DNA from: Escherichia phage F2
Direction: 5' to 3' (one strand)
DNA: 64,000 nucleotides
Sequence record: NC_054913.1
The position numbers and the translations under genes were made by a program. Under the pieces are notes generated by a model. It had not been told where the DNA came from. It was given only the letters and a program-made list of their open reading frames with translations, and made no database searches. Below, piece by piece: positions 1 through 64,000 of this stretch (positions within the stretch are counted from its first letter, which is position 1; every line of letters starts with the position of its first letter).

Positions 1-159
1 TATCCCTATGATTTGTATAATATTTTCAATTGCATTGAGATACTTATGAAAAAATGCACTTCTTGTTATACTAAGAACAATTTGTGATACGGGTTTTTAC
101 ATCGCATGTTCGTTCACTGGAACATGGTTGGCTTTAACATATTTTAATGTAATTTAATT

Positions 160-189
160 GTTTACATCAAGGTAGGATTATGGTATAGT
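160..189 (+). promoter_or_regulatory. T4-type early promoter (GTTTAC -35, TGGTATAGT -10 region)
   Basis: GTTTAC at 160-165 and TATAGT-like -10 about 17 bp downstream; same architecture repeated before many plus-strand early genes. Confidence 0.5.
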
Positions 190-217
190 AGTCCTATCAA
201 AATATGAGGAACACAAA

Positions 218-418
218 ATGGCTAAGCTTTTTAAAGATGTTGAAATTGGTGAAAAATTTGTTCTGAATAATGGTCAGCAGCTTATTCGTGTAGCTTCTAT
301 CGCCGGACAAACTCATAACTGTATCGCCCCAACGTGTTGGACTCGATTCTTTATTGAAGATGACACTGAATGTTTAACTATTGAAGAGCTTTTTGAACGT
401 TCTGATATAGCCGAATAA
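218..418 (+). CDS. hypothetical small early protein
   Basis: 66-aa ORF with RBS GAGGAA upstream; follows an early promoter. Confidence 0.4.
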   Translation: MAKLFKDVEIGEKFVLNNGQQLIRVASIAGQTHNCIAPTCWTRFFIEDDTECLTIEELFERSDIAE

Positions 419-420
419 AA

Positions 421-450
421 TTGTACAAACTCTTGAGAGCAGAGTATAAT
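421..450 (+). promoter_or_regulatory. early promoter variant (TTGTAC -35, TATAAT -10) with inverted repeat flanking the -10
   Basis: TATAAT at 445-450 embedded in GAGAGCA...TGCTCTC inverted repeat; near-identical copy at 30095-30135. Confidence 0.45.
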
Positions 451-494
451 GCTCTCATGGATTACAAAAACATTAATCAATTGAGGAAATTAGC

Positions 495-941
495 ATGTCC
501 AAATATTTAACTCGTAAAGACCTTCTGGCAGTTGGCGGTGAAGTTGTTGCAGTAGTTCGTAATGGCGAATACGGTTCTGAAGTTTCTAAAGAGTTTCGTT
601 CTCGTGAAGGTTTTTACTTCTTTGTTAAAGGTTCATCTGACTGGCGTCAAGTTGCAGCACGATTCTTTGTAGGACGTCAACGTTCTAAACAAGGGTTGGA
701 TGCAATTCTTTCTCACATTCGTCAAGGCCGTTCGCAACTAGCCCGTACTATGGGCACTAACAATATTGAATATGATGTAATCTTTGTTGCAGCTAAGAAC
801 ATGAAACCCCTGACTACTGGTTATGGTAAAGGACAATTGGCTCTGGCATTCACTCGCAATCATACATCAGAATATCAAACACTCACTGAAATGAACCGTC
901 TTCTGGCTGATAATTTCAAATTCATTCTGCAGAGTTACTAA
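495..941 (+). CDS. ndd: Ndd nucleoid disruption protein
   Basis: 148 aa; C-terminal half ([37 protein letters not shown]) matches T4 Ndd as recalled; position upstream of gene 52. Confidence 0.8.
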
Positions 942-946
942 TTTAT

Positions 947-980
947 ACAGGCCTAGCTTAATAGGCCTTTAATTTATTTT
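947..980 (+). terminator. hairpin plus T-tract after ndd
   Basis: AGGCCT-agcttaat-AGGCCT stem-loop followed by TTAATTTATTTT. Confidence 0.4.
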
Positions 981-993
981 TGAGGTAATTAAA

Positions 994-1137
994 ATGGTAA
1001 CATGGATTGCATTGTTGTGTTGGTCGTTTTTATTCATTAACACTTTAGTTACAGGCGAAACAACAGTATTTCAACAGGCGGTATCACAAGGTACATTAGC
1101 GGTCTTAGCTCTTTTTAACGTATTAAAAGGCGAGTAA
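994..1137 (+). CDS. small hydrophobic membrane protein (47 aa), possibly ac-like
   Basis: ORF below track cutoff; RBS GAGG; hydrophobic MVTWIALLCWSFLFIN...; position between ndd and 52. Confidence 0.35.
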   Translation: MVTWIALLCWSFLFINTLVTGETTVFQQAVSQGTLAVLALFNVLKGE

Positions 1138-1277
1138 TGATTAAGAAAATCTTAGCAGGAGCCTTCGGGCTCTTGTTGTTGCTTACTGTTCTGTACTACG
1201 GTGTGATGTTTGGGCTAATCCAAGTAGTGCTTTTCATTTCGGATGTTATAATGGTTATTCGTTCATTAGTATGGTGA
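1137..1277 (+). CDS. small hydrophobic membrane protein (46 aa)
   Basis: ATG overlaps the upstream stop (TAATG); one predicted TM segment (AGAFGLLLLLTVLYYGVMFGLIQVVLF). Confidence 0.35.
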   Translation: MIKKILAGAFGLLLLLTVLYYGVMFGLIQVVLFISDVIMVIRSLVW

Positions 1278-1281
1278 AAAT

Positions 1282-2607
1282 ATGCAATTGAATTCTCGTA
1301 ATCTAAAAAGTATTATTGATAACGAAGCCTTAGCATATGCGATGTATACCGTTGAAAACCGTGCAATCCCAAACATGATTGATGGATTTAAGCCGGTTCA
1401 ACGTTTTGTGGTTCATCGTGCGTTAGATTTGGCTCGTGGTAATAAAGAAAAATTTCATAAACTTGCGTCAATTGCAGGCGGTGTTGCAGATTTAGGTTAT
1501 CACCATGGTGAAATCTCTGCGCAAGACGCGGGGGCTTTGATGGCTAACACATGGAATAATAACTTTCCTCTGTTAGACGGTCAAGGAAACTTTGGTTCTC
1601 GAACAGTCCAAAAAGCAGCGGCAAGTCGTTATATTTTTGCTCGTGTAAGTAAAAATTTCTATAACGTATATAAAGATACTGAATATGCTCCAGCTCATGA
1701 AGATAAAGAACACATTCCACCAAAATTCTATCTTCCTATTATTCCGACAGTTCTTTTGAATGGTGTCTCTGGTATTGCAACCGGTTACGCAACAAATATT
1801 CTGCCTCATAGTTTTAAATCAGTCAAAAAGGCCGTATTACAAGCTCTTCAAGGTAAAAATGTCACTAAGCCAAAAGTTGAATTCCCGGAATTCCGTGGTG
1901 AAGTACATGAAGTTGATGGGCGTTATGAGATTCACGGAACATATAAGTTCACATCTCGCACTCAAATGCAGATAACTGAAATCCCATATAAATTCGACCG
2001 TGAAACGTATGTGAGTAAGGTTCTTGACCTATTGGAAGACAAAGGTCTAATCTCATGGGAAGATGATTGCGGTGAACACGGCTTTGGGTTTAAGGTGAAG
2101 TTCCGTAAAGAGTACTCGCTTCCTGATGATGAAGAGCTACGTCATGAAAAAATCATGAAAGATTTTAGTCTCATCGAACGTCGTTCACAAAACATCACAG
2201 TGATTAATGAAAAGGGTAAATTAGCAGTCTACGATAACGTAGTGGACTTAATCAAAGATTTTGTTGAAGTCCGTAAGACTTACGTTCAGAAACGTATTGA
2301 CAACAAAATCCTTGAATCTGAAAAAGCGTTTAAACTTGCTTTTGCTAAGGCACACTTCATCAAAAAAGTTATTACAGGTGAAATTGTGATTCAGGGCAAG
2401 ACTCGTAAAGCTTTGACTGAAGAGCTAGCACAAATCGAAATGTATAAAGAACATGTCGATAAACTGGTAGGTCTTAACATCTTCCATATCACTTCCGACG
2501 AAGCACGTAAACTAGCAGAAGAAGCTAAAGCTAAGAAAGAAGAAAATGAGTATTGGAAGTCTACCGATGTTGTGACAGAGTACACTAAAGACTTGGAGGC
2601 ACTTTGA
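1282..2607 (+). CDS. 52: DNA topoisomerase II medium subunit gp52
   Basis: 441 aa, close in length to T4 gp52 (~442 aa); strong similarity to type II topoisomerase A-subunit N-terminal region; synteny with motA. Confidence 0.95.
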   Translation: MQLNSRNLKSIIDNEALAYAMYTVENRAIPNMIDGFKPVQRFVVHRALDLARGNKEKFHKLASIAGGVADLGYHHGEISAQDAGALMANTWNNNFPLLDGQGNFGSRTVQKAAASRYIFARVSKNFYNVYKDTEYAPAHEDKEHIPPKFYLPIIPTVLLNGVSGIATGYATNILPHSFKSVKKAVLQALQGKNVTKPKVEFPEFRGEVHEVDGRYEIHGTYKFTSRTQMQITEIPYKFDRETYVSKVLDLLEDKGLISWEDDCGEHGFGFKVKFRKEYSLPDDEELRHEKIMKDFSLIERRSQNITVINEKGKLAVYDNVVDLIKDFVEVRKTYVQKRIDNKILESEKAFKLAFAKAHFIKKVITGEIVIQGKTRKALTEELAQIEMYKEHVDKLVGLNIFHITSDEARKLAEEAKAKKEENEYWKSTDVVTEYTKDLEAL

Positions 2608-2683
2608 GTGCCATAGCCTTAGGATTTCTCGGTGCAATAGCTGCACTAGTGATTTGGCTGTATTGGTTGGACAAACATGATTA

Positions 2684-2705
2684 GGGAGCTTCGGCTCCCT
2701 TTTGT
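2684..2705 (+). terminator. intrinsic terminator after gene 52
   Basis: GGGAGC-TTCG-GCTCCC hairpin followed by TTTTGTG. Confidence 0.6.
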
Positions 2706-2725
2706 GCATTTTTCTCACAAAAACA

Positions 2726-2754
2726 GTTTACTTTTGCTTCAAACATGATATTAT
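2726..2754 (+). promoter_or_regulatory. early promoter upstream of motA
   Basis: GTTTAC at 2726-2731, TATTAT -10 region, followed by conserved TATAGACCTATCAAAA leader. Confidence 0.55.
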
Positions 2755-2793
2755 AGACCTATCAAAACAAAACAACCAAATTGGAGAAATAAA

Positions 2794-3426
2794 ATGTCTA
2801 AAGTTACTTACATCATCAAAGCTTCTGAAAACGCTCTGAATGAAAAAACTGCCGCAATAATGGTTTATATCATTAAGAACAACTTCACCACTGCTGCCAA
2901 TGTCCGTGAAGCTCTAGAAGCGGAATACAATGCATCGGTTGTTAACTCTAACATTGGCGTATTGATTAAGAAAGGTTTAGTCGAAAAATCCGGTGATGGA
3001 CTTATAGCAACAGGCGAAGCAATGGATATTATCCAAAAAGCTGCAGACCTCTTTGCCCAAGAAAATGCTCCAGAACTTCTTCAGAAACGTAACACTAGAA
3101 AAGCACGTGGAGTTACTCCTGAAATGCATGAATTAGCAAACTTTGTTTTTGAAAATATTAAAGATAAAGTTGAAGTTAAAGAAATTGGTGAAAACCGTAG
3201 TAACTTGGAAGTTCGATTTGCAAAACGAGTTCTAGGTATTCGTCAGATCGAAATTCGTCGAAATGGTTCTCTTAGAATCTTTGCATACAACATGTCAGAA
3301 ACCGAATCAAAGCTGTTTACTTCTCTTGAAAATGATGTTAAGATTAAGATCGGTGGTAAATATACTTACATTGACTTCCCTAATGTGTCCAAAGAAATCA
3401 TTACCCTTGTAACTAACGTACTGTGA
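2794..3426 (+). CDS. motA: MotA middle-transcription activator
   Basis: 210 aa; MSKVTYIIKAS... and NSNIGVLIKKGLVEKSGDGLI motifs match T4 MotA as recalled. Confidence 0.95.
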   Translation: MSKVTYIIKASENALNEKTAAIMVYIIKNNFTTAANVREALEAEYNASVVNSNIGVLIKKGLVEKSGDGLIATGEAMDIIQKAADLFAQENAPELLQKRNTRKARGVTPEMHELANFVFENIKDKVEVKEIGENRSNLEVRFAKRVLGIRQIEIRRNGSLRIFAYNMSETESKLFTSLENDVKIKIGGKYTYIDFPNVSKEIITLVTNVL

Positions 3427-3436
3427 GGAATACATA

Positions 3437-3793
3437 ATGAATAAGCTGAATATTATTAACGAACTTCGTAAATGTGCAGAACCTACTCAGGAAGGATGGG
3501 ATATTTGGTACCACGGGGCTTATCTTGGAACTATAGTTAAAGTTAAAGCTGGGTTATATTTAATTATTCGCGAAAATTCTGAATTCCCTAATGGAGTAGC
3601 TCCTGGCGGTATACGTAAAAACTTTATGGCAGCGATCAGTTCATTTGTTGATGCCGCTTACGAAATCTATAAAGAAGATTATAAAGAAGATTATAAAGAA
3701 TATCAGCAGTCACAACCGGTTATTCGTTCGATTGGTGTAAATAAACAAGCACAAAAATCTATTTGGCAACGTATTAAGGAATGGTTTAAATGA
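3437..3793 (+). CDS. hypothetical protein with [12 protein letters not shown] repeat
   Basis: 118-aa ORF; RBS GAGGAA; tandem 12-nt DNA repeat at 3671-3699. Confidence 0.5.
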
Positions 3794-4251
3794 AATCATT
3801 TAAAGAACGTTTAGAGCTATTAGATTTGGCCTTGTCTCGTGAGACTCCTGAAAGTCTAGCAGAAAAATTACAGTCCTACGGTTATAATTATTCTGCTGAT
3901 GATGTAATGAATGAAGTTCCTGAAATCTGTTGGCAAACGTGCTATTGGAATAATGACCAAAAAGTTCAACGTGTTATAGTATGTGCAGCTAATAGGTTTA
4001 AATTGAAGAGTGGTGGAACTCTGGTTATTCCTGGAGTTCGTCATTACTCTAAAGATATGGCTGAAGTACTTGATATAGTTGGTCCTCAATTAGTCTCGCA
4101 ACAAGTTTGTGGTGACGATCAAGGCTTTATCGACCAATACTCTAATTACTGGACTCGTGAAGAAGCAATGATTATTGCAACGTATGCTGGACAGGTACGT
4201 ATTGAACGTGGCGGAAGTGAGAAAGAACTTTATTCAGAGGACCTTTATTAA
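3790..4251 (+). CDS. hypothetical protein
   Basis: 153-aa ORF, start overlaps upstream stop (ATGA coupling). Confidence 0.5.
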
Positions 4252-4532
4252 TGAATATTAAACAACTCCAGAAAGATGCTATTGAATCACGCATCCAAGA
4301 TATCAAACGTCTTAATCATATGATGGAAGAAAACTATGGTATGTATGCTAATCAGCCTGGTTGGGACGCTTTAGACCATCCTTATTTGGTTAATTTATGT
4401 AAAGGTGATACGTTAGCAATTATTCGTGATGGGTTAAAACCTTTCTTACGCGACATGTATATTAAAATGAACGAAGAAATTATTAGCTCGTTGCAATATC
4501 AATTAAGGAAATTAGATGATGAGAATAATTGA
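4251..4532 (+). CDS. hypothetical protein, possibly Arn-like
   Basis: 93 aa, translationally coupled; size and position between motA and asiA resemble T4 arn; not verified by sequence. Confidence 0.35.
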   Translation: MNIKQLQKDAIESRIQDIKRLNHMMEENYGMYANQPGWDALDHPYLVNLCKGDTLAIIRDGLKPFLRDMYIKMNEEIISSLQYQLRKLDDENN

Positions 4533-4743
4533 TTCTAAAGCAGATTATTTTAATTCTGTTAATGATAAGAATAAAGCTTTAATTCGCCACTTTATTACTG
4601 AGATGGGATACACTGACTCTAAAGATTTGAAAGAGCACATTATCGAATGTTCTGTGGCTAAAAAGTTTTCTTTTACCGATAAATGTTTAAACGAGGTTAT
4701 AAAGCATTATGAACAATCTTGTAGCAAAACACGATTTCAATAA
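4516..4743 (+). CDS. hypothetical protein
   Basis: 75-aa ORF overlapping upstream ORF end. Confidence 0.4.
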   Translation: MMRIIDSKADYFNSVNDKNKALIRHFITEMGYTDSKDLKEHIIECSVAKKFSFTDKCLNEVIKHYEQSCSKTRFQ

Positions 4744-4817
4744 GGCTTCTGTTCATAAGGACAAGAAGAAATCAGAACTTCAATCTAAACGTAAACAAAA
4801 ACATAAGGGTAAAGACT

Positions 4818-5117
4818 ATGCTTACTAAAATCAAAGAAAATCCTTCAACTGAACTTGTTATTCGATGCGAAGAACTTGCAGAGCTTTATCAGGTTAACCG
4901 AGAAGTATATCGTAGTGTTGTTGCAGATATGGCAGACGAAGTATGTTCTCGTATTCCTTTTAGTGTTGATTTCAATCACATGAAGCCTGGTGAAATCACT
5001 ATCGTCTTTGGTTCTGACTATACTGAAGAACGGGCTCTTAATGCCCTAGAATATGAAATGTCGTTCTTCGACATACAGGACTATATTGATAGTTATAAGG
5101 AACGATATGAGTCATAA
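4818..5117 (+). CDS. hypothetical protein
   Basis: 99-aa ORF with RBS AAGGG. Confidence 0.45.
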   Translation: MLTKIKENPSTELVIRCEELAELYQVNREVYRSVVADMADEVCSRIPFSVDFNHMKPGEITIVFGSDYTEERALNALEYEMSFFDIQDYIDSYKERYES

Positions 5118-5268
5118 TCTTCAGAACGTAGTAGAGGCCGAACGTGAGCGTGAGGCTTTAGTCTATAATGAACTATTAGTTCCGTTCTTGGCCTTACACT
5201 CGTACGAACAGGAAGACTACACCAATTACGTTAAAAGCGTAGAAAAAGCCATTTACAATCAACACTGA
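5107..5268 (+). CDS. hypothetical small protein
   Basis: In-frame ATG at 5107 with AGGAA RBS; the upstream extension in the track overlaps the previous ORF. Confidence 0.3.
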   Translation: MSHNLQNVVEAEREREALVYNELLVPFLALHSYEQEDYTNYVKSVEKAIYNQH

Positions 5269-5314
5269 TAATGGTACTATACTCTTATCAATTAAGTGGA
5301 ATGAATAAAACGTT

Positions 5315-5587
5315 ATGAATAAAGACATTGAAATCGTACGTGAAATTATTACTATTGCTTCTATTTTGATTAAATTCTCTAGGGAAGATATTGTTGAAGA
5401 CCGAGCAAGTTTCATCGGATTCTTGAATGAGATTGGAATTAAAAAAGATGGTCGGCAGCTAAATCAGAATTCGTTCAGAAAACTAATTACAAATTTAACT
5501 GCCGAAGAAAAGAAAACACTGATTAGTGAATTCAACGAAGGTTTTGAAAATATTTATCGTCATTTAGCGATGTATTCTAACAACTAA
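5315..5587 (+). CDS. asiA: AsiA anti-sigma70 factor
   Basis: 90 aa, same length as T4 AsiA; VREIIT.ASILIKFSREDIVE...FLNEIG motifs match as recalled. Confidence 0.9.
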   Translation: MNKDIEIVREIITIASILIKFSREDIVEDRASFIGFLNEIGIKKDGRQLNQNSFRKLITNLTAEEKKTLISEFNEGFENIYRHLAMYSNN

Positions 5588-6247
5588 TTATTTGGCCCTT
5601 CCTAGTATTCGGACCGCTTGGTTGCATATAGCCGCTAAGCGATCCTCCTCAAGTATATTACTCCCCTTATACCAATACATCGTCACAGTTCCGGCATAGA
5701 TGTTATCCAAATTAAAGTATGGACAACTATACATATAAGAAAGTTCGGCAGTCTTAGATTTTGTAGGCAAAAATGCAAATTCTGATTTAGATGAGAAATG
5801 ACGGCCACTTAAATGAATTATATATTCATTGGCCGTTTTATCCACCGGGAATCCGCCAAGGGACTTTTCAGAAATTGTGCTAGGTAGTTTGCCTTCATAA
5901 GCTATAAGGTCGACAAAATAATTTAAGTTTTTAGGTCTGAAAGAATACACAGCACTAAAATCTGCACCAGATGAGATATGAACTATTTGCAGTTGTTCTA
6001 GAGCCGCAGATTCAAAACGTAAAGCTCGTTCTTTTTGGATTATTTCAGTATAAGTATCATACTTAGCTCTTACGTAATAATCCAGCAAAATACTTCCTTT
6101 GTACCATATTAGTGCCATTAGGAACAAAAGAATAATTACCGCTACTCGGGACATTAAAACCTTTCCAGTAGCGTTATCTTTGAAAATACGATCTAGCAAC
6201 CCAAATAGAATATCACTAAGTGAAAATGATACTTTTGGTGTTGCCAT
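5588..6247 (-). CDS. t: holin t
   Basis: 219 aa; N-terminal SFS.SDILFG.LDR.FKDNATGKVL and C-terminal motifs match T4 holin; TM segment VAVIILLFLMALIWY. Confidence 0.95.
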   Translation of the reverse strand: MATPKVSFSLSDILFGLLDRIFKDNATGKVLMSRVAVIILLFLMALIWYKGSILLDYYVRAKYDTYTEIIQKERALRFESAALEQLQIVHISSGADFSAVYSFRPKNLNYFVDLIAYEGKLPSTISEKSLGGFPVDKTANEYIIHLSGRHFSSKSEFAFLPTKSKTAELSYMYSCPYFNLDNIYAGTVTMYWYKGSNILEEDRLAAICNQAVRILGRAK

Positions 6248-6256
6248 AATACCTCC

Positions 6257-6808
6257 TTACTTAAAGATATTTATAATCGCTTTGATAATAGATTTGTTTT
6301 CAAGGTCAGGGAATTTAGGGAATTCACCGCCAAGATGTTCATGTTTTTCTAAAAGGGCAAAGAATTTTTTGAGCTCTTTAAATTTTCGTTTTTCTTCTCT
6401 ATTAGCAACCTCTGCGTCAATAAGAGAACTTAAAACACTGAATAATTTATAGAGTTCATGAATTTTCTTATCACGTTGAACTACGCGTTTATATGCTTCA
6501 TCTTCCTTCCACCCGTCGTCGGTCCAAATGTCAAATTCACCAGGTTCTTCTGTAGTAACATTTTGAAGAGCACCTGGGGTGTCAATAACAATTTTTTGCT
6601 TATCATAAGTCCATACTGTTTTTCCACGATGGTCTTCAACATATACCCATTCTTGTTCGCGTTCATCAAATACAACAGCATAGCCTTCTTTAGGGTCTAA
6701 AGGTTTTTTAATTGTTGAATGAGCGGGAAGACCAAGACCTTTAACCGGTTTGTAATTTTCTTCTTTGTAAAATTCTTTAGTGTCAAAATAATAATGATAT
6801 ATTTTCAT
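6257..6808 (-). CDS. 38: gp38 tail-fibre assembly protein (T4-type)
   Basis: 183 aa; N-terminus MKIYHYYFDTKEFYKEENYKPVKGLGLPAHSTIKKPL matches T4 gp38 as recalled; directly downstream of gene 37. Confidence 0.9.
   Translation of the reverse strand: MKIYHYYFDTKEFYKEENYKPVKGLGLPAHSTIKKPLDPKEGYAVVFDEREQEWVYVEDHRGKTVWTYDKQKIVIDTPGALQNVTTEEPGEFDIWTDDGWKEDEAYKRVVQRDKKIHELYKLFSVLSSLIDAEVANREEKRKFKELKKFFALLEKHEHLGGEFPKFPDLENKSIIKAIINIFK
6268..6275 (-). promoter_or_regulatory. late promoter TATAAATA for t
   Basis: TATTTATA on plus strand equals TATAAATA on minus, about 20 bp upstream of the t start. Confidence 0.5.
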
Positions 6809-6840
6809 ATTTAGAAGGGGCCGAAGCCCCTCTCCTTATG
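6809..6840 (-). promoter_or_regulatory. structured translation initiation region of gene 38
   Basis: On the mRNA, AAGGAG is followed by GGGGC-UUCG-GCCCC hairpin and then 8 nt to the AUG. Confidence 0.5.
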
Positions 6841-9800
6841 CTAAACGAACGATATAGTTAAAAGCAATGTTTTTAACCGTGTTTTCTGTATTACCTGTAC
6901 TATTTACAGTTATTGTATGTCCATGTGAACCAATTGCTACTGAATGGGTGTGAGCACCAATACCAACTGTATGGGTATGAGCACCAATACCAACAGTATG
7001 TGCGTGAGCGCCTGCGCTTGCAGCAGTACCAGATATAGAGTGCGAATGTGCCCCAGAAGAAGAAGAAGTTCCAAGCGTATTACCACCACCGGCGGATCCT
7101 CTTATAGAACCAGTACCAGGAGAGTTGTTACTTCCCGCATAAAGAGCGCTTGTGTGGCTGTGCGCACCGGCGGTGTTTGTGGAACCGCTCAAACTATGCG
7201 TATGAGCACCAGTATTATTACTGGTCTTAGTACCATAGTCGAAACTACTTGTCGTCTTAGTACCATAGTCAAAGCTTGATGTGGTTTTAGTACCTAAATC
7301 TGTGCTTGATGCACTTGCACTATGACTATGAGCCTTAACACCATCTGCCTCAGCGCTCAAAACAGCACGACCACTTGGTTTACCCTTGATAGTTTGTCCA
7401 CGCATATCAGGAATAGTACCTGTAGGATATGCGATAGCGAGCTTAGGATATGCAGACTTATCAAAAGTCTGACCTTCCATTAAAGCAAATCCAGCAGGAA
7501 CTGAATCACTTGGCCACGGAATCGGAGCACCGACTGGATAAGGTATTTGAGCATCAGAATACATCATATACACTTGACCAACAAGGTGACCAGCGGGTAA
7601 TTCTGCGACTGGGGTTTGGGGGCCTTCGTTAATTCCAACAACTGTCACGGCAGAGTTAGACGAACATTCATATTCAACTATTAACGAGTTTGAGAACGTT
7701 CCAACATATACATAAACATCGTAGGTGTCACCTGAAGTATTCATTGTAGCAATATTGGCGAAACCATTGCTGGTTCTAGCCCACATAGTGGCGTTAATAC
7801 CTTTAGGATTATTGTTGCCAGTACGAAGAACTATTTCGGTAATAGTGGCTTGTTCCGGTGAATTAGCATTAAATCCATTACCGCCAATTATTTTAAAGCT
7901 TGCTGTTCCTACAGCTTGTGGAATAGTTACTGTTGCAAATTTATACCATCCGGCGGTTGCTCCACCCTGCCAGCCGCCAGTATTAACTTTACGGTCTAAA
8001 GTAGTGTTTAAGTTAGCAAAGTTACCAGAGCCACCGGTGATATTACCGTCAGTTCCTAAAGTTGCGGCACCTGCAATAATTTTACCAGGTACGCGGAAGT
8101 CACCGGTACGACGGAATTCCCAACTTAAATCAGTTCCGGTAGTACTATTGCCCTGGTGATAATGGACGCGGAAGTCTCCTTGAGAAATTAAGGTGCCAAT
8201 AGAATAAGTGCTATCACCATTTACATACCGTTGTTTAACAATAGGAATGTATTCAGAAGTAGCAGTACGCTCTATATTCATATAAATTGGAGCCCTGACA
8301 TCTGCGTAATTCTGAGATGCAAACGAACCAGCTCCTGCTGGGCGTACCGTATCAGTACATTCGGCCTCAATATATGCAGCCTGACCTAATTGCATACGGT
8401 AATTAGGAGAAATGCGGCTATGACTAGTAACAACAACAATTTTGCTGTCATTGTCCACGGTAATCATATTGCCACCTCTGCCATCATCGCCTAACGTGAC
8501 AGAATGGCGCATTTGAACCATACCATTATTAAGGCCGATACTTAATGGGCGAAGATTACTTATTCCACCGAACCGCCCGGCATCTTTAGGAGTCGGAATA
8601 ATATGCAATGCGGCTTCTGAACGACGGAAAATAGCACCGTATTCAGCATTCCAAATTCTTAATGCATCAGCTGTTCCACCGAATTTAGCTTGACCGTTTA
8701 CAGATAATCCGCTATTAGCAACTAAACTTGATTCAGTAGCAATAGAGCCGGAAGCAGTAATACCACCGGAAGCTAATAATGCTCCAGCAATTCTAAATTG
8801 AATTGGTCCTACAGTTGAACCTGCTGCAGGAGCCGTACGTTGTGCATAAAAATAATAACCTTGGCCGTCAGCAACTTCAAACACAGTTTCACGAGATTTA
8901 TCACCAGACGTATTATTAGCAGTGCCCCATGCTTTAACAGTTACATAACTCTTATTCTGACCTGAACGAGTACCACCTTCCCACACGATTTGCTTAGTGC
9001 CGTCAATACCTGAAGCTGCTTTAAAAACTAGAGAAGCGTTGGTTCCATCACCATTAAAATATAATCCATTATTAAGCTTTAATGTTTGAACAGAAGCAAT
9101 AGTGCCATCGGCACGTAAATTTAATGAATTTGAACCAGTTTTAATATCTAAAATACCAGGCTCAATAAGAAGACCATCGCCCATACTAACAGACATGCGT
9201 CCTTGGCCACGGAAATAGTGATACATTTTAGCGTTAGAACTATAACCGATATGAGTCTGACCATCACCGTTATTATTACCATCAACATCAGTACGCGCAG
9301 TAAACATTGCCTGATTGCTATTAGGAAAATCCCATGTAGTACCAGAATCACGGCTATAACCGACCATCAATTTTTTAGTACTGTTAATACCATTGCTGTT
9401 TATTGTACCCGCAGAAATACCATTCGCAACTAAATCGATAACCCCGTCACGAACCCATTTAATACCAGTATCATTGTCACCAATTGCAATACCTTTACCA
9501 AACGAAACCAATGGATAACGTCCTTGGTCACCAACATCAGCAAGACCTATACCTATCGAATTAGCAACAGACATACGCCCATCTGTGGTATAAGACCATT
9601 GATAAACTTCAGCATTACGTCCCGTCCAATACGAAATATTCTGTGGTTTACCTGAACGAGCATCAGCAACTTCATGGAAAATAGCAGAAGAAACATGTCC
9701 GCGGAATTTACGAAGGTAGTTTATACCATTAGTATCCAAATCCGTTTCGGTTGGAGTATACTGCCAAGTAGGTAATGAAACTAAATCATATGCAGTATCA

Positions 9801-10450
9801 ATATTAGTGTCCCAAGATTTAGTGCTCACATTGATATTTTTGGTAATAACTTTAGGACCAATTAAAGAACCAGCTTTAGTTTCAATATTACTTTGAGTAA
9901 CTAAATATCCATTAGATACTAATAAACTTCCGGAATCAACTTGAAAATTACCGTTTCGATTAAAAGTCCAGTATTTTGAAGTCCCGGTTTCATCAATATA
10001 ATGGAATTTAAAACTACCTTCGTTTACTAATGTACCAGCAGAAAAAGTTCCATCTTTATAGCGTTGTTTAATCAGCGGATGGTATTCTGAAACAGAAGTA
10101 GTTGAACTTAAATCTGTAAAGATAGGGGCTTTATTCAAATGTTGGTTGGCCCAAGCACCATTTCCAGCGGTTTTAGGTAAAAATTCAATATACTTACCGG
10201 CGTAAACGAACATATTACCATTGAGGTTAAATGTGCCGTTTTGTAAATAATCACCATTTTGAGTTACATTACCGTTAATATCCCCGCCCTTAGCAAAGCC
10301 TAGGCTAATAATATTACCGAGGTCATCTTTAGTAAAAAGAGTTCGATCTTTTAAGTTTATCGCTAATTCGCCTTCGGCTAATTGTGCTGCAGTAGGATTA
10401 ACTCCTGCCACTTTGCTTCTTTTAAATTGTATCTGTTTTAATGTAGCCAT
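6836..10450 (-). CDS. 37: gp37 long tail fibre distal subunit
   Basis: 1204 aa; C-terminal repeated GAH(T/S/A)H(S/T) His boxes and ...[11 protein letters not shown] end; position between 36 and 38. Confidence 0.9.
7224..7300 (-). repeat. 30-bp tandem repeat (about 2.5 copies) inside gene 37
   Basis: gtcttagtaccatagtc... repeated; encodes [20 protein letters not shown]. Confidence 0.8.
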
Positions 10451-10458
10451 AAGTCCTC

Positions 10459-11124
10459 TTAATAATAGCCGAAATCTTGAACAGAATCTTTAATTACAAT
10501 CTGGTCGAAACGAGGAACATGATTAGCCTCGGATGCCGGATTCTGTGAGAAAAAGTTTGGTGCTGTTAAAGTACCGGTCATGGTATCGCCAGAACGCAAT
10601 ACACGGGAATTTGCGTTATCCGTAACAATATTTATTCGTCCATCAACATAATCTTTTCTTGTGAGATCATTTGCTGCAACTGGAGCGGTAACGTTAGAAC
10701 GGACGGGTCCATTTGCATAAATACCACCCTTATTGCTGATATCACCAGTACGAGTGTCAACAACAACAGTTCTACCTGCAGATCCTTGCGATGATTTAAA
10801 ACCAATGCCATACCATGAAACAATATCAATATTTGTTCTATCAAAAGTAGCAGCATCACCATTGCCAGGATAAATACCGCTTTGGTTTGTATTGTTTACA
10901 GCATATGGTACTTGAACACCAGCATTAAATGTTACCTTTGACGCAAAAGTACCACCATTAGCTTTAGAAACAAAATCGTTATCAGCTGCCTGTGGTTTAT
11001 TATATTCTGAATAGAGTTTAAACGTTTTATACAGGACGTCATCACCTGCTGGCATTAAAGGGAAATTACCTTGATGCCATATAACGGCACCGCCAGTTGT
11101 ACTACCAGCTTTTAAATCGGCCAT
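10459..11124 (-). CDS. 36: gp36 long tail fibre hinge connector
   Basis: 221 aa, same length as T4 gp36; synteny 35-36-37. Confidence 0.85.
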
Positions 11125-11148
11125 AGTTGTCTCCTTATATGTATACCA

Positions 11149-11156
11149 TATTTATA
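11149..11156 (-). promoter_or_regulatory. late promoter TATAAATA for gene 36
   Basis: TATTTATA on plus strand, about 25 bp upstream of the gene 36 start. Confidence 0.5.
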
Positions 11157-11181
11157 CAAAAATGGGAGCCCGAAGGCTCCC
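11157..11181 (-). terminator. hairpin terminator after gene 35
   Basis: GGGAGCC-TTCG-GGCTCCC hairpin followed by U-rich tract on the minus-strand transcript. Confidence 0.5.
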
Positions 11182-11186
11182 TAAAT

Positions 11187-12314
11187 TTATTCTGACGCTT
11201 CTTTAAATTCTTGTCCAAATACCTTACCAGTATCAGTTGAAGATTGAGTAGGTAATGTCATTATGTCTGGGGCACTTAAAGATTCTGAAACATAATTTAC
11301 ACGAATACCGTTTATACCAAACTCGGCAGGTTTTGAAACGCTTCCATTACATGATACTTCAGTGAATATAACGTTTCTTAATCCACCTTGCCCGACTGGA
11401 GCTGTACGATAACAATAAATCGTGAACCCGTCAGCACCGGCAGGAATTTCTATGTAGTCTTCATATATCTTCCATTCACCTGCACCCCCATCAAAGTTTA
11501 TATCCTTAAATGAAATAGGTGAAGTAGAAGGAGATTTAAAGAACCGAATAGAAAGTCGTGTCGTCCCTTGTGCTAACAAATCAGCATCGGCCATTAGTTG
11601 GAATTTCATATAAAGGAAATCTCCAGCCTTCAATTTATACCCAGCGAGAGGTGTAATAAGGGACGTTGTAGGCATCCTTTTAATTTCATTATTAGTACCT
11701 CCAACAGCGGATAAAAATGTGTCTGTCGATTCGTACGTACGACTAGGGAAGCCGGTAGCACCAATATCATTAATCGTGTCGTACACAACATCAAGTGGTG
11801 TACTATAGTCGGTTGAAGTTTTCTTATTACTATACTTAATATGCTCTAGTGCTATAGCATTCTTACCAGAAATATAAAATGCCGAATAAGAAATGTCCAC
11901 TATATTTAAAACTTGTTGAGCTAATGGAATAGCAGAACTCCCAACTTTAGTAAACCAGGCAAGAACTTCTGGCGGAAAGTTTGTTTTAGCGTTAGTAACA
12001 AGAGCAAATATAAAATTAGAAGCGTATGTGTCCATGAAAGTAACAAATGCACTTGACGTGGCGTCGTTTTCAGTAGAGAAATTATATGACTTAGATTCAA
12101 CTACTGCACCTGTTGTAGGATTTATTACACGAACGTTTAATCCAACGGAAAAAACCTGGGACCCAAGTGGATTATCTTGGAACTTAATATAAGCAGGAGA
12201 TGTTGATAGCGGGCAAGAGCCCGCTATGCTTAATTTAAATCGTACTGAATTGCTTTCCGATAAAAATGGCGTTTGGACGTATCCTTGTCCAAACTTAGCC
12301 ATAAATTTTTCCAT
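11187..12314 (-). CDS. 35: gp35 long tail fibre hinge
   Basis: 375 aa (T4 gp35 ~372); synteny. Confidence 0.85.
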   Translation of the reverse strand: MEKFMAKFGQGYVQTPFLSESNSVRFKLSIAGSCPLSTSPAYIKFQDNPLGSQVFSVGLNVRVINPTTGAVVESKSYNFSTENDATSSAFVTFMDTYASNFIFALVTNAKTNFPPEVLAWFTKVGSSAIPLAQQVLNIVDISYSAFYISGKNAIALEHIKYSNKKTSTDYSTPLDVVYDTINDIGATGFPSRTYESTDTFLSAVGGTNNEIKRMPTTSLITPLAGYKLKAGDFLYMKFQLMADADLLAQGTTRLSIRFFKSPSTSPISFKDINFDGGAGEWKIYEDYIEIPAGADGFTIYCYRTAPVGQGGLRNVIFTEVSCNGSVSKPAEFGINGIRVNYVSESLSAPDIMTLPTQSSTDTGKVFGQEFKEASE

Positions 12315-12322
12315 AATACCTC

Positions 12323-15300
12323 TTATTCAATCCACTCGAATTTAACAGATTTATTCACAGGGTCTGGAATAATGCGAACATTACCAATCCTTAAGAAATC
12401 CCTTATTGTCAAGTTTCCGATTGTTGCATTATCAGAAGGTAAAGCGCCAATATCAGAAGGTTGAGGAGGGTTTCCACCATCAAATACCTGAACAAAACTC
12501 GACCAAGAATTTTTAGTTTTCTGCCATGTACGTGTCCAACGGGTTGTACGTGCTTCTGGAGTTGTTGGATAAGTAATCCAATCTTGGTAAAGCGAATCAA
12601 GTGTGTTACCAAACTGAGTCAGTGTACCAGGAGATTTAACTTCTTCGCCACGTTCTAAGTATGGAAGTCCAGTCACTTCATTAGTTTTTTCAACCATTTT
12701 AAAATAACCCGGGAACTGGTTATAAGTGGCTGAATCGTTAATATCGATTGACCAGAATCCGACTGTATCAGCAGTAGGAGCACGAGTGTATAAATCAGCA
12801 GTTTTAGAACCATGAGAACGAATTCTCGAGTTAACAGTTAAACCACCTGAATTTATAGTAGCACCTTTGGCAATGATTAAGCCTTCACCAATCGTTACTT
12901 GGCCGGATGCATTATTAATAGCTAAAGGACGTAATCCATTAAATCCGCCAGTCTGATCACCTGATGCAGTAAGCATAAAATAGGTATTAACAGCATCATT
13001 ACGAATAAAGAATCCGTAATCACCACTAATTGCTCTGAAAGCATTTGCAGACTTACTAATGAATTCGCCATTAGCAGTAACTGAACGACCGAATGTTGCA
13101 ACGCCATTCACATTCATCAAACCGGAAGCATTAATGTTTATTGGCATTACAGTACCATTAATGCTAAACGCTATATTCCCATCTTTATTACGTTGAGAAT
13201 AAAAATGATTAGACGTTTCATCACCAACTTCAAATACAGTAGAACGTGTTGTATCTGATCCGCCACCAAACTGATTTCCCCAAACTCTGATAGACATCGT
13301 CTGTGCTGGGTTGGTTCCAGTTTGAGGTCCTTTCTCAAAAATAAGACGAGTTGCCGTTCCAGTATTAGAAATAGTTAATGTACTATTTGCCGAAACTGAA
13401 CCACCAAACGTAGCAGTACTAGATGATACAAGAGGGGCACTCAGATTCGTTTGTTGGGTTAAGGTTAGTGAACCATTAACCGTCTGTGCAATGTCCCTAC
13501 GAATGAACTGAGATGAATCTAGACCATCTAATAAATTTGCGTCAGCAGCTTTTGCTTTTAATGGCAAGTAATTTGCTAATACACGGTTTAATTCATACGG
13601 TGATACTGCATAGCTATTTTTCTCGTATAGCTCTAAGTTTTGTGTAGAACCGACTGTATCATTACCAACGAATGTAATAGAACCGGATGAAGTTTTAACG
13701 AATCCGCGAATTGCTGTAGTAGCAGCCCATGTTGGTTCGTTCTGGACAATCCATTTTAAATTCTTAGGAGATACAGCAGTATTCGCTGACGTTCCTGTTA
13801 CAGTTTCAGCCTGAGTAGCAACCTTAATTACGCCTTCAGACGTTTCAGTGGACTTAGTCCCTAAAAGCTTTTTAGGAGTAATAAGAACATCATCTAAAGT
13901 TCCTGCATTAGATTCTGCCTGGGTCGCTACGCGAAGTGTACCACGTTGTGTTTCATTTGCTTTAGAAATATCAAGAGTATAATGGTTCCACAAGGTTCCT
14001 TCTTCAATAAGTCCGGAATCAGAATTAACACTGGTACGGTCAGAAGAATCAAAATGAGTTTTAATTTTCAGTGGAGTCGAGATACGAGTATCATCAGTTC
14101 CAGTATCAAATTCAACTTGCGTAGCAATTTCGGCTATGCCGGATAATCCTTCCGTAGCTTTCCTATCATTTAACGTCTTAGGCGTTACTGCACGTGTATA
14201 ATCAGTCCCAGCATTAGTTTCTGCTTGCGTAGCAATTTCAATTAAACCAATACGTCCATCAGTAGAAGTTTTCTTATGTAGTGTTTCAGGAGTTACTACA
14301 GCGTGAGAGTATCCAGACTGAGATTGACCAGCAATTACTTCACTATCAATAGCTAAAATTACTGCACCTTGTTGAGTATATGTTGCTTTATATTGGTCAA
14401 GGGCTTTAGGAGAAATAGTTAAATTATTTACAGTTTTATTATAAACGTTAGTGCCTGCGGCACCACGAGTTTCAGCAGGAGTAGCAGAAGTAGTCGATAC
14501 ATATTTAACTATACCCGATAGTGTTTCGGAACCCTGACGTGCCTGTAATTTCTTAGGCGTAATAATCGTTGTGTCATCAAGACCAGCATCGGTTTCAGCC
14601 TGAGTAGCAATTTCAGCAAGACCTCGACGAGTTTCAGTTGCTGTACGCTCATTTAGTTTTTTAGGCGTAACAATAGTATCGTCCACAAATGATGCTGTGG
14701 AATTCTGGTTAACTTGTGCTGTTGTAGCAATTTTAGCGATACCACGTCGAGCTTCAGTTGCTGTACGATTTGCCAACGTTTCAGGAGTAATAGCAACTTC
14801 TTTAGCTGGAGTATTCTCTAAATCAACATTTGCTTGCGCTTGAGTAGCAAGAGCAATAACACCTAAACGAGCTCGTGTAGCATCAGTTCCAGCATCAACA
14901 CGTTCTATCGTAGGGACATTCTGTTGCACAACCCAATAACGTGTACCAGCAACGGTGTCTTCGATATACGATAATTCTAATACAGGAACATATGAAGTAG
15001 TGCCATTGAATTCTAGTTCAGTAACAGAGACCCATTGAGCATCAGGTGGATATTCAGAACGTTTAGGGAACTGAAGCAACGCAACAGAAGAAGCAATTGT
15101 ATCACCTTCGGCAGCTTTAATTTTTACTGTTTGGCCTTTACGCATGTAGTTCATTGAAATTTTAACAGTGTCACCACTCAAAATTCCGGTAGGCAGCGTA
15201 AGATTAATAGTTCCGGTTGCAGCGTTATTTGTGCCAAAAATAAGAACTTCTTCATTTGGACGAATATTTGAATCCGCACGGATAATACGAAGACGCGATT

Positions 15301-16198
15301 TCTGGTCGCCTTCCCATATACGCCATAAACTATTCGCAGCATCAAAAACAAAAAACGCGTCAGAGTCATTTCTGCCTTCGGCAATATGAGTCCCGACTTC
15401 ACCAATAGACGTTGTATCATCAAATGTTTTAACAATTGTATGATACAACGGGTTTAATTTATCTAAATCGACTAGGCTGATTATATCACCATTGTTAGCA
15501 TTACGTGGAAGTGTAATGTTGATTGGTGCTGCACTAGTAAAACGACGAACGATAAAATCATTTGCTTGTGCTTGATATGGTGCCGCAGGTGTAACAGTGA
15601 TTGATTCTTTACCGTAATCAATGATATACATCTGCCACAAACGATTACTAAACACAAACACTAGTTGTGAACGTGGTCGCGTCATTAAAACTGAACGAAC
15701 TTGTTCACCTCTAAAGTTTAAAATACTCTGCACAGACGCGTTAATCTGTACTTTAACTGTCCCGGTTCTTCCACCAATATCAGCCAAAACAACAGTATCA
15801 CCATCAACCGGCGCATTTGGCAACGTGAAAACCATATCATTGCCGGCGCCAGTGTTAACCGAAATCGATTCGCCTGAAGAAAGTTGATAAGTCCCAGAAG
15901 CGACAGTTATCCATTGTGCATCGGTACGAACTGCACGCCATTGTAAAAGGTTAAATGCCCCGGAAGGAGACACGATATCATTTATTGCTTGATATAAACG
16001 GTTGTCATAAAGAACAACAAATCCTTTGTTATATCCACGCGTAGAATCATATACTTGAACGGTGTTTTCTTGTACCAGGAAGTCAACGTTTACGCCATCA
16101 GTACCTACTGTACGGTCGGCTAATGCTACGTTAACAATCTTGTCGCCACCGGCGTCCAGACCGTCTTCGGCTCTGAACTTACGTTTGATGTCGGCCAT
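12323..16198 (-). CDS. 34: gp34 long tail fibre proximal subunit
   Basis: 1291 aa (T4 gp34 ~1289); repetitive beta-rich sequence; adjacent to rnh. Confidence 0.9.
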   Translation of the reverse strand: MADIKRKFRAEDGLDAGGDKIVNVALADRTVGTDGVNVDFLVQENTVQVYDSTRGYNKGFVVLYDNRLYQAINDIVSPSGAFNLLQWRAVRTDAQWITVASGTYQLSSGESISVNTGAGNDMVFTLPNAPVDGDTVVLADIGGRTGTVKVQINASVQSILNFRGEQVRSVLMTRPRSQLVFVFSNRLWQMYIIDYGKESITVTPAAPYQAQANDFIVRRFTSAAPINITLPRNANNGDIISLVDLDKLNPLYHTIVKTFDDTTSIGEVGTHIAEGRNDSDAFFVFDAANSLWRIWEGDQKSRLRIIRADSNIRPNEEVLIFGTNNAATGTINLTLPTGILSGDTVKISMNYMRKGQTVKIKAAEGDTIASSVALLQFPKRSEYPPDAQWVSVTELEFNGTTSYVPVLELSYIEDTVAGTRYWVVQQNVPTIERVDAGTDATRARLGVIALATQAQANVDLENTPAKEVAITPETLANRTATEARRGIAKIATTAQVNQNSTASFVDDTIVTPKKLNERTATETRRGLAEIATQAETDAGLDDTTIITPKKLQARQGSETLSGIVKYVSTTSATPAETRGAAGTNVYNKTVNNLTISPKALDQYKATYTQQGAVILAIDSEVIAGQSQSGYSHAVVTPETLHKKTSTDGRIGLIEIATQAETNAGTDYTRAVTPKTLNDRKATEGLSGIAEIATQVEFDTGTDDTRISTPLKIKTHFDSSDRTSVNSDSGLIEEGTLWNHYTLDISKANETQRGTLRVATQAESNAGTLDDVLITPKKLLGTKSTETSEGVIKVATQAETVTGTSANTAVSPKNLKWIVQNEPTWAATTAIRGFVKTSSGSITFVGNDTVGSTQNLELYEKNSYAVSPYELNRVLANYLPLKAKAADANLLDGLDSSQFIRRDIAQTVNGSLTLTQQTNLSAPLVSSSTATFGGSVSANSTLTISNTGTATRLIFEKGPQTGTNPAQTMSIRVWGNQFGGGSDTTRSTVFEVGDETSNHFYSQRNKDGNIAFSINGTVMPININASGLMNVNGVATFGRSVTANGEFISKSANAFRAISGDYGFFIRNDAVNTYFMLTASGDQTGGFNGLRPLAINNASGQVTIGEGLIIAKGATINSGGLTVNSRIRSHGSKTADLYTRAPTADTVGFWSIDINDSATYNQFPGYFKMVEKTNEVTGLPYLERGEEVKSPGTLTQFGNTLDSLYQDWITYPTTPEARTTRWTRTWQKTKNSWSSFVQVFDGGNPPQPSDIGALPSDNATIGNLTIRDFLRIGNVRIIPDPVNKSVKFEWIE

Positions 16199-16228
16199 TC
16201 GTTTTTCCTTTATTGTTTCAATAATACT

Positions 16229-16236
16229 TATTTATA
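16229..16236 (-). promoter_or_regulatory. late promoter TATAAATA for gene 34
   Basis: TATTTATA on plus strand, about 31 bp upstream of the gene 34 start. Confidence 0.55.
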
Positions 16237-16239
16237 CCA

Positions 16240-16270
16240 GTTTACGCTTTCAAATGAGTATGTTACTATA
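16240..16270 (+). promoter_or_regulatory. early promoter for rnh (divergent from the gene 34 late promoter)
   Basis: GTTTAC at 16240-16245 and TACTAT at 16265-16270. Confidence 0.45.
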
Positions 16271-16301
16271 GTCAAGTTGACTAACTGAACAAGAGGTTCA
16301 T

Positions 16302-17219
16302 ATGGATTTAGAAATGATGTTGGATGAAGATTACAAAGAAGGTATTGCACTTGCCGACTTTAGTAACATTGCATTGGCAGCCGCATTAAACAACTTTGAA
16401 GACGGCGATAAAATTACTGTTCCGATGGTTCGCCATGTAATCTTGAATTCAATTCGTAAAAACGTGGTGATGTTCCGTAAGCAAGGCTATACAAAATTTG
16501 TATTGTGTATGGATAATGCTACTTCAGGTTATTGGCGTCGTGACTTTGCTTACTACTACAAGAAAAATCGTAAAACCGATCGTGAAGCTTCAAAGTGGGA
16601 TTGGGAAGGATATTTTACTGCGCTCCGTCAAGTTGTTGATGAGATTAAGAAATACATGCCATACGTTGTAATGGATATTGACAAATATGAAGCGGATGAC
16701 CATATCGGTGTATTAACTAAATATTTGTCATTAGCTGGACATAAGGTATGTATTGTTGCATCAGATGGTGACTTTACACAATTACACAAATATCCTAACG
16801 TTAAACAGTGGTCGCCACCACAGAAAAAATGGGTTAAAATTAAGAACGGTTCTGCTGAAATTGATTGCATGACTAAAATTCTTAAAGGTGACCGTAAAGA
16901 CGGCGTTGCATCTGTTCGAGTTCGTGGCGACTTCTGGTTTACCAGAGTTGATGGTGAACGAACTCCGAGCATGAAAACAACGATTATTGAAGCAATTGCC
17001 AATGACCGTTCTCAAGCTGAAGTATTATTAAGTGCAGAAGAATATAAACGGTACCAAGAAAATTTGGTTCTCATTGATTTTGATTATATCCCTGATAATA
17101 TTGCTTCAACCATTATAGAGTATTATAACTCATATAAACCACAACCTAAAGGCAAGATTTATTCATACTTTGTAAAATCTGGTCTTTCTAAATTAACAAG
17201 TGTAATTAATGAATTCTGA
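16302..17219 (+). CDS. rnh: RNase H (5'-3' exonuclease, FEN family)
   Basis: 305 aa, same length as T4 RNase H; WRRDFAYYYKKNR, DIDKYEADDHI, SDGDFTQLHKYPNVKQWSP motifs. Confidence 0.95.
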   Translation: MDLEMMLDEDYKEGIALADFSNIALAAALNNFEDGDKITVPMVRHVILNSIRKNVVMFRKQGYTKFVLCMDNATSGYWRRDFAYYYKKNRKTDREASKWDWEGYFTALRQVVDEIKKYMPYVVMDIDKYEADDHIGVLTKYLSLAGHKVCIVASDGDFTQLHKYPNVKQWSPPQKKWVKIKNGSAEIDCMTKILKGDRKDGVASVRVRGDFWFTRVDGERTPSMKTTIIEAIANDRSQAEVLLSAEEYKRYQENLVLIDFDYIPDNIASTIIEYYNSYKPQPKGKIYSYFVKSGLSKLTSVINEF

Positions 17220-17226
17220 GGTAAAC

Positions 17227-17496
17227 ATGGCTAAGAAAGAAGCAGTTGAATTTAATCAAGATGTGCATGGTGAAGAACTGGCTAAACTAGTCAAGGAAGC
17301 TTCCGATAACAAACTTAAAATTTCTGGTTATAATGAACTGATTAAAGACATTCGTACTCGTGCTAAAGAAGAGCTTGGCGTCGATGGAAAAATGTTTAAT
17401 CGTTTGTTAGCTCTTTATCATAAAGACGCTCGTGACCAATTTGAAGCTGAAAACGAAGAGGTAGTCGAGCTTTATGACACAGTTTTCACTAAGTGA
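17227..17496 (+). CDS. dsbA: DsbA double-stranded DNA-binding late transcription protein
   Basis: In-frame ATG at 17227 gives 89 aa (MAKKEAVEF...) matching T4 DsbA length; the track ORF starts 18 nt earlier inside rnh. Confidence 0.8.
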   Translation: MAKKEAVEFNQDVHGEELAKLVKEASDNKLKISGYNELIKDIRTRAKEELGVDGKMFNRLLALYHKDARDQFEAENEEVVELYDTVFTK

Positions 17497-17812
17497 TATT
17501 AAACCGGTTGATGAGGCCGGTTTATCTGAACAAGAATTAGCAGTAAAACACGATAAAGATGATATCGCTAAATTGCTTGACAGACAAGAAAACGGATTCA
17601 TTATCGAATCCATGGTTGAACAATTTGGTATGTCTTATTTAGAAGCAACAACTGCTTTCTTGGAAGAAAATTCTATTCCAGAAACACAATTTGCTAAATT
17701 TATTCCTACAGGAATTGTTGAAAAAATTACAAGCGAAGCAATTGACGAAAACATGCTTCGCCCATCAGTTGCTCGTGGCGAAAAAACTAATACGTTAGAT
17801 TTCTTATTATGA
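17474..17812 (+). CDS. 33: gp33 late transcription co-activator
   Basis: 112 aa, same length as T4 gp33; MTQFSL.DI.PVDE.GLSE.EL motifs. Confidence 0.9.
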   Translation: MTQFSLSDIKPVDEAGLSEQELAVKHDKDDIAKLLDRQENGFIIESMVEQFGMSYLEATTAFLEENSIPETQFAKFIPTGIVEKITSEAIDENMLRPSVARGEKTNTLDFLL

Positions 17813-18462
17813 TTAAAATACGCATGCCTCCTGATGGAGAACGTTATATTAATGGAAAATCGGTATATAAACTATACTTGATGTGCAAAAACCATTTTGG
17901 TGGTCGGTATGACGTAATCAAATATAACTGGTGCATGCGTGTTTCTGATAATGCGTATCAAAAACGCCGAGATAAATATTTCTTTGAAAAACTATCAGAG
18001 AAATATAAATTGAAGGAACTCACCTTGATATTCATAAGCAACTTAGTTGCTAACCAAGACGCATGGATTGGTGAGATATCAGACGCTGATGCATTAGTTT
18101 TCTATAGGGAATATATTGGACGTCTCAAACAAGCTAAAGAGACGTTTGCTGAAGATGTACGTAACATCTACTATTTCAGTAAGAAAGTTGAAGTTAGTGC
18201 GCTTCAAGAGATATTTGATTATAATAACAACGTTCAGTCGAGCTACATATTCAAATTGCTACAAAGCAATATAATTTCATTTGAGACTTTCTTATTGTTG
18301 GACTCATTTTTGAATATTATAGATAAGCACGACGAACTCACCGATAACTTAGTCTGGCAAAATTATTCTACCAGATTAAAGGCATATCGAAAAATACTTC
18401 AAATCGATGGAAATGCTGCTAAGAAATTGTTCATAGAAACAATCAAATCATGTAAGTATTAA
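17809..18462 (+). CDS. 59: gp59 helicase loader
   Basis: 217 aa, same length as T4 gp59; position between 33 and 32. Confidence 0.9.
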   Translation: MIKIRMPPDGERYINGKSVYKLYLMCKNHFGGRYDVIKYNWCMRVSDNAYQKRRDKYFFEKLSEKYKLKELTLIFISNLVANQDAWIGEISDADALVFYREYIGRLKQAKETFAEDVRNIYYFSKKVEVSALQEIFDYNNNVQSSYIFKLLQSNIISFETFLLLDSFLNIIDKHDELTDNLVWQNYSTRLKAYRKILQIDGNAAKKLFIETIKSCKY

Positions 18463-18490
18463 GCTTTATTTCTTGTGTGTTAAATTACTT

Positions 18491-18498
18491 TATAAATA
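18491..18498 (+). promoter_or_regulatory. late promoter TATAAATA upstream of gene 32
   Basis: Exact TATAAATA in the 32 leader. Confidence 0.45.
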
Positions 18499-18518
18499 AA
18501 TCATACCAGCTACGAGGT

Positions 18519-18575
18519 ATAAGTGTCGTAGCAACCAACTGTAAAATTTAATTAATCTAAATAAAGGCAAATAAA
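18519..18575 (+). promoter_or_regulatory. gene 32 translational operator (hairpin/pseudoknot plus AU-rich unstructured tract)
   Basis: GCTACGA-ggtataagtg-TCGTAGC hairpin with possible loop GGU : ACC pseudoknot pairing, followed by AAAAUUUAAUUAAUCUAAAUAAA before the RBS. Confidence 0.5.
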
Positions 18576-19475
18576 ATGTTTAAACGTAAAAGTACCGCAG
18601 ACCTCGCAGCTCAGATGGCTAAACTGAATGGTAACAAAGGTTTCTCTTCAGAAGATAAAGGTGAATGGAAGCTGAAACTCGATGCGTCCGGTAATGGTCA
18701 AGCGGTAATTCGTTTCCTGCCGGCAAAAACAGATGACGCACTTCCGTTTGCAATTCTTGTTAACCACGGGTTCAAGAAAAATGGTAAATGGTATATTGAA
18801 ACCTGTTCATCTACACACGGCGATTACGACTCTTGTCCGGTATGTCAGTACATTAGTAAAAATGACCTGTACAATACAAACAAAACAGAATATTCTCAAC
18901 TGAAACGTAAAACTTCTTATTGGGCTAATATCCTGGTTGTTAAAGACCCACAAGCTCCAGATAATGAAGGTAAAGTATTCAAATATCGTTTCGGTAAAAA
19001 GATTTGGGACAAAATCAATGCAATGATTGCAGTCGATACTGAAATGGGTGAAACTCCTGTTGATGTAACTTGCCCATGGGAAGGTGCTAACTTTGTGCTG
19101 AAAGTTAAACAGGTTTCTGGTTTCAGTAACTACGACGAATCTAAATTCCTGAATCAATCTGCGATTCCAAACATTGATGATGAATCTTTCCAGAAAGAAT
19201 TGTTCGAACAAATGGTTGACCTTTCTGAAATGACTTCTAAAGATAAGTTCAAATCGTTTGAAGAATTGAATACTAAATTTACTCAAGTTCTTGGTACTGC
19301 CGCTCTTGGTGGTGCAGCAGCTGCCGCAGCTTCTGTTGCAGATAAAGTTGCTTCTGACCTCGACGATTTTGATAAAGACATGGAAGCCTTTAGTTCTGCA
19401 AAAACTGAAGATGACTTCATGAGTTCCTCGTCTTCTGACGATGGCGACCTCGATGACCTGTTAGCTGGTCTATAA
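18576..19475 (+). CDS. 32: gp32 single-stranded DNA-binding protein
   Basis: 299 aa; near-identical to T4 gp32 over most of its length, including zinc-binding Cys/His region and acidic C-terminus. Confidence 0.97.
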
Positions 19476-19482
19476 TAAATTG

Positions 19483-19505
19483 GGAGACTTCGGTCTCCCT
19501 TTTGA
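19483..19505 (+). terminator. intrinsic terminator after gene 32
   Basis: GGGAGAC-TTCG-GTCTCCC followed by TTTTGAG. Confidence 0.65.
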
Positions 19506-19533
19506 GTATCTGTAAATTGCCAAAAAAAAAGTT

Positions 19534-19564
19534 GTTTACTTCTTCCCTAGATGTGATATTATAG
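19534..19564 (+). promoter_or_regulatory. early promoter
   Basis: GTTTAC at 19534-19539, GATATTATAG -10 region. Confidence 0.55.
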
Positions 19565-19591
19565 TTCTATCAACAACATGAGGAAATCAAA

Positions 19592-19984
19592 ATGGAAATC
19601 GGAAAATCTTATATCATTAACCCTTTATTTAAAGACGACTTTGTTCAAGAAGCACCACACAATAACGCTAAGATGTTAAAATTGATTGAACTCCACGGGC
19701 CTAGTTTTGTTGTAAACGGAATGGAACCTGATTATGATAGCGATACGTCAAACGTAGTAAGTGTAACTATGGAAGATGGTACTGTATGTTCTGCCGGTGG
19801 TGGAATTGAAACTTATTTTGAGATTTATCCTGACGAGTTCAAATACTTTATTGAGGTAGATTTAGTAAAGCCTCAACCTACTAACGAAGGTATAACTTTA
19901 GGTGTAACAAAAATCCATTGTATCGTAGACGAAACCAACGTCGACGAAATCATCAAACTTTTGCAAAAAACTTTTAAAAAGTAG
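19592..19984 (+). CDS. hypothetical protein (frd-upstream accessory ORF)
   Basis: 130-aa ORF with RBS GAGGAAA. Confidence 0.5.
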   Translation: MEIGKSYIINPLFKDDFVQEAPHNNAKMLKLIELHGPSFVVNGMEPDYDSDTSNVVSVTMEDGTVCSAGGGIETYFEIYPDEFKYFIEVDLVKPQPTNEGITLGVTKIHCIVDETNVDEIIKLLQKTFKK

Positions 19985-20045
19985 TTTATAACAAGATAGG
20001 GCTATGTTATAGTAGCCCTATCAAATAAAAGTGAAGGAGAATAAA

Positions 20046-20288
20046 ATGAGATTGCAACGCCAGAGCATCAAAGATTCTGAAGTTAGAGGTAAATGGTACT
20101 TCAACATCGTCGGTAAAGACGCTGAACTTGTTGAAAAAGCTGAACATCTTTTACGCGATATGGGTTGGGAAGATGAATGCGATGGATGTCCACTCTATGA
20201 AGATGGTGAAAGTGCAGGATTCTGGATTTACCACTCTGACATTGAATCGTTTAAAGCTGATTGGAAAATTGTGAAAAAGTCTGTTTGA
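20046..20288 (+). CDS. hypothetical protein
   Basis: ATG at 20046 preceded by AAGGAG; the track ORF begins at an upstream GTG. Confidence 0.45.
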   Translation: MRLQRQSIKDSEVRGKWYFNIVGKDAELVEKAEHLLRDMGWEDECDGCPLYEDGESAGFWIYHSDIESFKADWKIVKKSV

Positions 20289-20299
20289 GGAAAAATAAT

Positions 20300-20542
20300 A
20301 TGATTTTTGTATTTGAATTTATGAATGACGAATTCGATTATGCAATTTTTAACGCATTGCATAATCCCGATTTAAGTGAATTTAATGAAATGTTTTCTGA
20401 CGCTTTGAGTATGTCAGAAGAATACTGCGGAGAATGTCAACGTGTTTGTGTGACAGTTTTTGAAAACAAAGAAAAGACATATGAAGAGTTATTCTTTGAC
20501 GCTAATAAAGCCACTGAATGGTTTATTGAAAAGGGGTTTTGA
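20300..20542 (+). CDS. hypothetical protein
   Basis: ATG at 20300 after GAGGAAAAA RBS; acidic 80-aa product. Confidence 0.4.
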   Translation: MIFVFEFMNDEFDYAIFNALHNPDLSEFNEMFSDALSMSEEYCGECQRVCVTVFENKEKTYEELFFDANKATEWFIEKGF

Positions 20543-21500
<958 letters not shown>

Positions 21501-21513
21501 TTATAGGTGCTAA

Positions 21514-22374
21514 ATGAAACAATATCAAGATTTAATTAAAAATATCCTTGAAAACGGCTATGAAACAGACGACCGTACAGGCACAGGAACAATTGCCCTG
21601 TTCGGAACTAAATTACGTTGGGACCTGACTAAAGGATTCCCTGCAGTAACAACTAAGAAATTAGCATGGAAAGCTTGTATTGCCGAACTACTGTGGTTCA
21701 TGTCCGGTTCTACTAATGTTAACGAATTACGTCTTCGTACCCATGGTAGTCTAATTGAAGGTAAAACTATTTGGGACGATAATTACGAAAATCAGGCAAA
21801 AGACCTTGGGTACCATAGCGGTGAACTTGGTCCTATATATGGTAAACAATGGCGTGATTTCGGCGGTGTAGACCAATTAGTTGAAACAATCGACCGTATT
21901 AAAAAATTACCAACTGATCGTCGTCAAATTGTTTCTGCCTGGAATCCAGCTGAAATAAATCAAATGGCACTTCCTCCTTGCCATATGTTCTACCAGTTCA
22001 ATGTGCGTAATGGTCATCTTGATTTACAATGGTATCAACGCAGTGTAGATGTTTTCTTGGGCCTGCCGTTCAACATTGCCTCGTACGCTGCCTTGACGCA
22101 TATTGTAGCGAAGATGTGTAACCTTATCCCAGGTGATTTAGTGTTCTCAGGCGGCAACACGCATATCTACAGCAATCATGTAGAACAATGCAAAGAAGTT
22201 TTACGACGTGAGCCTAAAGAACTGTGTGAATTAGTTATTAACGGATTACCATACAAATTTAGACATCTATCAACCGAAGAACAAATCGAATATGTATTAA
22301 AACTTCGTCCTAAAGACTTTATTCTTAAAAATTACGAATCACATCCAGCTATCAAAGCTAAAATGGCGGTATAA
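21514..22374 (+). CDS. td: thymidylate synthase (intronless)
   Basis: 286 aa contiguous ORF; conserved LPPCH active site and full-length TS. Confidence 0.95.
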   Translation: MKQYQDLIKNILENGYETDDRTGTGTIALFGTKLRWDLTKGFPAVTTKKLAWKACIAELLWFMSGSTNVNELRLRTHGSLIEGKTIWDDNYENQAKDLGYHSGELGPIYGKQWRDFGGVDQLVETIDRIKKLPTDRRQIVSAWNPAEINQMALPPCHMFYQFNVRNGHLDLQWYQRSVDVFLGLPFNIASYAALTHIVAKMCNLIPGDLVFSGGNTHIYSNHVEQCKEVLRREPKELCELVINGLPYKFRHLSTEEQIEYVLKLRPKDFILKNYESHPAIKAKMAV

Positions 22375-22375
22375 A

Positions 22376-22630
22376 ATGATTTTACGTTTTATTAATTCAT
22401 ACGGCACCACAATTTTTGAAATGAAAAATCCTACCGAACTAGATATCCCTTCACCAAATAGTGAAATCACAGTTAAAGGTGAACGATTCGTTTGTTATTC
22501 ACATGAACGAATTTATGAATATCGTGAATTTTGTGGTGGTTACGGTATGGAAAAAGAACCAGTGGTTTATTTCGATATCACGGTCTTGACTCCTAAAGAA
22601 TACAAAGAAATTATTGCTAAGAATAATTAA
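22376..22630 (+). CDS. hypothetical protein
   Basis: 84-aa ORF, ATG overlaps td stop (TAAAATG). Confidence 0.4.
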   Translation: MILRFINSYGTTIFEMKNPTELDIPSPNSEITVKGERFVCYSHERIYEYREFCGGYGMEKEPVVYFDITVLTPKEYKEIIAKNN

Positions 22631-22717
22631 CGCTTCAGTTTAAAAGTGTATAATAAATTAACGGGATAAATACTATCCCGTTTGGAGTAATGTCTATCAA
22701 CCTATACTGAGGAATAT

Positions 22718-24142
22718 ATGCAAGTAACTAAGAGCAGTGGGGTATCCCAAAATTTTGATGCACAGAAAATTATTCAAGTCTTAACTTGGCAATGTGAAGG
22801 AACACAAATTGACCCATATGAATTGTACGAAGAAATTAAGACCCATCTTGTTGACGGGATGAGCACCAAAGATATCCAGAAGATTTGTATTAAAGTTGCA
22901 GCTAACTCGATTTCTGTCGAAGAACCTGATTATCAGTATGTCGCCGCCAAAGGGCTAATGTTTGCACTTCGTAAAGATGTGTATGGGCAGTTTGAACCGC
23001 CTGCTTTTATCGACCATATTTCTTACTGTGTTAATGAAGGCAAATATGACCCTGAGCTGTTGTCTCAATATTCAGCAGAAGAAATCATTTATCTCGATTC
23101 ACAGATTAAACATGAACGAGACTTTGACCTGACTTATGCTGGTGCTATGCAGCTTAAAGAAAAATATCTAGTTAAAGATAAAACAACTGGAAAGATTTAT
23201 GAAACTCCTCAGTTTGCTATCATGGCTATTGGTATGGCCTTACACCAAGACGAAACCCATGACCGTTTGAAACATATTATTCGTTTTTATGATGCCGTTT
23301 CTACTCATCAAGTTTCATTGCCAACCCCAATTATGGCGGGTGCTCGTACTCCAACTCGCCAGTTCTCTAGTTGTGTAGTTATTGAAGCAGGTGATTCGTT
23401 AAAATCTATTAACAAAACTTCAGCATCAATTATTGAATATATTTCTAAACGAGCTGGTATCGGTATCAACGTTGGTATGCTTCGTGCAGAAGGTTCTAAG
23501 ATCGGTATGGGCGAAGTTCGACATACGGGTGTTATTCCGTTCTGGAAACATTTCCAAACTGCAGTAAAATCTTGTTCTCAAGGTGGTATTCGTGGTGGTG
23601 CTGCTACAGCGTATTATCCGATGTGGCACTTAGAAGTAGAGAACCTATTAGTTCTGAAAAATAACAAAGGCGTGGATGAAAACCGTATTCGACATATGGA
23701 CTACGGAATTCAGATTAATGACCTTATGATGGAACGCCTTGGTAAAAATGATTATATTACTTTATTTAGCCCTCACGAAATGTCAGGCGAACTATACTAC
23801 TCATTCTTTGAAGATCAAGATAAATTCCGTGAGCTTTATGAGAAAGCTGAAAAAGACCCGACAATCAGAAAGAAAAGAATCAAAGCACTAGAACTCTTTG
23901 AATTGTTCATGACTGAACGTTCTGGTACTGCTCGAATTTATCCTCAGTTCGTTGATAACACTAACAACTTCACACCATTTATTCGTGAAAAAGCTCCAAT
24001 TCGTCAGAGTAACTTATGTTGTGAAATCGCTATTCCAACTAATGATGTGAATAGTCAACAAACCCGTTTAATTAAAATTAAGAAGTCGGATGTAGCTAAG
24101 TTTTATGAAGCTAATCCTGGCGGTATAATTCAAAGCAAATAA
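22718..24142 (+). CDS. nrdA: ribonucleotide reductase alpha subunit, N-terminal fragment (NrdA-a)
   Basis: 474 aa; class Ia NrdA similarity up to and including the NLCCEI active-site motif, then about 26 non-conserved residues and a stop. Confidence 0.9.
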   Translation: MQVTKSSGVSQNFDAQKIIQVLTWQCEGTQIDPYELYEEIKTHLVDGMSTKDIQKICIKVAANSISVEEPDYQYVAAKGLMFALRKDVYGQFEPPAFIDHISYCVNEGKYDPELLSQYSAEEIIYLDSQIKHERDFDLTYAGAMQLKEKYLVKDKTTGKIYETPQFAIMAIGMALHQDETHDRLKHIIRFYDAVSTHQVSLPTPIMAGARTPTRQFSSCVVIEAGDSLKSINKTSASIIEYISKRAGIGINVGMLRAEGSKIGMGEVRHTGVIPFWKHFQTAVKSCSQGGIRGGAATAYYPMWHLEVENLLVLKNNKGVDENRIRHMDYGIQINDLMMERLGKNDYITLFSPHEMSGELYYSFFEDQDKFRELYEKAEKDPTIRKKRIKALELFELFMTERSGTARIYPQFVDNTNNFTPFIREKAPIRQSNLCCEIAIPTNDVNSQQTRLIKIKKSDVAKFYEANPGGIIQSK

Positions 24143-24898
24143 AGTACACAGACCGTTAATAAATAATCCATAACAAGAGGAAAAGTTATGGATTATTCTA
24201 AAATTTACAATAACCTTATTTCTAAAGCTAAGAACAGAAAATTAGATTGCTATACCGAATCACATCATATTATACCTCTGTGTATTGGTGGTTCTGATAC
24301 AAAGGAAAACCTGGTAGATTTGACACCAGAAGAGCATTACATAGCTCATCAATTATTAGTAAAGATATATCCAGATAATCATAAATTGATATTTGCCGCT
24401 AATATGATGTGTGTTTATTCTGAAGATAATATTGAACGAAAGAACACCAATAAACGACATGGGTGGCTTAGAAGAAAATTGGCTATTTCTGTATCTGAAA
24501 ATAATAAAGGCAAACCGGCCTGGAACAAAGGTATTCCTATGTCTCCAGAAGTTAAATCTCGACTTCAAACAACTTGGGTATTTACTTTCCCGGACGGTCA
24601 TGAAGAAATCCATAAAGGCCTAAGAGAATTTTGCGAACTACATTCACTCAATGCTTCGGCAATGTCGGCCGTATGCAAAGGCAAAAGGTCTCAACATAAA
24701 GGCTTTAAGTGTCGAAAGCTTGATAATATCTCTGAAAACGATAATCAAGAATACGTCAGTAAACCTCATCCAAAGGGATTAAAACCTCATAACTTAATTG
24801 CTGTAAAAATAAACGGTATAGAATATCAATCAATACATCGAGCATCTAAAGCTTTAGGAATTACTAGAAAAAAGGTAGAAGAATTAAATGAATATTGA
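24143..24898 (+). mobile_element. free-standing HNH homing endonuclease cassette inserted within nrdA
   Basis: HNH ORF with own RBS between the two nrdA fragments. Confidence 0.75.
24188..24898 (+). CDS. HNH homing endonuclease (MobE-like)
   Basis: 236 aa; HHIIPLCIGGSDTKENLVDLTPEEHYIAH HNH motif; RBS AAGAGGAAAA. Confidence 0.8.
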   Translation: MDYSKIYNNLISKAKNRKLDCYTESHHIIPLCIGGSDTKENLVDLTPEEHYIAHQLLVKIYPDNHKLIFAANMMCVYSEDNIERKNTNKRHGWLRRKLAISVSENNKGKPAWNKGIPMSPEVKSRLQTTWVFTFPDGHEEIHKGLREFCELHSLNASAMSAVCKGKRSQHKGFKCRKLDNISENDNQEYVSKPHPKGLKPHNLIAVKINGIEYQSIHRASKALGITRKKVEELNEY

Positions 24899-25877
24899 TT
24901 ATGAATTTGTAGATGAATTTTACGAAGATGATGAGTATACAACAATACAAGTTATTGAAAACAGGGGAGAAGTGGGGCTTTGTACCCTTAGCGCATTTGT
25001 GTTAGATAACTTCGATTGGCAAGACCAAGATAAAATTAATGAACTTGCTGAAGTACAAGTACGTGCACTTGATAACCTGTTAGACTATCAAGATTATCCG
25101 GTTCCAGAAGCTTTAAAAGCTAAAAAGCGTCGTAATCTGGGTGTTGGTGTTACGAACTATGCAGCTTGGTTAGCAAGCAACTTTGCTTCTTATGAAGACG
25201 CAAACGATTTAACTCATGAACTGTTTGAGAGATTACAATATGGGCTTATCCGAGCATCAATCAAGTTGGCCGAAGAAAAAGGACCTTGCGAGTATTATTC
25301 AGACACTAAATGGTCTCGAGGCGAATTACCTATCGACTGGTACAATAAAAAGATTGACCAAATCGCAGCTCCAAACTACGTTTGTGACTGGGAAGAACTT
25401 CGAGCTGAACTCAAAGAACATGGAATTCGTAACTCAACGTTGTCTGCACTCATGCCTTGTGAGTCAAGCAGTCAAGTATCGAACTCTACAAATGGGATTG
25501 AGCCCCCACGTGGTCCAGTAAGTATTAAAGAATCTAAAGAAGGCAACTTCCGTCAGGTTGTTCCTAATATCGAACATAACGTGGGTCTTTATGACTACGC
25601 GTGGAAACTTGCTAAGAAAGGTAATAAACCTTATTTGACCCAAGTTGCTATCATGTTGAAATGGGTGTGCCAATCTGCTTCTGCTAATACTTACTATGAC
25701 CCTGCGGTATTTGAGAAAGGTAAAGTGCCAATGTCGGTAATGCTTGACGATCTGCTTTACTTCTGGTACTTTGGTGGAAAAAACCTCTACTATCATAACA
25801 CTCGTGATGGGTCAGGTACAGATGACTATGAATTAGAAACACCTAAAGCTGAAGATTGTTCTGCTTGTAAGCTTTAA
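24888..25877 (+). CDS. nrdA: ribonucleotide reductase alpha subunit, C-terminal fragment (NrdA-b)
   Basis: 329 aa; contains GLCTLSAF motif, NSTLSALMP...SNSTNGIEPP and the C-terminal CxxC tail. Confidence 0.9.
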   Translation: MNIDYEFVDEFYEDDEYTTIQVIENRGEVGLCTLSAFVLDNFDWQDQDKINELAEVQVRALDNLLDYQDYPVPEALKAKKRRNLGVGVTNYAAWLASNFASYEDANDLTHELFERLQYGLIRASIKLAEEKGPCEYYSDTKWSRGELPIDWYNKKIDQIAAPNYVCDWEELRAELKEHGIRNSTLSALMPCESSSQVSNSTNGIEPPRGPVSIKESKEGNFRQVVPNIEHNVGLYDYAWKLAKKGNKPYLTQVAIMLKWVCQSASANTYYDPAVFEKGKVPMSVMLDDLLYFWYFGGKNLYYHNTRDGSGTDDYELETPKAEDCSACKL

Positions 25878-25930
25878 GACTTTTGATTATAATTTACTCA
25901 TGGATGAGTTAAACTAAGTGAGAAAATATA

Positions 25931-27070
25931 ATGAGTACAGTTTTTAACACACGACAAGTCGATGTTTTGAATGAACCGATGTTCTTTGGTTCTGGTCTTG
26001 GTATTGCGCGTTATGATATTCAACGCCATAAAGTTTTTGAAGATTTGACCGAAAAGCAATTATCGTTTTTTTGGCGCCCAGAAGAGGTAAACTTGATGTT
26101 GGACTCTGCGCAGTTCAATAAGCTTCCTCAGTTCCAACAGGACATCTTTACAAACAATCTTAAGTATCAATCATTATTAGATTCTATCCAAGGCAGGGCC
26201 CCATCTGCGGTACTTATGGCACTGATTTCCGACCCTTCATTAGATACGTGGGTTGCAACATGGACATTCAGTGAAACTATTCACTCTCGTTCGTATACTC
26301 ATATTATGCGAAATCTTTATACGGATCCATCTAAGGTATTTGATGAAATTGTATTAGACGAAGCAATCATGAAACGAGCTGGATCAATAGGTAAATATTA
26401 CGATGATGTTCTAGTCAAGACTCGCCTTTACCGGAATGCTTTAGAAGAATATCACGAGTTTAGCGAAGGCGTAAAACAGGCTAAATACGAACTAATGCGT
26501 TCTCTTTACCTCTGTCTGCACGTAATCAACGCTCTGGAAGCTATTCGTTTTTACGTATCATTTGCATGTACTTTCAACTTCCATAAAAATATGGAAATTA
26601 TGGAAGGTAATGCAAAGATTATGAAGTTCATTGCTCGTGACGAACAACTCCACCTCAAGGGTACTCAGTACATTATCCGTCAACTTCAATCTGGTACTGA
26701 TGGTGATGAGTGGGTTCAAATTGCTAAAGAATGTGAACAAGAAGCAGTTGACATTTTTATGGAAGTAAATAGACAAGAGAAGGAATGGGCTGCACACCTC
26801 TTTAAAGACGGTACATGCCCAGGTATCAATACGCAGAGTATGTGTGCTTTTGTTGATTACTTGACTGTGTCTCGTATGAAACAGTGTGGTTTGCCATGCC
26901 CAATCACTGATGCTCCGACCAAGCATCCGTATCCTTGGATTCGTGAATATCTGAACTCTGATTTAGTTCAAGCAGCTCCTCAGGAAGTTGAAATCAGTTC
27001 TTATCTTGTCGCACAAATTGATAATGATGTAGACCAAAATGTAATCAATTCATACAAAAAATATTTCTAA
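25931..27070 (+). CDS. nrdB: ribonucleotide reductase beta subunit (intronless)
   Basis: 379 aa contiguous; diiron-tyrosyl radical R2 similarity. Confidence 0.95.
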   Translation: MSTVFNTRQVDVLNEPMFFGSGLGIARYDIQRHKVFEDLTEKQLSFFWRPEEVNLMLDSAQFNKLPQFQQDIFTNNLKYQSLLDSIQGRAPSAVLMALISDPSLDTWVATWTFSETIHSRSYTHIMRNLYTDPSKVFDEIVLDEAIMKRAGSIGKYYDDVLVKTRLYRNALEEYHEFSEGVKQAKYELMRSLYLCLHVINALEAIRFYVSFACTFNFHKNMEIMEGNAKIMKFIARDEQLHLKGTQYIIRQLQSGTDGDEWVQIAKECEQEAVDIFMEVNRQEKEWAAHLFKDGTCPGINTQSMCAFVDYLTVSRMKQCGLPCPITDAPTKHPYPWIREYLNSDLVQAAPQEVEISSYLVAQIDNDVDQNVINSYKKYF

Positions 27071-27072
27071 GG

Positions 27073-27098
27073 ACGGGACTTCGGTCCCACTTTATTAT
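27073..27098 (+). terminator. terminator after nrdB
   Basis: GGGAC-TTCG-GTCCC hairpin followed by ACTTTATTAT. Confidence 0.5.
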
Positions 27099-27507
27099 GA
27101 AAGATATTGCCGCCGAATATTCCTTTATTAAATATACAGAATTGGAGCTATTAGAAGATGCAACAATTAAAACAGTTGATGTCCCTAATAAGAAAAATGT
27201 CATATACGCTATTGCTATAGATGACGAACTTGTGTATATTGGTAAAACCAAGAATTTAAAGAAACGCATTAACTATTATCGAACAGCCATAAATCGAAAA
27301 GACCAGACTTCAGATTCAAGAAAATCACTTATGATTTTGGATGCCTTAATGCAAGGCAAAAAGGTTGAATTCTGGGCCCGCCAATGTTTTGACCTTTCAG
27401 TCACCAACGAACTTGGTTCAATGACCATCGCAACAATGGACCTTGAAGAACCGCTTTTTATCAAAAAGTTCAACCCGCCTTGGAATATCCAACATAAGAA
27501 AAAGTAG
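27097..27507 (+). CDS. denA: endonuclease II (GIY-YIG)
   Basis: 136 aa, same length as T4 DenA; YAIAI.DELVYIGKTKNL.KRINYYRTAINRKD motif. Confidence 0.9.
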   Translation: MKDIAAEYSFIKYTELELLEDATIKTVDVPNKKNVIYAIAIDDELVYIGKTKNLKKRINYYRTAINRKDQTSDSRKSLMILDALMQGKKVEFWARQCFDLSVTNELGSMTIATMDLEEPLFIKKFNPPWNIQHKKK

Positions 27508-27536
27508 TTTACATGCCACAAGGATTGTGGTACAAT
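27507..27536 (+). promoter_or_regulatory. early promoter
   Basis: GTTTAC at 27507-27512, TGGTACAAT -10 region. Confidence 0.5.
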
Positions 27537-27552
27537 TTAAAAAACTAACTGA

Positions 27553-28686
<1,134 letters not shown>

Positions 28687-28688
28687 TG

Positions 28689-28718
28689 GTTTACAAACAC
28701 CAAGGAAGGTGTTACTAT
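28689..28718 (+). promoter_or_regulatory. early promoter
   Basis: GTTTAC at 28689-28694, TACTAT at 28713-28718. Confidence 0.5.
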
Positions 28719-28748
28719 GGCTTTTATCAATAACACGAGGAGAAAATT

Positions 28749-29249
28749 ATGAATATGCAATTGATTACTAACGATATGGTTGTGGCAGCATTTGGTGATT
28801 CTACAGATGGAATCCGAGTCTTTAAGAAAGGACGTCCAGTTGGTTATCTTACTGACCTACGTGTTACTCTAGCGAAAAATGCTAAAAAGAAGTTAAAGCA
28901 AAAGGAATATTCAACACGTTACACCGAAGAGAAACGCGAAGCGATGCCGGAAGCAGTTAATGCCATGGTAGAATTTCTTCAAAACAATTTGTCTAAATAT
29001 GACGCTAACGTATTCATTAATATTAGTCAACCAAACGTACATATCTCAGGTATAAAATTCTACATTATTTGCGACCCTCTTACCGACAAATTCAACCGTC
29101 TCGGAATCTCAAGTCCGTATCATACAGCAGAAGAGTTGTGTGTATTGTTTGAATCGTACAAAATCCAGTGCGATGGTCCGAAAACCGTTCTTATCAATGG
29201 ATTATCCCGAGATGAAATCATTGAGATTATTAAAACATGCTTAAAGTAA
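28749..29249 (+). CDS. alc: probable Alc (transcription termination on unmodified DNA)
   Basis: 166 aa (T4 Alc ~167); position between rnlA and pseT; assignment by synteny and size only. Confidence 0.5.
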   Translation: MNMQLITNDMVVAAFGDSTDGIRVFKKGRPVGYLTDLRVTLAKNAKKKLKQKEYSTRYTEEKREAMPEAVNAMVEFLQNNLSKYDANVFINISQPNVHISGIKFYIICDPLTDKFNRLGISSPYHTAEELCVLFESYKIQCDGPKTVLINGLSRDEIIEIIKTCLK

Positions 29250-29593
29250 ATCCGATTTATGCTATAGTAGCAGCTTTTGCTCTAGTTTCTACGGTAACAA
29301 TAGTTGTCTTAAACAACAAAGTTGATTCGTTGAATACTGAATTAGCTTCTGTCAAAGAGACCGCTAAAAACAATGCTAAAGTATTAGACGACTTCAAGGT
29401 TCAATATCAGTCAATCGAAGAAATGACTTATAAGAACCGTGTTTTAGTTGACCAACTTAAGGCCGAAAATGAAAAGCTCCGTAAGGATTCGAAGAAGAAG
29501 AACGTGGTGGCAAGTAAACCAGGATTGGTCGAAAAACAAATCAACAAGTCCTTCGATTCCTTTGCAGAAGACCTCAGGAAGCTCTCAGAATGA
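29237..29593 (+). CDS. membrane-anchored protein (pseT.3-like)
   Basis: 118 aa; N-terminal TM segment IYAIVAAFALVSTVTIVVL then coiled-coil-like region. Confidence 0.5.
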   Translation: MLKVNPIYAIVAAFALVSTVTIVVLNNKVDSLNTELASVKETAKNNAKVLDDFKVQYQSIEEMTYKNRVLVDQLKAENEKLRKDSKKKNVVASKPGLVEKQINKSFDSFAEDLRKLSE

Positions 29594-29880
29594 TTAAATT
29601 AACCGCAGTTGTATTATCTATTGGCATTTTGGCCGGATGTGCCCAGGATGTGCCCTTAAGCCCTAAAGAAACTTTACATCCGCCATGGCCTGAATCTATT
29701 GTTGAATATAACCAGAAATGGCAAGTAAAGGTTATTGATGGTAATCCGTGGGTTGGAATGCCGTTTGAAGACTCTCAAGAATTTCGTATCTGGTTAAACG
29801 ATGTAAAAAGATATGTACATGACCAGAAGACTATGTTATGTTATTATCGTAGTGGTTTAAAAGAGGAAAAATGCCAATGA
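29590..29880 (+). CDS. putative lipoprotein (pseT.2-like)
   Basis: 96 aa; signal peptide with lipobox LAGC. Confidence 0.5.
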   Translation: MIKLTAVVLSIGILAGCAQDVPLSPKETLHPPWPESIVEYNQKWQVKVIDGNPWVGMPFEDSQEFRIWLNDVKRYVHDQKTMLCYYRSGLKEEKCQ

Positions 29881-30095
29881 CTAAAGAACAACATGAATAC
29901 ATTAAAGGGCTTATCTATGAATCTGAAATGGCGGCTATGATTTATGGGCGCCAGATTCAACGATTAGAATCTTTGCCTCCGACTAATGACCGATTGTTAG
30001 TTCAGTCTCGTGCTAATCTGAAAAATGAATATCAGAATAAGTGGGCAGTAGCGACTAAAGCTCTTCACGAGTATATTGAATCTTTAGTAAAATAG
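29871..30095 (+). CDS. hypothetical protein
   Basis: 74-aa ORF, translationally coupled. Confidence 0.4.
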   Translation: MPMTKEQHEYIKGLIYESEMAAMIYGRQIQRLESLPPTNDRLLVQSRANLKNEYQNKWAVATKALHEYIESLVK

Positions 30096-30124
30096 TTTAC
30101 AAACTCTCAGGAGCAGAGTATAAT
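30095..30124 (+). promoter_or_regulatory. early promoter with inverted repeat flanking the -10
   Basis: GTTTAC at 30095-30100, TATAAT at 30119-30124 inside AGGAGCA...TGCTCCT. Confidence 0.55.
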
Positions 30125-30152
30125 GCTCCTATGGATAATTGAGGAAATCTAA

Positions 30153-30451
30153 ATGAAAACATTACTAGAGAATTACATCAAACGGTCTGATGAGTATATT
30201 GATATCTGTCGTGGAATGTCACTCGGCAATTATGACAAAGATGCAGCAAAGGCACTAGATGAAGCAGGTAAAGCTCTTCGTAAAGCTGCTAAAGAAAAAG
30301 GGTTGGATTTGCAACAACTCAAAAGTCATATGATTAAATTTATTTCTTCAAACGTTAGAAGTACGTCAATTAATAAAAACGTTGCTGAAATTAATAAAGA
30401 CCGGCGCGAGCATAACATTCGTATTCTTGAAATTTTCTTAGGAATAAAATA

Positions 30452-30452
<1 letters not shown>
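30153..30452 (+). CDS. hypothetical protein
   Basis: 99-aa ORF with RBS GAGGAAA. Confidence 0.45.
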
Positions 30453-31538
<1,086 letters not shown>

Positions 31539-31539
<1 letters not shown>

Positions 31540-31730
31540 TGAAACGATTATATGAAGTGATTGAGGCCATCGAACAGCATAAAGAATATTTGTTTGTAGT
31601 ATGGCCTTTAGTAAATGGACGGTTCGGTATTGATGTGCTGGACTATGAACATGAAGAATGGTTGGACGGCGGTATATTTGATAACGTCGACCAGGCAATT
31701 GAATGGTTAAATGAAAACTATGTACGATAA
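31539..31730 (+). CDS. hypothetical protein
   Basis: 63-aa ORF coupled to pseT. Confidence 0.4.
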
Positions 31731-31935
31731 ACATCATGAAATCGAAGATGAAGCATACAAAATGCTTCGTAAACTAGTGGGACTTAATATGAGTCCTACA
31801 TTAATCAACAAACTCGCAGGAATTCGTAATGATCTGAATACTCGTTACAAAGGTGAATATCATGTAGAGTTTGTTCCTGTAGGTGAACCGACCGAGCGAT
31901 TTGTTGTTCGAGTTAAAGTAAATACTGTACACTGA
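31711..31935 (+). CDS. hypothetical protein
   Basis: 74-aa ORF. Confidence 0.4.
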   Translation: MKTMYDKHHEIEDEAYKMLRKLVGLNMSPTLINKLAGIRNDLNTRYKGEYHVEFVPVGEPTERFVVRVKVNTVH

Positions 31936-31942
31936 GGTAATT

Positions 31943-32218
31943 ATGTTCCCAACTTATTCTGAAATTGTAAAGGTAGTCTTCAGTCAGATTATTGCTAATA
32001 ATATGTTTGAAGTGCTTGATAATGCAGCCGAACTCAGAGTTCATGCTCAACTAACTCATGTACTCAATGCTTTGCTCCCAGACCAAGTAGATTCTATTGC
32101 TATTACTCTTCTCCCTGGGTCTGCACACGTCATAGTGGTATTTGATCTTGACGGCGATTTAGTTATCCAATGTGATATCAATTTCGGTACACAAAAAATT
32201 GAATGCAAAGCAATTTAA
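31943..32218 (+). CDS. hypothetical protein
   Basis: 91-aa ORF with RBS GAGG. Confidence 0.4.
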   Translation: MFPTYSEIVKVVFSQIIANNMFEVLDNAAELRVHAQLTHVLNALLPDQVDSIAITLLPGSAHVIVVFDLDGDLVIQCDINFGTQKIECKAI

Positions 32219-32220
32219 TG

Positions 32221-32250
32221 GTTTACAACATGGTGGAGTTGTGATACTAT
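32221..32250 (+). promoter_or_regulatory. early promoter
   Basis: GTTTAC at 32221-32226, TACTAT at 32245-32250. Confidence 0.55.
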
Positions 32251-32278
32251 AACTCTACCAACAAATGAGGAAATAGAA

Positions 32279-32515
32279 ATGCTAAGTGAAAACCCAATTA
32301 CAGTACACGAATTTCAGATTAAAGTAAAAGAATTTGCTCAAGCACTCATCAATAAAGTGTCTGAACGTTTCCAAGATGCAACATTACGAGTTATTCAAGA
32401 ATCTCCACGTTCTTTTCTCATAATCGTTAATCCTAAAGATGGTGACCAAATTACTAATCTTAAATTAGGCAGTGATGGTCTTGTTGAAGCAACTCGAGTA
32501 TATGGAACACTATAA
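32279..32515 (+). CDS. hypothetical protein
   Basis: 78-aa ORF with RBS GAGGAAA. Confidence 0.45.
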   Translation: MLSENPITVHEFQIKVKEFAQALINKVSERFQDATLRVIQESPRSFLIIVNPKDGDQITNLKLGSDGLVEATRVYGTL

Positions 32516-32635
32516 TGAGAGCTATCTCATTACTATCGTGAATGGTCATAAATCTGAGAACTACCAACTTAGCCTGTCTAATCCGGTTAAAGGTATTGTT
32601 GAATCAGAATCTGTTTATATCTCCTAAGGATTGTT

Positions 32636-33628
32636 ATGTTACCTGTCATCAGAAAACTTATTTCTCCAAAAGAACTGGCTGAGATTATTCCTTTGTCGGA
32701 AGCTTACGCATCACAAGTGGCTTCTCATCGCGAACAAGTTAATTCGATTATGAACGGTGAAGACCCACGCAAACTTATTGTTGTAGGTCCTTGTTCAATT
32801 CATGACCCTATTGCTGCTGTTGAATACGGCAAACGTCTGGCTGAACTTCAAACTCGTCTTCCTAATGTTCTGTTAGTGATGCGCGTTTATTTTGAAAAGC
32901 CTCGAACTACCGTAGGTTGGAAAGGTCTTGTAAATGATCCATATCTTGACGGAAGTTTTGATATGAACCACGGTCTTATAGTTGCACGAACATTGTGTCG
33001 TAAACTTCTACGTATGGGACTTCCATTAGCAACTGAAGTATTAGACCCATTCACGATTAAGTATCTTTCTGGTATTTTCTCATGGGTTGCTATTGGCGCC
33101 CGTACGACTGAAAGTCAGACACATCGTGAAATTGCTTCAGGTCTACCGATGTGCGTAGGCTTCAAGAACGCAACCAATGGTTCTATTAAAGTAGCTACAG
33201 ACGCGATGTATAGTGCCGCCTGGCCTCATCGGTATATGGGTATGGACGTCGATGGTACTGTAGGCATTGTTGAAGCTGAAGGTAATCAGAATACGCATAT
33301 CGTATTGCGTGGCGGGACCAACGGCCCGAACTATCATTCTTCTGATATTCAAGAAGCTTCTAACAAAGCAAGGGCAGTAGGTCTGAATCATTATGTAATG
33401 GTTGACTGTAGCCATGCAAACGCTGATGGTCATTATAGCAATCAAATTGGTATTGGTAAAAATTTAGCAGCTAATGATTTGGTCAAAGGAATTATGATAG
33501 AATCATTCCTACATGAAGGAAATCAAAAAATTTCTGATAATATGTCCTATGGCGTTTCCGTTACCGATGCGTGCATCAGTTGGGAACAAACTAAAGAGCT
33601 GTTAACTTATATTAATAAGGTTCAATAA
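32636..33628 (+). CDS. 3-deoxy-D-arabino-heptulosonate-7-phosphate (DAHP) synthase, class I alpha (AroG/AroF/AroH-like)
   Basis: 330 aa; alignable along its length with E. coli AroG: LIVVGPCSIHDP, MRVYFEKPRTTVGWKGL.NDP, AIGARTTESQ.HRE.ASGL, VGFKN.T.G.IKVA.DA, D.SHAN and E.GNQ motifs. Confidence 0.9.
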   Translation: MLPVIRKLISPKELAEIIPLSEAYASQVASHREQVNSIMNGEDPRKLIVVGPCSIHDPIAAVEYGKRLAELQTRLPNVLLVMRVYFEKPRTTVGWKGLVNDPYLDGSFDMNHGLIVARTLCRKLLRMGLPLATEVLDPFTIKYLSGIFSWVAIGARTTESQTHREIASGLPMCVGFKNATNGSIKVATDAMYSAAWPHRYMGMDVDGTVGIVEAEGNQNTHIVLRGGTNGPNYHSSDIQEASNKARAVGLNHYVMVDCSHANADGHYSNQIGIGKNLAANDLVKGIMIESFLHEGNQKISDNMSYGVSVTDACISWEQTKELLTYINKVQ

Positions 33629-34209
33629 TGAAAGCTAGCACATACCTTCAGATTGCATATCTGATTTCTCAAGAATCAAAATGTTGTTCATGGAAAGTTG
33701 GCGCAGTCATTGAAAAAGATGGGCGCATTATTTCTACTGGGTATAACGGTTCACCTGCAGGTGGCGTTAACTGTTGCGAACATGCATCTGAAAATGGTTG
33801 GTTGAAGAATAAACCAAGCCCGGTCATCGTTGCTGGACATAAAGAAGGCACTACAGCATTTGGACGGGTGGATAATTTTGTTTTGGCTAAAGAACATCGG
33901 GCCGCTCATAGTGCATGGTCTGCTAATAACGAAATCCATGCTGAATTGAATGCAATTTTGTTTGCAGCTCGTAAAGGTAATTCTATTGAAGGTGCTACGT
34001 TATATACGACGCTTTCTCCGTGTCCTGATTGCACTAAAGCTATTACGCAGTCAGGTATTAAAAAGGTTGTATACGCAGAATTATATGACAGATCTCCTGA
34101 AAATTGGGCAGACATTCTAAAACAAGCTGGTATTGAAGTAATTCAGTACTCTCGTAATAATCTTCGTTCTCTGAATTGGGAACAAATCCGAAACTTTTGT
34201 GGTGAATAA
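33628..34209 (+). CDS. cd: dCMP deaminase
   Basis: 193 aa, same length as T4 Cd; CCSWKVGAVIEK.GRIISTGYNGSPAGG and HAELNAILFAAR, SPCPDC zinc-binding motifs. Confidence 0.95.
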   Translation: MKASTYLQIAYLISQESKCCSWKVGAVIEKDGRIISTGYNGSPAGGVNCCEHASENGWLKNKPSPVIVAGHKEGTTAFGRVDNFVLAKEHRAAHSAWSANNEIHAELNAILFAARKGNSIEGATLYTTLSPCPDCTKAITQSGIKKVVYAELYDRSPENWADILKQAGIEVIQYSRNNLRSLNWEQIRNFCGE

Positions 34210-34507
34210 TATGATTTTAACTGAACAGGAAACTATGGTTCTTCGTGAACGTATTAAAACTATTCTGTCTGTAGGCGTTCATTGTGTTGTATTTGAAAAG
34301 GCTAACGGTGAGGTACGCACTATGTTTGCTTCGCGCGATGAACTTGAAGTCAAATATGAAAATAACAATCCGGCAACAGAAGTTCGTTATGAACCTCGTG
34401 AATCAGTTCGAGCATTCGATACCAAGTTAGGTCAGTGGCGTTCTTTCCGCCTTGATAAAGTAATTTCGGTTGATGGTACTCCTGTAGAACGTTTGCTTCT
34501 TATGTAA
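34199..34507 (+). CDS. hypothetical protein (31.x-like)
   Basis: 102-aa ORF overlapping the cd stop. Confidence 0.45.
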   Translation: MVNNMILTEQETMVLRERIKTILSVGVHCVVFEKANGEVRTMFASRDELEVKYENNNPATEVRYEPRESVRAFDTKLGQWRSFRLDKVISVDGTPVERLLLM

Positions 34508-34534
34508 TATGCTTTACGAATAGTATGGTATTAT
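34508..34534 (+). promoter_or_regulatory. candidate MotA-dependent middle promoter for gene 31
   Basis: MotA box TATGCTTTA at 34508-34516 and TATTAT 12 bp downstream. Confidence 0.45.
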
Positions 34535-34564
34535 TAATCTATCGTCAAACAACAAGGAAATAAG

Positions 34565-34897
34565 ATGTCTGAAGTACAACTCCCAATTCGTGCTGTTGGT
34601 GAATATGTCATTCTGGTTTCTGAACCCGCTCAAGCAGGTGATGAAGAAGTTACAGAATCAGGACTTGTGATTGGTAAACGTGTTCAAGGTGAAGTTCCTG
34701 AACTATGTGTAGTTCATTCTGTAGGTCCTGATGTTCCTGAAGGTTTTGTTGAAGTCGGTGATTTGACTCCACTACCAGTTGGACAAATTCGAAATGTTCC
34801 ACATCCATTTGTGGCTTTGGGACTTAAACAACCTAAAGAAATTAAACAGAAATTCGTAACATGCCACTATAAAGCTATTCCGTGTCTTTATAAGTGA
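34565..34897 (+). CDS. 31: gp31 co-chaperonin (GroES analogue)
   Basis: 110 aa (T4 gp31 111); position and size; similarity to T4 gp31 as recalled. Confidence 0.9.
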
Positions 34898-34904
34898 TAT
34901 AAAT
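34897..34904 (+). promoter_or_regulatory. candidate late promoter TATAAATA upstream of rIII
   Basis: Exact TATAAATA about 117 bp upstream of the rIII start, followed by GAAGAG-aaca-CTCTTC hairpin. Confidence 0.35.
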
Positions 34905-35021
34905 AACTATATGAAGAGAACACTCTTCTAAGCGGTAGCCTACAACTGAGAGACTTGTCGAAAGAAGGTGAAATTCAGACGAACGTGGCTACTAAATATT
35001 ATCTCGAATTGAGAATTTAAA

Positions 35022-35270
35022 ATGATTAAACAATTACAACACGCTCTTGAACTGCAACGAAACGCATGGAATAACGGTCACGAAAACTACGGTGCGTCAA
35101 TTGATGTTGAAGCCGAAGCACTGGAAATCCTGCGATATTTCAAACATCTGAATCCTGCTCAGGCTACTCTGGCTTCTGAACTGGAAGCTAAAGATGAATT
35201 GAAATATGCTAAGCCTCTGGCTTCTGCAGCACGCAAAGCAGTTCGTCATTTTGTTATTACCCTGAAGTAA
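35022..35270 (+). CDS. rIII: rIII lysis inhibition accessory protein
   Basis: 82 aa, same length as T4 RIII; position between 31 and 30. Confidence 0.85.
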   Translation: MIKQLQHALELQRNAWNNGHENYGASIDVEAEALEILRYFKHLNPAQATLASELEAKDELKYAKPLASAARKAVRHFVITLK

Positions 35271-35292
35271 GTTAAATCGAGGAGCCGTCGAA

Positions 35293-35484
35293 TTGTCTGA
35301 TTATCGATTTGCGAATCGGTATGTTTTAGAAGTACCGCCCCGACAATTTTACGGTGTACCTCTTGAATGTTACTATCATGCGTCAGAAAAGTGTTATCTG
35401 TGTAAGTCTTGGTGGTATGATGACGAGGTTTATGGTTATCCTGTCGTTAAATATCCAAAACCTATGTTCCCCTTGAGGGCTTGA
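35293..35484 (+). CDS. hypothetical protein
   Basis: 63-aa ORF with RBS GAGGAG. Confidence 0.4.
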   Translation: MSDYRFANRYVLEVPPRQFYGVPLECYYHASEKCYLCKSWWYDDEVYGYPVVKYPKPMFPLRA

Positions 35485-35532
35485 GCAGGCCATGTCAATA
35501 AGTCCTGCATTTTCATTTAAAGAGAATTTATA

Positions 35533-35712
35533 ATGGCAAAACAAGCTAAAGCAAAGAAAGCAGTTGAAAAGAAAGTTGATGGTACCTCTAAACGCGCTGG
35601 ATACAAGCGTGGGTCGAACTCTCGTATTAATCAAACAGTTGAGAAGATCATGCGCAGAGCACGTGCAGTTCTTCGAGATGATGCTTCTCGTTTTGGAAAG
35701 GTTGTTGCATAA
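35533..35712 (+). CDS. small basic protein (59 aa)
   Basis: ORF below track cutoff; Lys/Arg-rich; followed immediately by a strong terminator. Confidence 0.35.
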   Translation: MAKQAKAKKAVEKKVDGTSKRAGYKRGSNSRINQTVEKIMRRARAVLRDDASRFGKVVA

Positions 35713-35717
35713 TTTTA

Positions 35718-35740
35718 GGGAGACTTCGGTCTCCCTTTTG
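35718..35740 (+). terminator. intrinsic terminator
   Basis: GGGAGAC-TTCG-GTCTCCC followed by TTTTG. Confidence 0.65.
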
Positions 35741-35772
35741 TGCGTTTAGGGCAGAAAAAGTTTAAAAAAGAT

Positions 35773-35801
35773 GTTTACTCTCCTGTAGGATGTGTTACTA
35801 T
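35773..35801 (+). promoter_or_regulatory. early promoter
   Basis: GTTTAC at 35773-35778, TACTAT at 35796-35801, conserved TATAGAC...CAA leader. Confidence 0.55.
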
Positions 35802-35842
35802 AGACTTGTACCACCTAATCAATAAAACAATCGGAGAATAAA

Positions 35843-36211
35843 ATGAAAATCAATCTGAACTCATACATCAAATGTAAAGACCACGACGGTTATAAAGCTA
35901 TCGAAATTAAAGAATTCCAGTGGATGTTATACAAAGAGCAATTTGAGTTCGTAGGTTGTATGACCCCTGAAGGTCCTTCAGATGATTTCTCTTGGAAAAT
36001 TGTGTTAGCAAACTTTTTCACAGGTGACACATACGAATTAAAAACTATTATTACCGGTAAAATTCGTTCAGAAACATATGTTGACGAAGAAACTGGTTAC
36101 TCTGAAGATGTTACATGGTATCAAAATGGACGCATTACAGCAGATAACCTGATCGAAAAAATGAAAGCCAAAGGTGTTTTAAATTTAGACAATTGGATTA
36201 AAGTTGCATAA
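35843..36211 (+). CDS. hypothetical protein
   Basis: 122-aa ORF with RBS GGAGAA. Confidence 0.5.
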   Translation: MKINLNSYIKCKDHDGYKAIEIKEFQWMLYKEQFEFVGCMTPEGPSDDFSWKIVLANFFTGDTYELKTIITGKIRSETYVDEETGYSEDVTWYQNGRITADNLIEKMKAKGVLNLDNWIKVA

Positions 36212-36215
36212 AACA

Positions 36216-36244
36216 GTTTACTTTGGTACAGGTTATGTTATTAT
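36216..36244 (+). promoter_or_regulatory. early promoter
   Basis: GTTTAC at 36216-36221, TATTAT at 36239-36244. Confidence 0.55.
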
Positions 36245-36285
36245 AGACCTGTACCAACAAACAACTTAAACATCTGGAGAATAAA

Positions 36286-36651
36286 ATGAACTACACCAAC
36301 TTCGAACGCAAATATGTTTCTAACGGTATCGCTGGTTCTATCGATATGGTTTGTTTGTGGAAGCATAAAAATGGTTCAGTATGTGAAATTGAGCAGTGCA
36401 TGACTCCTAATTATGTTTATATGCGATTTGAAAATGGCATCACTGTTTCAATCACGATGGAAGGTTCCAACTTCAAAATTGCATTAGATGACGATTTCCG
36501 TCAACGTGATTTAGGTACTCATCCTTGCTGGAACGGTGTTAATCGTAAACTTCTGGTTAAAACTTGGATTCGTCATATCCTGAGTAACCGAGCTAAACCT
36601 GAACATCTCGAAGCAATCTTTGATGTAGTTCTTAACGAATTCGATATCTAA
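36286..36651 (+). CDS. hypothetical protein
   Basis: 121-aa ORF with RBS GGAGAA. Confidence 0.5.
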   Translation: MNYTNFERKYVSNGIAGSIDMVCLWKHKNGSVCEIEQCMTPNYVYMRFENGITVSITMEGSNFKIALDDDFRQRDLGTHPCWNGVNRKLLVKTWIRHILSNRAKPEHLEAIFDVVLNEFDI

Positions 36652-36658
36652 TTTAACT

Positions 36659-36674
36659 GGGAGCTTCGGCTCCC
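36659..36674 (+). other. GC hairpin without U-tract (possible RNA stability or processing element)
   Basis: GGGAGC-TTCG-GCTCCC directly upstream of the next RBS. Confidence 0.4.
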
Positions 36675-36686
36675 ACTGAGGAAATT

Positions 36687-37301
36687 ATGTTTAAAGTTAA
36701 TACTTTTTATAAAATGAATTTTAAAAATGGGGATATTACTCCACGCCTTAAAAACATGTTCTCATATGACCTTATCGAGCCTTTTGAAGTTTTAGAAGTT
36801 ACTGATGCCGGCTCGGTTTGTGAAATTAGAACTTCTGAAGGTAAAATTTATCAGGCAGGTGTTGGTAAATTCAGTAATTGTTTTACTTTAATATTCTCGA
36901 CCGATTTAGATGAGCATTTTATTGAATGTCCTAACCCTAAGGTCCACGAAGTTCCACATCAAGAAACTAAGAAAAATGGCCCGCACGAATATACGAAGGT
37001 TGAAACTCCTCACGGCGTGATGTGGCGTCATAACTCTCCTTTTGGAAGTAAAGGAACATTTGCTCAACCGTCTAAACCGTATGACGATGAAAAATACATC
37101 GTCGTCTTTTTATCTGAACAGGGTACTCAAGACAGTGGATGCCAACGTTCCGGTTTATTGAGTGAACTTGAAGCTCATAACCAAGCACGTGAATTCGTTG
37201 AGAAAAATCCTGGTTCTGAAGCTCTAGTCATGAAAGCAATTACTCAATATATCACTGCTCAACCTGTTGTTCATCCAGTAGAAATTAATTTCGTTAAGTA
37301 G
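36687..37301 (+). CDS. hypothetical protein
   Basis: 204-aa ORF with RBS GAGGAAA; no motif recognised. Confidence 0.5.
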   Translation: MFKVNTFYKMNFKNGDITPRLKNMFSYDLIEPFEVLEVTDAGSVCEIRTSEGKIYQAGVGKFSNCFTLIFSTDLDEHFIECPNPKVHEVPHQETKKNGPHEYTKVETPHGVMWRHNSPFGSKGTFAQPSKPYDDEKYIVVFLSEQGTQDSGCQRSGLLSELEAHNQAREFVEKNPGSEALVMKAITQYITAQPVVHPVEINFVK

Positions 37302-37331
37302 TTTACATCCAAGGACGGATTAGAGTATAAT
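37301..37331 (+). promoter_or_regulatory. early promoter
   Basis: GTTTAC at 37301-37306, TATAAT at 37326-37331. Confidence 0.55.
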
Positions 37332-37355
37332 GATTTCTTTAGTAAGTGGAAAAAT

Positions 37356-37553
37356 ATGAAATTTTTAATAGCACAAACAGTTCAATTAAAAGGTGTTGGA
37401 ATTCCTGGGGTGATTTTTAAAGTTCTCCCTGAATTTAAAACCGGCGCTGGAATTATCAATGAAGCGTATGCTGTTCAATGGGTTGATTGGACTTCTGACA
37501 TACGTATGGGTAAAGAGTTATCTCCTATTAAAGGGTTGAAACATGTTGAATAA
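37356..37553 (+). CDS. hypothetical protein
   Basis: 65-aa ORF. Confidence 0.4.
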   Translation: MKFLIAQTVQLKGVGIPGVIFKVLPEFKTGAGIINEAYAVQWVDWTSDIRMGKELSPIKGLKHVE

Positions 37554-37755
37554 ATTAATCCAGAAATTGTTTGGTACGGAAATGATCGAAGTTACTTATC
37601 GTGTAACAGACTGCTCGCCTATTCATCCACAGGATGAACCGTTTATCAAGACAATTAAAATGCTTAAAAATGACGGTGGTTTATCTATTGAAGACCGTCT
37701 GCCTAGTTACGGACATTGGGCTGATGTTGAAATTATAAGTGTTAAAGATGTCTGA
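37543..37755 (+). CDS. hypothetical protein
   Basis: 70-aa ORF, coupled. Confidence 0.4.
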   Translation: MLNKLIQKLFGTEMIEVTYRVTDCSPIHPQDEPFIKTIKMLKNDGGLSIEDRLPSYGHWADVEIISVKDV

Positions 37756-38206
37756 ATTAGAAATAAGAAGCAATTTCAAATGGCCGTCATGCGCATTAAG
37801 TAATTTCGCCCAATGGCCTTTTGTTATGGATGGTATTCAATTCGGAGGACTTGAAGGATTTCTCCAAGGATGTAAGGTGAAAAATGTTGAACAACAAAGA
37901 CGTATATTTGGGCTGTCAGGACTGGCCGCACAGCAAGCTGGAAGGTCTTATGCAAGAGCTCAGGACCATGGGACTCTCTTCTGGTTAGGAGTTCCATTTT
38001 CAAGATACTCTGAAGCATGGAAAGAATTATATACAAATGCATATTTTGAAGCAGCGATCCAAAACAAGGGGTTTCGCGACGCCTTACAAGCCTCTAAAGG
38101 AAAAATTTTGAAGCACAGCATGGCCAGCCACCTAACAAAAGATGATACAATATTAACTGAAGCTGAATTTATTGATGTGTTAAACCTATTAAGAGACTCT
38201 TTATGA
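37739..38206 (+). CDS. NADAR-domain (YbiA-like, DUF1768) protein
   Basis: 155 aa; SNFAQWPF matches the YbiA FSNFAAWP motif; size matches the NADAR domain. Confidence 0.65.
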   Translation: MLKMSELEIRSNFKWPSCALSNFAQWPFVMDGIQFGGLEGFLQGCKVKNVEQQRRIFGLSGLAAQQAGRSYARAQDHGTLFWLGVPFSRYSEAWKELYTNAYFEAAIQNKGFRDALQASKGKILKHSMASHLTKDDTILTEAEFIDVLNLLRDSL

Positions 38207-39018
38207 AGCCTACTATTTTGACTGATATTGATGGTGTATGTTTAAGCTGGCAATCTGGACTTCCTTATTTTGCCCAAAAATATAATCTTCCATTAGAACA
38301 TATTTTAAAAATGATTCAGGACGAAAAATTTATTTCTCCTGGTAAACTGTTCAATACCGACGATAACCTTGGTAAACAATTAATAGAAAAATATAATAGC
38401 TCTGATTTTATTCGTTACTTAGCGCCTTATTCGGATGCTCTTCGAGTTATCAATAAACTAAAAGAAGACTATAATTTTGTAGCCGTGACGGCGCTAGGTG
38501 ATTCAATTGATGCTCGATTGAATAGACAATTTAATTTGAATGCTTTGTTCCCAGGCGCTTTTTCTGAAGTAATGATGTGTGGTCATGATTCGTCAAAGGA
38601 ACAATTATTTGAACTAGCTAAAACAAAATATAACGTGATTTGTTACGTTGACGATTTAGCTCATCACTGTGACCATGCGGCAGAAATTCTTAATGTACCG
38701 ATTTATTGGTTGGCTCGTGGTGAACGTGATGATATTCCTCGCACTGCACAACGTGTACACACGTGGGATGATATTGAATCTCGTTTGGTTTCACCCGAGC
38801 ATAATTCAGATTCAGATCGTGAAGACCTTTTAAAACGATTGGCGGATTTGCTTAAAGAATCTGGTGCAACAAGTCCAGGTGCATGGCCTAATCAAATTGG
38901 CGCTCCGTCGAATCCGTATACCTGGCGAAACCAAGGACCGACTGATATGCAGCCATGGTGGACGATTCAAAACTTTCCTTTAGATTCGTCCAAATGGACT
39001 TGGTCTACAAATTGTTAA
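38203..39018 (+). CDS. putative HAD-superfamily hydrolase (30.2-like)
   Basis: 271 aa; N-terminal LTDIDGV resembles HAD motif I (DxDG[TV]); coupled to the NADAR ORF. Confidence 0.5.
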   Translation: MKPTILTDIDGVCLSWQSGLPYFAQKYNLPLEHILKMIQDEKFISPGKLFNTDDNLGKQLIEKYNSSDFIRYLAPYSDALRVINKLKEDYNFVAVTALGDSIDARLNRQFNLNALFPGAFSEVMMCGHDSSKEQLFELAKTKYNVICYVDDLAHHCDHAAEILNVPIYWLARGERDDIPRTAQRVHTWDDIESRLVSPEHNSDSDREDLLKRLADLLKESGATSPGAWPNQIGAPSNPYTWRNQGPTDMQPWWTIQNFPLDSSKWTWSTNC

Positions 39019-39027
39019 GGGTTAATT

Positions 39028-39297
39028 ATGTTTGTAGTTCATGATATTACAGATGGCAAAAACACCACACGTGACTACGGTCACGTTAACATGTTCTTTC
39101 GAGACTGGCCATTGTTTCGTTCAGTAAAAGACGCAGAAATATTTAAAGAGTGTGTTGAACAAGGGTTCATCTACATTTCAGAATACTATGTTGAAGGACT
39201 CGGTAAATGGATTACCACTTATCAGAAAACGCTGAAATCGCTTCTAGATGAAGTGGCTTATAATAGAACCGTAACCAAAATCGAGGACATCAAATGA
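39028..39297 (+). CDS. hypothetical protein
   Basis: 89-aa ORF. Confidence 0.45.
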   Translation: MFVVHDITDGKNTTRDYGHVNMFFRDWPLFRSVKDAEIFKECVEQGFIYISEYYVEGLGKWITTYQKTLKSLLDEVAYNRTVTKIEDIK

Positions 39298-40787
39298 TTT
39301 TAGATATTTTAAACCAAATAGCTGCGATCGGTTCTACTAAAACAAAACAAGAAATCCTTAAGAAAAATAAGGACAACAAATTACTTGAACGTGTGTACCG
39401 TTTAACATATGCACGTGGTATCCAGTATTATATTAAGAAATGGCCAGGACCTGGTGAAAGGTCTCAAGCGTATGGACTTCTTGAATTAGATGACATGTTG
39501 GATTTTATTGAGTTCACATTAGCCACTCGTAAACTCACTGGTAATGCTGCAATTAAAGAGCTCATGGGTTATATCGCTGATGGTAAACCTGATGATGTAG
39601 AAGTCCTTCGTCGCGTAATGATGCGCGACCTTGAAGTAGGTGCTTCAGTGTCTATCGCGAATAAGGTGTGGCCTGGACTTATTCAATTGCAACCACAGAT
39701 GTTAGCATCTGCATATGATGAGAAATTGATTACTAAAAATATTAAATGGCCCGCATTTGCCCAATTAAAAGCAGATGGTGCTCGTTGTTTCGCTGAAGTC
39801 CGCGATGGTGGTGTTCAATTCTTTTCTCGTGCCGGTAACGAATACCATGGTCTTACTCTATTAGCGGATGAACTAATGGAAATGACTAAAGAAGCTCGTG
39901 AAAGACACCCTAATGGGGTTTTAATCGACGGTGAATTAGTTTATCATTCATTCGATATTAAAAAGGCTGTGAGCTCAGGAAATGATCTGTCGTTCTTATT
40001 TGGTGATAATGAAGAATCCGAAGAAGTACAAGTTGCAGACCGTAGCACTTCAAATGGTTTAGCAAATAAATCTCTTCAAGGGACTATTTCTCCTAAAGAA
40101 GCGGAAGGTATGGTTCTTCAAGCCTGGGACTATGTTCCTTTAGATGAAGTCTATTCTGATGGCAAAATTAAAGGTCAGAAATACGATGTTCGTTTTGCTG
40201 CTCTTGAAAATATGGCTGAAGGCTTTAAACGAATTGAACCTATCGAAAACCAGTTAGTTCGTAATCTTGACGAAGCTAAAGTGGTTTATAAAAAATATGT
40301 TGACCAAGGTCTTGAAGGTATTATCCTTAAAAACCGTGATTCATACTGGGAAAACAAACGCTCTAAGAACCTAATTAAATTTAAAGAAGTTATTGATATC
40401 GCTTTAGAAGTTGTAGGATACTATGAACACTCTAAAGACCCTAACAAATTAGGTGGTGTCGAACTCGTATCACGTTGTCGTCGTATTACAACCGATTGTG
40501 GTTCAGGGTTTAAAGATACAACTCATAAAACAGTTGATGGTGTAAAGGTTCTTATTCCTTTAGATGAGCGTCATGATTTGGACCGTGAACGATTAATGAC
40601 CGAAGCTCGTGAAGGTAAATTGATTGGACGTATTGCTGATTGTGAATGCAATGGTTGGGTTCATTCTAAAGGACGTGAAGGCACTGTAGGTATTTTCCTT
40701 CCAATTATTAAAGGGTTCCGTTTTGATAAAACAGAAGCGGATTCGTTTGAAGACGTATTTGGACCGTGGTCCCAGACAGGTTTATAA
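39294..40787 (+). CDS. 30: ATP-dependent DNA ligase
   Basis: 497 aa; adenylation motif KADGAR (FAQLKADGARCFAEVR), EGIILK, CECNGW. Confidence 0.95.
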   Translation: MILDILNQIAAIGSTKTKQEILKKNKDNKLLERVYRLTYARGIQYYIKKWPGPGERSQAYGLLELDDMLDFIEFTLATRKLTGNAAIKELMGYIADGKPDDVEVLRRVMMRDLEVGASVSIANKVWPGLIQLQPQMLASAYDEKLITKNIKWPAFAQLKADGARCFAEVRDGGVQFFSRAGNEYHGLTLLADELMEMTKEARERHPNGVLIDGELVYHSFDIKKAVSSGNDLSFLFGDNEESEEVQVADRSTSNGLANKSLQGTISPKEAEGMVLQAWDYVPLDEVYSDGKIKGQKYDVRFAALENMAEGFKRIEPIENQLVRNLDEAKVVYKKYVDQGLEGIILKNRDSYWENKRSKNLIKFKEVIDIALEVVGYYEHSKDPNKLGGVELVSRCRRITTDCGSGFKDTTHKTVDGVKVLIPLDERHDLDRERLMTEAREGKLIGRIADCECNGWVHSKGREGTVGIFLPIIKGFRFDKTEADSFEDVFGPWSQTGL

Positions 40788-40975
40788 TGAAAGCTTATTT
40801 AGAAACAGTTATTGTAGCTAAGAAGGATGGTGGAGATGTTTCCACCTCTTGCTCTCAGATTATATTAGATTTTCCTAATGAAAATTCGTATCGGGTTTTC
40901 GTAGATAACGTTAATGGGTACGAAAAAGGCCCTAATTTTGAAGTTTATCGTACTTTGCTCCCGATTGTGGATTAA
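40787..40975 (+). CDS. hypothetical protein
   Basis: In-frame ATG at 40787 overlapping the ligase stop (TAATG); 62 aa. Confidence 0.4.
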   Translation: MKAYLETVIVAKKDGGDVSTSCSQIILDFPNENSYRVFVDNVNGYEKGPNFEVYRTLLPIVD

Positions 40976-40996
40976 GAGCCTTCGGGCTCTTTTTGG
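40976..40996 (+). terminator. intrinsic terminator
   Basis: GAGCC-TTCG-GGCTC followed by TTTTTGG. Confidence 0.6.
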
Positions 40997-41030
40997 CATA
41001 AATATAAATTATTACTAAAAGGAAAACACT

Positions 41031-43118
41031 ATGTCTGAACAATTAAATGAAGTGTTTGAATCTGAAGGCAGTCTTCCTGTCGTCAATTTGAACCCTAAAG
41101 CTAAAGTTCCACAAGTCTGGAAAATTGGTGATATCGATACAAACATCGTAGTTCGCTTATTCTCTTACCTTTCTGAAGGCGATGCTGTAAAACAAGTTAA
41201 ACTTGGCGACAAATACGCTCATGTTGTTATTATGAGTCTGTCTGAAAAGGGTAATCTCGCTGAATTGAAAAATGGCCTTGGTCCTGCTCCTATTGATGCA
41301 ATCAACACCATTTTCAATACGGTATATGAACAGGTTAAAGCTCTTCGTATGGATGCAGTTCTGTTCCGGTTCCCTACCAAGAAATTGAAAGGACGTGGAC
41401 AACAGCTTCAAACTCTTCTTGCTCGTTTAGTTTCTACTAAAACTGGCGGTCGTTTTAAAGTATTGTCAGCAATGTATCAATTCACAGGTAAACACACCTA
41501 TGTGATGATGGTTCGTAAAAATGCCAACATTGAAGATATTAAAGGCATCCCTAACATTAACACAGAGTTGTACACGAAAGTAGATTCTGATGTTGGCGAA
41601 GTTTATGTGAGTAAAAAGACTGGTGAAATGGTCACCAAAGAAGCGGCTATCGCTGGTTCTATTGCTGCTGTAGAAGAAAAACGTAAAGATAAGCCTGTTA
41701 TTGCTCGTACTAAAATTTCTCGTCGTGCTATTGCAGCAAGTCAATCTTTAGAAGCTGACCGCCAAGAAGGTGAGTTATTCCAGAAATACGAAAATTCTGC
41801 TAAAGAAGTTAGTGGCCCAGCTACAGCCGAATTACTTCCTGAAGCATATGAAATCGTACTAGCCCAAGCATCGTCCACAGCAAAAGGCACTTTAGTTGCT
41901 GATATCGAAAATAAGATTTATAATCGTATTGATGAATCCTTTAGATTTGCTGATGAAGTTTCTTATGGTAGTGTTATTAAGCCAACTTTAGAAAAGTTTG
42001 CTAAGAAAATTAAAACTGAAAAAACAACATCTGTTAAAGCATTAGCTGCTTTTGTTGAAGCTGCAAATGAAATTGCAGACTCTATTAAAGACGAATGGTT
42101 TGAAGATTTTAGACGTGATAATTTCCAACTGGCCGACGACGTTTTAGCTGAAGTATCTGAAAAAACTTGGAAACAACGTAAATCAGCGTTCTTGTCTAAT
42201 GTGATGTATACTTATGCACGAGAATCGGCTAGAGGCACCTTTAATATAACAATGAATCGGGACCCTAAACAATACTCTGTTGCTGAAAAACGAGCTATTC
42301 GTGAATATGCCTCTTCTGCGTATACCGATATCAATAATATGTTGTTAGGTCGTTATAAACCAGATTTTTACGATGTTGCAGATGAAGATGAAGTTAAACG
42401 CGCTATTGATGGTCTTGATTCGGCGTTTTTAAATGGAGACCGTTTACCTGAAGGACTAACGTTATATAGAGCCCAGTCTATCAGAATGCCTATTTACGAA
42501 GCAATGGTTAAAAATAAGGTATTCTACTTCAGAAACTATGTTTCCACTTCACTAGCTCCTATTATTTTCGGTGGGTTTAAAGAGAACGTTGCCCTTGGAC
42601 TTGCTCCTGAAGAAGTTCGCAAAGAGCTTAACATTGACAATAATGACGAAGGTGTTACTATTTCTCCTAGTCAAGTAAGAACAGCTATGCATGCACCAGA
42701 CCAAATCCGTGTTAACGTTGGATGGGCTATTGATGGCGCCCATAAAGTTAACGTGATTTATCCTGGACAGTTGAGTAATCACCCTAATGAGCAAGAAATT
42801 ATTTTGCCTAGAGGCATTCTCTTGCAGATAAATAAAATTACGGATGCGTCATCTGACACTGGTGCAGGTTTAGAATCCAACCTTAAATTTATTCAAGCTG
42901 AAGTCATGTCCTCAGACCAGTTGGACGAAGTTGTCATTTACGATGGTGATGTTCTCATGGAAACAGGCGAGGTGGTTGCTATGACTGGTGAAATCGAATC
43001 AGATGAGCCGATATCGTTCTCCTCATTTGTAGAAAAAACTAGTGCTCCTAAAGGATTGAAATTGTTAGCATCTTTAATGGATTTAGAATCAGTTCCGTTT
43101 AAATTTGTCCAAGGATAG
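41031..43118 (+). CDS. alt: Alt ADP-ribosyltransferase (packaged head protein)
   Basis: 695 aa (T4 Alt ~682); position adjacent to gene 30; C-terminal region has ART-like R...S...E spacing (YTDINNMLLGRY...LYRAQS). Confidence 0.8.
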   Translation: MSEQLNEVFESEGSLPVVNLNPKAKVPQVWKIGDIDTNIVVRLFSYLSEGDAVKQVKLGDKYAHVVIMSLSEKGNLAELKNGLGPAPIDAINTIFNTVYEQVKALRMDAVLFRFPTKKLKGRGQQLQTLLARLVSTKTGGRFKVLSAMYQFTGKHTYVMMVRKNANIEDIKGIPNINTELYTKVDSDVGEVYVSKKTGEMVTKEAAIAGSIAAVEEKRKDKPVIARTKISRRAIAASQSLEADRQEGELFQKYENSAKEVSGPATAELLPEAYEIVLAQASSTAKGTLVADIENKIYNRIDESFRFADEVSYGSVIKPTLEKFAKKIKTEKTTSVKALAAFVEAANEIADSIKDEWFEDFRRDNFQLADDVLAEVSEKTWKQRKSAFLSNVMYTYARESARGTFNITMNRDPKQYSVAEKRAIREYASSAYTDINNMLLGRYKPDFYDVADEDEVKRAIDGLDSAFLNGDRLPEGLTLYRAQSIRMPIYEAMVKNKVFYFRNYVSTSLAPIIFGGFKENVALGLAPEEVRKELNIDNNDEGVTISPSQVRTAMHAPDQIRVNVGWAIDGAHKVNVIYPGQLSNHPNEQEIILPRGILLQINKITDASSDTGAGLESNLKFIQAEVMSSDQLDEVVIYDGDVLMETGEVVAMTGEIESDEPISFSSFVEKTSAPKGLKLLASLMDLESVPFKFVQG

Positions 43119-43147
43119 TTTACAAACACATGGATGTGTGATACTAT
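43118..43147 (+). promoter_or_regulatory. early promoter
   Basis: GTTTAC at 43118-43123, TACTAT at 43142-43147. Confidence 0.55.
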
Positions 43148-43176
43148 CATCCCATCAACAACACGAGGAAAACGTT

Positions 43177-43470
43177 ATGAAATCTATGCTTCGCTTTAAT
43201 GGTCAAGAACTAGTAGTTGAAGATGTTATCCCAGCGGATGATGCTTTTAACGAAGCTGTGATTGACGAATTGAATCGAGTATTCCCAGGTGCATTCCATA
43301 TTGCTATGGAACCTCTTAAAAACTTTCGTGACCCTGAACACACTGATCAAATTTTTGTCGGTGTAGTGACGGGTCATTTAGAAACAGAGGTACCAATGGT
43401 CGTATTAGTTAAATACTCTAAAGATGATACTCCATTCCGAGCACCAGCATTCCTTTCATTCCGTAAATAA
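43177..43470 (+). CDS. hypothetical protein
   Basis: In-frame ATG at 43177 after the promoter and GAGGAAAA RBS (97 aa); the track ORF starts upstream inside alt. Confidence 0.45.
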   Translation: MKSMLRFNGQELVVEDVIPADDAFNEAVIDELNRVFPGAFHIAMEPLKNFRDPEHTDQIFVGVVTGHLETEVPMVVLVKYSKDDTPFRAPAFLSFRK

Positions 43471-43477
43471 ACCCCTA

Positions 43478-43505
43478 AAGGGAGACGTTGTCTCCCTTTT
43501 TCTTT
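43478..43505. terminator. bidirectional terminator between convergent genes
   Basis: AAAGGGAGAC...GTCTCCCTTTTT hairpin flanked by A/T runs on both sides. Confidence 0.55.
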
Positions 43506-44466
43506 ATAGTCCTAAAACTCTTGACGCAGAATTCACCACACCTGTCAATGTGTTTATATTAGACACACCTCCAGCAGTCCCACCTAATCTAGAAAGTCTT
43601 GATACTGCACTTCCTAGACCAGAATCATTCTGATTATTTCCAAACATTCCTGAAACACTACTAATAAGTCCTGATTCCAGCCATTCTAAAGCAGCCTGTC
43701 TATTTACAGCACCTGATTGCATAACGCGATAAGCAAATGTTACATCAAAAACTGTTATCTGATTATCACCGTCATACGTTAACTCAGGAGAAGAGACACT
43801 AACAGGAATACATCCAGTGAACATGACAGCGGTATGTGGTAAACCATTTCGTGCATGTAAATTAACCTGAATATCTGCTTCGACGTCTTGTGGTAAAGCA
43901 CGAAGACCTGTTACAGGGTCTTGGACTGAGTTTACCCAGTCTTGCATTGCTCTAAAGTTAGATGCTTCGGAATCCATTCTAAAGCTTATTACTAACGGGT
44001 CCATTTCACGGCCGGTAATTCGGATGTTCGGTGAGTTATAGTTGAAATCTGTTTCATAAGATAATCGGTTCTCAGGCATTTTTACAGAATAAATCATTAA
44101 ACCTGTATTATTATATGCCATATTGAAGAAGTCTATCAGATAAGATCCTACTGTGAACTCGCCTAACAAGCTTTGTACCGTACGTTGACTCATTGCTCCA
44201 ATCAGATATTTACTTACACCTGATTTTCGAATTAATTTCTGTGTTCCTGCTGTAATCAGGGTTGTTACGCCCTGATTGATATCACCTTGAGTCAATCCTA
44301 GCCAATCAGAATCCAACCCTAAGTTATTATAAGCAAAACTACCAATTGACGAAATTAGTGAAGATGATTTAGTCGACGGTGTAGTAGCAAATACACAACT
44401 AAACATATTGTTTCGTTGGAAATCTGCATTTATAGCTTGGTTATTAAATTCTTCTAAAGAGTACAT
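43504..44466 (-). CDS. 54: gp54 baseplate tail-tube initiator
   Basis: 320 aa, same length as T4 gp54; synteny alt-54-48-29. Confidence 0.85.
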   Translation of the reverse strand: MYSLEEFNNQAINADFQRNNMFSCVFATTPSTKSSSLISSIGSFAYNNLGLDSDWLGLTQGDINQGVTTLITAGTQKLIRKSGVSKYLIGAMSQRTVQSLLGEFTVGSYLIDFFNMAYNNTGLMIYSVKMPENRLSYETDFNYNSPNIRITGREMDPLVISFRMDSEASNFRAMQDWVNSVQDPVTGLRALPQDVEADIQVNLHARNGLPHTAVMFTGCIPVSVSSPELTYDGDNQITVFDVTFAYRVMQSGAVNRQAALEWLESGLISSVSGMFGNNQNDSGLGSAVSRLSRLGGTAGGVSNINTLTGVVNSASRVLGL

Positions 44467-45575
44467 TAGAAAGTCCCCGCATAAAGTGAAGAACGGTTTA
44501 ATGTAATAATTTCTCGCATTGTTATCTCTAACGTAAATGTTGACGGTAAGTTAGGAGCAACAGCAAGACCATTAAATTGTCCATTTGGAGTTTTATCAAA
44601 ACGTACGCTTTGAATTTGGCATGGGCCAAATACGTCAGTTAATCCATCAAATTTAGACGTATAACCAAAGTTTTTAACCATCCAAATTGTAGGGTTGCTT
44701 ACAACTAATACGTTTGTTAATGACGCAGTAATCTTTTCAAACAACGTCTTATTTTTTACTGCATCATCCGGCGTCATAGGCTCAATAAACGTTGAACGGT
44801 ACCATTCGTCTAAATAACTTTTAATCTCTTGGGCGTACTGTGATTTACCGGTCTCACCATATGAGAAATAGTTAAAATACTGGTAAATGTTTATAATAGC
44901 CATAAGGTCTTCAGTTGAACGTGGAGTTAAATCCCATGTAAAGACTTTAGTACGGTTCTCAGCACCACCATACATACTACGAGAAGTCGTATAAATCTGT
45001 TCGTTATTATCAGCCATAAGCCCTTGAGTAATAGAATCTAATGCACCAAAAACTGCAGTAGAAGCAATGTTACTTAAAACACCCGTAGCAGTACCTCCAC
45101 CTTTAGTAATAAGGCTATCACCAACATCATTAAAACGATGTGAAGTTGTATCAACGTCAGATTTGGAACGCGGCAAAAGTATATTAGCAACAGGAGTTTT
45201 ATTTATAGTAGGTTTATTAGCTCCGGCAGGAAGCAACCCATTAGAGAATTTAGTCACTGCATCTTTCACATTATCAGTTAAATCTGATATGATACCATTA
45301 GATGAAGTGCCGGCGTATGCCGGACGTAAATTCCTGAGGGATCCTGAATCGCGTGCAGACATATTGTACGCGGTAAATAATAATCCATTCTTATAAAGGT
45401 CTGTTACCTGGAAGTCTCCTGTGGAGTCATTTCCGGCTGCTCTTCCTGTAGGAAATTGAGCAACATAAGTTTTAGTAGTTGTTTCGGTTTTAGTGCTTTG
45501 CCCAGCACTTTCTGAGACTGGGATTGCTTTATTTAAATCCTTTGCATCTACTACTATTTCTTTTACACTAATCAT
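44466..45575 (-). CDS. 48: gp48 baseplate tail-tube cap
   Basis: 369 aa (T4 ~364); synteny. Confidence 0.85.
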   Translation of the reverse strand: MISVKEIVVDAKDLNKAIPVSESAGQSTKTETTTKTYVAQFPTGRAAGNDSTGDFQVTDLYKNGLLFTAYNMSARDSGSLRNLRPAYAGTSSNGIISDLTDNVKDAVTKFSNGLLPAGANKPTINKTPVANILLPRSKSDVDTTSHRFNDVGDSLITKGGGTATGVLSNIASTAVFGALDSITQGLMADNNEQIYTTSRSMYGGAENRTKVFTWDLTPRSTEDLMAIINIYQYFNYFSYGETGKSQYAQEIKSYLDEWYRSTFIEPMTPDDAVKNKTLFEKITASLTNVLVVSNPTIWMVKNFGYTSKFDGLTDVFGPCQIQSVRFDKTPNGQFNGLAVAPNLPSTFTLEITMREIITLNRSSLYAGTF

Positions 45576-45583
45576 GATAATCC

Positions 45584-47356
45584 TTAATTAACACCGGTGG
45601 CATGGAAAATTCCAGGAGCCGTTGTACTTGTTACAGGGGTCATATTCTGGACTACGGTATTCTTTTTGACGACATTATTTGTGTTACTAATCGCCGCTAC
45701 CGGTTGCTGTTGTTTAGATTCAGAAGCACGTCCTTTCTCTATTGACTGAACTTGTTTTGCTTCAGGAGATTTAGTCGAAGATTCAGGCTTAACTGTTGTC
45801 TGGGCTTTTTTGGCTTCAGCCATTTTATTATTTAGCTTTTCAAATCTAGCATCCAATTCCTTTTTAACAACAGGAGTTTTATTAAGTTCAGGGTCTTTAA
45901 TAAGTTTACTTAAATCAGCATAAGACTTCTCGACGTTTTTAGCATTTTCTGGATTAGTCATATCGATTTTATCGATATAATCCTCAAATCTAACTAGTGC
46001 CGCACGAGTTTCATTAGCTTTTATATACGCCTCTTTACGCTCCTCTTCAGGTAACTCTTTTAATTTTGCTGATTCCGCAGCACGCTCATCGCTTGTACTA
46101 AACTCTTCTTTATTGTCATTACCACGAACCCAGTTAGTAACGAATGTTTTGCCGCGTTGTAACATATCAAGACCTTTAGAAACGGTTCCTAATTCCCCAT
46201 CGTCACGCTTCATTTGATATTTAGCGACTTTCTCTTGGTCTTCTTTCTTTAATGTGTTCCCAGTAGTTTCTTGGAATCCTTCCAAAGCACGTCCTTCTAT
46301 TTCGTCTGCGGTATCACCAAAACCTATAGCACGCAATATAGACGCGGAGAGTTTAGCCATTCCTAATTGAATTAGTTCACCTAAGTTCATTAATGCTGTT
46401 CCTACACCTTTGACAATAGCAACGGTTAAACCACCCCAGTCTCCAGCTTCCCACAATTGTTTTATAGAGTCAATAGAAGTGAATATATCACTTAAGAATT
46501 TACCCCACTCTTTAGCTTCATCGGAGAATTTAGTAAAGTTTTCATCAAATAAATCCCAGGCAGAAGTGAACTTGTCTGTCCAATATTTGAAATGGACTAT
46601 CAATAAATCAATACCGATAACAATACCAAGAATAAGTGCGGCCATTTTTGCTGCTTCAATAGCAGCCGTTATAGTGTATTTGAAAAGCATTCCAGCAATT
46701 CTGTCAGAAATTGATATTGATTTATTAAACCCGGCTTGAACTGTTTTGGTGAGCATTGCAATTTTATCGCTCAATTTAAAGCTAATCCCGCCTTTAGAAT
46801 CAGAAGTAGAATTAGCACTTTCTTGAACCGGGGCTGGGAAGAAATCTTCGTCTGGCTTATTATCAATCTTTTCAGGTGTAGGTAATGCTTTAAACAGCTC
46901 ATCATAAGTTTCATTCTCAACCACTTTAACAGGTATTGCGTTCTCAATTACTTCAAGAGAGGTGCCTCCTGTATTTTGAATAGCGGTAGATGTTTGTAAT
47001 TTTTGCTCTAATAATGTAGCTAATCGGTCTAACTTGGAGCTTATTGCACTAGAAACTTCGTTTATACTTTTAGTGACTTCAGTTTGTTTTTCAATAACTT
47101 CTGCGATAAGCTCTGTGCCTTCAGCAGTATTATCTGTCGAATTCTTTAAGTCTCCAATTGATTCAATAATTCCATTGCCTTTATCTTCTACACTTTGTGA
47201 TGTGAGTTCAGACGCGGCTTGGACATCGTCTAGTTTTGATGAAATATCATTCAATGCTTCTAATGAATCAGTAGCTGCTGTTGCAGCTACTTTTTGTGGT
47301 TTATTATCGGCAATGACCTTATTTCTACGCATGGATTTCATTTCTTCAGGTTTCAT
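45584..47356 (-). CDS. 29: gp29 tail length tape measure / baseplate hub
   Basis: 590 aa, same length as T4 gp29; coiled-coil-rich. Confidence 0.85.
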   Translation of the reverse strand: MKPEEMKSMRRNKVIADNKPQKVAATAATDSLEALNDISSKLDDVQAASELTSQSVEDKGNGIIESIGDLKNSTDNTAEGTELIAEVIEKQTEVTKSINEVSSAISSKLDRLATLLEQKLQTSTAIQNTGGTSLEVIENAIPVKVVENETYDELFKALPTPEKIDNKPDEDFFPAPVQESANSTSDSKGGISFKLSDKIAMLTKTVQAGFNKSISISDRIAGMLFKYTITAAIEAAKMAALILGIVIGIDLLIVHFKYWTDKFTSAWDLFDENFTKFSDEAKEWGKFLSDIFTSIDSIKQLWEAGDWGGLTVAIVKGVGTALMNLGELIQLGMAKLSASILRAIGFGDTADEIEGRALEGFQETTGNTLKKEDQEKVAKYQMKRDDGELGTVSKGLDMLQRGKTFVTNWVRGNDNKEEFSTSDERAAESAKLKELPEEERKEAYIKANETRAALVRFEDYIDKIDMTNPENAKNVEKSYADLSKLIKDPELNKTPVVKKELDARFEKLNNKMAEAKKAQTTVKPESSTKSPEAKQVQSIEKGRASESKQQQPVAAISNTNNVVKKNTVVQNMTPVTSTTAPGIFHATGVN

Positions 47357-47886
47357 TCAAGCAATCCAATAATTTCTGCTATACCCTTAATAGGGCCATT
47401 AGGGCCTGGAATAGCAATAGTTGTCGAAAGGTCTTCTGCCCATTTGATTACAAAAGCAGGCATCTCAAGGAAAGAAATTTCTTTCTCTTCGTCATTAACT
47501 TTTATTAAGCAATTTGATAGCATTTCACTGATTGTAGCGAATTGTTCAAATTTGCCTGGGGGTCTAAAATAAAAAGTATTACCTTGAAATTGGAATTCTG
47601 TTCGTTGGCATACATAGACGTCATCTAGTTTATAAGTGAATCCATCTTTTTCAACTTCAGACTTAAGTTTGTTATTAAATTCCAATATGTGTAGACATGC
47701 AAAATCAAAATCTGCTGGACTCATATTTTTACAAATAGAATCTGCTAAGATTTTCATGTTTTCATCAGGGCCTTTAACGTCCTTTAAAAGATTATAATGT
47801 TTGAGCCCTAATTTGGGAATCATTACCTTTTTATTAGACTGTGGTAGAATTATTTTCTTTAGAGGTAGAATCAGATTTAAGTTCAT
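47353..47886 (-). CDS. 28: gp28 baseplate hub distal subunit
   Basis: 177 aa, same length as T4 gp28; synteny. Confidence 0.8.
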
Positions 47887-49006
47887 TTTTAACCTTAACT
47901 GGGTTAACAGGTTCTAACACCATTGAGTTGGTAAACATGTACAGATGAGTTTGTGAGTTGTTATTTGATAACTCATGAATAACTTCATCCACGTAAAATT
48001 CGGATTTGAATTGGTTCTTTTGGTCGACAAATATAATTTTAGTAGCAGGCGTTATGTTAAAATTACCTGTAGTAGTGCATTTAGCATATCCGTCGTATTG
48101 AGCCATTGTCTGAAGACGACTTGCTTCTTCAAATCCATTACGATAGGTCATTTCTGAATATCCACCTGATCTTGACACAAGAATAGCATTATCACCATCA
48201 CCTGTAACAATAACCGGAATAGATGTATCTAAAAATGAATGAGCGAATATCGTGGCGTTTTTAATAGGGTCTCTTGTAAATTGGTTAGCTTTAGTCATCC
48301 AGGTGAAATCCCATACTAATGGATACTCAAGCTCTTGAATATACTGACCTACAGTATTTGGCTCGCCTACAACCATCTTAATGCCTTCCTGACCAATAAG
48401 AGTATCATAGTCAATCATGTTTACGCCTAAAATATCTTGCCATACGAATACGAACTTATCACTCGCTGTAGCAAGTCCTAATTCTCTGACATATGCCAAA
48501 TAATCGTCAAATGTGCTTGTCCAAGGGATATCAGGAACATAAGCATTAATAGTGTTTATTGGCGGAGTAATTAACGTACGGTCTTTATATATGACACCTA
48601 ACATTTCACGTATAGATTCTCCTGCGTCTGAGAAGAATGGTCGCCCAAATTTAAGATTCTCTATAGAATGTATTGTTCCAAGCTCAATTGCAATAATATT
48701 GTCACCTTTTGAGTCCACAGACACAGAATAATGTCTACATCCATAAATTCGAGTTCTAACTTGGAGAGGTGTGTTTGAATTTGAAACAGAGATTTGAACT
48801 ATCTGTCTACCGTCCATTTTAGTGTGGATGTTTTTAGTGTCATAAAATTGAAGAATCCCTTCATTTCTTCCATATAGCGAATCTCGCATGGTTAAAGTTG
48901 TTATTGTTGCTGCGAGTTCAACGTATCTATTTTCTTGCCAAGCCGAATAATCTTGGTATAATTTAACGCTTAAGTTAGGATATCCTGGACGTTGGAATAC
49001 TGTCAT
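47834..49006 (-). CDS. 27: gp27 baseplate hub subunit
   Basis: 390 aa (T4 391); synteny. Confidence 0.85.
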
Positions 49007-49755
49007 TTTTTATGGTCCTTTTCTACTAATGTTAAAGCAATACCACGTTCAACAGGAATCATTTGCATAATAGAATCCAATGTGTATTGACTCTTTACTA
49101 GTGAATGGTTTATCTGATAGAATGTAAAAATCTCATCAGGGTTAACTAACAATTTAAAAACCTCTAAGATATCAGTATATGTTTTAACATGGCGTTCACA
49201 ACAACCTAATCTAAGGGTCAAATTAATAGGGTTCATAGAAGCAATAACCTTCTCGAGAGAGTCAATGTCTATTGCTTCTATTACTTGGATTTGGTTCTCT
49301 TCAGTCAAATCATTCCATGGGTACCATTCATCATTATAATATATTTCTTTTATGTTTTCACTTATCATTAATGCTTTATTGTCATAAAACTTTTCAGGGA
49401 AAGAAAAACGTATTTTTATACCAGCAACATCAAGTTCAGGTTCGACTAGTTCTTTTTGATATATCTCAAATGGTGCAGTTTTTTCTTTAGAGCATTTAGG
49501 GCAAGTGAAAATAACGGGAACTTTTGTTTTGCCTATAGAGCCTGCAAAAACTTGCAGGAATATAAATGGTTGCCATGTTTTAGGGTACTCGCCAAAATAA
49601 TCATCAATCAGATCGGCAATTATTTCTTTTTGTTCTTGCGGCGAACGATGTTCGATATCATTTCTAACTAGTAAAAAGTCTCTATAATCCGCCACAGTGA
49701 ACGGCTTAAAACGATGAACACCATCCGGTAATTTACAACGAATTATATTAGCCAT
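49003..49755 (-). CDS. 51: gp51 baseplate hub assembly catalyst
   Basis: 250 aa (T4 249); synteny. Confidence 0.8.
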
Positions 49756-49772
49756 AATTACTCCTTTTCTAT

Positions 49773-49784
49773 TATTTATAAATA
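49773..49784. promoter_or_regulatory. divergent overlapping late promoters for genes 51 (minus) and 26 (plus)
   Basis: TATTTATAAATA contains TATAAATA on both strands. Confidence 0.55.
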
Positions 49785-49802
49785 CACAATAAAGGAGTTA
49801 AC

Positions 49803-50429
49803 ATGTACAAATATACGTTTACCGTACGTTTAGGCGATAAAGAAGTGAATTGTAGAGCCTTTACTTTAAAAGAATATTTAGGACTCATAGGTGCGCGGGC
49901 TACCGGTACTATTGAATCAGCAGTGAACAATATTATCACTAATTGCTCTAACGCTAAAAACTTGACTAAACAAGAAGCCGAGCTATTGTTGGTAAATCTG
50001 TGGGCACATTCGTTAGGTGAAGTGAATCAAGAACACACCTGGAATTGTTCCTGTGGGCATTCATTTCAAGTCTATATGAATTTATTGCACACTCAATTAG
50101 ATGAACAGGCCGATCCCTGGTATTCGTTCAGCGGTATTAAAATTAAATTCCGTCAACCTAAATTATTTGACGATAAAAATATCGCATTAATGATTGCTTC
50201 ATGTATTGAGGCCGTTTTTGTCAATGGAGAGTCCATCCCTGTTGAAGATTTAACTGAAGCAGAAATAAACGACCTTTACGGCCTTATAACAGAAGATGAC
50301 ATGATCAATATTAAAAATCTTTTAGTATCGCCATCAATTTATCTGGCAACCCCTATTAAATGTCCCAAATGTGGGGCGTCACACGTTCACACAATACGAG
50401 GCCTCAAAGAATTCTTTGAGTTACTATAA
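49803..50429 (+). CDS. 26: gp26 baseplate hub subunit
   Basis: 208 aa, same length as T4 gp26; synteny. Confidence 0.8.
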   Translation: MYKYTFTVRLGDKEVNCRAFTLKEYLGLIGARATGTIESAVNNIITNCSNAKNLTKQEAELLLVNLWAHSLGEVNQEHTWNCSCGHSFQVYMNLLHTQLDEQADPWYSFSGIKIKFRQPKLFDDKNIALMIASCIEAVFVNGESIPVEDLTEAEINDLYGLITEDDMINIKNLLVSPSIYLATPIKCPKCGASHVHTIRGLKEFFELL

Positions 50430-50827
50430 TGTCTAATATCAATAAACTTTATTCAGATATCGACCCAGAAATGCGTATGGATTGGAACAAGGACGTTGCT
50501 CGTTCTGTAGGACTTCGTTCTATTAAAAATAGTCTTCTTGGCATAGTGACAACTAGAAAAGGCTCACGCCCCTTCGACCCTGAATTTGGATGCGATTTGG
50601 TCGACGAACTTTTCGAGAACATGACACCACTTACAGCCGATACGATTGAGCGTAATATCCAGGCAGCTGTTCGTAACTATGAGCCACGCATCGACAAACT
50701 TTCTGTGAGTGTAACGCCAGTATATGATGACTATACGGTTATAGTAGAGATTAGATTTTCGGTCGTAGACAACCCTGACGATATTGAACAAATTAAACTT
50801 CAGTTAGCGTCAAGCAATAGAGTGTAA
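50429..50827 (+). CDS. 25: gp25 baseplate wedge subunit (gpW/lysozyme-like fold)
   Basis: 132 aa, same length as T4 gp25; synteny. Confidence 0.85.
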   Translation: MSNINKLYSDIDPEMRMDWNKDVARSVGLRSIKNSLLGIVTTRKGSRPFDPEFGCDLVDELFENMTPLTADTIERNIQAAVRNYEPRIDKLSVSVTPVYDDYTVIVEIRFSVVDNPDDIEQIKLQLASSNRV

Positions 50828-50853
50828 TGCTTCAAGGCAACCTATGTATAATG
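50826..50853 (+). promoter_or_regulatory. MotA-dependent middle promoter for uvsY
   Basis: MotA box AATGCTTCA at 50826-50834 and TATAAT at 50848-50853, 13-bp spacer. Confidence 0.55.
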
Positions 50854-50907
50854 GTTTTAGGTCCTTCCGATACAGCCGGGAGATTATTAGTTAAAAGAGA
50901 GAACATT

Positions 50908-51321
50908 ATGAAGCTGGAAGATTTACAGGAAGAGTTAGACGCAGACTTAGCTATTGATACGACAAAGTTGCAATATGAGACTGCGAATAATGTTAAGTTA
51001 TACAGCAAATGGCTACGTAAGCACTCATTTATTCGTAAAGAAATGTTGCGTATAGAGACTCAGAAGAAAACTGCTCTAAAAGCAAGATTAGACTACTACT
51101 CGGGACGAGGTGACGGTGATGAATTCAGTATGGACCGATACGAGAAGTCTGAAATGAAAACTGTCCTGGCTGCAGATAAAGATGTGCTTAAAATAGAGAC
51201 TACTTTACAATACTGGGGAATTTTACTTGAGTTCTGTAGTGGTGCACTTGACGCAGTTAAGTCTCGTAGTTTTGCACTTAAACATATCCAAGATATGCGA
51301 GAATTTGAAGCGGGGCAATAA
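50908..51321 (+). CDS. uvsY: UvsY recombination mediator
   Basis: In-frame ATG at 50908 gives 137 aa (MKLEDLQEEL...), same length as T4 UvsY; ARLDYYSGRGDGDEFSMDRYEKSEMKTVL motif; the track ORF extension covers the promoter. Confidence 0.9.
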   Translation: MKLEDLQEELDADLAIDTTKLQYETANNVKLYSKWLRKHSFIRKEMLRIETQKKTALKARLDYYSGRGDGDEFSMDRYEKSEMKTVLAADKDVLKIETTLQYWGILLEFCSGALDAVKSRSFALKHIQDMREFEAGQ

Positions 51322-51545
51322 TGCGTTATTCAATTGAAGATGCCTTTAATAATGATGAAGAATTTGAAACTGAAATTAAATTCTTAATGGAAAAGTATCA
51401 TCTACGTCGTCAGGATATTCGTATTCTGGCAGACCACCCTTGTGGCGAAGACGTCCTTTATATTAAAGGGAAGTTTGCCGGGTACATCGATGAGTATTTT
51501 TATACAAAAGATATGGGTATCGATATGTGCATGCGAGTGGTATAA
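51321..51545 (+). CDS. hypothetical protein (uvsY-downstream)
   Basis: 74-aa ORF, ATG overlaps uvsY stop. Confidence 0.45.
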   Translation: MRYSIEDAFNNDEEFETEIKFLMEKYHLRRQDIRILADHPCGEDVLYIKGKFAGYIDEYFYTKDMGIDMCMRVV

Positions 51546-51548
51546 ATA
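51541..51548 (+). promoter_or_regulatory. late promoter TATAAATA
   Basis: Exact TATAAATA about 30 bp upstream of the small Cys-containing ORF. Confidence 0.4.
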
Positions 51549-51577
51549 GATATGTAATTTCAACTTAGGAGGCAATC

Positions 51578-51745
51578 ATGTCAGATAAGATTTGTGTTGT
51601 CTGTAAAACTCCAATCGATTCTGCATTGGTTGTTGAAACAGACAAAGGTCCAGCACATCCTGGTCCTTGTTATAATTATGTCCAACAAATGCCGGTTTCA
51701 GAAAGTTCAGAAGAGCAATTGAACGAAACCCAACTTTTACTATAG
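51578..51745 (+). CDS. small Cys-containing protein (55 aa)
   Basis: ORF below track cutoff; strong RBS AGGAGG; CVVC...PC motif. Confidence 0.4.
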   Translation: MSDKICVVCKTPIDSALVVETDKGPAHPGPCYNYVQQMPVSESSEEQLNETQLLL

Positions 51746-51770
51746 TGTTACCTTTTTTGCCTATGGTTTT

Positions 51771-51800
51771 TGGCCCTTCCAAAAAGGTCGGGCCTTTTTT
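51771..51800. terminator. bidirectional terminator
   Basis: Imperfect GGCCC...GGGCC hairpin flanked by T-runs on both sides, between convergent genes. Confidence 0.45.
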
Positions 51801-51802
51801 AA

Positions 51803-52036
51803 TTAGAAGTCTTCTTCCTCATCCTCATCATCGTTGCCTTCAAGTTCGGCACGCTTACCTGCTAAGGCATCCCTGACAGAAATATCATCTGTATCTTTTA
51901 ATTCCGTTTCTTTTATACGTTTCTTATAATAAGCTTCCAATTCTTCAAGCCCTTCTAAGGTATGACAACTAGCAATTTTACCCATGAATTCGTCAATAGA
52001 TGCTTCGTATAAAAATTGTTTAAATTCAAGTACCAT
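51803..52036 (-). CDS. UvsW.1-like small acidic protein
   Basis: 77 aa; immediately downstream of uvsW on the same strand; acidic C-terminus. Confidence 0.55.
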   Translation of the reverse strand: MVLEFKQFLYEASIDEFMGKIASCHTLEGLEELEAYYKKRIKETELKDTDDISVRDALAGKRAELEGNDDEDEEEDF

Positions 52037-52061
52037 TTTTATCTCCTAAGGGCCGAAGCCC

Positions 52062-53576
52062 TTATAAATTAATTGTTTTCATTACATAGTTAAATTTCTC
52101 ATCAGCGTAACGTTGGATACGATCAATACCGTGTTTTAACAAGTAATTAAGATGAGTATACTTCTTTTTAGTATTTAATGATTTAGGTTTTACACCTGCG
52201 TCATCTATGAGATCCCAAACTGTAGCAACAGCTTTAGAACCATGCTTACGAAGCACACGACCTACGGTTTGAAGTACGATAATTTTTGATTTAACACCAT
52301 GGGCGAAAATAACATGATGAAGATTCTTGACTGAAATACCAGTAGAGAATACTCCATATGATGCGACAATAATAATGCCTTTACCATTTTCTGCCATGAC
52401 TTTAAGCGCGTTACGTGTTTCAGTATCAACTTCACCTGATACGTAATAAACTTTTTCGTATCCAAGCTCTTTAATAGCTTCAAATATTTCTTTACCGTGT
52501 GTAACGTGTTTAAACATTACAAAGGCGTTCTCGTCTTTCTTAGCCAATTTGACTGAAAGTTGAGCAATCCACTTTGTACGTCGTTTTAGTCCAGTAATAA
52601 TTTTAACTTCTTCTTGGTATGTTTTACCTTTTAATTTAACGGCGAATTCGTCCGGATAACGAAGGAAAATACTATTAATCTTAAGCTCAGTTACCTGTCC
52701 GTCTTCCATTAATTTAGACGTGCTAACAGGACGGAAGATTTCGCCGAACATACCTACGTACTGCATTACATTAGCTTTTCCGTCTCTTAATGAGCCAGAT
52801 AAACCGAATTTAAACATGCAATTATTTAATCCTGAGATGATTGAAGAAATACTTTTGCCTGTGGCTAAGTGGCATTCATCGTTCATCATCATACCGAACT
52901 GAGAGAACCATTCTTTAGGCTGCTTAACTACTGTTTGCCATGTACCAACAATAATTGGAGCGTCGTTTTTAGCTCTGTCCGCTTTATCAGCACCACCGCC
53001 AATTTTCTTAATCATCGAATGACTAAACAAACGATAATCAACAAAATCATTAGCCATCTGGGTTGTCAATGCTGTTGTAGGGACGATAATGAGAATTTTA
53101 CCTTCATAGTTCTCTAGATAATATCGAGCTAAAAGTGCTTGGATTAGTGATTTACCTGCTGATGTCGGAAGGTTTAAAATTCGACGACGATTAACTAGTC
53201 CTTCGTATACTGCATCTTTTTGATACCAATGTGGTTCGATTTTGGCGTTGCCCGAATAAATTTCTTGTTTAGAAAGCCATGCGTCAAAATCTTCCCTGGT
53301 AAGGTCTTCAGTCTCAAAGATTTTAGGGTCAATCCATACAGAATAACTCATATTGTTACAGAACTTTTTTATTTGTCCTACAAGTCCATATGGTAACAAA
53401 CGGTTATAATCTAAAAGTCGAATTCTACCATCCCATTGCCCATAGCGATATTTTGGGTTAAATTTATACCCGTCAGCTTCAAAGCTAAAAAAGTCACGAA
53501 GTTCGTAAAACGTACTTTCGTCGCATTCAATGCGCACGTGACTAAAATCATAAAAATGTACTTTAATGTCAGTCAT
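52062..53576 (-). CDS. uvsW: UvsW DNA/RNA helicase (SF2)
   Basis: 504 aa; Walker A PTSAGKS, DExH-like DECH, helicase C motifs. Confidence 0.92.
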   Translation of the reverse strand: MTDIKVHFYDFSHVRIECDESTFYELRDFFSFEADGYKFNPKYRYGQWDGRIRLLDYNRLLPYGLVGQIKKFCNNMSYSVWIDPKIFETEDLTREDFDAWLSKQEIYSGNAKIEPHWYQKDAVYEGLVNRRRILNLPTSAGKSLIQALLARYYLENYEGKILIIVPTTALTTQMANDFVDYRLFSHSMIKKIGGGADKADRAKNDAPIIVGTWQTVVKQPKEWFSQFGMMMNDECHLATGKSISSIISGLNNCMFKFGLSGSLRDGKANVMQYVGMFGEIFRPVSTSKLMEDGQVTELKINSIFLRYPDEFAVKLKGKTYQEEVKIITGLKRRTKWIAQLSVKLAKKDENAFVMFKHVTHGKEIFEAIKELGYEKVYYVSGEVDTETRNALKVMAENGKGIIIVASYGVFSTGISVKNLHHVIFAHGVKSKIIVLQTVGRVLRKHGSKAVATVWDLIDDAGVKPKSLNTKKKYTHLNYLLKHGIDRIQRYADEKFNYVMKTINL

Positions 53577-53605
53577 GTCAAATTACCATGTAATAAATAT
53601 AGTTA

Positions 53606-53613
53606 TATTTATA
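53606..53613 (-). promoter_or_regulatory. late promoter TATAAATA for uvsW
   Basis: TATTTATA on plus strand, about 30 bp upstream of the uvsW start. Confidence 0.5.
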
Positions 53614-53626
53614 ATGAGGAAATATC

Positions 53627-54295
53627 ATGATCGATAAAGACTATATTGAAGAGTTACGTGCTCTTTCTGATAAAAAGGAAGCCAAAGCTAAACTGTTTGA
53701 ATATGCGGAACAATTTGGTATTAGTGTTAAGAAAACAAAATCATTCGATAATATTGTTATTGATATCGAAGAAGCTCTTAACGCACTGGCTGATGAACCA
53801 TTACCTGAAACTGATGGATTATCTATCACCGATTTAATTACTGCAGCAGATGATGTGGACGGTGTTAATTTCACCAACGAAGAAGTTAAAGAAGAAGCTA
53901 TTCTGTTGTTTGATTCTCCAACAGAACAAGTTGAAGTATTAGAAGTTGTCGAACAAGAAAAAGAATTCGACCATGATAAATTCGAAGAAGCAATTACTCA
54001 GGTTGTTGAATCTGAAAAAGAGCCTGAGGCAGAGGTAAATAAAGAAGTAAAATTTGTTCTGCCTGAAAATTTTAGTCCTACACTCATTAAATTAGGCAAA
54101 AGCCCAGGATATGTTACTGTTCCTTGGTGGATTTATCAATGGATAGCCGAAACCCCAGATTGGAAATCTCGCCCAACTAGTTTTGTGCATGCTTCTGCTC
54201 ACCAAACATTATTTAGCTTAATTTATTATATTAATCGCGATGGATCAGTTCTAATTCGTGAATCTCGTAATTCTTCTTTCGTAACATTAAAATAA
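53627..54295 (+). CDS. inh: probable Inh (prohead protease inhibitor)
   Basis: 222 aa; position adjacent to hoc as in T4; acidic central region; assignment mainly by synteny. Confidence 0.5.
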   Translation: MIDKDYIEELRALSDKKEAKAKLFEYAEQFGISVKKTKSFDNIVIDIEEALNALADEPLPETDGLSITDLITAADDVDGVNFTNEEVKEEAILLFDSPTEQVEVLEVVEQEKEFDHDKFEEAITQVVESEKEPEAEVNKEVKFVLPENFSPTLIKLGKSPGYVTVPWWIYQWIAETPDWKSRPTSFVHASAHQTLFSLIYYINRDGSVLIRESRNSSFVTLK

Positions 54296-54304
54296 GGATA
54301 ACTT

Positions 54305-55147
54305 ATGGCTTTTACAGTTGATATAACTCCTAAAACACCTACTGGAGTTATAGATGAGACTAAGCAGTTTACTGCTACTCCCAGTGGTGAAACTGGAGGT
54401 GGAACTATTACCTATGCATGGAGTGTAGACGGTGCTCCTCAAGTAGGATCGGCAGAAACTTTTGATTATATGTTAAAAGGACCTGCTGGAACAAAAACAA
54501 TTAAAGTTGTTGCAACAAATACTATTCCTGATACTGAAGCTGAAACAGCAGAAATTACTACGACTATCACGGTTAATAAGAAGACAATGAATCCACAGGT
54601 TACATTGACTCCTCCTTCTATTAACGTTCATCAAGATGCTTCGGCTACATTTACTGCTAATGTAACCGATGCTCCTGAAGAAGCGCAAATCGAATATTCA
54701 TGGAAGAAAGATTCTTCTCCTGTAGAAGGGTCAACTAATGTATATACCGTTGATACTTCATCTGTTGGAAGTCAAACTATTGAAGTTACTGCAACTATTA
54801 CTGCAACTGATTACGATAGCAAAACTATTACAGCAGAAGGTCAAGTTCAAGTGACTGATAAAGTTGCTCAAGAACCAGAAGGTGAATTACCTTATGTTCA
54901 TCCTCTTCCACATCGTACTTCAGCTTATATCTGGTGCGGTTGGTGGGTTATGGATGAAATCCAAAAAATGACTGAAGAAGGTAAAGATTGGAAAACTGAC
55001 GACCCAGATAGTAAATATTACCTGCATCGTTACACCCTTCAGAAGATGATACAAGATTATCCAGAAGTTGATGTTCAAGAATCACGTAATGGATACATCA
55101 TCCATAAAACTGCTTTAGAAACTGGTATCATCTATACCTATCCATAA
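54305..55147 (+). CDS. hoc: Hoc outer capsid decoration protein (three Ig-like domains)
   Basis: 280 aa; N-terminus MAFTVDITPKTPTGVIDETKQFTATPSG and capsid-binding C-terminus YVHPLPHRTSAYIWCGWWVMDEIQKM... match T4 Hoc as recalled. Confidence 0.9.
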   Translation: MAFTVDITPKTPTGVIDETKQFTATPSGETGGGTITYAWSVDGAPQVGSAETFDYMLKGPAGTKTIKVVATNTIPDTEAETAEITTTITVNKKTMNPQVTLTPPSINVHQDASATFTANVTDAPEEAQIEYSWKKDSSPVEGSTNVYTVDTSSVGSQTIEVTATITATDYDSKTITAEGQVQVTDKVAQEPEGELPYVHPLPHRTSAYIWCGWWVMDEIQKMTEEGKDWKTDDPDSKYYLHRYTLQKMIQDYPEVDVQESRNGYIIHKTALETGIIYTYP

Positions 55148-55151
55148 TCGT

Positions 55152-55180
55152 AAGGGGCTTCGGCCCCTTTCTTCGTTTTT
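55152..55180 (+). terminator. intrinsic terminator after hoc
   Basis: AAGGGGC-TTCG-GCCCCTT followed by TCTTCGTTTTT. Confidence 0.6.
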
Positions 55181-55234
55181 AAAGCATACAAAACACATCT
55201 TGAGATTGATGTATAATGGCACAAACCAAATGAT

Positions 55235-55441
55235 ATGGGATTGATTATGAGAGTTGAAGTTGAAGTTTATACATTACATGAGGCGGGATTTTCATTCGTA
55301 GAAATTGCTCAAAAAATCGGTTTACAACCTAAAGAAGTTGGATTACTATGGACTAAAGCCGAGACAGCTCGGTCAAAGTTTAAAGCAAAAGAAAAAGTTG
55401 TATACCGTAAACGTTTGATTAACAGAAAGGTGAAGAAATGA
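55235..55441 (+). CDS. hypothetical protein
   Basis: 68-aa ORF; weak RBS. Confidence 0.35.
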   Translation: MGLIMRVEVEVYTLHEAGFSFVEIAQKIGLQPKEVGLLWTKAETARSKFKAKEKVVYRKRLINRKVKK

Positions 55442-55689
55442 GTTTTGCACAGGAATTAAGAGAAAGGGCCCTGGCCACTAAAGCCAATTTGTTGAAAGAT
55501 TTTATTGCTAACTTCTCTGTGATGGCAGAGAAAGCCGCTGACAAAGGCCAGACACAATTTACATACTATCCGTCAAAGAATGATTTAACTATCACCGAGC
55601 AAATCGGGGAGTGGTTCCGTGATAACGGCTTTCAGTACAAAATTAATCACGACCAGCGTGATGGGCACTGGATAGAAATCAAGTTCTAG
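55438..55689 (+). CDS. hypothetical protein
   Basis: 83-aa ORF, coupled. Confidence 0.45.
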   Translation: MSFAQELRERALATKANLLKDFIANFSVMAEKAADKGQTQFTYYPSKNDLTITEQIGEWFRDNGFQYKINHDQRDGHWIEIKF

Positions 55690-55717
55690 TATGCTTTACA
55701 TTTTTTGATGGTATAAT
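55690..55717 (+). promoter_or_regulatory. candidate MotA-dependent middle promoter for rnlB
   Basis: MotA box TATGCTTTA at 55690-55698 and TATAAT 13 bp downstream. Confidence 0.45.
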
Positions 55718-55808
55718 GAATCTAGGTTCTATCCATTCAAATTAAACATTGGGTCAGAGATAGAGTCTCTGCTAATTATTTTGATATTATTATTTATAAT
55801 GGTGATTT

Positions 55809-56816
55809 ATGTTTAAGAAATACAGCAGTCTTGAAAACCACTACAACTCTAAGTTTATTGAAAAACTCTACACTAATGGTTTGACTACTGGTGTTTGGGT
55901 AGCACGTGAGAAAATCCATGGGACCAACTTCTCGTTAATAATTGAACGTGACAACGTCACATGCGCCAAGCGCACAGGCCCTATTCTTCCAGCAGAAGAT
56001 TTTTACGGCTATGAAATCGTACTCAAGAAGTATGATAAAGCTATTAAAGGTGTTCAAGAAGTCATGGAAAGTATTTCAACTTCAGTGCCGGTGTCATATC
56101 AAGTCTTTGGTGAATTCGCCGGTGGTGGAATCCAGAAAGGTGTTGACTACGGTGAAAAAGATTTTTATGTGTTCGATATCATCATAAACACGGAAAGTGA
56201 TGATACTTATTATATGAGTGATTACGAAATGCAAGATTTCTGTAATACGTTTGGTTTTAAAATGGCACCAATGCTTGGTCGTGGAACATTTGATTCTCTT
56301 ATCATGATTCCAAATGACCTTGATTCCGTCTTAGCCGCTTATAATGCTACTGCGTCAGAAGACCTTGTAGAAGCAAATAATTGTGTATTTGATGCTAATG
56401 TTATTGGCGATAATACGGCAGAAGGTTATGTTCTGAAGCCTTGTTTCCCTAAATGGCTGCCAAACGGTACTCGTGTAGCTATTAAGTGCAAGAACTCTAA
56501 ATTCAGTGAAAAGAAAAAGTCAGATAAGCCTATTAAAACTCAGGTTCCATTATCCGAAATTGACAAAAACTTGCTTGATGTTCTAGCTTGTTATGTTACA
56601 TTAAATCGTGTTAATAATGTGATTTCTAAGATTGGGACTGTAACGCCAAAAGATTTTGGCAAAGTGATGGGATTGACTGTTCAAGATATTCTGGAAGAAA
56701 CTTCTCGTGAAGGTATTGTATTAACATCATCTGATAATCCGAATCTTGTTAAGAAAGAATTAGTCCGAATGGTGCAAGATGTTCTGCGTCCTGCATGGAT
56801 TGAATTAGTATCATAA
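55809..56816 (+). CDS. rnlB: RNA ligase 2
   Basis: 335 aa (T4 Rnl2 334); adenylation motif KIHGTNFS ([14 protein letters not shown]); [20 protein letters not shown]. Confidence 0.95.
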
Positions 56817-56820
56817 CGAA

Positions 56821-56849
56821 AAAGGGACCGTAAGGTCCCTTTGTTTTAT
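56821..56849. terminator. bidirectional terminator between rnlB and gene 24
   Basis: AAAGGGACC-GTAA-GGTCCCTTT flanked by A/T runs. Confidence 0.6.
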
Positions 56850-58129
56850 TCATCAATAATAATTTTTGGTAGCTTAACACCTAATAAAACAGACAAATCT
56901 GAACGTCCTGCCATTTTATCCATGTCCCCACCATCAATTACTCTCGCTTCTTTTTCATCTTTTGCTACTGTGTAAGGATTCGCAGATAAAGCATATCTAA
57001 CCAATAATCCGATAGATGGTTGCAAGCTTTCTGGATCAACTACGACTTTAAATGCACCGACATGTTCCGGGTCATCTAAATCTACTCCTTCAGTGTATGG
57101 AGCATAAAAGATGGACCCCACAATTTCTTTTTCGCCGATATTTTCTACAACACCCACAATAACATAATCTAACGGACTGTTGGTATCGCAGTAAAGAGGT
57201 AATCCATTTGCCAAGAATCCATAAGCATTTTGTGAAAGATACTTGTCATCTTCTGGCTTATGTTTTAACCAACCAGAAGCAGCAAGAATAGCAGCTGCAC
57301 GAGCTGAGGCTACACAAAACGTTGCAGTATAAGTTGTCTCTTTTTGAATGTGTGATACCATTTCACACACCATTCGATATAATGAACGACCTGCTTCTGG
57401 AGCGGATGCATAGCTCAAGTCAATAAATCCGGTGTCAGTAATTCCAGTAACTTTATAACGTTTCGATACAGTAATTAAAGACTGAAGAATATCTTTATTA
57501 ATTTCATCAGCCATTTCAGTAGCAAGCAAATCTTCTAAGAAGTTAGGGGCATCAAATCCATTCGCTTCCAAATCTTGCGCTAATTCAACCGTGAGGCCAG
57601 TTTTAAGTTTACGAGATTTGACTGAAGTTTGCCATTTATTAATCTGGAATCTTGCATCAGAAATTTCGCTATCAGAGCTTTCAAATTTGCTTGTTACCGC
57701 TGCATCTGAAAATAACCGTACCTTTAAATGAACGACTGCAATCTGAAGAGCTAATTCTAGATCACTTTCTTGAATATCTGCAAATGGTGTATCTTCTAAC
57801 ACTTTATAGACGATATTATTATATTTGAAAAAATCGCCTTTATTTAGTGTGACTTTTGATTCTTCTGTGAGCTCAGTAATTTTTTCTCGGTCTACATATC
57901 CAACTTCACCAGCATAAGTAGCACCAGTTTTAAATGTGAATTCGTTATCTGGGTTAAGATATTTGATACCATAAAAAGCAGCAACAGGTTGATTAGTTCT
58001 TTGTGTTGCTACAATGTCAGAATATATTAATTTAGTCGTAGCGCGAGTCAAAGCAACGAGATTTGGGCGACCGATTGAGTTGCTAGTAGACGTTGTAGAT
58101 TCACGCAATAATTTTTGGATTTTACTCAT
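56846..58129 (-). CDS. 24: gp24 head vertex protein
   Basis: 427 aa, same length as T4 gp24; capsid-fold similarity to gp23. Confidence 0.9.
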   Translation of the reverse strand: MSKIQKLLRESTTSTSNSIGRPNLVALTRATTKLIYSDIVATQRTNQPVAAFYGIKYLNPDNEFTFKTGATYAGEVGYVDREKITELTEESKVTLNKGDFFKYNNIVYKVLEDTPFADIQESDLELALQIAVVHLKVRLFSDAAVTSKFESSDSEISDARFQINKWQTSVKSRKLKTGLTVELAQDLEANGFDAPNFLEDLLATEMADEINKDILQSLITVSKRYKVTGITDTGFIDLSYASAPEAGRSLYRMVCEMVSHIQKETTYTATFCVASARAAAILAASGWLKHKPEDDKYLSQNAYGFLANGLPLYCDTNSPLDYVIVGVVENIGEKEIVGSIFYAPYTEGVDLDDPEHVGAFKVVVDPESLQPSIGLLVRYALSANPYTVAKDEKEARVIDGGDMDKMAGRSDLSVLLGVKLPKIIIDE

Positions 58130-58159
58130 TGCATTTTTTCCTTATTGAGAATATAATTT

Positions 58160-58167
58160 TATTTATA
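58160..58167 (-). promoter_or_regulatory. late promoter TATAAATA for gene 24
   Basis: TATTTATA on plus strand, about 31 bp upstream of the gene 24 start. Confidence 0.55.
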
Positions 58168-58173
58168 AAAGTG

Positions 58174-58203
58174 GTTTACACACAAAAAGTGTTGTGTTAC
58201 TAT
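58174..58203 (+). promoter_or_regulatory. early promoter
   Basis: GTTTAC at 58174-58179, TACTAT at 58198-58203. Confidence 0.55.
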
Positions 58204-58232
58204 AGACCTATCAAAACATGAGGAGATTAAAA

Positions 58233-58499
58233 ATGAACAAATTAAACTTTATCCGTACCACACTTTCTAACCTTGACAAAGACATCAAAGCTCTGGTAGA
58301 AAAATTTGGTACCAATCCTAATGGTAATGCAGTTAATGCATTGGTTAAGAAATACGAAGCCCTGGCTTATGAAACTGACTTCTGGTGGAACGGTGAATAT
58401 TCTACCCATACCAAAGACAAATCTGGTAACTGGCTGAAAATCCAAGAAAATCGTATTGACTTCCGTGATATCATCAACCGTCGTGTCAAAGCAGCGTAA
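58233..58499 (+). CDS. hypothetical protein
   Basis: ATG at 58233 after AGGAG RBS (88 aa); the track ORF starts 15 nt upstream. Confidence 0.45.
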   Translation: MNKLNFIRTTLSNLDKDIKALVEKFGTNPNGNAVNALVKKYEALAYETDFWWNGEYSTHTKDKSGNWLKIQENRIDFRDIINRRVKAA

Positions 58500-58502
58500 A
58501 TT

Positions 58503-59162
58503 ATGAATTATTTAATTTACAAAATAACCAATCTCATTAATAACAAGATTTATATTGGAGCCCATGCCACTACAGATGTTAACGATTCTTATATGGGTTC
58601 CGGGGTTAACATAGTAAAATCCATAAAGAAATACGGCTTAGAGAATTTTAAAAAGGAAATCCTTTTCAATTTCGAAACATCTGAAGAGATGTATGCTAAG
58701 GAAGCCGAACTAGTTGACGAGGCTTTTGTCATGAGAACAGATACTTATAATGCCGCCTTAGGCGGCAAGGGTAATCCTGTTATAGTAGCTTTACAGGAAC
58801 CTGGGTATCGTGAGATGTTATCCGAAAAGACAAAAGCTGGTATGACTGAAGAAGTTCGGGCCAAAATATCTAAAAAGAAATTAGGTTCTAAAGAATCTAA
58901 AGAACATCGAGAAAACAAATCTATATCAAATAAAAAGTTTTATAAAAATAGAGATTCTCATCTTAAAGGTAGAAAACTATCAGAAGAGCATAAAGCAAAA
59001 ATTAGAAAGAATTCTAATAAAGGTAAGAAATTTGTATTTGTGGATATTTCTATTAAAGGTCATGAATTTAACCACTACGATTACGCTGCCGAATTCTTTA
59101 ACGTATCCGCAAAAACTATAAGAAATTGGATTAATGAACGCGATGATTGTTTTAAGCTATAG
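58503..59162 (+). CDS. GIY-YIG homing endonuclease (Seg-like)
   Basis: 219 aa; N-terminal IYKITNLINNKIYIG...YMGSG GIY-YIG motifs, basic C-terminal DNA-binding region; inserted between capsid genes 24 and 23. Confidence 0.8.
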   Translation: MNYLIYKITNLINNKIYIGAHATTDVNDSYMGSGVNIVKSIKKYGLENFKKEILFNFETSEEMYAKEAELVDEAFVMRTDTYNAALGGKGNPVIVALQEPGYREMLSEKTKAGMTEEVRAKISKKKLGSKESKEHRENKSISNKKFYKNRDSHLKGRKLSEEHKAKIRKNSNKGKKFVFVDISIKGHEFNHYDYAAEFFNVSAKTIRNWINERDDCFKL

Positions 59163-59190
59163 AAACAAGAATGGGAGACCGGAGTCTCCC
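59161..59190 (-). terminator. terminator after gene 23
   Basis: GGGAGAC-(CCGG loop)-GTCTCCC hairpin followed by AUUCUUGUUUCU on the minus-strand transcript. Confidence 0.55.
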
Positions 59191-59219
59191 ATAAGGTTAT
59201 GTATTTTAACGTTAAAGCA

Positions 59220-60788
59220 TTAAATTCCTTTAACGTAGACGCGTCTAAAGTAAGCGTTCTTACCAAGGCTGTTCAGGATAGACGGCATACCGGACTGGAT
59301 GCGAGCACCTGGAGCCTGCAGGGAACTTTCAGCAAACGGGTTAACACCGATACCGTAACGAGTTTTAAAGCCCATTACTGGCTGGAAGTTCTTAGGATCG
59401 GAACCACGTAGTGGGGTAAGTGCAACGTAAGGAGCATAGTAAATACCTGCATCCATTTCGTTAGCGCCTTTGTAACCAACGGTGAAGTAATCCTGTTTAG
59501 CATACTGGTCGATGTATACTCGGTATTTACCACCAAGTACACCGGCAAATACAGATTTAGTAGTGTCGGTATTAAAACCAGAAGCCAGACCCTGTGCAGC
59601 ATAAGAAATACCAGTATCAACTGAAGCCAGTACGTTAACTACGTTACGGGAAGCGATAATGAAGTTACCTTCACCACGACCGGTTTGACGAGCAATTTCA
59701 ACTGCTTCTTTATCAATCTGGAACAACAGAGCTTTAAAGCTTTCACCGGCCCAACGAGCACCACGGATATCAATCGGGTCCTGGAAGTCAAATACACCAG
59801 CTTTAGAACCAACGATATTAGTCATACCAGATTTACCAACCTGAGCGGAGTAGTTAATCCAGTCAACAACTTCACGGTTGATTTCCAGCATAATTTCAGT
59901 GGCAAGAATACCGCTCAGTTCAGCATCAGCATCCATACCGTGTACTGCACGGAGGTCTTGTGCCAATTCGATGGAGTAAGCTGCTTTCAGCTGACGAGAT
60001 TTAGCTTCAATAACTTGTTTGTCGATACGGAAGCCCATTTCGTTCCACGGGTTGTCGGTAGAACCATTGAAGCCTTCCTGAAGTTCAGCGATAGAAGTAG
60101 CCATACCTTCAGCGATTTCTACCAGTACACCAGCTTCCATTTGTTTCTTAATTTCAGCATCCAGTTTAGTTGCATCGGTAGCGCCAGCATCGATTGTTAC
60201 TACAGCGGAAGCTTGTAGATACACAGTACCAGTTTCCTGGAAGAAGTGAGTATAGATATCACCTACAACGGTTTGTGTGCTAGCAGCCAGAGCTGGGAAT
60301 TTCTTAGCAGCACCCTGACCAGAGAACATCGCGTCTGGAGCATACATCGGATGGAAAGCTTCTTTAGCGTCAGCAGCGATAGGGTCTTTACCATATACTG
60401 CACGGAGAGCAAATACCTGACCGGTAGGGCTGTTCATAGGCTGAACACCACAAATATCGAAAGCGATCAGATTAGGAATAGCACGACGAACCATACCCAT
60501 AACTGCCGGCCCAATCTGGGTTACTGCACCAGAGGTTTGACCTGCTGCGATGTTCTGAGCATTATAACCATGGTCGCCACCAATTTCAGCTTCGGTCAAG
60601 AAAGAACCAAATGCCTGAGCGATTTTCTCGTCTTTATATTCAGGGGATACTTCGAAATCTTTTTCCTGGTTTTCGAAGATTTTAGCGATAATAGCCTGCT
60701 TGCTATTAGCGATTTCCGGCAGGCCTTCACCTTCCAGCAGTTCTTTCCATTTGTCTACGAGCTGAGCTTTAGTTTTGATAGTAGTCAT
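59220..60788 (-). CDS. 23: gp23 major capsid protein
   Basis: 522 aa (T4 gp23 521); recognised as T4 gp23-like along its length. Confidence 0.97.
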   Translation of the reverse strand: MTTIKTKAQLVDKWKELLEGEGLPEIANSKQAIIAKIFENQEKDFEVSPEYKDEKIAQAFGSFLTEAEIGGDHGYNAQNIAAGQTSGAVTQIGPAVMGMVRRAIPNLIAFDICGVQPMNSPTGQVFALRAVYGKDPIAADAKEAFHPMYAPDAMFSGQGAAKKFPALAASTQTVVGDIYTHFFQETGTVYLQASAVVTIDAGATDATKLDAEIKKQMEAGVLVEIAEGMATSIAELQEGFNGSTDNPWNEMGFRIDKQVIEAKSRQLKAAYSIELAQDLRAVHGMDADAELSGILATEIMLEINREVVDWINYSAQVGKSGMTNIVGSKAGVFDFQDPIDIRGARWAGESFKALLFQIDKEAVEIARQTGRGEGNFIIASRNVVNVLASVDTGISYAAQGLASGFNTDTTKSVFAGVLGGKYRVYIDQYAKQDYFTVGYKGANEMDAGIYYAPYVALTPLRGSDPKNFQPVMGFKTRYGIGVNPFAESSLQAPGARIQSGMPSILNSLGKNAYFRRVYVKGI

Positions 60789-60805
60789 TTGTGTTAACCT
60801 TTAAA

Positions 60806-61618
60806 TTAGAAACGAGATGCGACTTTCGCATATAAACTTACATTAGAATTCTGTTCTACCTGAGTTGTGGTAGTGTCAACTGCTTCGGCAACAAAATTAA
60901 GACCGGCAGCGTCATTGTCAACTGTATTTATACCTTCGGTAATAGCGGCTTCTTCTTTAGTAGAACCTTTAACCATTTCTACAATAGCAGTTAACTTAGT
61001 ACCAAATGCGTCAGAATAATCCATACCTTCAACCAGGCCAATAACTTTTTCTTTCTGAGATTCAGTCAGGTCTTTTACGCTTTCATTAATAGCGGTTTCA
61101 CGCTGAACGTAATTGATATATGCATCACGTTTGGTAACTTCTTCGAACAAACGAGCGGTTTCTTCTTTATGTTCGGCCAGCTCTTCTTCCATTTCTGCTA
61201 CAACATCTACAGATTCTTCTGGAACAACAACGTTATGTTCAACAAACAGTTCTTTCAGACCACCAAGCATGGATTCGAACAAATCAGCTTTAATGCCTTT
61301 ATCAACTGCGATTTGGTTTTCTGCGAGCCATTCTTTTGCAAGATGGTCTAGGAATTTAGAAGCTTGTTCAGCCAATTTTTTATCAGCTTTCTCTTCAGCA
61401 TCTTCTTTAGCCTTTTCAACTTCTTCTTCGGCTTTTTCGGCGATGGCTTTGATATGAGATTCAGCCAGTTTGACTGCTTCCTGCTTAACGGTGGCTTCGA
61501 ATACAGTGCTGAAATTAGCTTTAACGTCCGGAGACAGTTCTACTGATTCGAAAACACTATTAAGAGCAACTGAAGTCTCGATGTTTTGAGCTTCTTTCAA
61601 AAGTTGTTCTTTGATCAT
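60806..61618 (-). CDS. 22: gp22 prohead core scaffold protein
   Basis: 270 aa (T4 269); acidic coiled-coil composition; synteny. Confidence 0.9.
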   Translation of the reverse strand: MIKEQLLKEAQNIETSVALNSVFESVELSPDVKANFSTVFEATVKQEAVKLAESHIKAIAEKAEEEVEKAKEDAEEKADKKLAEQASKFLDHLAKEWLAENQIAVDKGIKADLFESMLGGLKELFVEHNVVVPEESVDVVAEMEEELAEHKEETARLFEEVTKRDAYINYVQRETAINESVKDLTESQKEKVIGLVEGMDYSDAFGTKLTAIVEMVKGSTKEEAAITEGINTVDNDAAGLNFVAEAVDTTTTQVEQNSNVSLYAKVASRF

Positions 61619-61638
61619 TTTAGTGTCCTGTGGTTTAG

Positions 61639-61646
61639 ATTACATT
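61639..61646 (-). promoter_or_regulatory. late promoter TATAAATA for gene 22
   Basis: TATTTATA on plus strand, about 21 bp upstream of the gene 22 start. Confidence 0.5.
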
Positions 61647-61651
61647 ATTAT

Positions 61652-62293
61652 TTATAATGCTTTTAAACTCTCTGTGAGAGCTTTAAATGCTTCATCAGCA
61701 CTGTTTTTGGTGATTTCCACCGAATTTTCTGATTCTGATATTTGTTTAGGAGTAACCCAAGCATCTGGAGCAGAAGGTCCCCATACGGCATCTACGCCGA
61801 CGGTTAATTTAAATCCTTCGTTCACGATACGGTACCCTTTATTGGTGTCGGTTAAAGAACCAAGACCACGAGAGGAAACACCTGGAATCCAACCGGCGCG
61901 TATATTAGCAGCTAATTTATCGCCGGGACCATGGTCGCCTTCAATAATTCTAGCACGTCCATATACATCGTTTCCTTTCCACCACATATCTTCAATAATG
62001 ATAGCGGCTTGCATAGGGTCAACATTTGCACGAGGTGGATGGTTTAATTCTCCAAGGGCTTGTTTGGTTTCGACTTGTTCTTTAATATAGTCACTTACTG
62101 CTTTTTCCAAAACACGTTTAGGATATAAACGTTTATTTCGGTTAACAACCTCTGCCTGAAGAAAAATACCTTCTATATAAAGCCCTGGTTTTAAGCCAGA
62201 ATCTTTTCCATCATGAGATTCCAACATTGGAACGCCATCAATAATCTCACCGGGTTGACCCCAAGTTTCAATAAGTAACTCGGGTTTATTCAT
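61652..62293 (-). CDS. 21: gp21 prohead protease
   Basis: 213 aa (T4 212); position between 68 and 22; recognised as T4 gp21-like. Confidence 0.92.
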   Translation of the reverse strand: MNKPELLIETWGQPGEIIDGVPMLESHDGKDSGLKPGLYIEGIFLQAEVVNRNKRLYPKRVLEKAVSDYIKEQVETKQALGELNHPPRANVDPMQAAIIIEDMWWKGNDVYGRARIIEGDHGPGDKLAANIRAGWIPGVSSRGLGSLTDTNKGYRIVNEGFKLTVGVDAVWGPSAPDAWVTPKQISESENSVEITKNSADEAFKALTESLKAL

Positions 62294-62718
62294 TAGCTTA
62301 ATCCTAATGCTTTACGACGTTTAAGAGCTTTTTTACGCTTACGCAAGCCTTTAACTTGGCCTGAAGGGTTAGCTTTTTTAGCTTTAACGACCTTACGAGC
62401 GATTTGTCTACGTTTTGCTTTAGAAAGACCAGTTGTTTGGAACGCGTTACGTTCACGAGTTTTACGGTCTTTAGTGCGAGTGACTTCACCACGAGAAGAA
62501 ACATGTTTAACGATAAACTCATTTAACTGTTCTTCATTAATAATGGAAGCCATTGCAACAGCTAAATCCGTTTCAGTTTCAAGCATGTTCTCGATAATAG
62601 TATTTATATCGTCAATATCGAGAGCAGAAGACAATGCATCGATTCGGCCCTGTGCTTCAGGAATAAGTGCTTCGACATTTTCGAGTACCAATTCATAAGA
62701 TTCAGGGATAAGATACAT
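62293..62718 (-). CDS. 68: gp68 prohead core protein
   Basis: 141 aa, same length as T4 gp68; synteny. Confidence 0.7.
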
Positions 62719-62953
62719 TATTCATCGTCCTCATCATCTTCGTCTTCGTCGTCATCGCCTTCATCAGCGTCGTCTTCCGAAGCTTTAGCTTTCTTTTCTT
62801 CTTCAGGTTCTTCGCCTTCAATCAAAAATTGAGAAGCGATTTCTGCTTTGCGTGCTTCAATCAAACGAACCGTTTTTTCTGCCATTGCACTTTCAAAAAA
62901 CTTTCGAGTAGCAACGAGGTCGTTTGATTTAATAGCTTGAATTAAATCGTCCA

Positions 62954-62954
<1 letters not shown>
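62718..62954 (-). CDS. 67: gp67 prohead core protein
   Basis: 78 aa with poly-acidic C-terminus; synteny. Confidence 0.7.

Positions 62955-64000
<1,046 letters not shown>

Follow-up and report, generated by a model that had tools for sequence, protein, structure and literature searches.

Hairpin-embedded early promoter cassettes of an RB69-like phage and their probable role as RNA structures of read-through transcripts

Two early promoter cassettes and their neighbourhood

The DNA analysed here, called the window, is a stretch of 64,000 nucleotides from Escherichia phage F2 (NC_054913.1). It belongs to an RB69/HX01-like T4-type coliphage of the genus Mosigvirus, family Straboviridae, with 97–99% identity to RB69/HX01-like phages. 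Its + strand is the direction of early transcription, and all features described below lie on this strand. Copy 1 of the element under study is located between ndd.1 (218–418) and ndd (495–941), two genes that follow each other in the same order in the RB69 and HX01 annotations. Copy 2 is located between pseT.1 (29871–30095) and a 99-aa homologue of RB69ORF231c (30153–30452), and its pseT.1 context again agrees with the annotation of HX01 and RB69. A Pfam search of the downstream proteins identified the ORF at 495–941 as Ndd (Phage_T4_Ndd, E 4e-89). This was the sole match, and no confident family was found for the RB69ORF231c homologue and its neighbours. RB69ORF231c is not flagged as a T4 orthologue in the RB69 annotation.

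The first-pass annotation had described the two copies as near-identical segments of about 35 bp. Both are present as quoted, and BLAST aligns them over 31 nt with 90% identity (E ~2e-5). When the variable triplet was masked, the resulting 30-nt pattern matched the window twice and was absent from 100 shuffles. The description of the segments as early promoter modules is also supported at the level of sequence. Copy 1 (promoter at 422–450) has the −35 element TGTACA (422–427), a 17-bp spacer and the −10 element TATAAT (445–450), with 10 of 12 consensus matches. Copy 2 (promoter at 30096–30124) has TTTACA (30096–30101), again a 17-bp spacer, and TATAAT (30119–30124), with 11 of 12 matches.

Each promoter is part of a cassette with a defined order: upstream stop codon, T4-type early promoter (GTTTACA-like −35, 17-bp spacer, TATAAT), inverted repeat of 7–8 bp, leader, Shine-Dalgarno sequence (SD) and ATG. 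The leader opens with a RegB-type site, i.e. GGA[G/U] and an adjoining A-rich tail. In copy 1 the 5′ edge is the TAA stop codon of ndd.1 (416–418), which is followed by AATT, and the 3′ edge (483–497) is formed by the SD of ndd, GAGG (483–486), and its ATG (495–497). The full order is TAA-aat-TGTACA-aactct-TGAGAGCA-GAGTATAA-TGCTCTCA-t-GGATTACAAAA...GAGG...ATG(495). In copy 2 the TAG stop codon of pseT.1 (30093–30095) directly abuts the −35 element, and the cassette ends (30141–30155) with the GAGG (30141–30144) and ATG (30153–30155) of the RB69ORF231c homologue, giving TAG-TTTACA-aactctc-AGGAGCA-GAGTATAA-TGCTCCT-at-GGATAATTGAGG...ATG(30153). The SD block AATTGAGGAAAT is common to both copies (479–490 and 30137–30148), and the leader of copy 1 is longer by about 16 nt between the shared ATGGAT and this block. 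Since the similarity returns at the SD block, the whole cassette from stop codon to ATG is related between the copies. The RB69 orthologue of the copy 1 promoter is 100% identical over 80 nt, and that of copy 2 has a G.U at the outermost stem pair.

The hairpin of copy 1 (431–461), defined by folding and covariation, has an 8-bp stem (434–441/450–457) and an 8-nt loop (442–449), with the left arm TGAGAGCA at 434–441, the loop GAGTATAA at 442–449 and the right arm TGCTCTCA at 450–457. An outer extension of 3 bp pairs TCT (431–433) with GGA (459–461). The hairpin of copy 2 (30105–30135), which rests on the same two types of evidence, joins AGGAGCA (30109–30115) and TGCTCCT (30124–30130) in a 7-bp stem around the loop at 30116–30123, and its outer extension pairs TCT (30105–30107) with GGA (30133–30135). 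The predicted RNA folds reach −13.7 kcal/mol (z −4.1) for copy 1 and −12.0 kcal/mol (z −3.1) for copy 2, and 0 of 200 shuffles were as good in either case. The arms differ between the copies by two compensatory changes, G:C to A:T and A:T to G:C, in agreement with the first reading of the sequence. The −10 element had been placed inside the inverted repeat, and this placement is confirmed with one refinement: in both copies the loop contains the first five bases of TATAAT, and the right arm begins with the last T. The arms lie in those two stretches of the promoter that are free in sequence, i.e. the distal spacer (−23 to −16) and the region from the discriminator to the start (−7 to +1). According to sigma-70 geometry, the predicted +1 is A457 in copy 1 and A30131 in copy 2.

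A multi-genus family with maintained stem pairing

We searched for further members of this module, as the first-pass annotation had suggested. Within the window no more copies were detected by short-word BLAST, by a regular expression with up to 4 mismatches, or by a covariance model, which scored the two copies at 67 and 70 bits and the next match at 14 bits. A search of the whole window against Rfam gave nothing at the gathering threshold, and near copy 1 it gave only a meaningless snoRNA match (E 0.4). The complete RB69 genome, in turn, contains four copies, upstream of ndd, ORF231c, e.6 and 55.2. Run over RB69 and the window together, the covariance model recovered those four plus two with 64–71 bits and otherwise nothing above 20 bits.

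The wider family was collected by an IMG/VR scan with an arm-free pattern, to which four diverged BLAST hits were added. About 715–730 phage records match the module, typically at 3–4 places per Mosigvirus genome and at one per T4-type genome. Members were found in at least five T-even genera, namely Tequatrovirus, Mosigvirus, Gaprivervirus, Kanagawavirus and another one represented by Dhaka-type contigs (provisional genus). Altogether, the cassette lies upstream of at least seven unrelated genes, and both window loci are conserved within Mosigviruses. The T4-type family member is the motB early promoter, GTTTACAAACTCT-TGGGACCA-GAGTATAA-TGGTCCTG followed by GGAGUAUAAAA, and Tequatrovirus has a second member site besides it. 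The motB promoter is thus a true member of the sequence family of the two copies, whereas the window copies drive ndd and the ORF231c homologue and carry GGAU instead of GGAG.

Next, we compared the arms across this family. Ten left arms occur (GAGAGCA, AGGAGCA, GGGAGCA, GGGACCA, GGGGTCA, GGGGCCA, GGGATCA, GAGAGAT, GAGGACA and GGGAGTA), and every one of them is matched by a complementary right arm (Watson-Crick or G.U pairs), except that GAGAGAT lacks the innermost pair. In an alignment of 20 distinct variants (A1), 97.5% of the 160 stem cells are paired, compared with 35–53% in registers slid by 1–3 columns, and double-sided changes are present at 6 of the 8 pairs. The covariation score of this alignment is 0.507 against 0.26 in shuffles. 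The score, the paired percentage and the number of double-sided changes were each reached by 0 of 500 shuffles. RNAalifold independently recovered the same helix together with a 2-bp extension. As a negative control we took 93 sequences from a looser collection scan, AAACTCT-N9-AGTATAAT, whose matches, among those listed, came mostly from unrelated contigs. These 93 unrelated sequences with the same anchors never showed more than 3 contiguous pairs in the stem register.

The same pattern is seen at orthologous promoters, where several double-sided changes separate the arms of different genera. At the ndd promoter, for example, they are GAGAGCA/TGCTCTC in the window, GGGGTCA/TGACCCC in Gaprivervirus and related contigs, and GAGGACA/TGTCCTC in Kanagawavirus. 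Two features of the sampling define how these numbers are to be read: the search anchors fixed ACAAACTCT, so that the conservation of the left side of the outer extension arises partly by construction, and the family variants are related to one another, so that variant counts are not independent. Stem pairing is maintained by selection and not by chance, and the view that the palindrome is conserved stands.

The two segments are members of a multi-copy, multi-genus family that has already been published as PeSLs (promoter-early stem-loops) of T4-type phages (PMC2839356, PMC4122927). In the accessible portions of these two papers, a PeSL is defined as a stop codon, an AT-rich region, −35, −10, stem-loop, SD and ATG; the two commonest places of the stem-loop are between −35 and −10 and across the −10, and G-T pairs are noted (Arbiol et al. 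2010, PMC2839356). PeSLs are described there for RB49/phi1 (PMC2839356) and for T4/PST and KVP40/nt-1 (Comeau et al. 2014, PMC4122927). The window cassettes show every one of these structural features, i.e. the stop codon, the AT-rich start, −35 and −10 at about 17-bp spacing, the stem-loop, the SD and the ATG. They likewise occur in multiple copies, on different genes and near indels. They differ in their stems, which are of mixed sequence and not polyG/polyC, and which have no U-tract. According to the accessible text of PMC2839356, one RB49 stem-loop cut lacZ expression about as much as a strong terminator, and Arbiol et al. proposed the stem-loop as a terminator or attenuator of upstream transcription and the cassettes as recombination linkers. 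Because that published termination refers to one G-rich RB49 stem, it may not transfer to the stems described here. RB69-like Mosigviruses, cross-genus covariation and sense-strand bias are not mentioned in the accessible portions of PMC2839356 and PMC4122927.

Hairpin promoters are not confined to this sequence family (family 1). A second subfamily (family 2), unrelated in sequence, has the form TAGGACTA-tgNTATAG-TAGTCCTA and includes the promoters of RB69 ipI and of other internal-head-protein (IP) genes. Its layout is identical to the first, with an 8-nt loop and a right arm that starts at the final base of the −10, and it has its own wobble pairs and covarying extension pairs. One such IP-locus-type element lies in the window upstream of ndd.1 (161–198), with its −35 at 161–166, its −10 TATAGT at 184–189 and its hairpin at 171–181/188–198. 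The sense RNA of this element folds with −13.7 kcal/mol (z −5.9), compared with −3.2 kcal/mol (z −1.0) for the antisense. In T-even phages, the IP genes are reportedly flanked by repeated promoter elements (Repoila et al. 1994, as cited in the accessible portion of PMC2839356). The 161–198 element matches the type found upstream of RB69 ipI and shares its hairpin geometry, but in sequence this family is unlike copies 1 and 2.

In a third class, a 5-bp stem is placed between −35 and −10 (window positions 27508, 28690 and 43114). Overall, a significantly stable embedded hairpin was found in 16 of 23 stringently defined RB69 early promoters, compared with 5 of 60 control windows. We interpret the fixed geometry as a consequence of the intergenic spaces of about 60–80 bp, which leave only the spacer and the discriminator for coding a hairpin.

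Sense-strand bias and a probable hairpin of read-through RNA

To distinguish between a structure in RNA and one in DNA, the strandedness of the one-sided stem changes is informative. On the sense strand 19 cells are G.U (5 distinct column/type combinations), compared with 2 C.A cells, both at the terminal pair. Few independent events underlie this asymmetry, with ratios of approximately 5 to 1 (family 1) and 3 to 1 (family 2). In alignment A1, 97.5% of the stem cells pair when the sense strand is read and 86.9% when the antisense strand is read. In agreement with this, the sense fold is more stable than the antisense fold in 17 of 17 family-1 and in 19 of 20 family-2 variants (36 of 37 in total). 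The strand bias favours a single-stranded structure of the sense strand, i.e. RNA.

Which RNA could fold is predicted by the position of the start site. The seventh base after the −10, the standard sigma-70 start, is a purine in all variants and is also the last base of the 3′ arm. If transcription starts there, RNA made from the cassette's own promoter does not include the 5′ arm, and the hairpin is impossible. By contrast, read-through RNA would carry both arms, approximately 13–15 nt after the upstream stop codon. Correspondingly, when all variants were folded, every read-through RNA had the hairpin in its minimum-energy structure, and none of the own-start RNAs did. Promoters that could supply such RNA lie upstream of both copies, at 161–189 (copy 1) and at 27508 and 28690 (copy 2), and a terminator scan gave no convincing terminator between them and the copies. 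The 161–198 promoter is the likely source of the read-through RNA that enters copy 1.

Taken together, we consider it probable that each segment is a complete PeSL-type cassette with a sense-strand RNA hairpin at the cistron boundary that is specific to read-through RNA. In this model, the inverted repeat would act as an RNA hairpin of the sense strand. Polymerases starting at the cassette promoter would begin at the last base of the 3′ arm and produce an RNA that cannot fold, whereas polymerases arriving from an upstream start such as the ndd.1 promoter (161–189) would transcribe both arms, so that the hairpin would form only in polycistronic read-through RNA. There it may attenuate or pause read-through transcription, or, after RegB or RNase E has cut the adjacent leader, it may serve the upstream message as a 3′-end cap; its role at the boundary could be attenuating, 3′-end-capping, or both. 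We infer all three of the position of +1, the action at the RNA level and the boundary function that applies.

A similar arrangement is known for the T4 genes e, soc and I-TevI, where a promoter also lies inside the 5′ strand of an RNA structure and only read-through RNA folds (PMC3014915). Those structures, however, sequester the SD and AUG and use late promoters (PMC3014915), while the ribosome-binding sites of the window copies lie 20–35 nt past the hairpin and are not consistently sequestered. We also considered a gene e-style masking of the downstream ribosome-binding site and rejected it, as this site was not consistently more paired in read-through than in own RNA (at least 30 variants). 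An intrinsic terminator was rejected as well: the tails AUGGAUUACAAAA and AUGGAUAAUUGAGG have no U-tract, and neither site received a terminator call.

The palindrome could alternatively function in DNA, as a cruciform or single-stranded hairpin that tunes promoter opening or shut-off, or as a structure-specific target that stimulates recombination between cassettes. We consider this unlikely, even though several features are compatible with it. The centre of symmetry falls between −12 and −11, at the upstream edge of the transcription bubble, and the same geometry appears in two unrelated subfamilies. G.T pairs are tolerated in DNA hairpins too, and a hairpin of the non-template DNA strand would therefore allow them as the sense-strand bias requires. 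Furthermore, the shut-off of early promoters has been described as not fully understood (PMC3014915), and in the accessible portion of PMC2839356 the PeSL authors speculated that the stem-loop is a target of recombination proteins, with one RB49 crossover mapped in the loop. However, a cruciform needs both strands, and the antisense strand, less stable in nearly every variant as stated above, is essentially unfolded in the family-2 element of the window. The left arm also lies outside the transcription bubble. In addition, an 8-nt loop on a stem of 7–8 bp is unfavourable for cruciform extrusion.

It appears rather improbable to us that the palindrome is a non-functional by-product, perfected by templated (quasi-palindrome) mutation and gene conversion among the copies in the absence of structural selection. 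T4 is the classic system for quasi-palindrome templated mutation. Moreover, paralogous copies in the same genome often share their arms, as is seen for the ndd and e.6 cassettes of RB69 and for those of motB and ndd in a contig from another T-even genus (provisional assignment). This sharing points to concerted evolution. On the other hand, orthologous sites in at least five genera still pair although their arms differ, and two sequence-unrelated subfamilies have a common geometry. A tolerance of G.U on the sense strand is also not what a purely mutational process predicts.

One proposal of the first-pass annotation was a protein-binding operator. In that case, a dimeric phage or host protein would read the palindrome around the −10 and repress or activate the promoter. 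A palindrome overlapping the −10 is indeed the classic operator layout. Nevertheless, this explanation is very improbable given the ten arm sequences that all keep pairing. RB69 contains GAGAGCA, GGGAGCA and GAGAGAT, and one contig of another T-even genus contains GGGAGCA, GGGGTCA and GGGGCCA. With at least three different arms in single genomes, a protein would find no conserved half-site. The conserved part is the loop, which is simply the −10, and not the arms, and the one-sided changes are G.U pairs of the sense strand, an asymmetry that would be meaningless to a protein reading double-stranded DNA. The other proposal of the same annotation, a hairpin at the 5′ end of the promoter's own transcript, is hardly credible: hairpins at 5′ ends stabilise bacterial mRNAs and could do so here, but RNA from the standard start does not include the 5′ arm, and a start at least 23 nt upstream of the normal one would be needed, where no alternative promoter was found.

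The RegB-type site and the biology of the cassettes

Next to the hairpin, GGA(G/U) is present at +3 or +4 in all family-1 leaders. The A-rich tail behind it agrees with GGAGRAYARAA at 4–7 of 7 positions, in most leaders at 6 of 7. As defined by experiment, the RegB/S1 site consists of GGA, then G (rarely U), and an A-rich 7-nt tail, GGAGRAYARAA, and GGAU is cut only in a strict A-rich context (Durand et al. 2006, PMC1702504). Both window copies have the less favoured GGAU type, and their sites are predicted by sequence match. In copy 1 the predicted site GGATTACAAAA (459–469) matches 6 of 7 tail positions of the consensus (PMC1702504), with U at position 4. In copy 2 the predicted site GGATAATTGAG (30133–30143) overlaps the SD and is a weaker match, with 5 of 7 tail positions.

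RegB cleavage is known for T4 motB, T4 55.2 and one unnamed RB69 GGAU site (PMC1702504). Cleavage by RegB has been validated for the T4 motB leader GGAGUAUAAAA, which serves as the model RegB/S1 substrate (PMC1702504). Primer extension showed the 5′ end of the motB promoter, and this promoter is used in vivo (PMC1702504). An experimental +1 for a motB-type promoter was found neither in the MotB paper nor in the transcription review.

The early promoter of T4 motB and the RegB site in its leader were reportedly described by Sanson and Uzan in 1993. The outer extension of the hairpin pairs CUCU or UCU with the leader GGA(G), and RegB needs single-stranded RNA and is blocked where structure protects the RNA (PMC1702504, PMC3014915). 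The extension could therefore hide the RegB site in read-through RNA. For T4-type motB, the predicted pairing of the GGA is 0.98 in read-through RNA compared with 0.01–0.19 in own RNA. The corresponding values are 0.73 and 0.92 for copy 1, and 0.49 and 0.22 for copy 2. As a general role of the hairpin, masking of the RegB site was rejected, because it is weak or absent for the window copies and the second subfamily has no leader GGA. According to the predicted pairing, it is a possible extra role for some members.

A more far-reaching and rather speculative idea, which we hold only tentatively, is that hairpin and RegB-type site form one device that sorts the two kinds of RNA. In own-start RNA the site at +3 or +4 would be exposed, and this RNA would be rapidly inactivated by RegB. 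In polycistronic read-through RNA the site would be hidden in the outer CUCU/GGAG extension, and if it were cut nonetheless, the hairpin would cap the upstream cistron. A link between hairpin and RegB site is not mentioned in the accessible portions of PMC2839356 and PMC4122927. If the idea is true, T-even phages would have a switch built into the gene, by which its expression passes from promoter-proximal (immediate-early) to read-through (delayed-early) RNA, and the stem-loops of PeSLs would be tied to the long-unclear stability of delayed-early RNA.

The conserved cassettes may, at the same time, double as homology patches for gene shuffling. Recombination between cassettes, in the form of mini-circles and modular shuffling, belongs to the PeSL concept. 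In related contigs, an ORF of 153–160 aa is present or absent exactly at the cassette ATG, and RB69 P-modA resembles a recombinant half-cassette. The ORF indel and the hybrid P-modA are both consistent with a role in shuffling. The two window copies are 29.7 kb apart, and the interval holds gene 52 (topoisomerase), motA, and other replication and structural genes. With these annotated genes in between, a deletion between the copies would probably not be viable.

Our results confirm early promoters with an embedded hairpin as a general design feature of T-even genomes, which the present finding extends to RB69-like phages. The comparative evidence adds strong compensatory evolution of the stems across genera and a sense-strand bias, which favours RNA over a DNA operator. 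For annotation, the cassettes are reliable markers of early gene starts, e.g. of the longer, 99-aa form of RB69 ORF231c. The hypothesis that the hairpin, perhaps together with the neighbouring RegB site, distinguishes read-through from promoter-proximal RNA is testable with simple mutants, as the T4 motB region is dispensable and RegB assays exist.

Further hairpin-embedded promoters in the window

Window positions 161–198, upstream of ndd.1, carry a hairpin-embedded early promoter of the second subfamily (TAGGATTA...TAGTCCTA), the type found at the IP locus. Its geometry is identical to that of copy 1 (the cassette between ndd.1 and ndd) and copy 2 (the cassette between pseT.1 and the RB69ORF231c homologue), and the strand asymmetry is very strong, with −13.7 kcal/mol for the sense RNA versus −3.2 kcal/mol for the antisense. 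Promoter sites of a third class, with a 5-bp stem between −35 and −10, were found at 27508–27536, 28690–28718 and 43114–43142. From site to site their arms covary, as in the other hairpin-embedded classes, and versions with AACCA/TGGTT arms are present in RB69.

Candidate RegB-type sites and leaders

Both copies carry a putative 11-nt RegB-type site 1–2 nt 3′ of the hairpin, GGATTACAAAA in copy 1 (459–469) and GGATAATTGAG in copy 2 (30133–30143). Such a RegB-type site is common to all members of the cassette family; its version in T4 motB is the model RegB substrate, validated by experiment (PMC1702504). At 462–478, the copy 1 leader has approximately 16 nt more than that of copy 2, between the common ATGGAT and the common AATTGAGGAAAT block, and these additional nucleotides supply the A-rich tail of the copy 1 site.

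Reading frames and promoters at related loci

Directly 3′ of the ndd stop codon, a terminator-like hairpin (AGGCCTAGCTTAATAGGCCT, 949–968) is followed by a T-rich tail. The RB69 record (L005 ~36316–36615, minus strand) annotates ORF231c from an internal ATG, as a 79-aa product. Starting from the cassette SD and ATG yields a 99-aa product, which matches the HX01 annotation and window positions 30153–30452. Among IMG/VR contigs putatively from another T-even genus, L011 and L013 have at the copy 2-equivalent locus a 153–160 aa ORF that L039 lacks, and its N-terminus has diverged in L013; the breakpoint is exactly the cassette ATG.

The RB69 promoter upstream of modA (L003 12794–12819, minus strand) is a hybrid. 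Its left half, TAGTGTACAAACTCTT, is identical to the cassette family, a different −10 half, GATACTAT, is attached, and the hairpin is absent. This promoter looks like a recombination product of different cassette types.

Follow-up and report, generated by a model that had tools for sequence, protein, structure and literature searches.

Paired tandem repeats in the gp37 needle of Escherichia phage F2 as putative halves of structural modules

Background

According to Bartual et al. [quoted passage not shown] The gp37 proteins of the T2/T6 type end without an adhesin domain and are capped by a gp38 adhesin of about 260 aa, which contains glycine-rich motifs and hypervariable segments. The HxH motifs of the T4 needle coordinate seven iron ions (PMC6957217, PMC12609058), with octahedral Fe(II) being bound by six histidines from three chains of an SDS-resistant trimer (PMC6957217). 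The C-terminus of T4 gene 37 and gene 38 are derived from a lambda-like phage (PMC3157838). With respect to needle length, the Bas63 paper goes no further than the remark that the number of HxH motifs may scale with it.

The DNA analysed here, referred to as the window, comprises 64,000 nucleotides of Escherichia phage F2 (NC_054913.1), and all features described below are located on the minus strand unless indicated otherwise. The closest needles, used for comparison along with T4, are those of the phages AV117 (OR352947, Mosigvirus) and GiZh (KT184311, Enterobacteria phage, Tequatrovirus) and of the phage contig L002 (GCA_035235605.1).

Results and discussion

Composition of gp37

According to the list of open reading frames and the deduced translation, gene 37 (6836..10450) encodes the distal subunit of the long tail fibre with 1204 aa, and an exact-sequence look-up revealed that the protein is identical to YP_010068895.1 of Escherichia phage F2. 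Its T4 counterpart (NC_000866) comprises 1026 aa, with BLASTP identities of 45% in the shaft and 69% in the C-terminal 245 aa. The description of the fibre as longer than that of T4, given in the initial annotation along with the C-terminal repeats, is correct for the whole protein, but most of the additional length has little to do with the flagged region: of the 178 residues beyond T4, about 143 belong to a domain inserted further upstream, and the needle and tip together contribute only 20.

This inserted beta-rich domain (aa ~820-962; 7565..7993) is evident as a BLASTP gap in T4 and L002 and precedes the collar. It is common to many T-even phages, being detected by tblastn in 226 phage records at a coverage of at least 80%, and occurs in AV117 (67-77% nucleotide identity) as well as in gp37 proteins of the T2/T6 type, for example in IME08. 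The domain matches PHROGs 3299, 21552 and 6722; a phmmer search gave no sequence match in the PDB, and a single-sequence AF2 model (pLDDT 46) gave no Foldseek match in the PDB at E<=0.001.

A block-wise nucleotide comparison showed that gp37 overall is a patchwork from at least four sources. Within the shaft, aa 1-330 match L002, whereas aa 480-780 are GiZh- or T4-like. AV117, GiZh and L002 differ from F2 in this shaft mosaic and in gene length (1160, 1073 and 1018 aa, respectively, versus 1204 aa).

Collar, needle and tip

The flagged region aligns directly with the solved T4 tip 2XGF (E=5e-90), and the T4 domain limits given in PMC6957217 were used for mapping. The N-terminal part of the collar (aa 969-1039, corresponding to T4 811-881; 7334..7546) lies directly before the needle and contains a Pfam Collar match (PF07484; aa 974-1021; E=1.9e-11). 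It is followed by the outgoing, or ascending, arm of the needle stem (aa 1040-1099; 7154..7333), delimited by alignment to 2XGF and T4, which comprises the first HxH motif (KAHSHS), three DxGTK units and the second and third HxH motifs at 14-aa spacing. The tip or head subdomain (aa 1100-1128; 7067..7153), mapped onto T4 932-959, is the presumed receptor-binding surface; with 29 aa versus 28 aa in T4 it is unrelated in sequence to the T4 tip but nearly identical to the tips of GiZh and L002. The returning, or descending, arm (aa 1129-1187; 6890..7066), placed by its HxH positions and the 2XGF alignment, contains five HxH motifs with spacings of 14, 9, 9 and 9, and the C-terminal collar strand (aa 1188-1204; 6839..6889) is identical to the T4 protein (1010-1026). 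F2 thus shares with T4 a collar of about 90% identity, the last 35 residues without any exchange and, judged from the alignment, probably the out-and-back topology; the aligned arms comprise 60 and 59 aa in F2 versus 50 and 50 in T4.

The returning arm begins with a serine tract, S1129-S1132, encoded by (TCT)4 (7055..7066), which was recognised by a 3-nt gap in the DNA alignment and by protein comparison. The tract is (TCT)3 in GiZh, AV117 and L002, and this is the sole length difference between F2 and the closest needles. The latter possess the same needle of three proximal modules and one distal module, explained below, as well as the same tip family, with HxH spacings of 42, 14, 37, 14, 9, 9, 9. 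The nucleotide identity to AV117 is 91-100% per 90-nt block over aa 961-1204, and that to GiZh, L002 and AV117 is 94-100% over aa 1081-1110 and 91-97% over aa 1111-1140. An AF2 monomer of collar and needle, based on a 49-sequence alignment, yielded a long hairpin, but with a pLDDT of 54 and a pTM of 0.21 it is too poor to trust; the run used a single chain, whereas the needle is an obligate intertwined trimer. An open reading frame on the plus strand (6944..7279; 111 aa), antisense within the needle-coding region, was treated as a mechanical ORF.

HxH motifs and metal sites

Seven GxHxH boxes had been listed for the C-terminal 150 or so residues, and all of them are present in the stated order, with the first histidines at aa 1083, 1097, 1135, 1149, 1158, 1167 and 1176. 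An eighth HxH motif, KAHSHS at aa 1041, had been overlooked at the start of the flagged interval. The needle of F2 accordingly contains a total of eight HxH motifs versus seven in T4, the latter occurring in the same order in F2. The proposed match to the metal sites of T4 was confirmed by the alignment to 2XGF, in which all seven T4 motifs have counterparts: H883, H915, H929, H966, H980, H989 and H998 of T4 align with H1041, H1083, H1097, H1135, H1149, H1158/H1167 and H1176 of F2, and KAHSHS corresponds to the first T4 iron site. The HxH spacing is 32, 14, 37, 14, 9, 9 in T4 and 42, 14, 38, 14, 9, 9, 9 in F2. Judged from the sequence, the additional HxH motif is predicted to bind an eighth metal ion. 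A borderline match to the 14-aa phage fibre repeat PF03335 (aa 1078-1091; 21.4 bits versus a cut-off of 20) corresponds to the distal 14-aa HxH unit.

The two tandem arrays

Two tandem arrays were observed in the needle-coding region. The 30-bp array (7211..7300) encodes three 10-aa DxGTK units (aa 1051-1080), compared with two in T4, as is evident from the unit sequences, a 10-aa gap in T4 and the TRF result (7222-7294; 2.4 copies, 81% matches, score 97). The initial annotation had reported a 30-bp unit repeated about 2.5 times and encoding one decapeptide twice; this is right apart from the phase, since a decapeptide repeated exactly twice exists in a shifted phase, the stated one occurring exactly only once. 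The 27-bp array (6932..7012; aa 1147-1173), located in the returning arm and overlooked previously, contains one unit more than T4 according to TRF (6944-7009; score 97-100; VGIGAHTHT twice), the unit DNA and a 9-aa gap in T4. The gaps in the T4 alignment match single units exactly, one being a 10-aa DxGTK unit and the other a 9-aa VGIGAHTHT unit. Only four tandem arrays with scores of at least 60 were found in the whole window, and the 30-bp and 27-bp arrays are the top two, so that the 30-bp array is not a chance feature.

The 30-bp units are identical to each other at 17-22 of the 30 nucleotides (57-73% DNA identity), with a 17-nt exact match shared by units 2 and 3. The three-unit array is also present in AV117, GiZh and L002; the DNA of unit 2 and that of unit 3 do not vary among these phages and F2, and F2 and AV117 agree in the DNA of the complete array of three units.

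A spacing rule linking both arms

Homologues of the needle were collected by three independent retrievals, which resulted in 208 distinct sequences. Their HxH spacings were described by a rule in which the outgoing length equals 12+10a+14(b-1) and the returning length equals 14(b-1)+9a, where a is the number of proximal modules and b=1 stands for a needle with no distal 14-aa pair. Exactly this rule was found in 201 of the 208 sequences, a number that overstates the independent events, as the homologues are related by phylogeny, the real support being roughly ten distinct balanced architectures. Nine (a,b) classes with a=1-5 fit the rule exactly, and P0210, with a of about 6, is one residue off. 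The non-fitting homologues are off by one residue, carry a mutated histidine or are truncated; only L032, an IMG/VR contig (3300030021_000020) with a 3/2 count, represents a real count mismatch, indicating that an assembly, at least, can contain an unbalanced gene. A class with three units and six HxH motifs was considered as a rule-breaker and rejected, as it is devoid of the distal 14-aa pair (b=1) and its spacing of 42, x, 9, 9, 9 is balanced. A single tip family was found combined with 2, 3, 4 and 5 proximal modules, balanced every time, and the three-unit architecture also occurs in many prophage proteins.

The fit of 201 of 208 sequences with one true mismatch leads us to regard the repeats as coupled structural modules, three in F2 versus two in T4. 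An explicit statement of the two-arm rule, with its periods of 10/9 and 14/14, seems to be lacking in the literature surveyed.

Proposed paired needle modules

The joint reading of these data, to which we assign a probability of about 80%, is that the end of F2 gp37 is a collar-needle-tip module of the T4/lambda-Stf kind, in which the tandem repeats are the paired halves of proximal modules, three in number compared with two in T4. The chain would go out along the needle, make the tip and come back, so that the trimer would form a six-stranded needle with metal ions held on its axis by the HxH pairs of three chains. Each proximal module would consist of a 10-residue DxGTK unit without histidine in the outgoing arm beside a 9-residue (V/I)G(I/V)GxHxH unit in the returning arm, and the distal module of one 14-residue HxH unit per arm. 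The side-by-side packing of both proximal units is suggested by the antiparallel arms of equal length rather than by coordinates. The 30-bp repeat would then represent the outgoing half of the proximal modules and the 27-bp repeat (6944-7009) the returning half. Three proximal modules would account for eight HxH motifs instead of seven and for stem arms of 60 and 59 residues, compared with 50/50 in T4, with +10 aa in the outgoing and +9 aa in the returning arm, and the needle may be longer than that of T4 by very roughly 25-30 A. The copy number could change in evolution, but only changes balanced on both arms are expected to persist, since a hairpin with unequal arms would lose its register. 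Moreover, the repeats may serve as short homologies for the exchange of tip cassettes between phages and prophages.

This last aspect leads to the strongest alternative, in which the repeats are mainly recombination linkers and the number of units is a by-product. In their 'His-box' model, Tetart et al. (1998) are said to propose that T-even phages and lambdoid prophages swap whole tip cassettes by way of conserved motifs on either side of the tip. Mosaic junctions were indeed observed inside the repeats of F2: in comparison with T4 and L002, the left junction lies within DxGTK unit 2 (7274-7259) and the right one within the HxH repeats (about 6990-6910), the collar and the last 35 aa being T4-like and the section from DxGTK unit 2 through the HxH repeats being L002/GiZh-like, although the mapping of the breakpoints relied on no more than two or three comparators and the right-hand junction is not sharp. 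Recombination at the repeats, as proposed initially, is thus supported, and it agrees with the assembly of gp37 as a whole from at least four sources. Very many tail fibres of E. coli prophages are among the closest relatives of the C-terminal 244 aa, and the lambda origin stated for the T4 region (PMC3157838) points in the same direction. Recombination alone, however, leaves the equal arm counts and the 10/9 and 14/14 periods unexplained, which argue for a structural constraint. We consider recombination as the main role of the repeats to have somewhat less than an even chance, and it is compatible with the paired-module reading rather than exclusive of it.

Another proposal had been that the 30-bp array acts as a contingency repeat prone to slippage, the copy number of which drifts alone and thereby changes the host range. 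Duplications in the C-terminal region of T4 gp37 reportedly expanded the host range (Tetart et al. 1996), the in-frame tandem repeat of F2, in which units 2 and 3 have an exact stretch of 17 nt in common, is genuine, and the copy number ranges from 1 to about 6 among the homologues. The expected copy-number variation in relatives thus does occur, but only as balanced pairs, and with a single exception among about 207 distinct sequences the copy number equals that of the repeat in the returning arm. A slippage hotspot is further contradicted by the low DNA identity of the units (57-73%), by units 2 and 3 being the same base for base in the four independent phages F2, AV117, GiZh and L002, by the position of the 30-bp repeat in the needle stem and not at the receptor-binding tip, and by the confinement of the length change versus the closest needles to the (TCT)4/(TCT)3 tract outside the array. 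Neither near-identical units nor copy-number differences among near-identical genomes, both characteristic of contingency loci, were found. Slippage is accordingly largely refuted and very improbable. An assembly or sequencing artefact, which the initial annotation had named as a refuting outcome, was excluded and has a practically negligible probability. Although mis-assembly of short tandem repeats is conceivable in principle, no support for it was found: the array is in frame and balanced by a second array, it recurs with three units in AV117, GiZh and L002 (the last from a Shigella sonnei assembly), which are independent genomes that differ in genus and country, and the three-unit architecture is present in many prophage proteins.

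The needle of F2 gp37 belongs to a well-known family and is an ordinary example of it. Hundreds of lambda-type Stf proteins of E. coli and Shigella prophages, which are accompanied by Tfa chaperones, share the collar-needle-tip module with 62-74% identity and obey the same module rule; in F2 this module sits on the T-even gp37 shaft of a lytic Mosigvirus, and the tips differ. Little is changed in principle by a T4/lambda-type tip in an already deposited phage, with a chaperone, His boxes and a mosaic origin that are all textbook knowledge. For comparison and engineering, both arrays should be treated as one paired unit, since altering one alone is predicted to break the needle. The spacing rule makes the number of metal sites and the relative needle length readable from the sequences of hundreds of phage and prophage fibres, and the same tip on needles with two to five modules provides a natural experiment on whether fibre reach affects the host range. 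A further and rather doubtful suggestion is that needle length can be tuned in discrete steps, with the count of proximal modules (1 to about 6 among the homologues) determining the projection of the tip. If so, one and the same tip could get to its porin or LPS-core receptor whether the surface layers in between are shallow or deep, stepwise and balanced lengthening would have its genetic device in the paired 30-bp and 27-bp repeats, and modules could be added or removed by design for fibre retargeting without altering the tip.

gp38, receptor and intergenic spacer

Gene 38 (6257..6808) is located directly downstream of gene 37 and encodes a T4-type tail-fibre assembly chaperone of 183 aa with 70% identity to T4 gp38, a Pfam Caudo_TAP domain and a match to PHROG 105 ('tail fiber assembly'). 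The earlier assignment of gp38 as a short T4-type chaperone and not a T2-type adhesin is therefore well founded. Locus and gene order are the same as in T2/T6-type phages, in contrast to which F2 possesses a chaperone-type gp38 and a gp37 with its own needle and tip. Since gp38 is not an adhesin, the receptor specificity should reside in gp37, as had been assumed. Phage AV117, whose collar and needle show 94-100% nucleotide identity to those of F2, experimentally requires OmpC and the inner LPS core (PMC10844046), and OmpC along with the LPS core are likewise candidate receptors of F2, a suggestion that is soft because the F2 tip differs from that of AV117 at about 7 residues.

A scan for promoters and terminators between 6200 and 7400 gave nothing above shuffled sequences. 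Genes 37 and 38 are separated by a spacer of 27 nt, which contains a GGGGC-UUCG-GCCCC hairpin (6817..6830; fold -15.6 kcal/mol, z=-2.3) that adjoins the Shine-Dalgarno sequence of gene 38, and the spacer is conserved in T4.

The long-tail-fibre genes of phage F2

A T-even long-tail-fibre block occupies the minus strand of the window at 5588-16198 and comprises the genes 34 (1291 aa), 35 (375 aa), 36 (221 aa), 37 (1204 aa) and 38 (183 aa) as well as the holin gene t (219 aa). Since core genes located elsewhere in the window share 99.6% identity with phage JQD51 and 98.7% with HX01, the phage backbone is that of a Mosigvirus. The deduced gp37 protein (6836-10450, minus strand) is exactly YP_010068895.1, which Escherichia phage F2 (genome 168,241 bp) encodes as the distal subunit of its long tail fibre; this protein is the sole member of its own 90%-identity cluster. 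The gp38 protein shares 70% identity with T4 gp38 across 179 residues and matches Caudo_TAP and PHROG 105 (tail fibre assembly). It is therefore a T4-type chaperone, as the initial annotation had held, in contrast to the adhesin system of T2 and T6, and we agree with the earlier view that receptor specificity should reside in gp37. A GGGGC-UUCG-GCCCC tetraloop hairpin (6817-6830, minus strand) lies in the 27 nt that separate gene 37 from gene 38, adjoining the ribosome-binding site of the latter; it is not a simple terminator, since a T-run is absent. The T4 spacer is nearly identical, but the 3' stem of its hairpin is one C shorter.

Two paired repeat arrays in the gp37 needle

Translation of gp37 recovered all seven GxHxH boxes claimed previously, in the order claimed (aa 1083-1178), along with an eighth HxH motif, KAHSHS, at aa 1041, right at the start of the interval annotated initially. 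In T4 gp37, the collar is formed by residues 811-881 and 1010-1026, the needle stem by residues 882-931 and 960-1009, and the tip by residues 932-959; seven iron ions are located in the needle, each bound by the HxH pairs of three chains (PMC6957217). The last 245 residues of the F2 protein matched 2XGF, the sequence of the T4 gp37 tip crystal structure, with E=5e-90, and 7/7 T4 HxH motifs have aligned counterparts in the window, which argues for the proposed equivalence of the His boxes with the T4 metal sites. Outside the tip, the alignment revealed exactly two internal gaps in T4, one corresponding to a DxGTK unit of 10 aa in the outgoing arm of the stem and the other to a VGIGAHTHT unit of 9 aa in the returning arm; by this mapping, the arms comprise 60 and 59 residues in the window and 50 and 50 in T4.

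At the DNA level, TRF detected a 30-bp array of DxGTK units at 7222-7294 (2.4 copies, 81% matches, score 97; in frame at 7211-7300, minus strand, by translation) and a 27-bp array of VGIGAHTHT-type units at 6944-7009 (2.1-2.4 copies, 87-93%, score 97-100; in frame at 6932-7012, minus strand, by translation), the latter being absent from the initial annotation. These are the top two tandem repeats of the 64-kb window, in which just two others reach a score of 60.

The gp37 needle is modular, consisting of proximal and distal two-armed modules. In a proximal module, a histidine-free 10-residue unit of the outward arm would be partnered by an HxH unit of 9 residues in the returning one, and a distal module contributes one 14-residue HxH unit per arm, this unit being the Pfam phage fibre repeat PF03335 (21.4 bits, aa 1078-1091). 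Because the T4 arms are antiparallel and of equal length, T4 residues 893-912 (two DxGTK units) should lie level with residues ~979-998 (9-spaced HxH sites), as judged from the published domain limits and not from coordinates. The window needle contains one distal pair and three proximal modules, and therefore has eight HxH sites and a stem about one fifth longer than that of T4; at ~3 Å per residue in an extended strand, the additional length is estimated, not measured, at 25-30 Å.

Coupling of the arrays among homologues

Homologues of the C-terminal region were gathered in three independent ways, by a word-indexed protein search (best 120 of 2607 matches used), by an IMG/VR scan (80 loci) and by HMMER, run exhaustively against cluster representatives with E<=0.001 (best 150 of 515 matches used). 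The spacings between consecutive HxH motifs, measured on every distinct collar-to-end sequence, were [32,14,37,14,9,9] in T4 and [42,14,38,14,9,9,9] in the window, and other homologues yielded [52,14,x,14,9,9,9,9], [62,14,41,14,9,9,9,9,9], [42,x,9,9,9], [32,x,9,9], [42,14,14,43,14,14,9,9,9] and [22,14,14,44,14,14,9]. The first spacing equals 12+10a, where a is the number of proximal modules, the trailing 9-residue spacings also number a, and the 14-residue spacings are equally numerous on both arms. Among the matches listed, both arms fit exactly in 201 of the 208 distinct sequences parsed, although kinship among these sequences means that the ratio overstates independence; the exact fits fall into nine architectures (a,b), in which a ranges from 1 to 5 and b-1 is the number of 14-residue spacings per arm. 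The occurrence of ~10 different architectures, every one balanced, is the stronger argument. One tip family (AQRAWRNGGGGNG...) is carried by needles whose proximal modules number 2, 3, 4 or 5, balanced each time. Copy-number variation in relatives, suggested earlier as a check, occurs in nature, but in matched pairs.

Among the non-fitting sequences, the homologue P0210 (a ~6) is one residue off the rule, and others show a one-residue offset, one mutated histidine or a truncation. The only real mismatch among the 208, with three DxGTK units versus two 9-residue spacings, might represent an imbalance that the phage tolerates, an allele that is defective or a misassembly. It is located on a T4-like metagenome contig (IMGVR_UViG_3300030021_000020, 523-3753), in which gp37 is followed by gp38 and t. 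The scaling of HxH number with needle length is an idea already published (PMC12609058), and the F2 needle is an ordinary representative of a well-known family that was deposited and annotated before; the explicit two-arm module rule is of modest added value.

Slippage and recombination

The 30-bp repeat had been proposed as a slippage or recombination hotspot for host-range variation. Slippage is contradicted by the mutual identity of the three units, which is 17-22/30, by their conservation and by their position in the needle stem, outside the tip. Units 2 and 3 show no base differences between the window and the Danish Mosigvirus AV117, the Tequatrovirus GiZh from the USA and the phage contig L002, which is part of a Shigella sonnei assembly, and in AV117 all three units are identical to those of the window. 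Among the 27-bp units, 22/27 is reached only by adjacent pairs of the three 9-spaced ones. A (TCT)4 serine tract (7055-7066, minus strand; S1129-S1132) lies where the tip meets the returning arm. GiZh, AV117 and L002 carry (TCT)3 at this site, the sole length difference among these otherwise near-identical needles, and this looks like true triplet slippage.

The proposal of a recombination site is supported by mosaic junctions within the repeats. On three-way alignment of the DNA, T4-like sequence extends over the collar and DxGTK unit 1 of the window and gives way to the L002 type inside unit 2 (7274-7259); the window then remains L002/GiZh-like across the tip and becomes T4-like again within the HxH repeats, somewhere at ~6990-6910. 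Rather than acting as a free-running hotspot, the 30-bp repeat forms one half of a structural module whose other half is the 27-bp repeat, and it marks a site of recombination.

Gene 37 as a whole is a patchwork, with aa 1-330 being ~100% L002-like, aa 480-780 GiZh- or T4-like, aa 811-960 resembling only AV117 (67-77% nt identity) and aa 961-1204 matching AV117 with 91-100% nt identity per 90-nt block. This mosaic agrees with the published motif-mediated cassette exchange and the lambda-like source of the T4 g37 C-terminus and g38 (PMC3157838), and also with the abundance of E. coli prophage fibres, which are very numerous among the module's nearest relatives in the matches listed.

The L002 gene 37 (GCA_035235605.1, 3826-6882, on a 99-kb T4-like contig) is intact and encodes 1018 aa; the protein collection contains merely a 293-aa call (P0001). 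Within the window gp37, aa ~98-172 (about 9935-10159) and aa ~706-786 (about 8093-8335) are paralogous, with 42% identity and the pattern SEYxPxxKQRY...GTLxxxGxFxxHY...; the N-terminal copy is also present in L002, and the T4 N-terminal region does not align to it.

Inserted domain and putative receptor

The 30-bp repeat does not account for the greater length of gp37. Of the 178 residues by which gp37 exceeds its T4 counterpart, ~143 form a separate beta-rich domain (aa ~820-962; 7565-7993, minus strand) between a conserved 14-residue motif and the collar, and needle and tip contribute just 20. This domain is missing from T4 and L002 gp37. At >=80% coverage, 226 phage records contain it, some of them from phages that have T2-type adhesins, and it is represented in several tail-fibre PHROGs. 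Neither a Pfam family nor a PDB relative was found for it, and structure modelling gave no usable result.

The collar and needle of AV117 are nearly identical to those of the window, with ~7 residues differing in the tip. Since AV117 requires OmpC and plates on a waaR but not on a waaC mutant (PMC10844046), our best guess, and only a guess, is that F2 might use OmpC and the inner LPS core as receptor.

Two further tandem repeats were observed in the window, a TCATCGTC...-rich 15/21-bp repeat at 62722-62777 (2.5-3.7 copies, 73-78% matches) and a perfect 12-bp repeat (TATAAAGAAGAT x2.8) at 3668-3700 on the plus strand, within a 118-aa ORF (3437..3793).

Follow-up and report, generated by a model that had tools for sequence, protein, structure and literature searches.

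How ribosomes reach the start codon of gene 38 is the question raised by the gene 37-38 junction of Escherichia phage F2, where the only Shine-Dalgarno (SD) sequence of gene 38 overlaps the stop codon of gene 37 and is separated from the AUG by a stable hairpin. The stretch of DNA that was analysed, hereafter the window, comprises 64,000 nt of record NC_054913.1 and belongs to a T4-like phage (Tequatrovirus); the nearest records are those of the phages vB_EcoM_JQD51 and AV117. The best overall explanation, to which we assign a probability of about 0.78, is that the junction carries the split ribosome binding site of T4-type gene 38, in which the hairpin shortens the distance between SD and AUG, and that the same hairpin probably has a second role at the 3' end of the gene 37 message. 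With regard to the biology of gene 38 itself, the analysis adds nothing new: the feature is real, had been interpreted correctly in the first-pass annotation and is known. The additions are modest and concern covariation in the stem, a lower stem that is predicted to compete with the SD, the presence of the hairpin irrespective of the side on which the SD lies, and a candidate split site upstream of denA.

Layout of the junction and its precedent in T4

Gene 37 is encoded on the minus strand (6836..10450 in the list of open reading frames) and codes for the distal subunit of the long tail fibre, a protein of 1204 aa with the Pfam domains Collar and Phage_fiber, whose product is named 'long tail fiber protein distal subunit' in homologous records. 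Its UAA stop codon (6838-6836) overlaps the SD sequence UAAGGAG (6832..6838), which was assigned on the basis of the sequence, the energy of the duplex with 16S rRNA and the invariance of its GGAG core (6835-6832). The adjoining C(UUCG)G-capped hairpin (6815..6832), recognized by folding and covariation, is composed of five G/C pairs, one A-U pair and one G.U pair, with the 5' arm at 6832-6826, the UUCG loop at 6825-6822 and the 3' arm at 6821-6815. G6832 is the last G of GGAG and at the same time the first base of the stem, where it pairs with U6815. A 6-nt A/U-rich tail, CUAAAU (6809..6814), which contains no SD, connects the hairpin to the AUG (6808-6806) of gene 38 (6257..6808, minus strand), which encodes the tail fibre assembly chaperone, a protein of 183 aa with the Pfam domain Caudo_TAP; the next open reading frame encodes the T holin (Pfam). 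On the minus strand, the junction therefore reads GCA UAA GGAG A GGGGC UUCG GCCCC UU CUAAAU AUG and, in its wider context, GUU CGU UUA GCA UAA GGAGAGGGGCUUCGGCCCCUUCUAAAU AUG AAA AUA.

The first-pass annotation had placed an AAGGAG sequence behind the gene 37 stop codon, more than 25 nt from the AUG, followed by a stable hairpin beginning with GAGGGGC-UUCG and by another 8 nt. Both the SD and the stable hairpin are present; however, the SD overlaps the stop codon instead of following it, and the arms, written with unequal lengths of 7 and 8 nt, form a contiguous stem of 7 bp. The tail is 6 nt long, or 5 nt with C6814 assigned to the arm, and not 8 nt, and the distance to the AUG exceeds 25 nt only when it is measured from the 5' end of AAGGAG; from GGAG to the AUG, the spacer measures 23 nt. 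The proposed start of gp38 was confirmed: the AUG is the first start codon after the in-frame stop, the N-terminus MKIYHYYFDTKEFYKEENYKP agrees with the annotated gp38 starts in homologous records, and a conventional SD or another in-frame start, which had been named as evidence against this start, was found neither in the sequence nor by a start scan between the gene 37 stop codon and the gene 38 AUG. For annotation, the value of the split site lies in this confirmed start codon and in an explanation for gene callers seeing no nearby ribosome binding site. A read-through fusion of genes 37 and 38 was also considered, as both genes are in the same frame in the window; however, the lengths of variant junctions differ by non-multiples of 3, so that such a fusion is not conserved.

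A pattern search located the late-promoter consensus TATAAATA nearest upstream of gene 38 in front of gene 36 (11149..11156, minus strand) and the next one inside the end of gene 38, before gene t (6275-6268, minus strand). Since no such consensus was detected on the minus strand between genes 36 and 38, gene 38 depends on the polycistronic 36-37-38 mRNA. In time-resolved omics tables for T4 (PMC9697503), which give expression classes, gene 38 belongs to the 'early-RNA, late-protein' class and gene 37 to the 'middle-RNA, late-protein' class, and this difference in RNA kinetics is unexplained by a single late 36-37-38 transcript. An intrinsic terminator at the gene 38 hairpin was rejected: a consensus scan makes no call for the version of the junction present in the window, where the U-tract is weak or becomes part of the stem and the tail is UUCUAAAU, and none for the version of Mosigvirus NBG1, although two Mosigvirus records label the junction 'terminator'. 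A different, terminator-like C(UUCG)G hairpin with a U-run (11181-11164, minus strand) is found after gene 35 and directly precedes the late promoter of gene 36 (11156-11149); it fits the conserved 35/36 terminator that is noted in PMC1524935.

The gene 38 junction is the documented split, or non-contiguous, ribosome binding site of T4, as the first-pass annotation had stated. A stretch of 91 nt across the junction is 100% identical to several T4 records, and T4 records with GCCCC in the 3' arm, as in the window, are OZ209023, KJ477685, OL964745 and KP162263. The T4 RefSeq record NC_000866.4 (159622-159651), however, has GCCC where the window has GCCCC (6821-6817), and this one additional C accounts for a spacer of 23 nt in the window compared to 22 nt in the literature. 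The C missing from the RefSeq record may reflect an old sequencing compression in a G+C hairpin or a real polymorphism. C(UUCG)G intercistronic hairpins of T4 mRNA were reportedly described by Tuerk et al. 1988. According to a review (PMC3014915, Uzan and Miller 2010), the hairpin shortens the distance between SD and AUG from 22 to 5 nt for gene 38 and from 27 to 11 nt for gene 25; for this class of split sites, the review reports that the effect is enhancing and not inhibitory, and that stem disruption lowers translation while compensatory mutations restore it. A second article (PMC7297116) terms such sites non-contiguous or split and credits Gold 1988 for the case of gene 38 and Nivinskas 1999 for that of gene 25, and a third (PMC4371310) describes the CUUCGG loop as an extra-stable tetraloop first found in T4 mRNA. 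In the searchable literature, no mutational experiment specific to gene 38 was found; the experiments cited there concern gene 25.

The window thus shares the locus, the SD, the C(UUCG)G hairpin and the start codon with the gene 38 region of T4, but differs from it in the downstream body of gene 38, which is of the Mosigvirus type and around 70% identical to T4 gp38. Another likeness concerns thrS of E. coli (Sacerdot et al. 1998, as cited in PMC7297116), where a stable hairpin also parts elements of a ribosome binding site and has to be accommodated by the 30S subunit. In thrS, however, the SD is normally spaced, and the hairpin, which acts as a protein operator, lies between this SD and a single-stranded enhancer further upstream, whereas no role as protein operator is indicated at gene 38.

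Folding, conservation and a proposed route to the start codon

RNA folding, which had been suggested as a check, confirmed a stable hairpin. The 32-nt stretch at the junction has a minimum free energy (MFE) of -13.8 kcal/mol (z = -2.66), a value that is equalled in 1 of 200 shuffles, and the 61-nt context reaches -15.6 kcal/mol (z = -2.16). For the hairpin alone, -10.6 kcal/mol are obtained with the 5-bp G/C core and -13.2 kcal/mol with all 7 bp, including the A-U and G.U pairs. A search with the Rfam covariance models yielded no match at E values up to 1 across positions 6000-7600. The duplex between UAAGGAG and the 3' end of the 16S rRNA has a predicted energy of -7.8 kcal/mol, while freeing the SD from the lower stem is predicted to cost 1.3 kcal/mol in the window and 3.6-4.0 kcal/mol in the junctions of NBG1 and slur08; pairing with the anti-SD thus outweighs the cost of 1.3-4.0 kcal/mol, which supports the split-site explanation. 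When the hairpin is discounted, the effective spacer in the window is 6-7 nt.

The conservation of the junction was analysed with 25 loci that encode a T4-type gp38 (Tequatrovirus, Mosigvirus, Gaprivervirus and metagenomic contigs) and that comprise 13 distinct sequences; for covariation, copies of the Citrobacter phage Moon and Yersinia phage X1 junctions were added, leading to an alignment of 15 distinct junctions. All 13 T4-type variants retain GGAG without change, and the same hairpin is predicted in every one of them, with energies of -13 to -18 kcal/mol including the context. The linear spacer between GGAG and AUG varies in length (22-27 nt), but no variant has fewer than 3 or more than 6 nt between the stem and the AUG, and the position of the hairpin is kept despite indels around it. 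Most variants have a UUCG loop; one has UUCU and another UUAU instead. Across the 15 junctions, 98% of the stem cells are paired, compared to 37-79% in slid controls, and the pair next to the loop-closing pair is G-C in nine, A-U in four, C-G in one and G.U in one of them. The observed covariation score was reached in 1 of 500 column shuffles; as only one of the seven stem pairs covaries, the evidence that selection acts on the structure is genuine, though modest. Since the junction is part of a conserved island of around 300 bp, raw sequence conservation is weak evidence. The earlier claim of a conserved, structured initiation region is supported, if modestly, by the paired stem and the compensatory change. 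Scans of IMG/VR with gp38 peptides and with the conserved 3' end of gene 37 retrieved the same two contigs each; the four loci of the metagenome scan carry variants that were all already part of the junction set, and a scan of the genome collection revealed no further junctions.

An SD-start distance above approximately 15 nt, which is regarded as too far for direct use, a stable hairpin in the spacer, the lack of a conventional SD or alternative start and a modest degree of compensatory change characterize gene 38 as a split site. The following route to the start codon can be proposed, in which the geometry on the ribosome, the opening of the stem from its foot and the additional role of the hairpin are inferred. 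Gene 38, which has no late promoter of its own, would be read from the late 36-37-38 mRNA, on which its only SD, UAAGGAG at the gene 37 stop codon, would be too distant from the AUG for direct use. The C(UUCG)G hairpin would fold at once, thereby absorbing approximately 16 nt of the spacer. The 30S subunit could then nucleate on the free UAAGG, and pairing between SD and 16S rRNA would peel one to four weak pairs from the foot of the stem. The remaining core hairpin of 6-7 bp would protrude from the 30S platform and leave a spacer of approximately 6-7 nt, with which the AUG would reach the P site. In addition, the hairpin probably stabilizes the gene 37 message at its 3' end or acts there as a weak attenuator; the split SD would be the means by which it is accommodated. 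Termination-reinitiation could also contribute to gene 38 translation without any need for this geometry, given that just 27 nt separate the gene 37 stop codon from the AUG.

Hairpins with and without a split site

The hairpin also occurs in phages in which the SD is located elsewhere. In Citrobacter phage Moon, whose gp38 has 37% identity, the hairpin comes first and a conventional SD after it (UAA UAGAUU GGGGC-UUCG-GCCCC UCU GAGGA AACU AUG). The same order is found in T2 (UAA AAG AGAGGGC-UUCG-GCCCUCU AAGGA UUUUUA AUG), which encodes a gp38 of the unrelated adhesin type and a gp37 with a different C-terminus. The upstream GGAG is absent in both Moon and T2, where the SD sits downstream of the hairpin; in Moon, T2 and the T4-type phages, the SD is therefore present on one side of the hairpin only. 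A constant hairpin combined with a varying position of the SD is useful for studying how the 30S subunit accommodates structured spacers. The Yersinia phages vB_Yen_X1 and vB_YenM_22, which have genomes of 50 kb and are not T4-like in size, encode a fibre protein of 255 aa that shares 44% identity with the C-terminal ~230 aa of gp37 and ends in the same 17 residues. Its stop codon is followed by the identical GGGGC-UUCG-GCCCC hairpin without SD and then by UUUAUUUUUUU; in X1, the hairpin was called a terminator by the scan (positions 1501-1660 of the X1 piece), and a promoter-like site and an SD that belong to the following gene lie approximately 115 nt downstream. Judged from these sequences, the Yersinia phages suggest that the fibre tip and its 3' hairpin were transferred horizontally as a unit.

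In the window, CTTCGG is found 32 times compared to 16.7 expected occurrences, and none of 100 shuffles reached 32. Eleven of these occurrences form C(UUCG)G hairpins with a stem of at least 5 bp: eight on the plus strand (1153-1178, 2683-2700, 19482-19499, 27075-27088, 35717-35736, 36658-36675, 40974-40991 and 55152-55169) and three on the minus strand (52064-52047, 11181-11164 and 6832-6815, the last being the gene 38 hairpin). In at least 8 of the 11, the stem starts within a few nucleotides of a same-strand stop codon; U-runs come after several of the hairpins, and a conventional SD with a start codon after two. They share the CUUCGG loop and its closing pair with the intercistronic hairpins of T4 mRNA, but most are followed by a U-run or a conventionally placed SD, whereas the SD lies upstream of the hairpin only at gene 38 and denA. 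The gene 38 hairpin is hence a member of a general class of 3'-end hairpins, and in T4-type phages it is located inside a ribosome binding site. As the hairpin is kept in T2, Moon and the Yersinia phages regardless of a split SD, bridging is probably one role among others; the earlier view that the hairpin brings the SD close to the AUG is supported, but not as its sole function. The presence of a hairpin after gene 37 even where the SD is on the other side, and the many C(UUCG)G hairpins behind stop codons, make a second role probable. The data favour a dual role of the hairpin, with the split SD as an accommodation, and leave the published mechanism uncontradicted.

These observations also bear on a different explanation, according to which the hairpin is primarily a 3'-end element of gene 37, i.e., a terminator, an attenuator or a barrier to 3'-exonucleases, while gene 38 is translated mainly by termination-reinitiation and the geometry of SD and hairpin is incidental. 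It could account for the hairpins of T2 and Moon with their downstream SD, for the hairpin and U-run that are called a terminator behind the homologous fibre gene of the Yersinia phages, for the label 'terminator' in the two Mosigvirus records and for the enrichment of CTTCGG and of C(UUCG)G hairpins just after stop codons. However, with a weak or absorbed U-tract, the scan calls no terminator in the window or in NBG1, and a strong terminator would abolish the expression of gene 38, as no promoter consensus is present between genes 36 and 38. Moreover, the upstream GGAG is invariant exactly where a downstream SD is absent, which argues that the upstream SD is used. A function at the 3' end is compatible with the split site as the second role of the hairpin; only the claim that the geometry is incidental is a true rival, and we consider it unlikely.

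To determine how common the layout of the gene 38 site is in the window, the first-ATG starts of open reading frames of at least 60 aa were scanned for an SD, followed by a hairpin, 3-11 nt and the ATG. This layout was found at 4 of 128 starts and at 8 of 1607 control ATGs (Fisher p = 0.009), and without a conventional SD it is present at three starts only, namely those of gene 38, gene 25 and denA. At the junction of genes 26 and 25 (50398-50431, plus strand), GAGG (50398-50401) is followed by a C, the 18-nt hairpin CUCAAAG-AAUU-CUUUGAG (50403-50420), an 8-nt tail and the AUG of gene 25 at 50429. The spacer of 27 nt equals the published value, and the recovery of this documented site serves as an internal control for the scan. 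The T4 gene 25 site (Nivinskas et al. 1999; Malys and Nivinskas 2009) has the same architecture as that of gene 38, but its hairpin is A/U-rich, has an AAUU loop and is much weaker (approximately -7 kcal/mol), its SD lies inside the upstream coding sequence, and the stop codon of gene 26 overlaps the AUG of gene 25 (UAAUG).

The third site lies between nrdB and denA, the gene for endonuclease II (27068-27099, plus strand). The junction reads UAAGGAC GGGAC-UUCG-GUCCC ACUUUAUU AUG, in which the nrdB stop codon (27068-27070) is followed by a 14-nt hairpin (27075-27088) and an 8-nt tail without SD, which ends at the denA ATG at 27097. This junction is conserved in five genera of the Tevenvirinae, with an invariant UAAGG and 24-25 nt to the AUG; relatives that carry it include T2/teqdroes, which has a GCAA loop, Merlin, KP179 and Pet-CM3-4. 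As tabulated directly, the second pair of the stem is A-U, C-G or G-C, and the loop is UUCG or GCAA. Some records annotate the denA junction as a terminator. No description of a split site at denA was found in the searchable literature, which is not proof of novelty. It is tempting to speculate, at slightly less than even odds, that denA is a third split site and that the gene 38 hairpin is older than the split SD, being a 3'-end element of distal tail fibre genes that is conserved in position. By comparison of the junctions, the split SD of the T4-type phages would then be a derived accommodation to the older hairpin at the 3' end of gene 37. If true, an SD that overlaps a stop codon together with a tetraloop hairpin would be a recurrent design of T-even phages and not a pair of curiosities. 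The comparison of hairpin and SD positions and the denA candidate are also useful for the engineering of fibre or chaperone modules across the junction.

Lower stem and mosaic surroundings

Ensemble folding predicts that U-rich sequence on the 3' flank is base-paired most of the time with the 3' half of GGAG, and the last two or three bases of the SD have a predicted probability of being unpaired of 0.01-0.27 in nearly all variants. The lower stem is thus predicted to compete for the 3' half of GGAG, and a structure of this kind could also dampen initiation. On this basis, the structure might be regarded as mainly inhibitory, with the lower stem sequestering the SD and an outer helix between CAUA and UAUG covering the AUG, thereby keeping gp38 at low levels relative to gp37. 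The 61-nt MFE fold includes this weak outer helix over the start codon, and the AUG has a probability of being unpaired of 0.03-0.36 in 12 of the 13 variants. However, the outer helix is missing from the predicted folds of ESCO47 and SP18 and was ruled out as a conserved feature. The pairs over the SD, of the A-U and G.U type, contribute little energy compared to the predicted SD:anti-SD duplex, and PMC3014915 reports enhancement rather than inhibition for the class of split sites. We regard a mainly inhibitory structure as very unlikely, and the split site with a shortened spacer is retained as the explanation of the junction.

Identities obtained with tblastn and sliding identities to T4 and Mosigvirus NBG1 show that the locus is a mosaic. 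A T4-like island (6980-6680, 82-100% identity to T4) extends from the final codons of gene 37 across the junction to about codon 40 of gene 38. The gene 38 body and holin gene t (~6680-5541) are 97-100% identical to NBG1 and 50-87% identical to T4, whereas the tip region of gene 37 (7280-6980 and upstream of 7520) is 30-60% identical to T4 and NBG1 alike. This pattern implies a putative recombination breakpoint near codon 40 of gene 38, at ~6680-6700. That the hairpin lacks a function of its own and is merely carried along with a conserved recombination linker that joins exchangeable modules for the fibre tip and the chaperone would fit the location of the junction in the ~300-bp island between divergent or Mosigvirus-derived flanks, but is hardly credible, since one stem pair shows compensatory change (G-C, A-U and C-G, with G.U as intermediate), the stem is kept where the flanking coding sequence is non-homologous (T2) or distant (Moon), and the position of the hairpin is stable despite the indels around it.

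The annotations of the junction vary among records: one record places a ribosome binding site feature inside the hairpin loop, and others annotate a terminator. In PV204681.1 (JQD51) and PQ765507.1 (phage 212), the product names are apparently shifted by one gene, with gene 37 designated 'tail fiber assembly protein' and gene 38 'holin'. The gp37 protein comprises 1204 aa in the window compared to the 1026 aa implied by the T4 RefSeq coordinates 156542-159622. Near its C-terminus, a long series of His-box repeats such as GAHSHS and GAHTHT is found, and the protein also contains a duplicated motif of 10 residues.

Follow-up and report, generated by a model that had tools for sequence, protein, structure and literature searches.

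The gene 59-gene 32 intergenic region

The leader of gene 32 lies in the gap between gene 59, which encodes a helicase loader, and gene 32 in the window (the whole 64-kb stretch of DNA that was analyzed). A preliminary description of this DNA placed the leader at exactly the 113 nt between the two genes. Gene 59 is preceded on the same strand by genes to which the names rnh, dsbA and gene 33 are assigned, and its annotation is the same in RB69 and in other matching phages (Table 1). Gene 32 encodes gp32, which is at once the repressor and the product of the regulated gene. The gene 32 transcription unit ends at a strong intrinsic terminator, which has a UUCG tetraloop and is 7 nt past the stop codon; its palindrome can be read on the minus strand as a terminator too. 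Small open reading frames within the leader (24 aa on the plus strand, 26 aa on the minus strand) were taken to be non-coding; they lie across the conserved RNA structure, and nothing speaks in their support.

On nucleotide similarity, the window is that of a Mosigvirus, an RB69-like T4-type coliphage. The 401 nt that comprise the leader and its flanks show 99.5% identity to Escherichia phage vB_EcoM_JQD51 and 94.8% to RB69 by megablast, and all 152 of the 152 matches are Escherichia or Shigella phages of the RB69-like Mosigvirus group.

Table 1. Positions of genes and leader features in the window. Promoter elements and RNA stems are predicted.
Feature	Position	Strand	Remarks
rnh (assigned name)	16302-17219	+	
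dsbA (assigned name)	17209-17496	+	
Gene 33 (assigned name)	17474-17812	+	
Gene 59, helicase loader	17809-18462	+	ORF list; annotation shared with RB69 and other matches
MotA-box-like element AAGCTTTA, predicted middle promoter	18461-18468	+	invariant in 9 Mosigvirus leaders
Gene 59-gene 32 intergenic leader, 113 nt	18463-18575	+	from gp59 stop to gene 32 ATG at 18576
-10 element TAAATT, predicted middle promoter	18481-18486	+	12 nt past GCTTTA; start about 18493
Late-promoter TATA box TATAAATA (-13 to -6), predicted	18491-18498	+	exact match; invariant in genus
Stem 1 (S1) 5' strand AUACC	18503-18507	+	pairs with 18516-18520
Loop 1, single A	18508	+	A invariant in 10 of 10 compact pseudoknots
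Stem 2 (S2) 5' strand GCUACGA	18509-18515	+	pairs with 18526-18532; hairpin in MFE and centroid folds
S1 3' strand GGUAU	18516-18520	+	directly abuts S2
Loop 2 AAGUG, 5 nt	18521-18525	+	2 to 7 nt long among lineages
S2 3' strand UCGUAGC	18526-18532	+	pairs with 18509-18515
A/U-rich tract, 43 nt	18533-18575	+	81% A+U; unpaired in centroid fold
Conserved AACUGUAAA box, AACUGU(U/A)AA	18537-18545	+	just 3' of pseudoknot; from comparison of leaders
Shine-Dalgarno AAGG	18564-18567	+	within the A/U-rich tract
Gene 32, gp32, 299 aa	18576-19475	+	ORF list, homology; repressor and regulated gene
Intrinsic terminator GGGAGACUUCGGUCUCCC, then U run	19482-19499	+	terminator scan

Secondary structure of the leader

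Positions 18503-18532 can be modeled as a compact H-type pseudoknot with a 5 bp S1, a 1-nt loop, a 7 bp S2 and a 5-nt loop, in which 12 of 12 pairs are Watson-Crick. The structure belongs to the 5' untranslated leader of gene 32, whose product gp32 is the single-strand DNA-binding protein, and extends from -73 to -44 relative to the AUG; T4-type gene 32 operators likewise have an H-type pseudoknot with abutting stems (S1 of 4-5 bp, loop 1 of 1 nt, S2 of 7 bp) approximately 40-70 nt 5' of the AUG. Since the GGUAU strand directly abuts S2, the two helices can stack coaxially. As read from the sequence, AUACC/GGUAU combines with GCUACGA/UCGUAGC in the same way as the two stems do in the gene 32 pseudoknots of T4, T2 and RB69.

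The GCUACGA/UCGUAGC hairpin, already noticed in the preliminary description, has 7 bp and a free energy of about -9.9 kcal/mol, and the leader's centroid fold contains no other helix. MFE folding cannot represent pseudoknots, and the z-score of the whole-leader fold (-0.98) is uninformative. The upstream S1 is worth a further -3.3 to -4.1 kcal/mol. Among 100,000 shuffles of the leader, 34 contain the strict Watson-Crick geometry (S1 of 5 bp, first loop of 1 nt, S2 of 7 bp, second loop of 2-8 nt), and on the plus strand of the 64-kb window it is unique, at the gene 32 leader. The minus strand has the only two other strict 5+7-bp geometries, at positions 19987-20018 and 58496-58527, which may be due to chance. 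When G-U pairs and a 4-bp S1 are allowed, the geometry is found in 173 of 5,000 shuffles (3.5%) and has about 30 occurrences on each strand of the window; it is so common in this loose form that geometry by itself is weak evidence.

Phylogenetic conservation of the pseudoknot

In nine Mosigvirus leaders, including that of RB69, the MotA-like box, TATAAATA and the pseudoknot through CAACUGU are invariant, with the sole exception of an A-to-G change in phage moha (AACC-G-ACUGU).

For a comparison between genera, gene 32 loci were taken from IMG/VR, from a tblastn search of a phage collection (2,457 records) and from 21 annotated regions of the matches. A loose pattern scan of IMG/VR (CCAG-N5-AGG...AACTGTNA) gave mostly chance matches, with one real gene 32 leader among the matches listed, and a second scan anchored on AACTGT and the gene 32 start yielded no further pseudoknot types. 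Ten distinct compact pseudoknots from at least eight genera make up the covariation set: that of the window and RB69 (Mosigvirus), T4 and the T2/T6-type leader L004 (both Tequatrovirus), Klebsiella phage Marfa (L015) and a related metagenomic contig (L029), Serratia phage CHI14 (L016), Escherichia phage EcS1 (L017), Erwinia phage Cronus (L023), the Klebsiella K65/KPV15 type (L083) and Dhakavirus LHE83 (L088). The sequences were aligned by hand with N-padded loops because MAFFT introduced gaps into S1 of the raw segments; the padding N was ignored in pair counting.

In this structure-guided alignment of ten interrelated leaders, 95% of cells are paired in the model with the upstream S1 strand, and 8 of the 12 pairs are changed on both sides. 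Its covariation score of 0.706, compared with 0.221 in shuffles, is reached by none of them (0 of 500), and every register shift of the model lowers pairing to 22-50%. S2 is 100% paired in the 10 lineages, with four of its seven pairs changed on both sides. The four inner pairs of S1 are also 100% paired, with AU, UA, GC, CG and GU exchanges; the third pair occurs in all five of these forms. The outermost (fifth) pair of S1 is formed in only 4 of 10 lineages.

These comparisons bear on two other explanations of the hairpin. The preliminary description made the hairpin the first stem and closed the pseudoknot by pairing the loop GGU (18516-18518) with a downstream ACC (18534-18536). That ACC is 2 nt past the hairpin and is kept in 6 of 10 lineages. 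Over the same lineages, however, the GGU/ACC helix is only 70% paired, the third pair is lost in 6 of 10, and compensatory changes are found in 0 of its 3 pairs; where the loop is changed, to GGUCA, GGCAU or GGAC, the upstream strand changes with it and the downstream ACC stays as it is. The helix would contribute less than 1 kcal/mol (about -0.6 to -0.9). By the loop-length rules for H-type pseudoknots, one nucleotide cannot span a 7-bp stem, and here the lone linker A18533 would have to do so, which is sterically implausible. The downstream pairing is thus very improbable. Covariation, proposed earlier as the check on the pseudoknot, favors the upstream pairing only, so that the classical pseudoknot is supported, with AUACC (18503-18507) as the true partner of the loop, and the GGU/ACC version is not. 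The other explanation is that a hairpin has arisen by chance in an A/T-rich spacer, or serves as a terminator for gene 59, and has no regulatory role. The frequency of the loosely defined geometry in shuffles and the unremarkable fold z-score would be in keeping with it. Against it are the invariance of the pseudoknot within the genus, the covariation of both helices between genera and the experimental record for the identical pseudoknot sequence in RB69, described below. A terminator role is rejected because the hairpin has no U run behind it. The probability left to this explanation is negligible, and a phylogenetically conserved, classical gene 32 pseudoknot is by far the better reading of the hairpin.

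Comparison with the RB69, T4 and T2 operators

The RB69 gene 32 has been cloned, and its gp32 represses its own translation (autogenous repression) both in vivo and in vitro, according to Borjac-Natour, Petrov and Karam (2004, Virol J 1:4, PMC535899). The same paper describes plasmid repression assays that included RBG32-delta-op, a deletion without the pseudoknot elements. It reports hypersensitivity of the RB69 leader to DMS and DEPC at positions -1 to -45 and to RNase V1 in the pseudoknot segment. Purified gp32 inhibits translation in vitro, and both T4 and RB69 gp32 have been footprinted on the RB69 leader, as stated in PMC535899 (for the footprints, the legend to its Figure 6B) and in PMC3014915. 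By this evidence, the RB69 operator functions in the manner of that of T4. PMC3014915, a review from 2010, sets the RB69, T4 and T2 operators beside the 2TPK NMR structure and presents a model in which gp32 nucleates at the pseudoknot and spreads cooperatively over a UUAA(A) A/U-rich tract to the ribosome-binding site.

The pseudoknot of the window is identical to that of RB69 at 30 of 30 nt. The two leaders also share TATAAATA, the MotA-like box and the CAACUGUAAA junction. The repressors are identical at 240 of 241 N-terminal and core residues (residues 1-241); the corresponding figure for T4 gp32 is 223 of 241. As the pseudoknot is identical and the repressor essentially identical to those of RB69, function can be transferred by homology. 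The differences are found elsewhere. The intergenic region is 113 nt here and 116 nt in RB69, with an A/U tract that is 3 nt shorter here, and the repeat layout is AAAAUUUAAUUAAUCUAAAUAAAGGC here and AAAUAAAUUAAAUAAUCUAAAUAAAGGU in RB69. Position -8 is a C in place of the U in RB69, which weakens the small hairpin proposed for the RB69 ribosome-binding site (-21 to -8). With these indels and the C at -8, details of the gp32 footprint may differ from those in RB69.

The T4 operator (McPheeters et al. 1988, as cited in PMC535899 and PMC3014915) has an S1, a 1-nt A loop, a 7-bp S2 and a UUAAA/UAAA tract over the ribosome-binding site, as does the leader of the window. The distance to the AUG is similar, with the T4 pseudoknot at about -67. 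However, S1 in T4 is UGCC/GGUA and contains a G-U pair, one S2 pair is U-A in one phage and C-G in the other, and loop 2 is 4 nt in T4 and 5 nt here. A homing-endonuclease gene, segG, overlaps the 5' strand in T4, where the nearest TATAAATA is at -158 and the mature 5' end comes from an RNase E cut at -71.

The T2/T6 leaders have the same topology, and the T2 stems are coaxially stacked in the 2TPK structure (Du 1996; Holland 1999; both as cited in PMC3014915). The sequence of this leader type, which was also found in locus L004, has a single-A loop 1. We take loop 1 to be 1 nt in the T2 NMR structure 2TPK as well. S1 is UGACC/GGUCA, with two compensatory pair changes relative to the window, and loop 2 is longer (7 nt). 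The promoter elements also differ: TATAAATA is 17 nt 5' of S1, and a consensus MotA box with TATAAT directly precedes the pseudoknot. To our knowledge, no viral pseudoknot other than that of gene 32 is well known for a use in translational autoregulation.

The A/U-rich tract and ribosome-binding site

The preliminary description also reported an unstructured AU-rich stretch that reaches the ribosome-binding site. The tract is indeed unpaired in the centroid fold over more than 40 nt 3' of the pseudoknot, and its A+U content of 81% compares with 62% in the whole window. It holds six U(U)AA(A) elements, like the UUAAA/UAAA repeats of T4-type operators, and has the ribosome-binding site inside it. 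By analogy with those operators, the tract is the probable site of cooperative gp32 binding that would occlude the ribosome-binding site. Among Mosigvirus leaders, the A/U tract varies by indels and by one to three tandem copies of AAUAAUCUAA (phage SHSML-52-1, L095, and loci L270 and L269 in comparison with positions 18546-18562 of the window), while the pseudoknot is invariant, so that the length of the operator differs by up to about 21 nt within the genus.

Promoters and mRNA 5' ends

An exact TATAAATA in the leader had been taken as a late promoter, a plausible assignment in view of the genus-invariant box and of an earlier prediction of the RB69 homologue as Pl:147067, with a low score of 7.5 (Nolan et al. 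2006). T4 late promoters have an 8-bp TATA box at -13 to -6 (PMC2988020). A T4 late (gp55) promoter is marked by TATAAATA at -13 to -6, an A/T-rich downstream segment, no -35 element and location on the coding strand upstream of the gene; the exact box of the leader is followed by AAUCAU and is on the same strand as gene 32. A lone copy is no proof, since the window has 15 copies of TATAAATA where 6.85 are expected, approximately a 2-fold enrichment. The box is unchanged in 9 Mosigvirus leaders though the flanking bases vary. An exact TATAAATA is also found 3-5 nt 5' of S1 in Serratia CHI14, E. coli EcS1 and Erwinia Cronus, and as the flanks are otherwise unalignable, this placement gives independent support for a function. 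A gp55-type late promoter at TATAAATA is therefore plausible from the sequence. By the -13 to -6 rule, a primary late transcript, dependent on gp55, gp33 and gp45, would have its 5' end about 6 nt downstream of the box, near 18504, on base 1 or 2 of S1. A start at 18504-18505 would leave only 3-4 bp of S1.

The preliminary description omits a predicted MotA-dependent middle promoter in the same leader. GCTT at positions 18463-18466 corresponds to -30 to -27 in the site ATTAAGCTTTA-N12-TAAATT. Both the GCTT and the spacing fit the MotA middle-promoter consensus, (a/t)(a/t)(a/t)TGCTTtA-N11-13-TAtaAT (PMC1524935), with an A instead of a T before GCTT. The RB69 homologue was predicted as Pm:147081 with a score of 18.1, compared with 7.5 for the late promoter (Nolan et al. 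2006). RB69 has TAAAAT as its -10 element; a 1-nt deletion in this phage and in JQD51 gives TAAATT. A simple sigma-70 scan of the leader, which models neither MotA nor gp55 promoters, found nothing above background.

Promoter-like elements are also found close to the pseudoknot in other genera. Marfa and T2-type leaders have TATAAT about 6-8 nt 5' of S1, and Dhakavirus has it about 14 nt 5'; a good MotA box precedes the TATAAT of Dhakavirus and of the T2 type. In L004, L015, L088, L016, L017 and L023, TATAAATA or TATAAT, the latter in part with a MotA box, sets the predicted start at or near the first base of S1. This placement in most genera parallels T4, where the RNase E cut is 3-4 nt 5' of the pseudoknot and the gene 32 mRNA is the most stable message of the phage (PMC3014915). 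The positions of these elements suggest that the 5' end of mature gene 32 mRNAs is generally at the pseudoknot or a few nt away from it. A 5'-terminal pseudoknot could add to the unusual stability of the gene 32 mRNA.

Elsewhere in the window, two near-identical units resemble early promoters (positions 425-460 and 30099-30134). They have the form (T)TTACA/TGTACA-N17-TATAAT with an ATG directly after, and in each the TATAAT is bracketed by a 7-bp stem (GAGAGCA...TGCTCTC and AGGAGCA...TGCTCCT). They also resemble the promoter-early stem-loop (PeSL) cassettes of T4-type phages.

Proposed function of the leader

There is very little doubt that positions 18463-18575 represent an RB69-type gene 32 translational operator with a compact H-type pseudoknot, fed by predicted middle and late promoters. 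The identification as the translational operator known from gene 32 of T4, made at the outset, holds in that the downstream open reading frame is gp32 and the pseudoknot is identical to the operator probed in RB69. The element is thus already known, and in the form that has been experimentally characterized in RB69.

By homology to RB69 and T4, gp32 of this phage would bind its own leader and repress its own synthesis as follows. When present in excess of the available single-stranded DNA, gp32 would nucleate at the pseudoknot and then spread cooperatively in the 3' direction along positions 18533-18575, over the Shine-Dalgarno sequence and the AUG. Ribosome loading would be blocked on a leader covered in this way, and fresh single-stranded DNA would titrate gp32 off the leader and allow translation to resume. 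The leader would be transcribed by read-through from upstream and from the predicted MotA-dependent middle promoter. Initiation at the gp55-type late promoter would fall on the first bases of S1, i.e., the late message would begin with the pseudoknot.

The predicted late start on S1 also suits a different view of the pseudoknot, namely that it is mainly a stable 5' end that protects against RNase E and exonucleases and gives the mRNA a long life, with repression exerted mostly through the A/U tract. The spacing of TATAAATA or TATAAT in other genera, with a start at or near the 5' edge of the pseudoknot, is consistent with this, as are the position of the RNase E cut and the message stability in T4. 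On the other hand, the T4 literature, as cited in PMC535899, finds both the pseudoknot and the UUAAA/UAAA elements essential to autogenous repression, and the same source describes RB69 autorepression assays with the RBG32-delta-op deletion, from which the pseudoknot elements are absent. Stabilizing and repressing roles are also not mutually exclusive. A mainly protective pseudoknot is accordingly quite unlikely, although less so than either alternative for the hairpin considered above; nucleation of gp32 at the pseudoknot remains the preferred role, to which a stabilizing effect of the 5'-terminal structure may be added.

A gene 32 operator is a textbook element and its presence matters little for this window. 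The gain is a corrected annotation of the pseudoknot strands, of the predicted middle and late promoters, of the Shine-Dalgarno sequence and of the terminator, together with a formal covariation test that backs the classical pseudoknot in at least eight genera. An Rfam search of positions 18300-18700 with E values up to 10 gave only chance matches to snoRNA and Lacto-phage-1 and no family for the leader, so that the gene 32 leader alignments could seed one.

Gene 32 leaders of other phages

The box just 3' of the pseudoknot is a second conserved element. Of 41 distinct gene 32 leaders, 32 contain AACUGU, compared with 4.9% of control 80-nt windows; over the whole window, AACUGU(U/A)AA shows no clear enrichment. 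The loci compared for this box are L006-L014, L020, L025, L026 and L090. Some leaders have no pseudoknot (CC31, Merlin, L020, L025/L026 and Cronobacter LPCS28), and in these the box occurs two to four times with a spacing of about 10-13 nt, partly within the C-terminal codons of gene 59 and in three reading frames. Because it is conserved, is multiplied where the pseudoknot is absent and occurs in three frames, AACUGU(U/A)AA may be a specific operator or processing element and not A/U filler. From the comparison of leaders it can be proposed, tentatively and with more doubt than confidence, that the box is such an element and that the 5'-terminal pseudoknot is both the gp32 nucleation site and a stabilizing, cap-like structure.

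More distant leaders differ in their repeats. The compact pseudoknot was found in 0 of 31 distinct leaders of marine/KVP40-like gp32 genes. The marine and vibrio phages, whose gp32 has 38-49% identity, have leaders with three to five tandem copies of (C)AAUAC(A/G) between a promoter-like region and the Shine-Dalgarno sequence (loci L031-L080, approximately 100 nt 5' of gp32; L093, from KVP40, positions 300-400). The AAUAC repeats look like the equivalent, specific to this lineage, of the UUAAA and AACUGU repeats.

A different, extended pseudoknot is common to Yersinia phage fHe-Yen9-01 and Acinetobacter phage AB-Navy, with wholly different S1 sequences. It consists of an 8-bp S1, a 5-nt loop 1, a 7-bp S2 and a 4-nt spacer, and S2 is GGUGUAG/CUACAUC or GGUGUAC/GUACAUC. 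The extended pseudoknots are at -90 to -40 from the ATG at 1501 in L027 and L028 and at -90 to -35 from the ATG at 389 in L089; L085 has one also. The AACUGU box, the 5'-terminal pseudoknot, the AAUAC repeats and the extended pseudoknot are comparative observations on sequences, and none of them was found in the gene 32 literature examined. The extended pseudoknots and the lineage-specific repeat boxes speak to the call for a broader study of gp32 autocontrol made in the 2010 review (PMC3014915). The extended pseudoknot of Maestro has a 1-nt deletion in S1.
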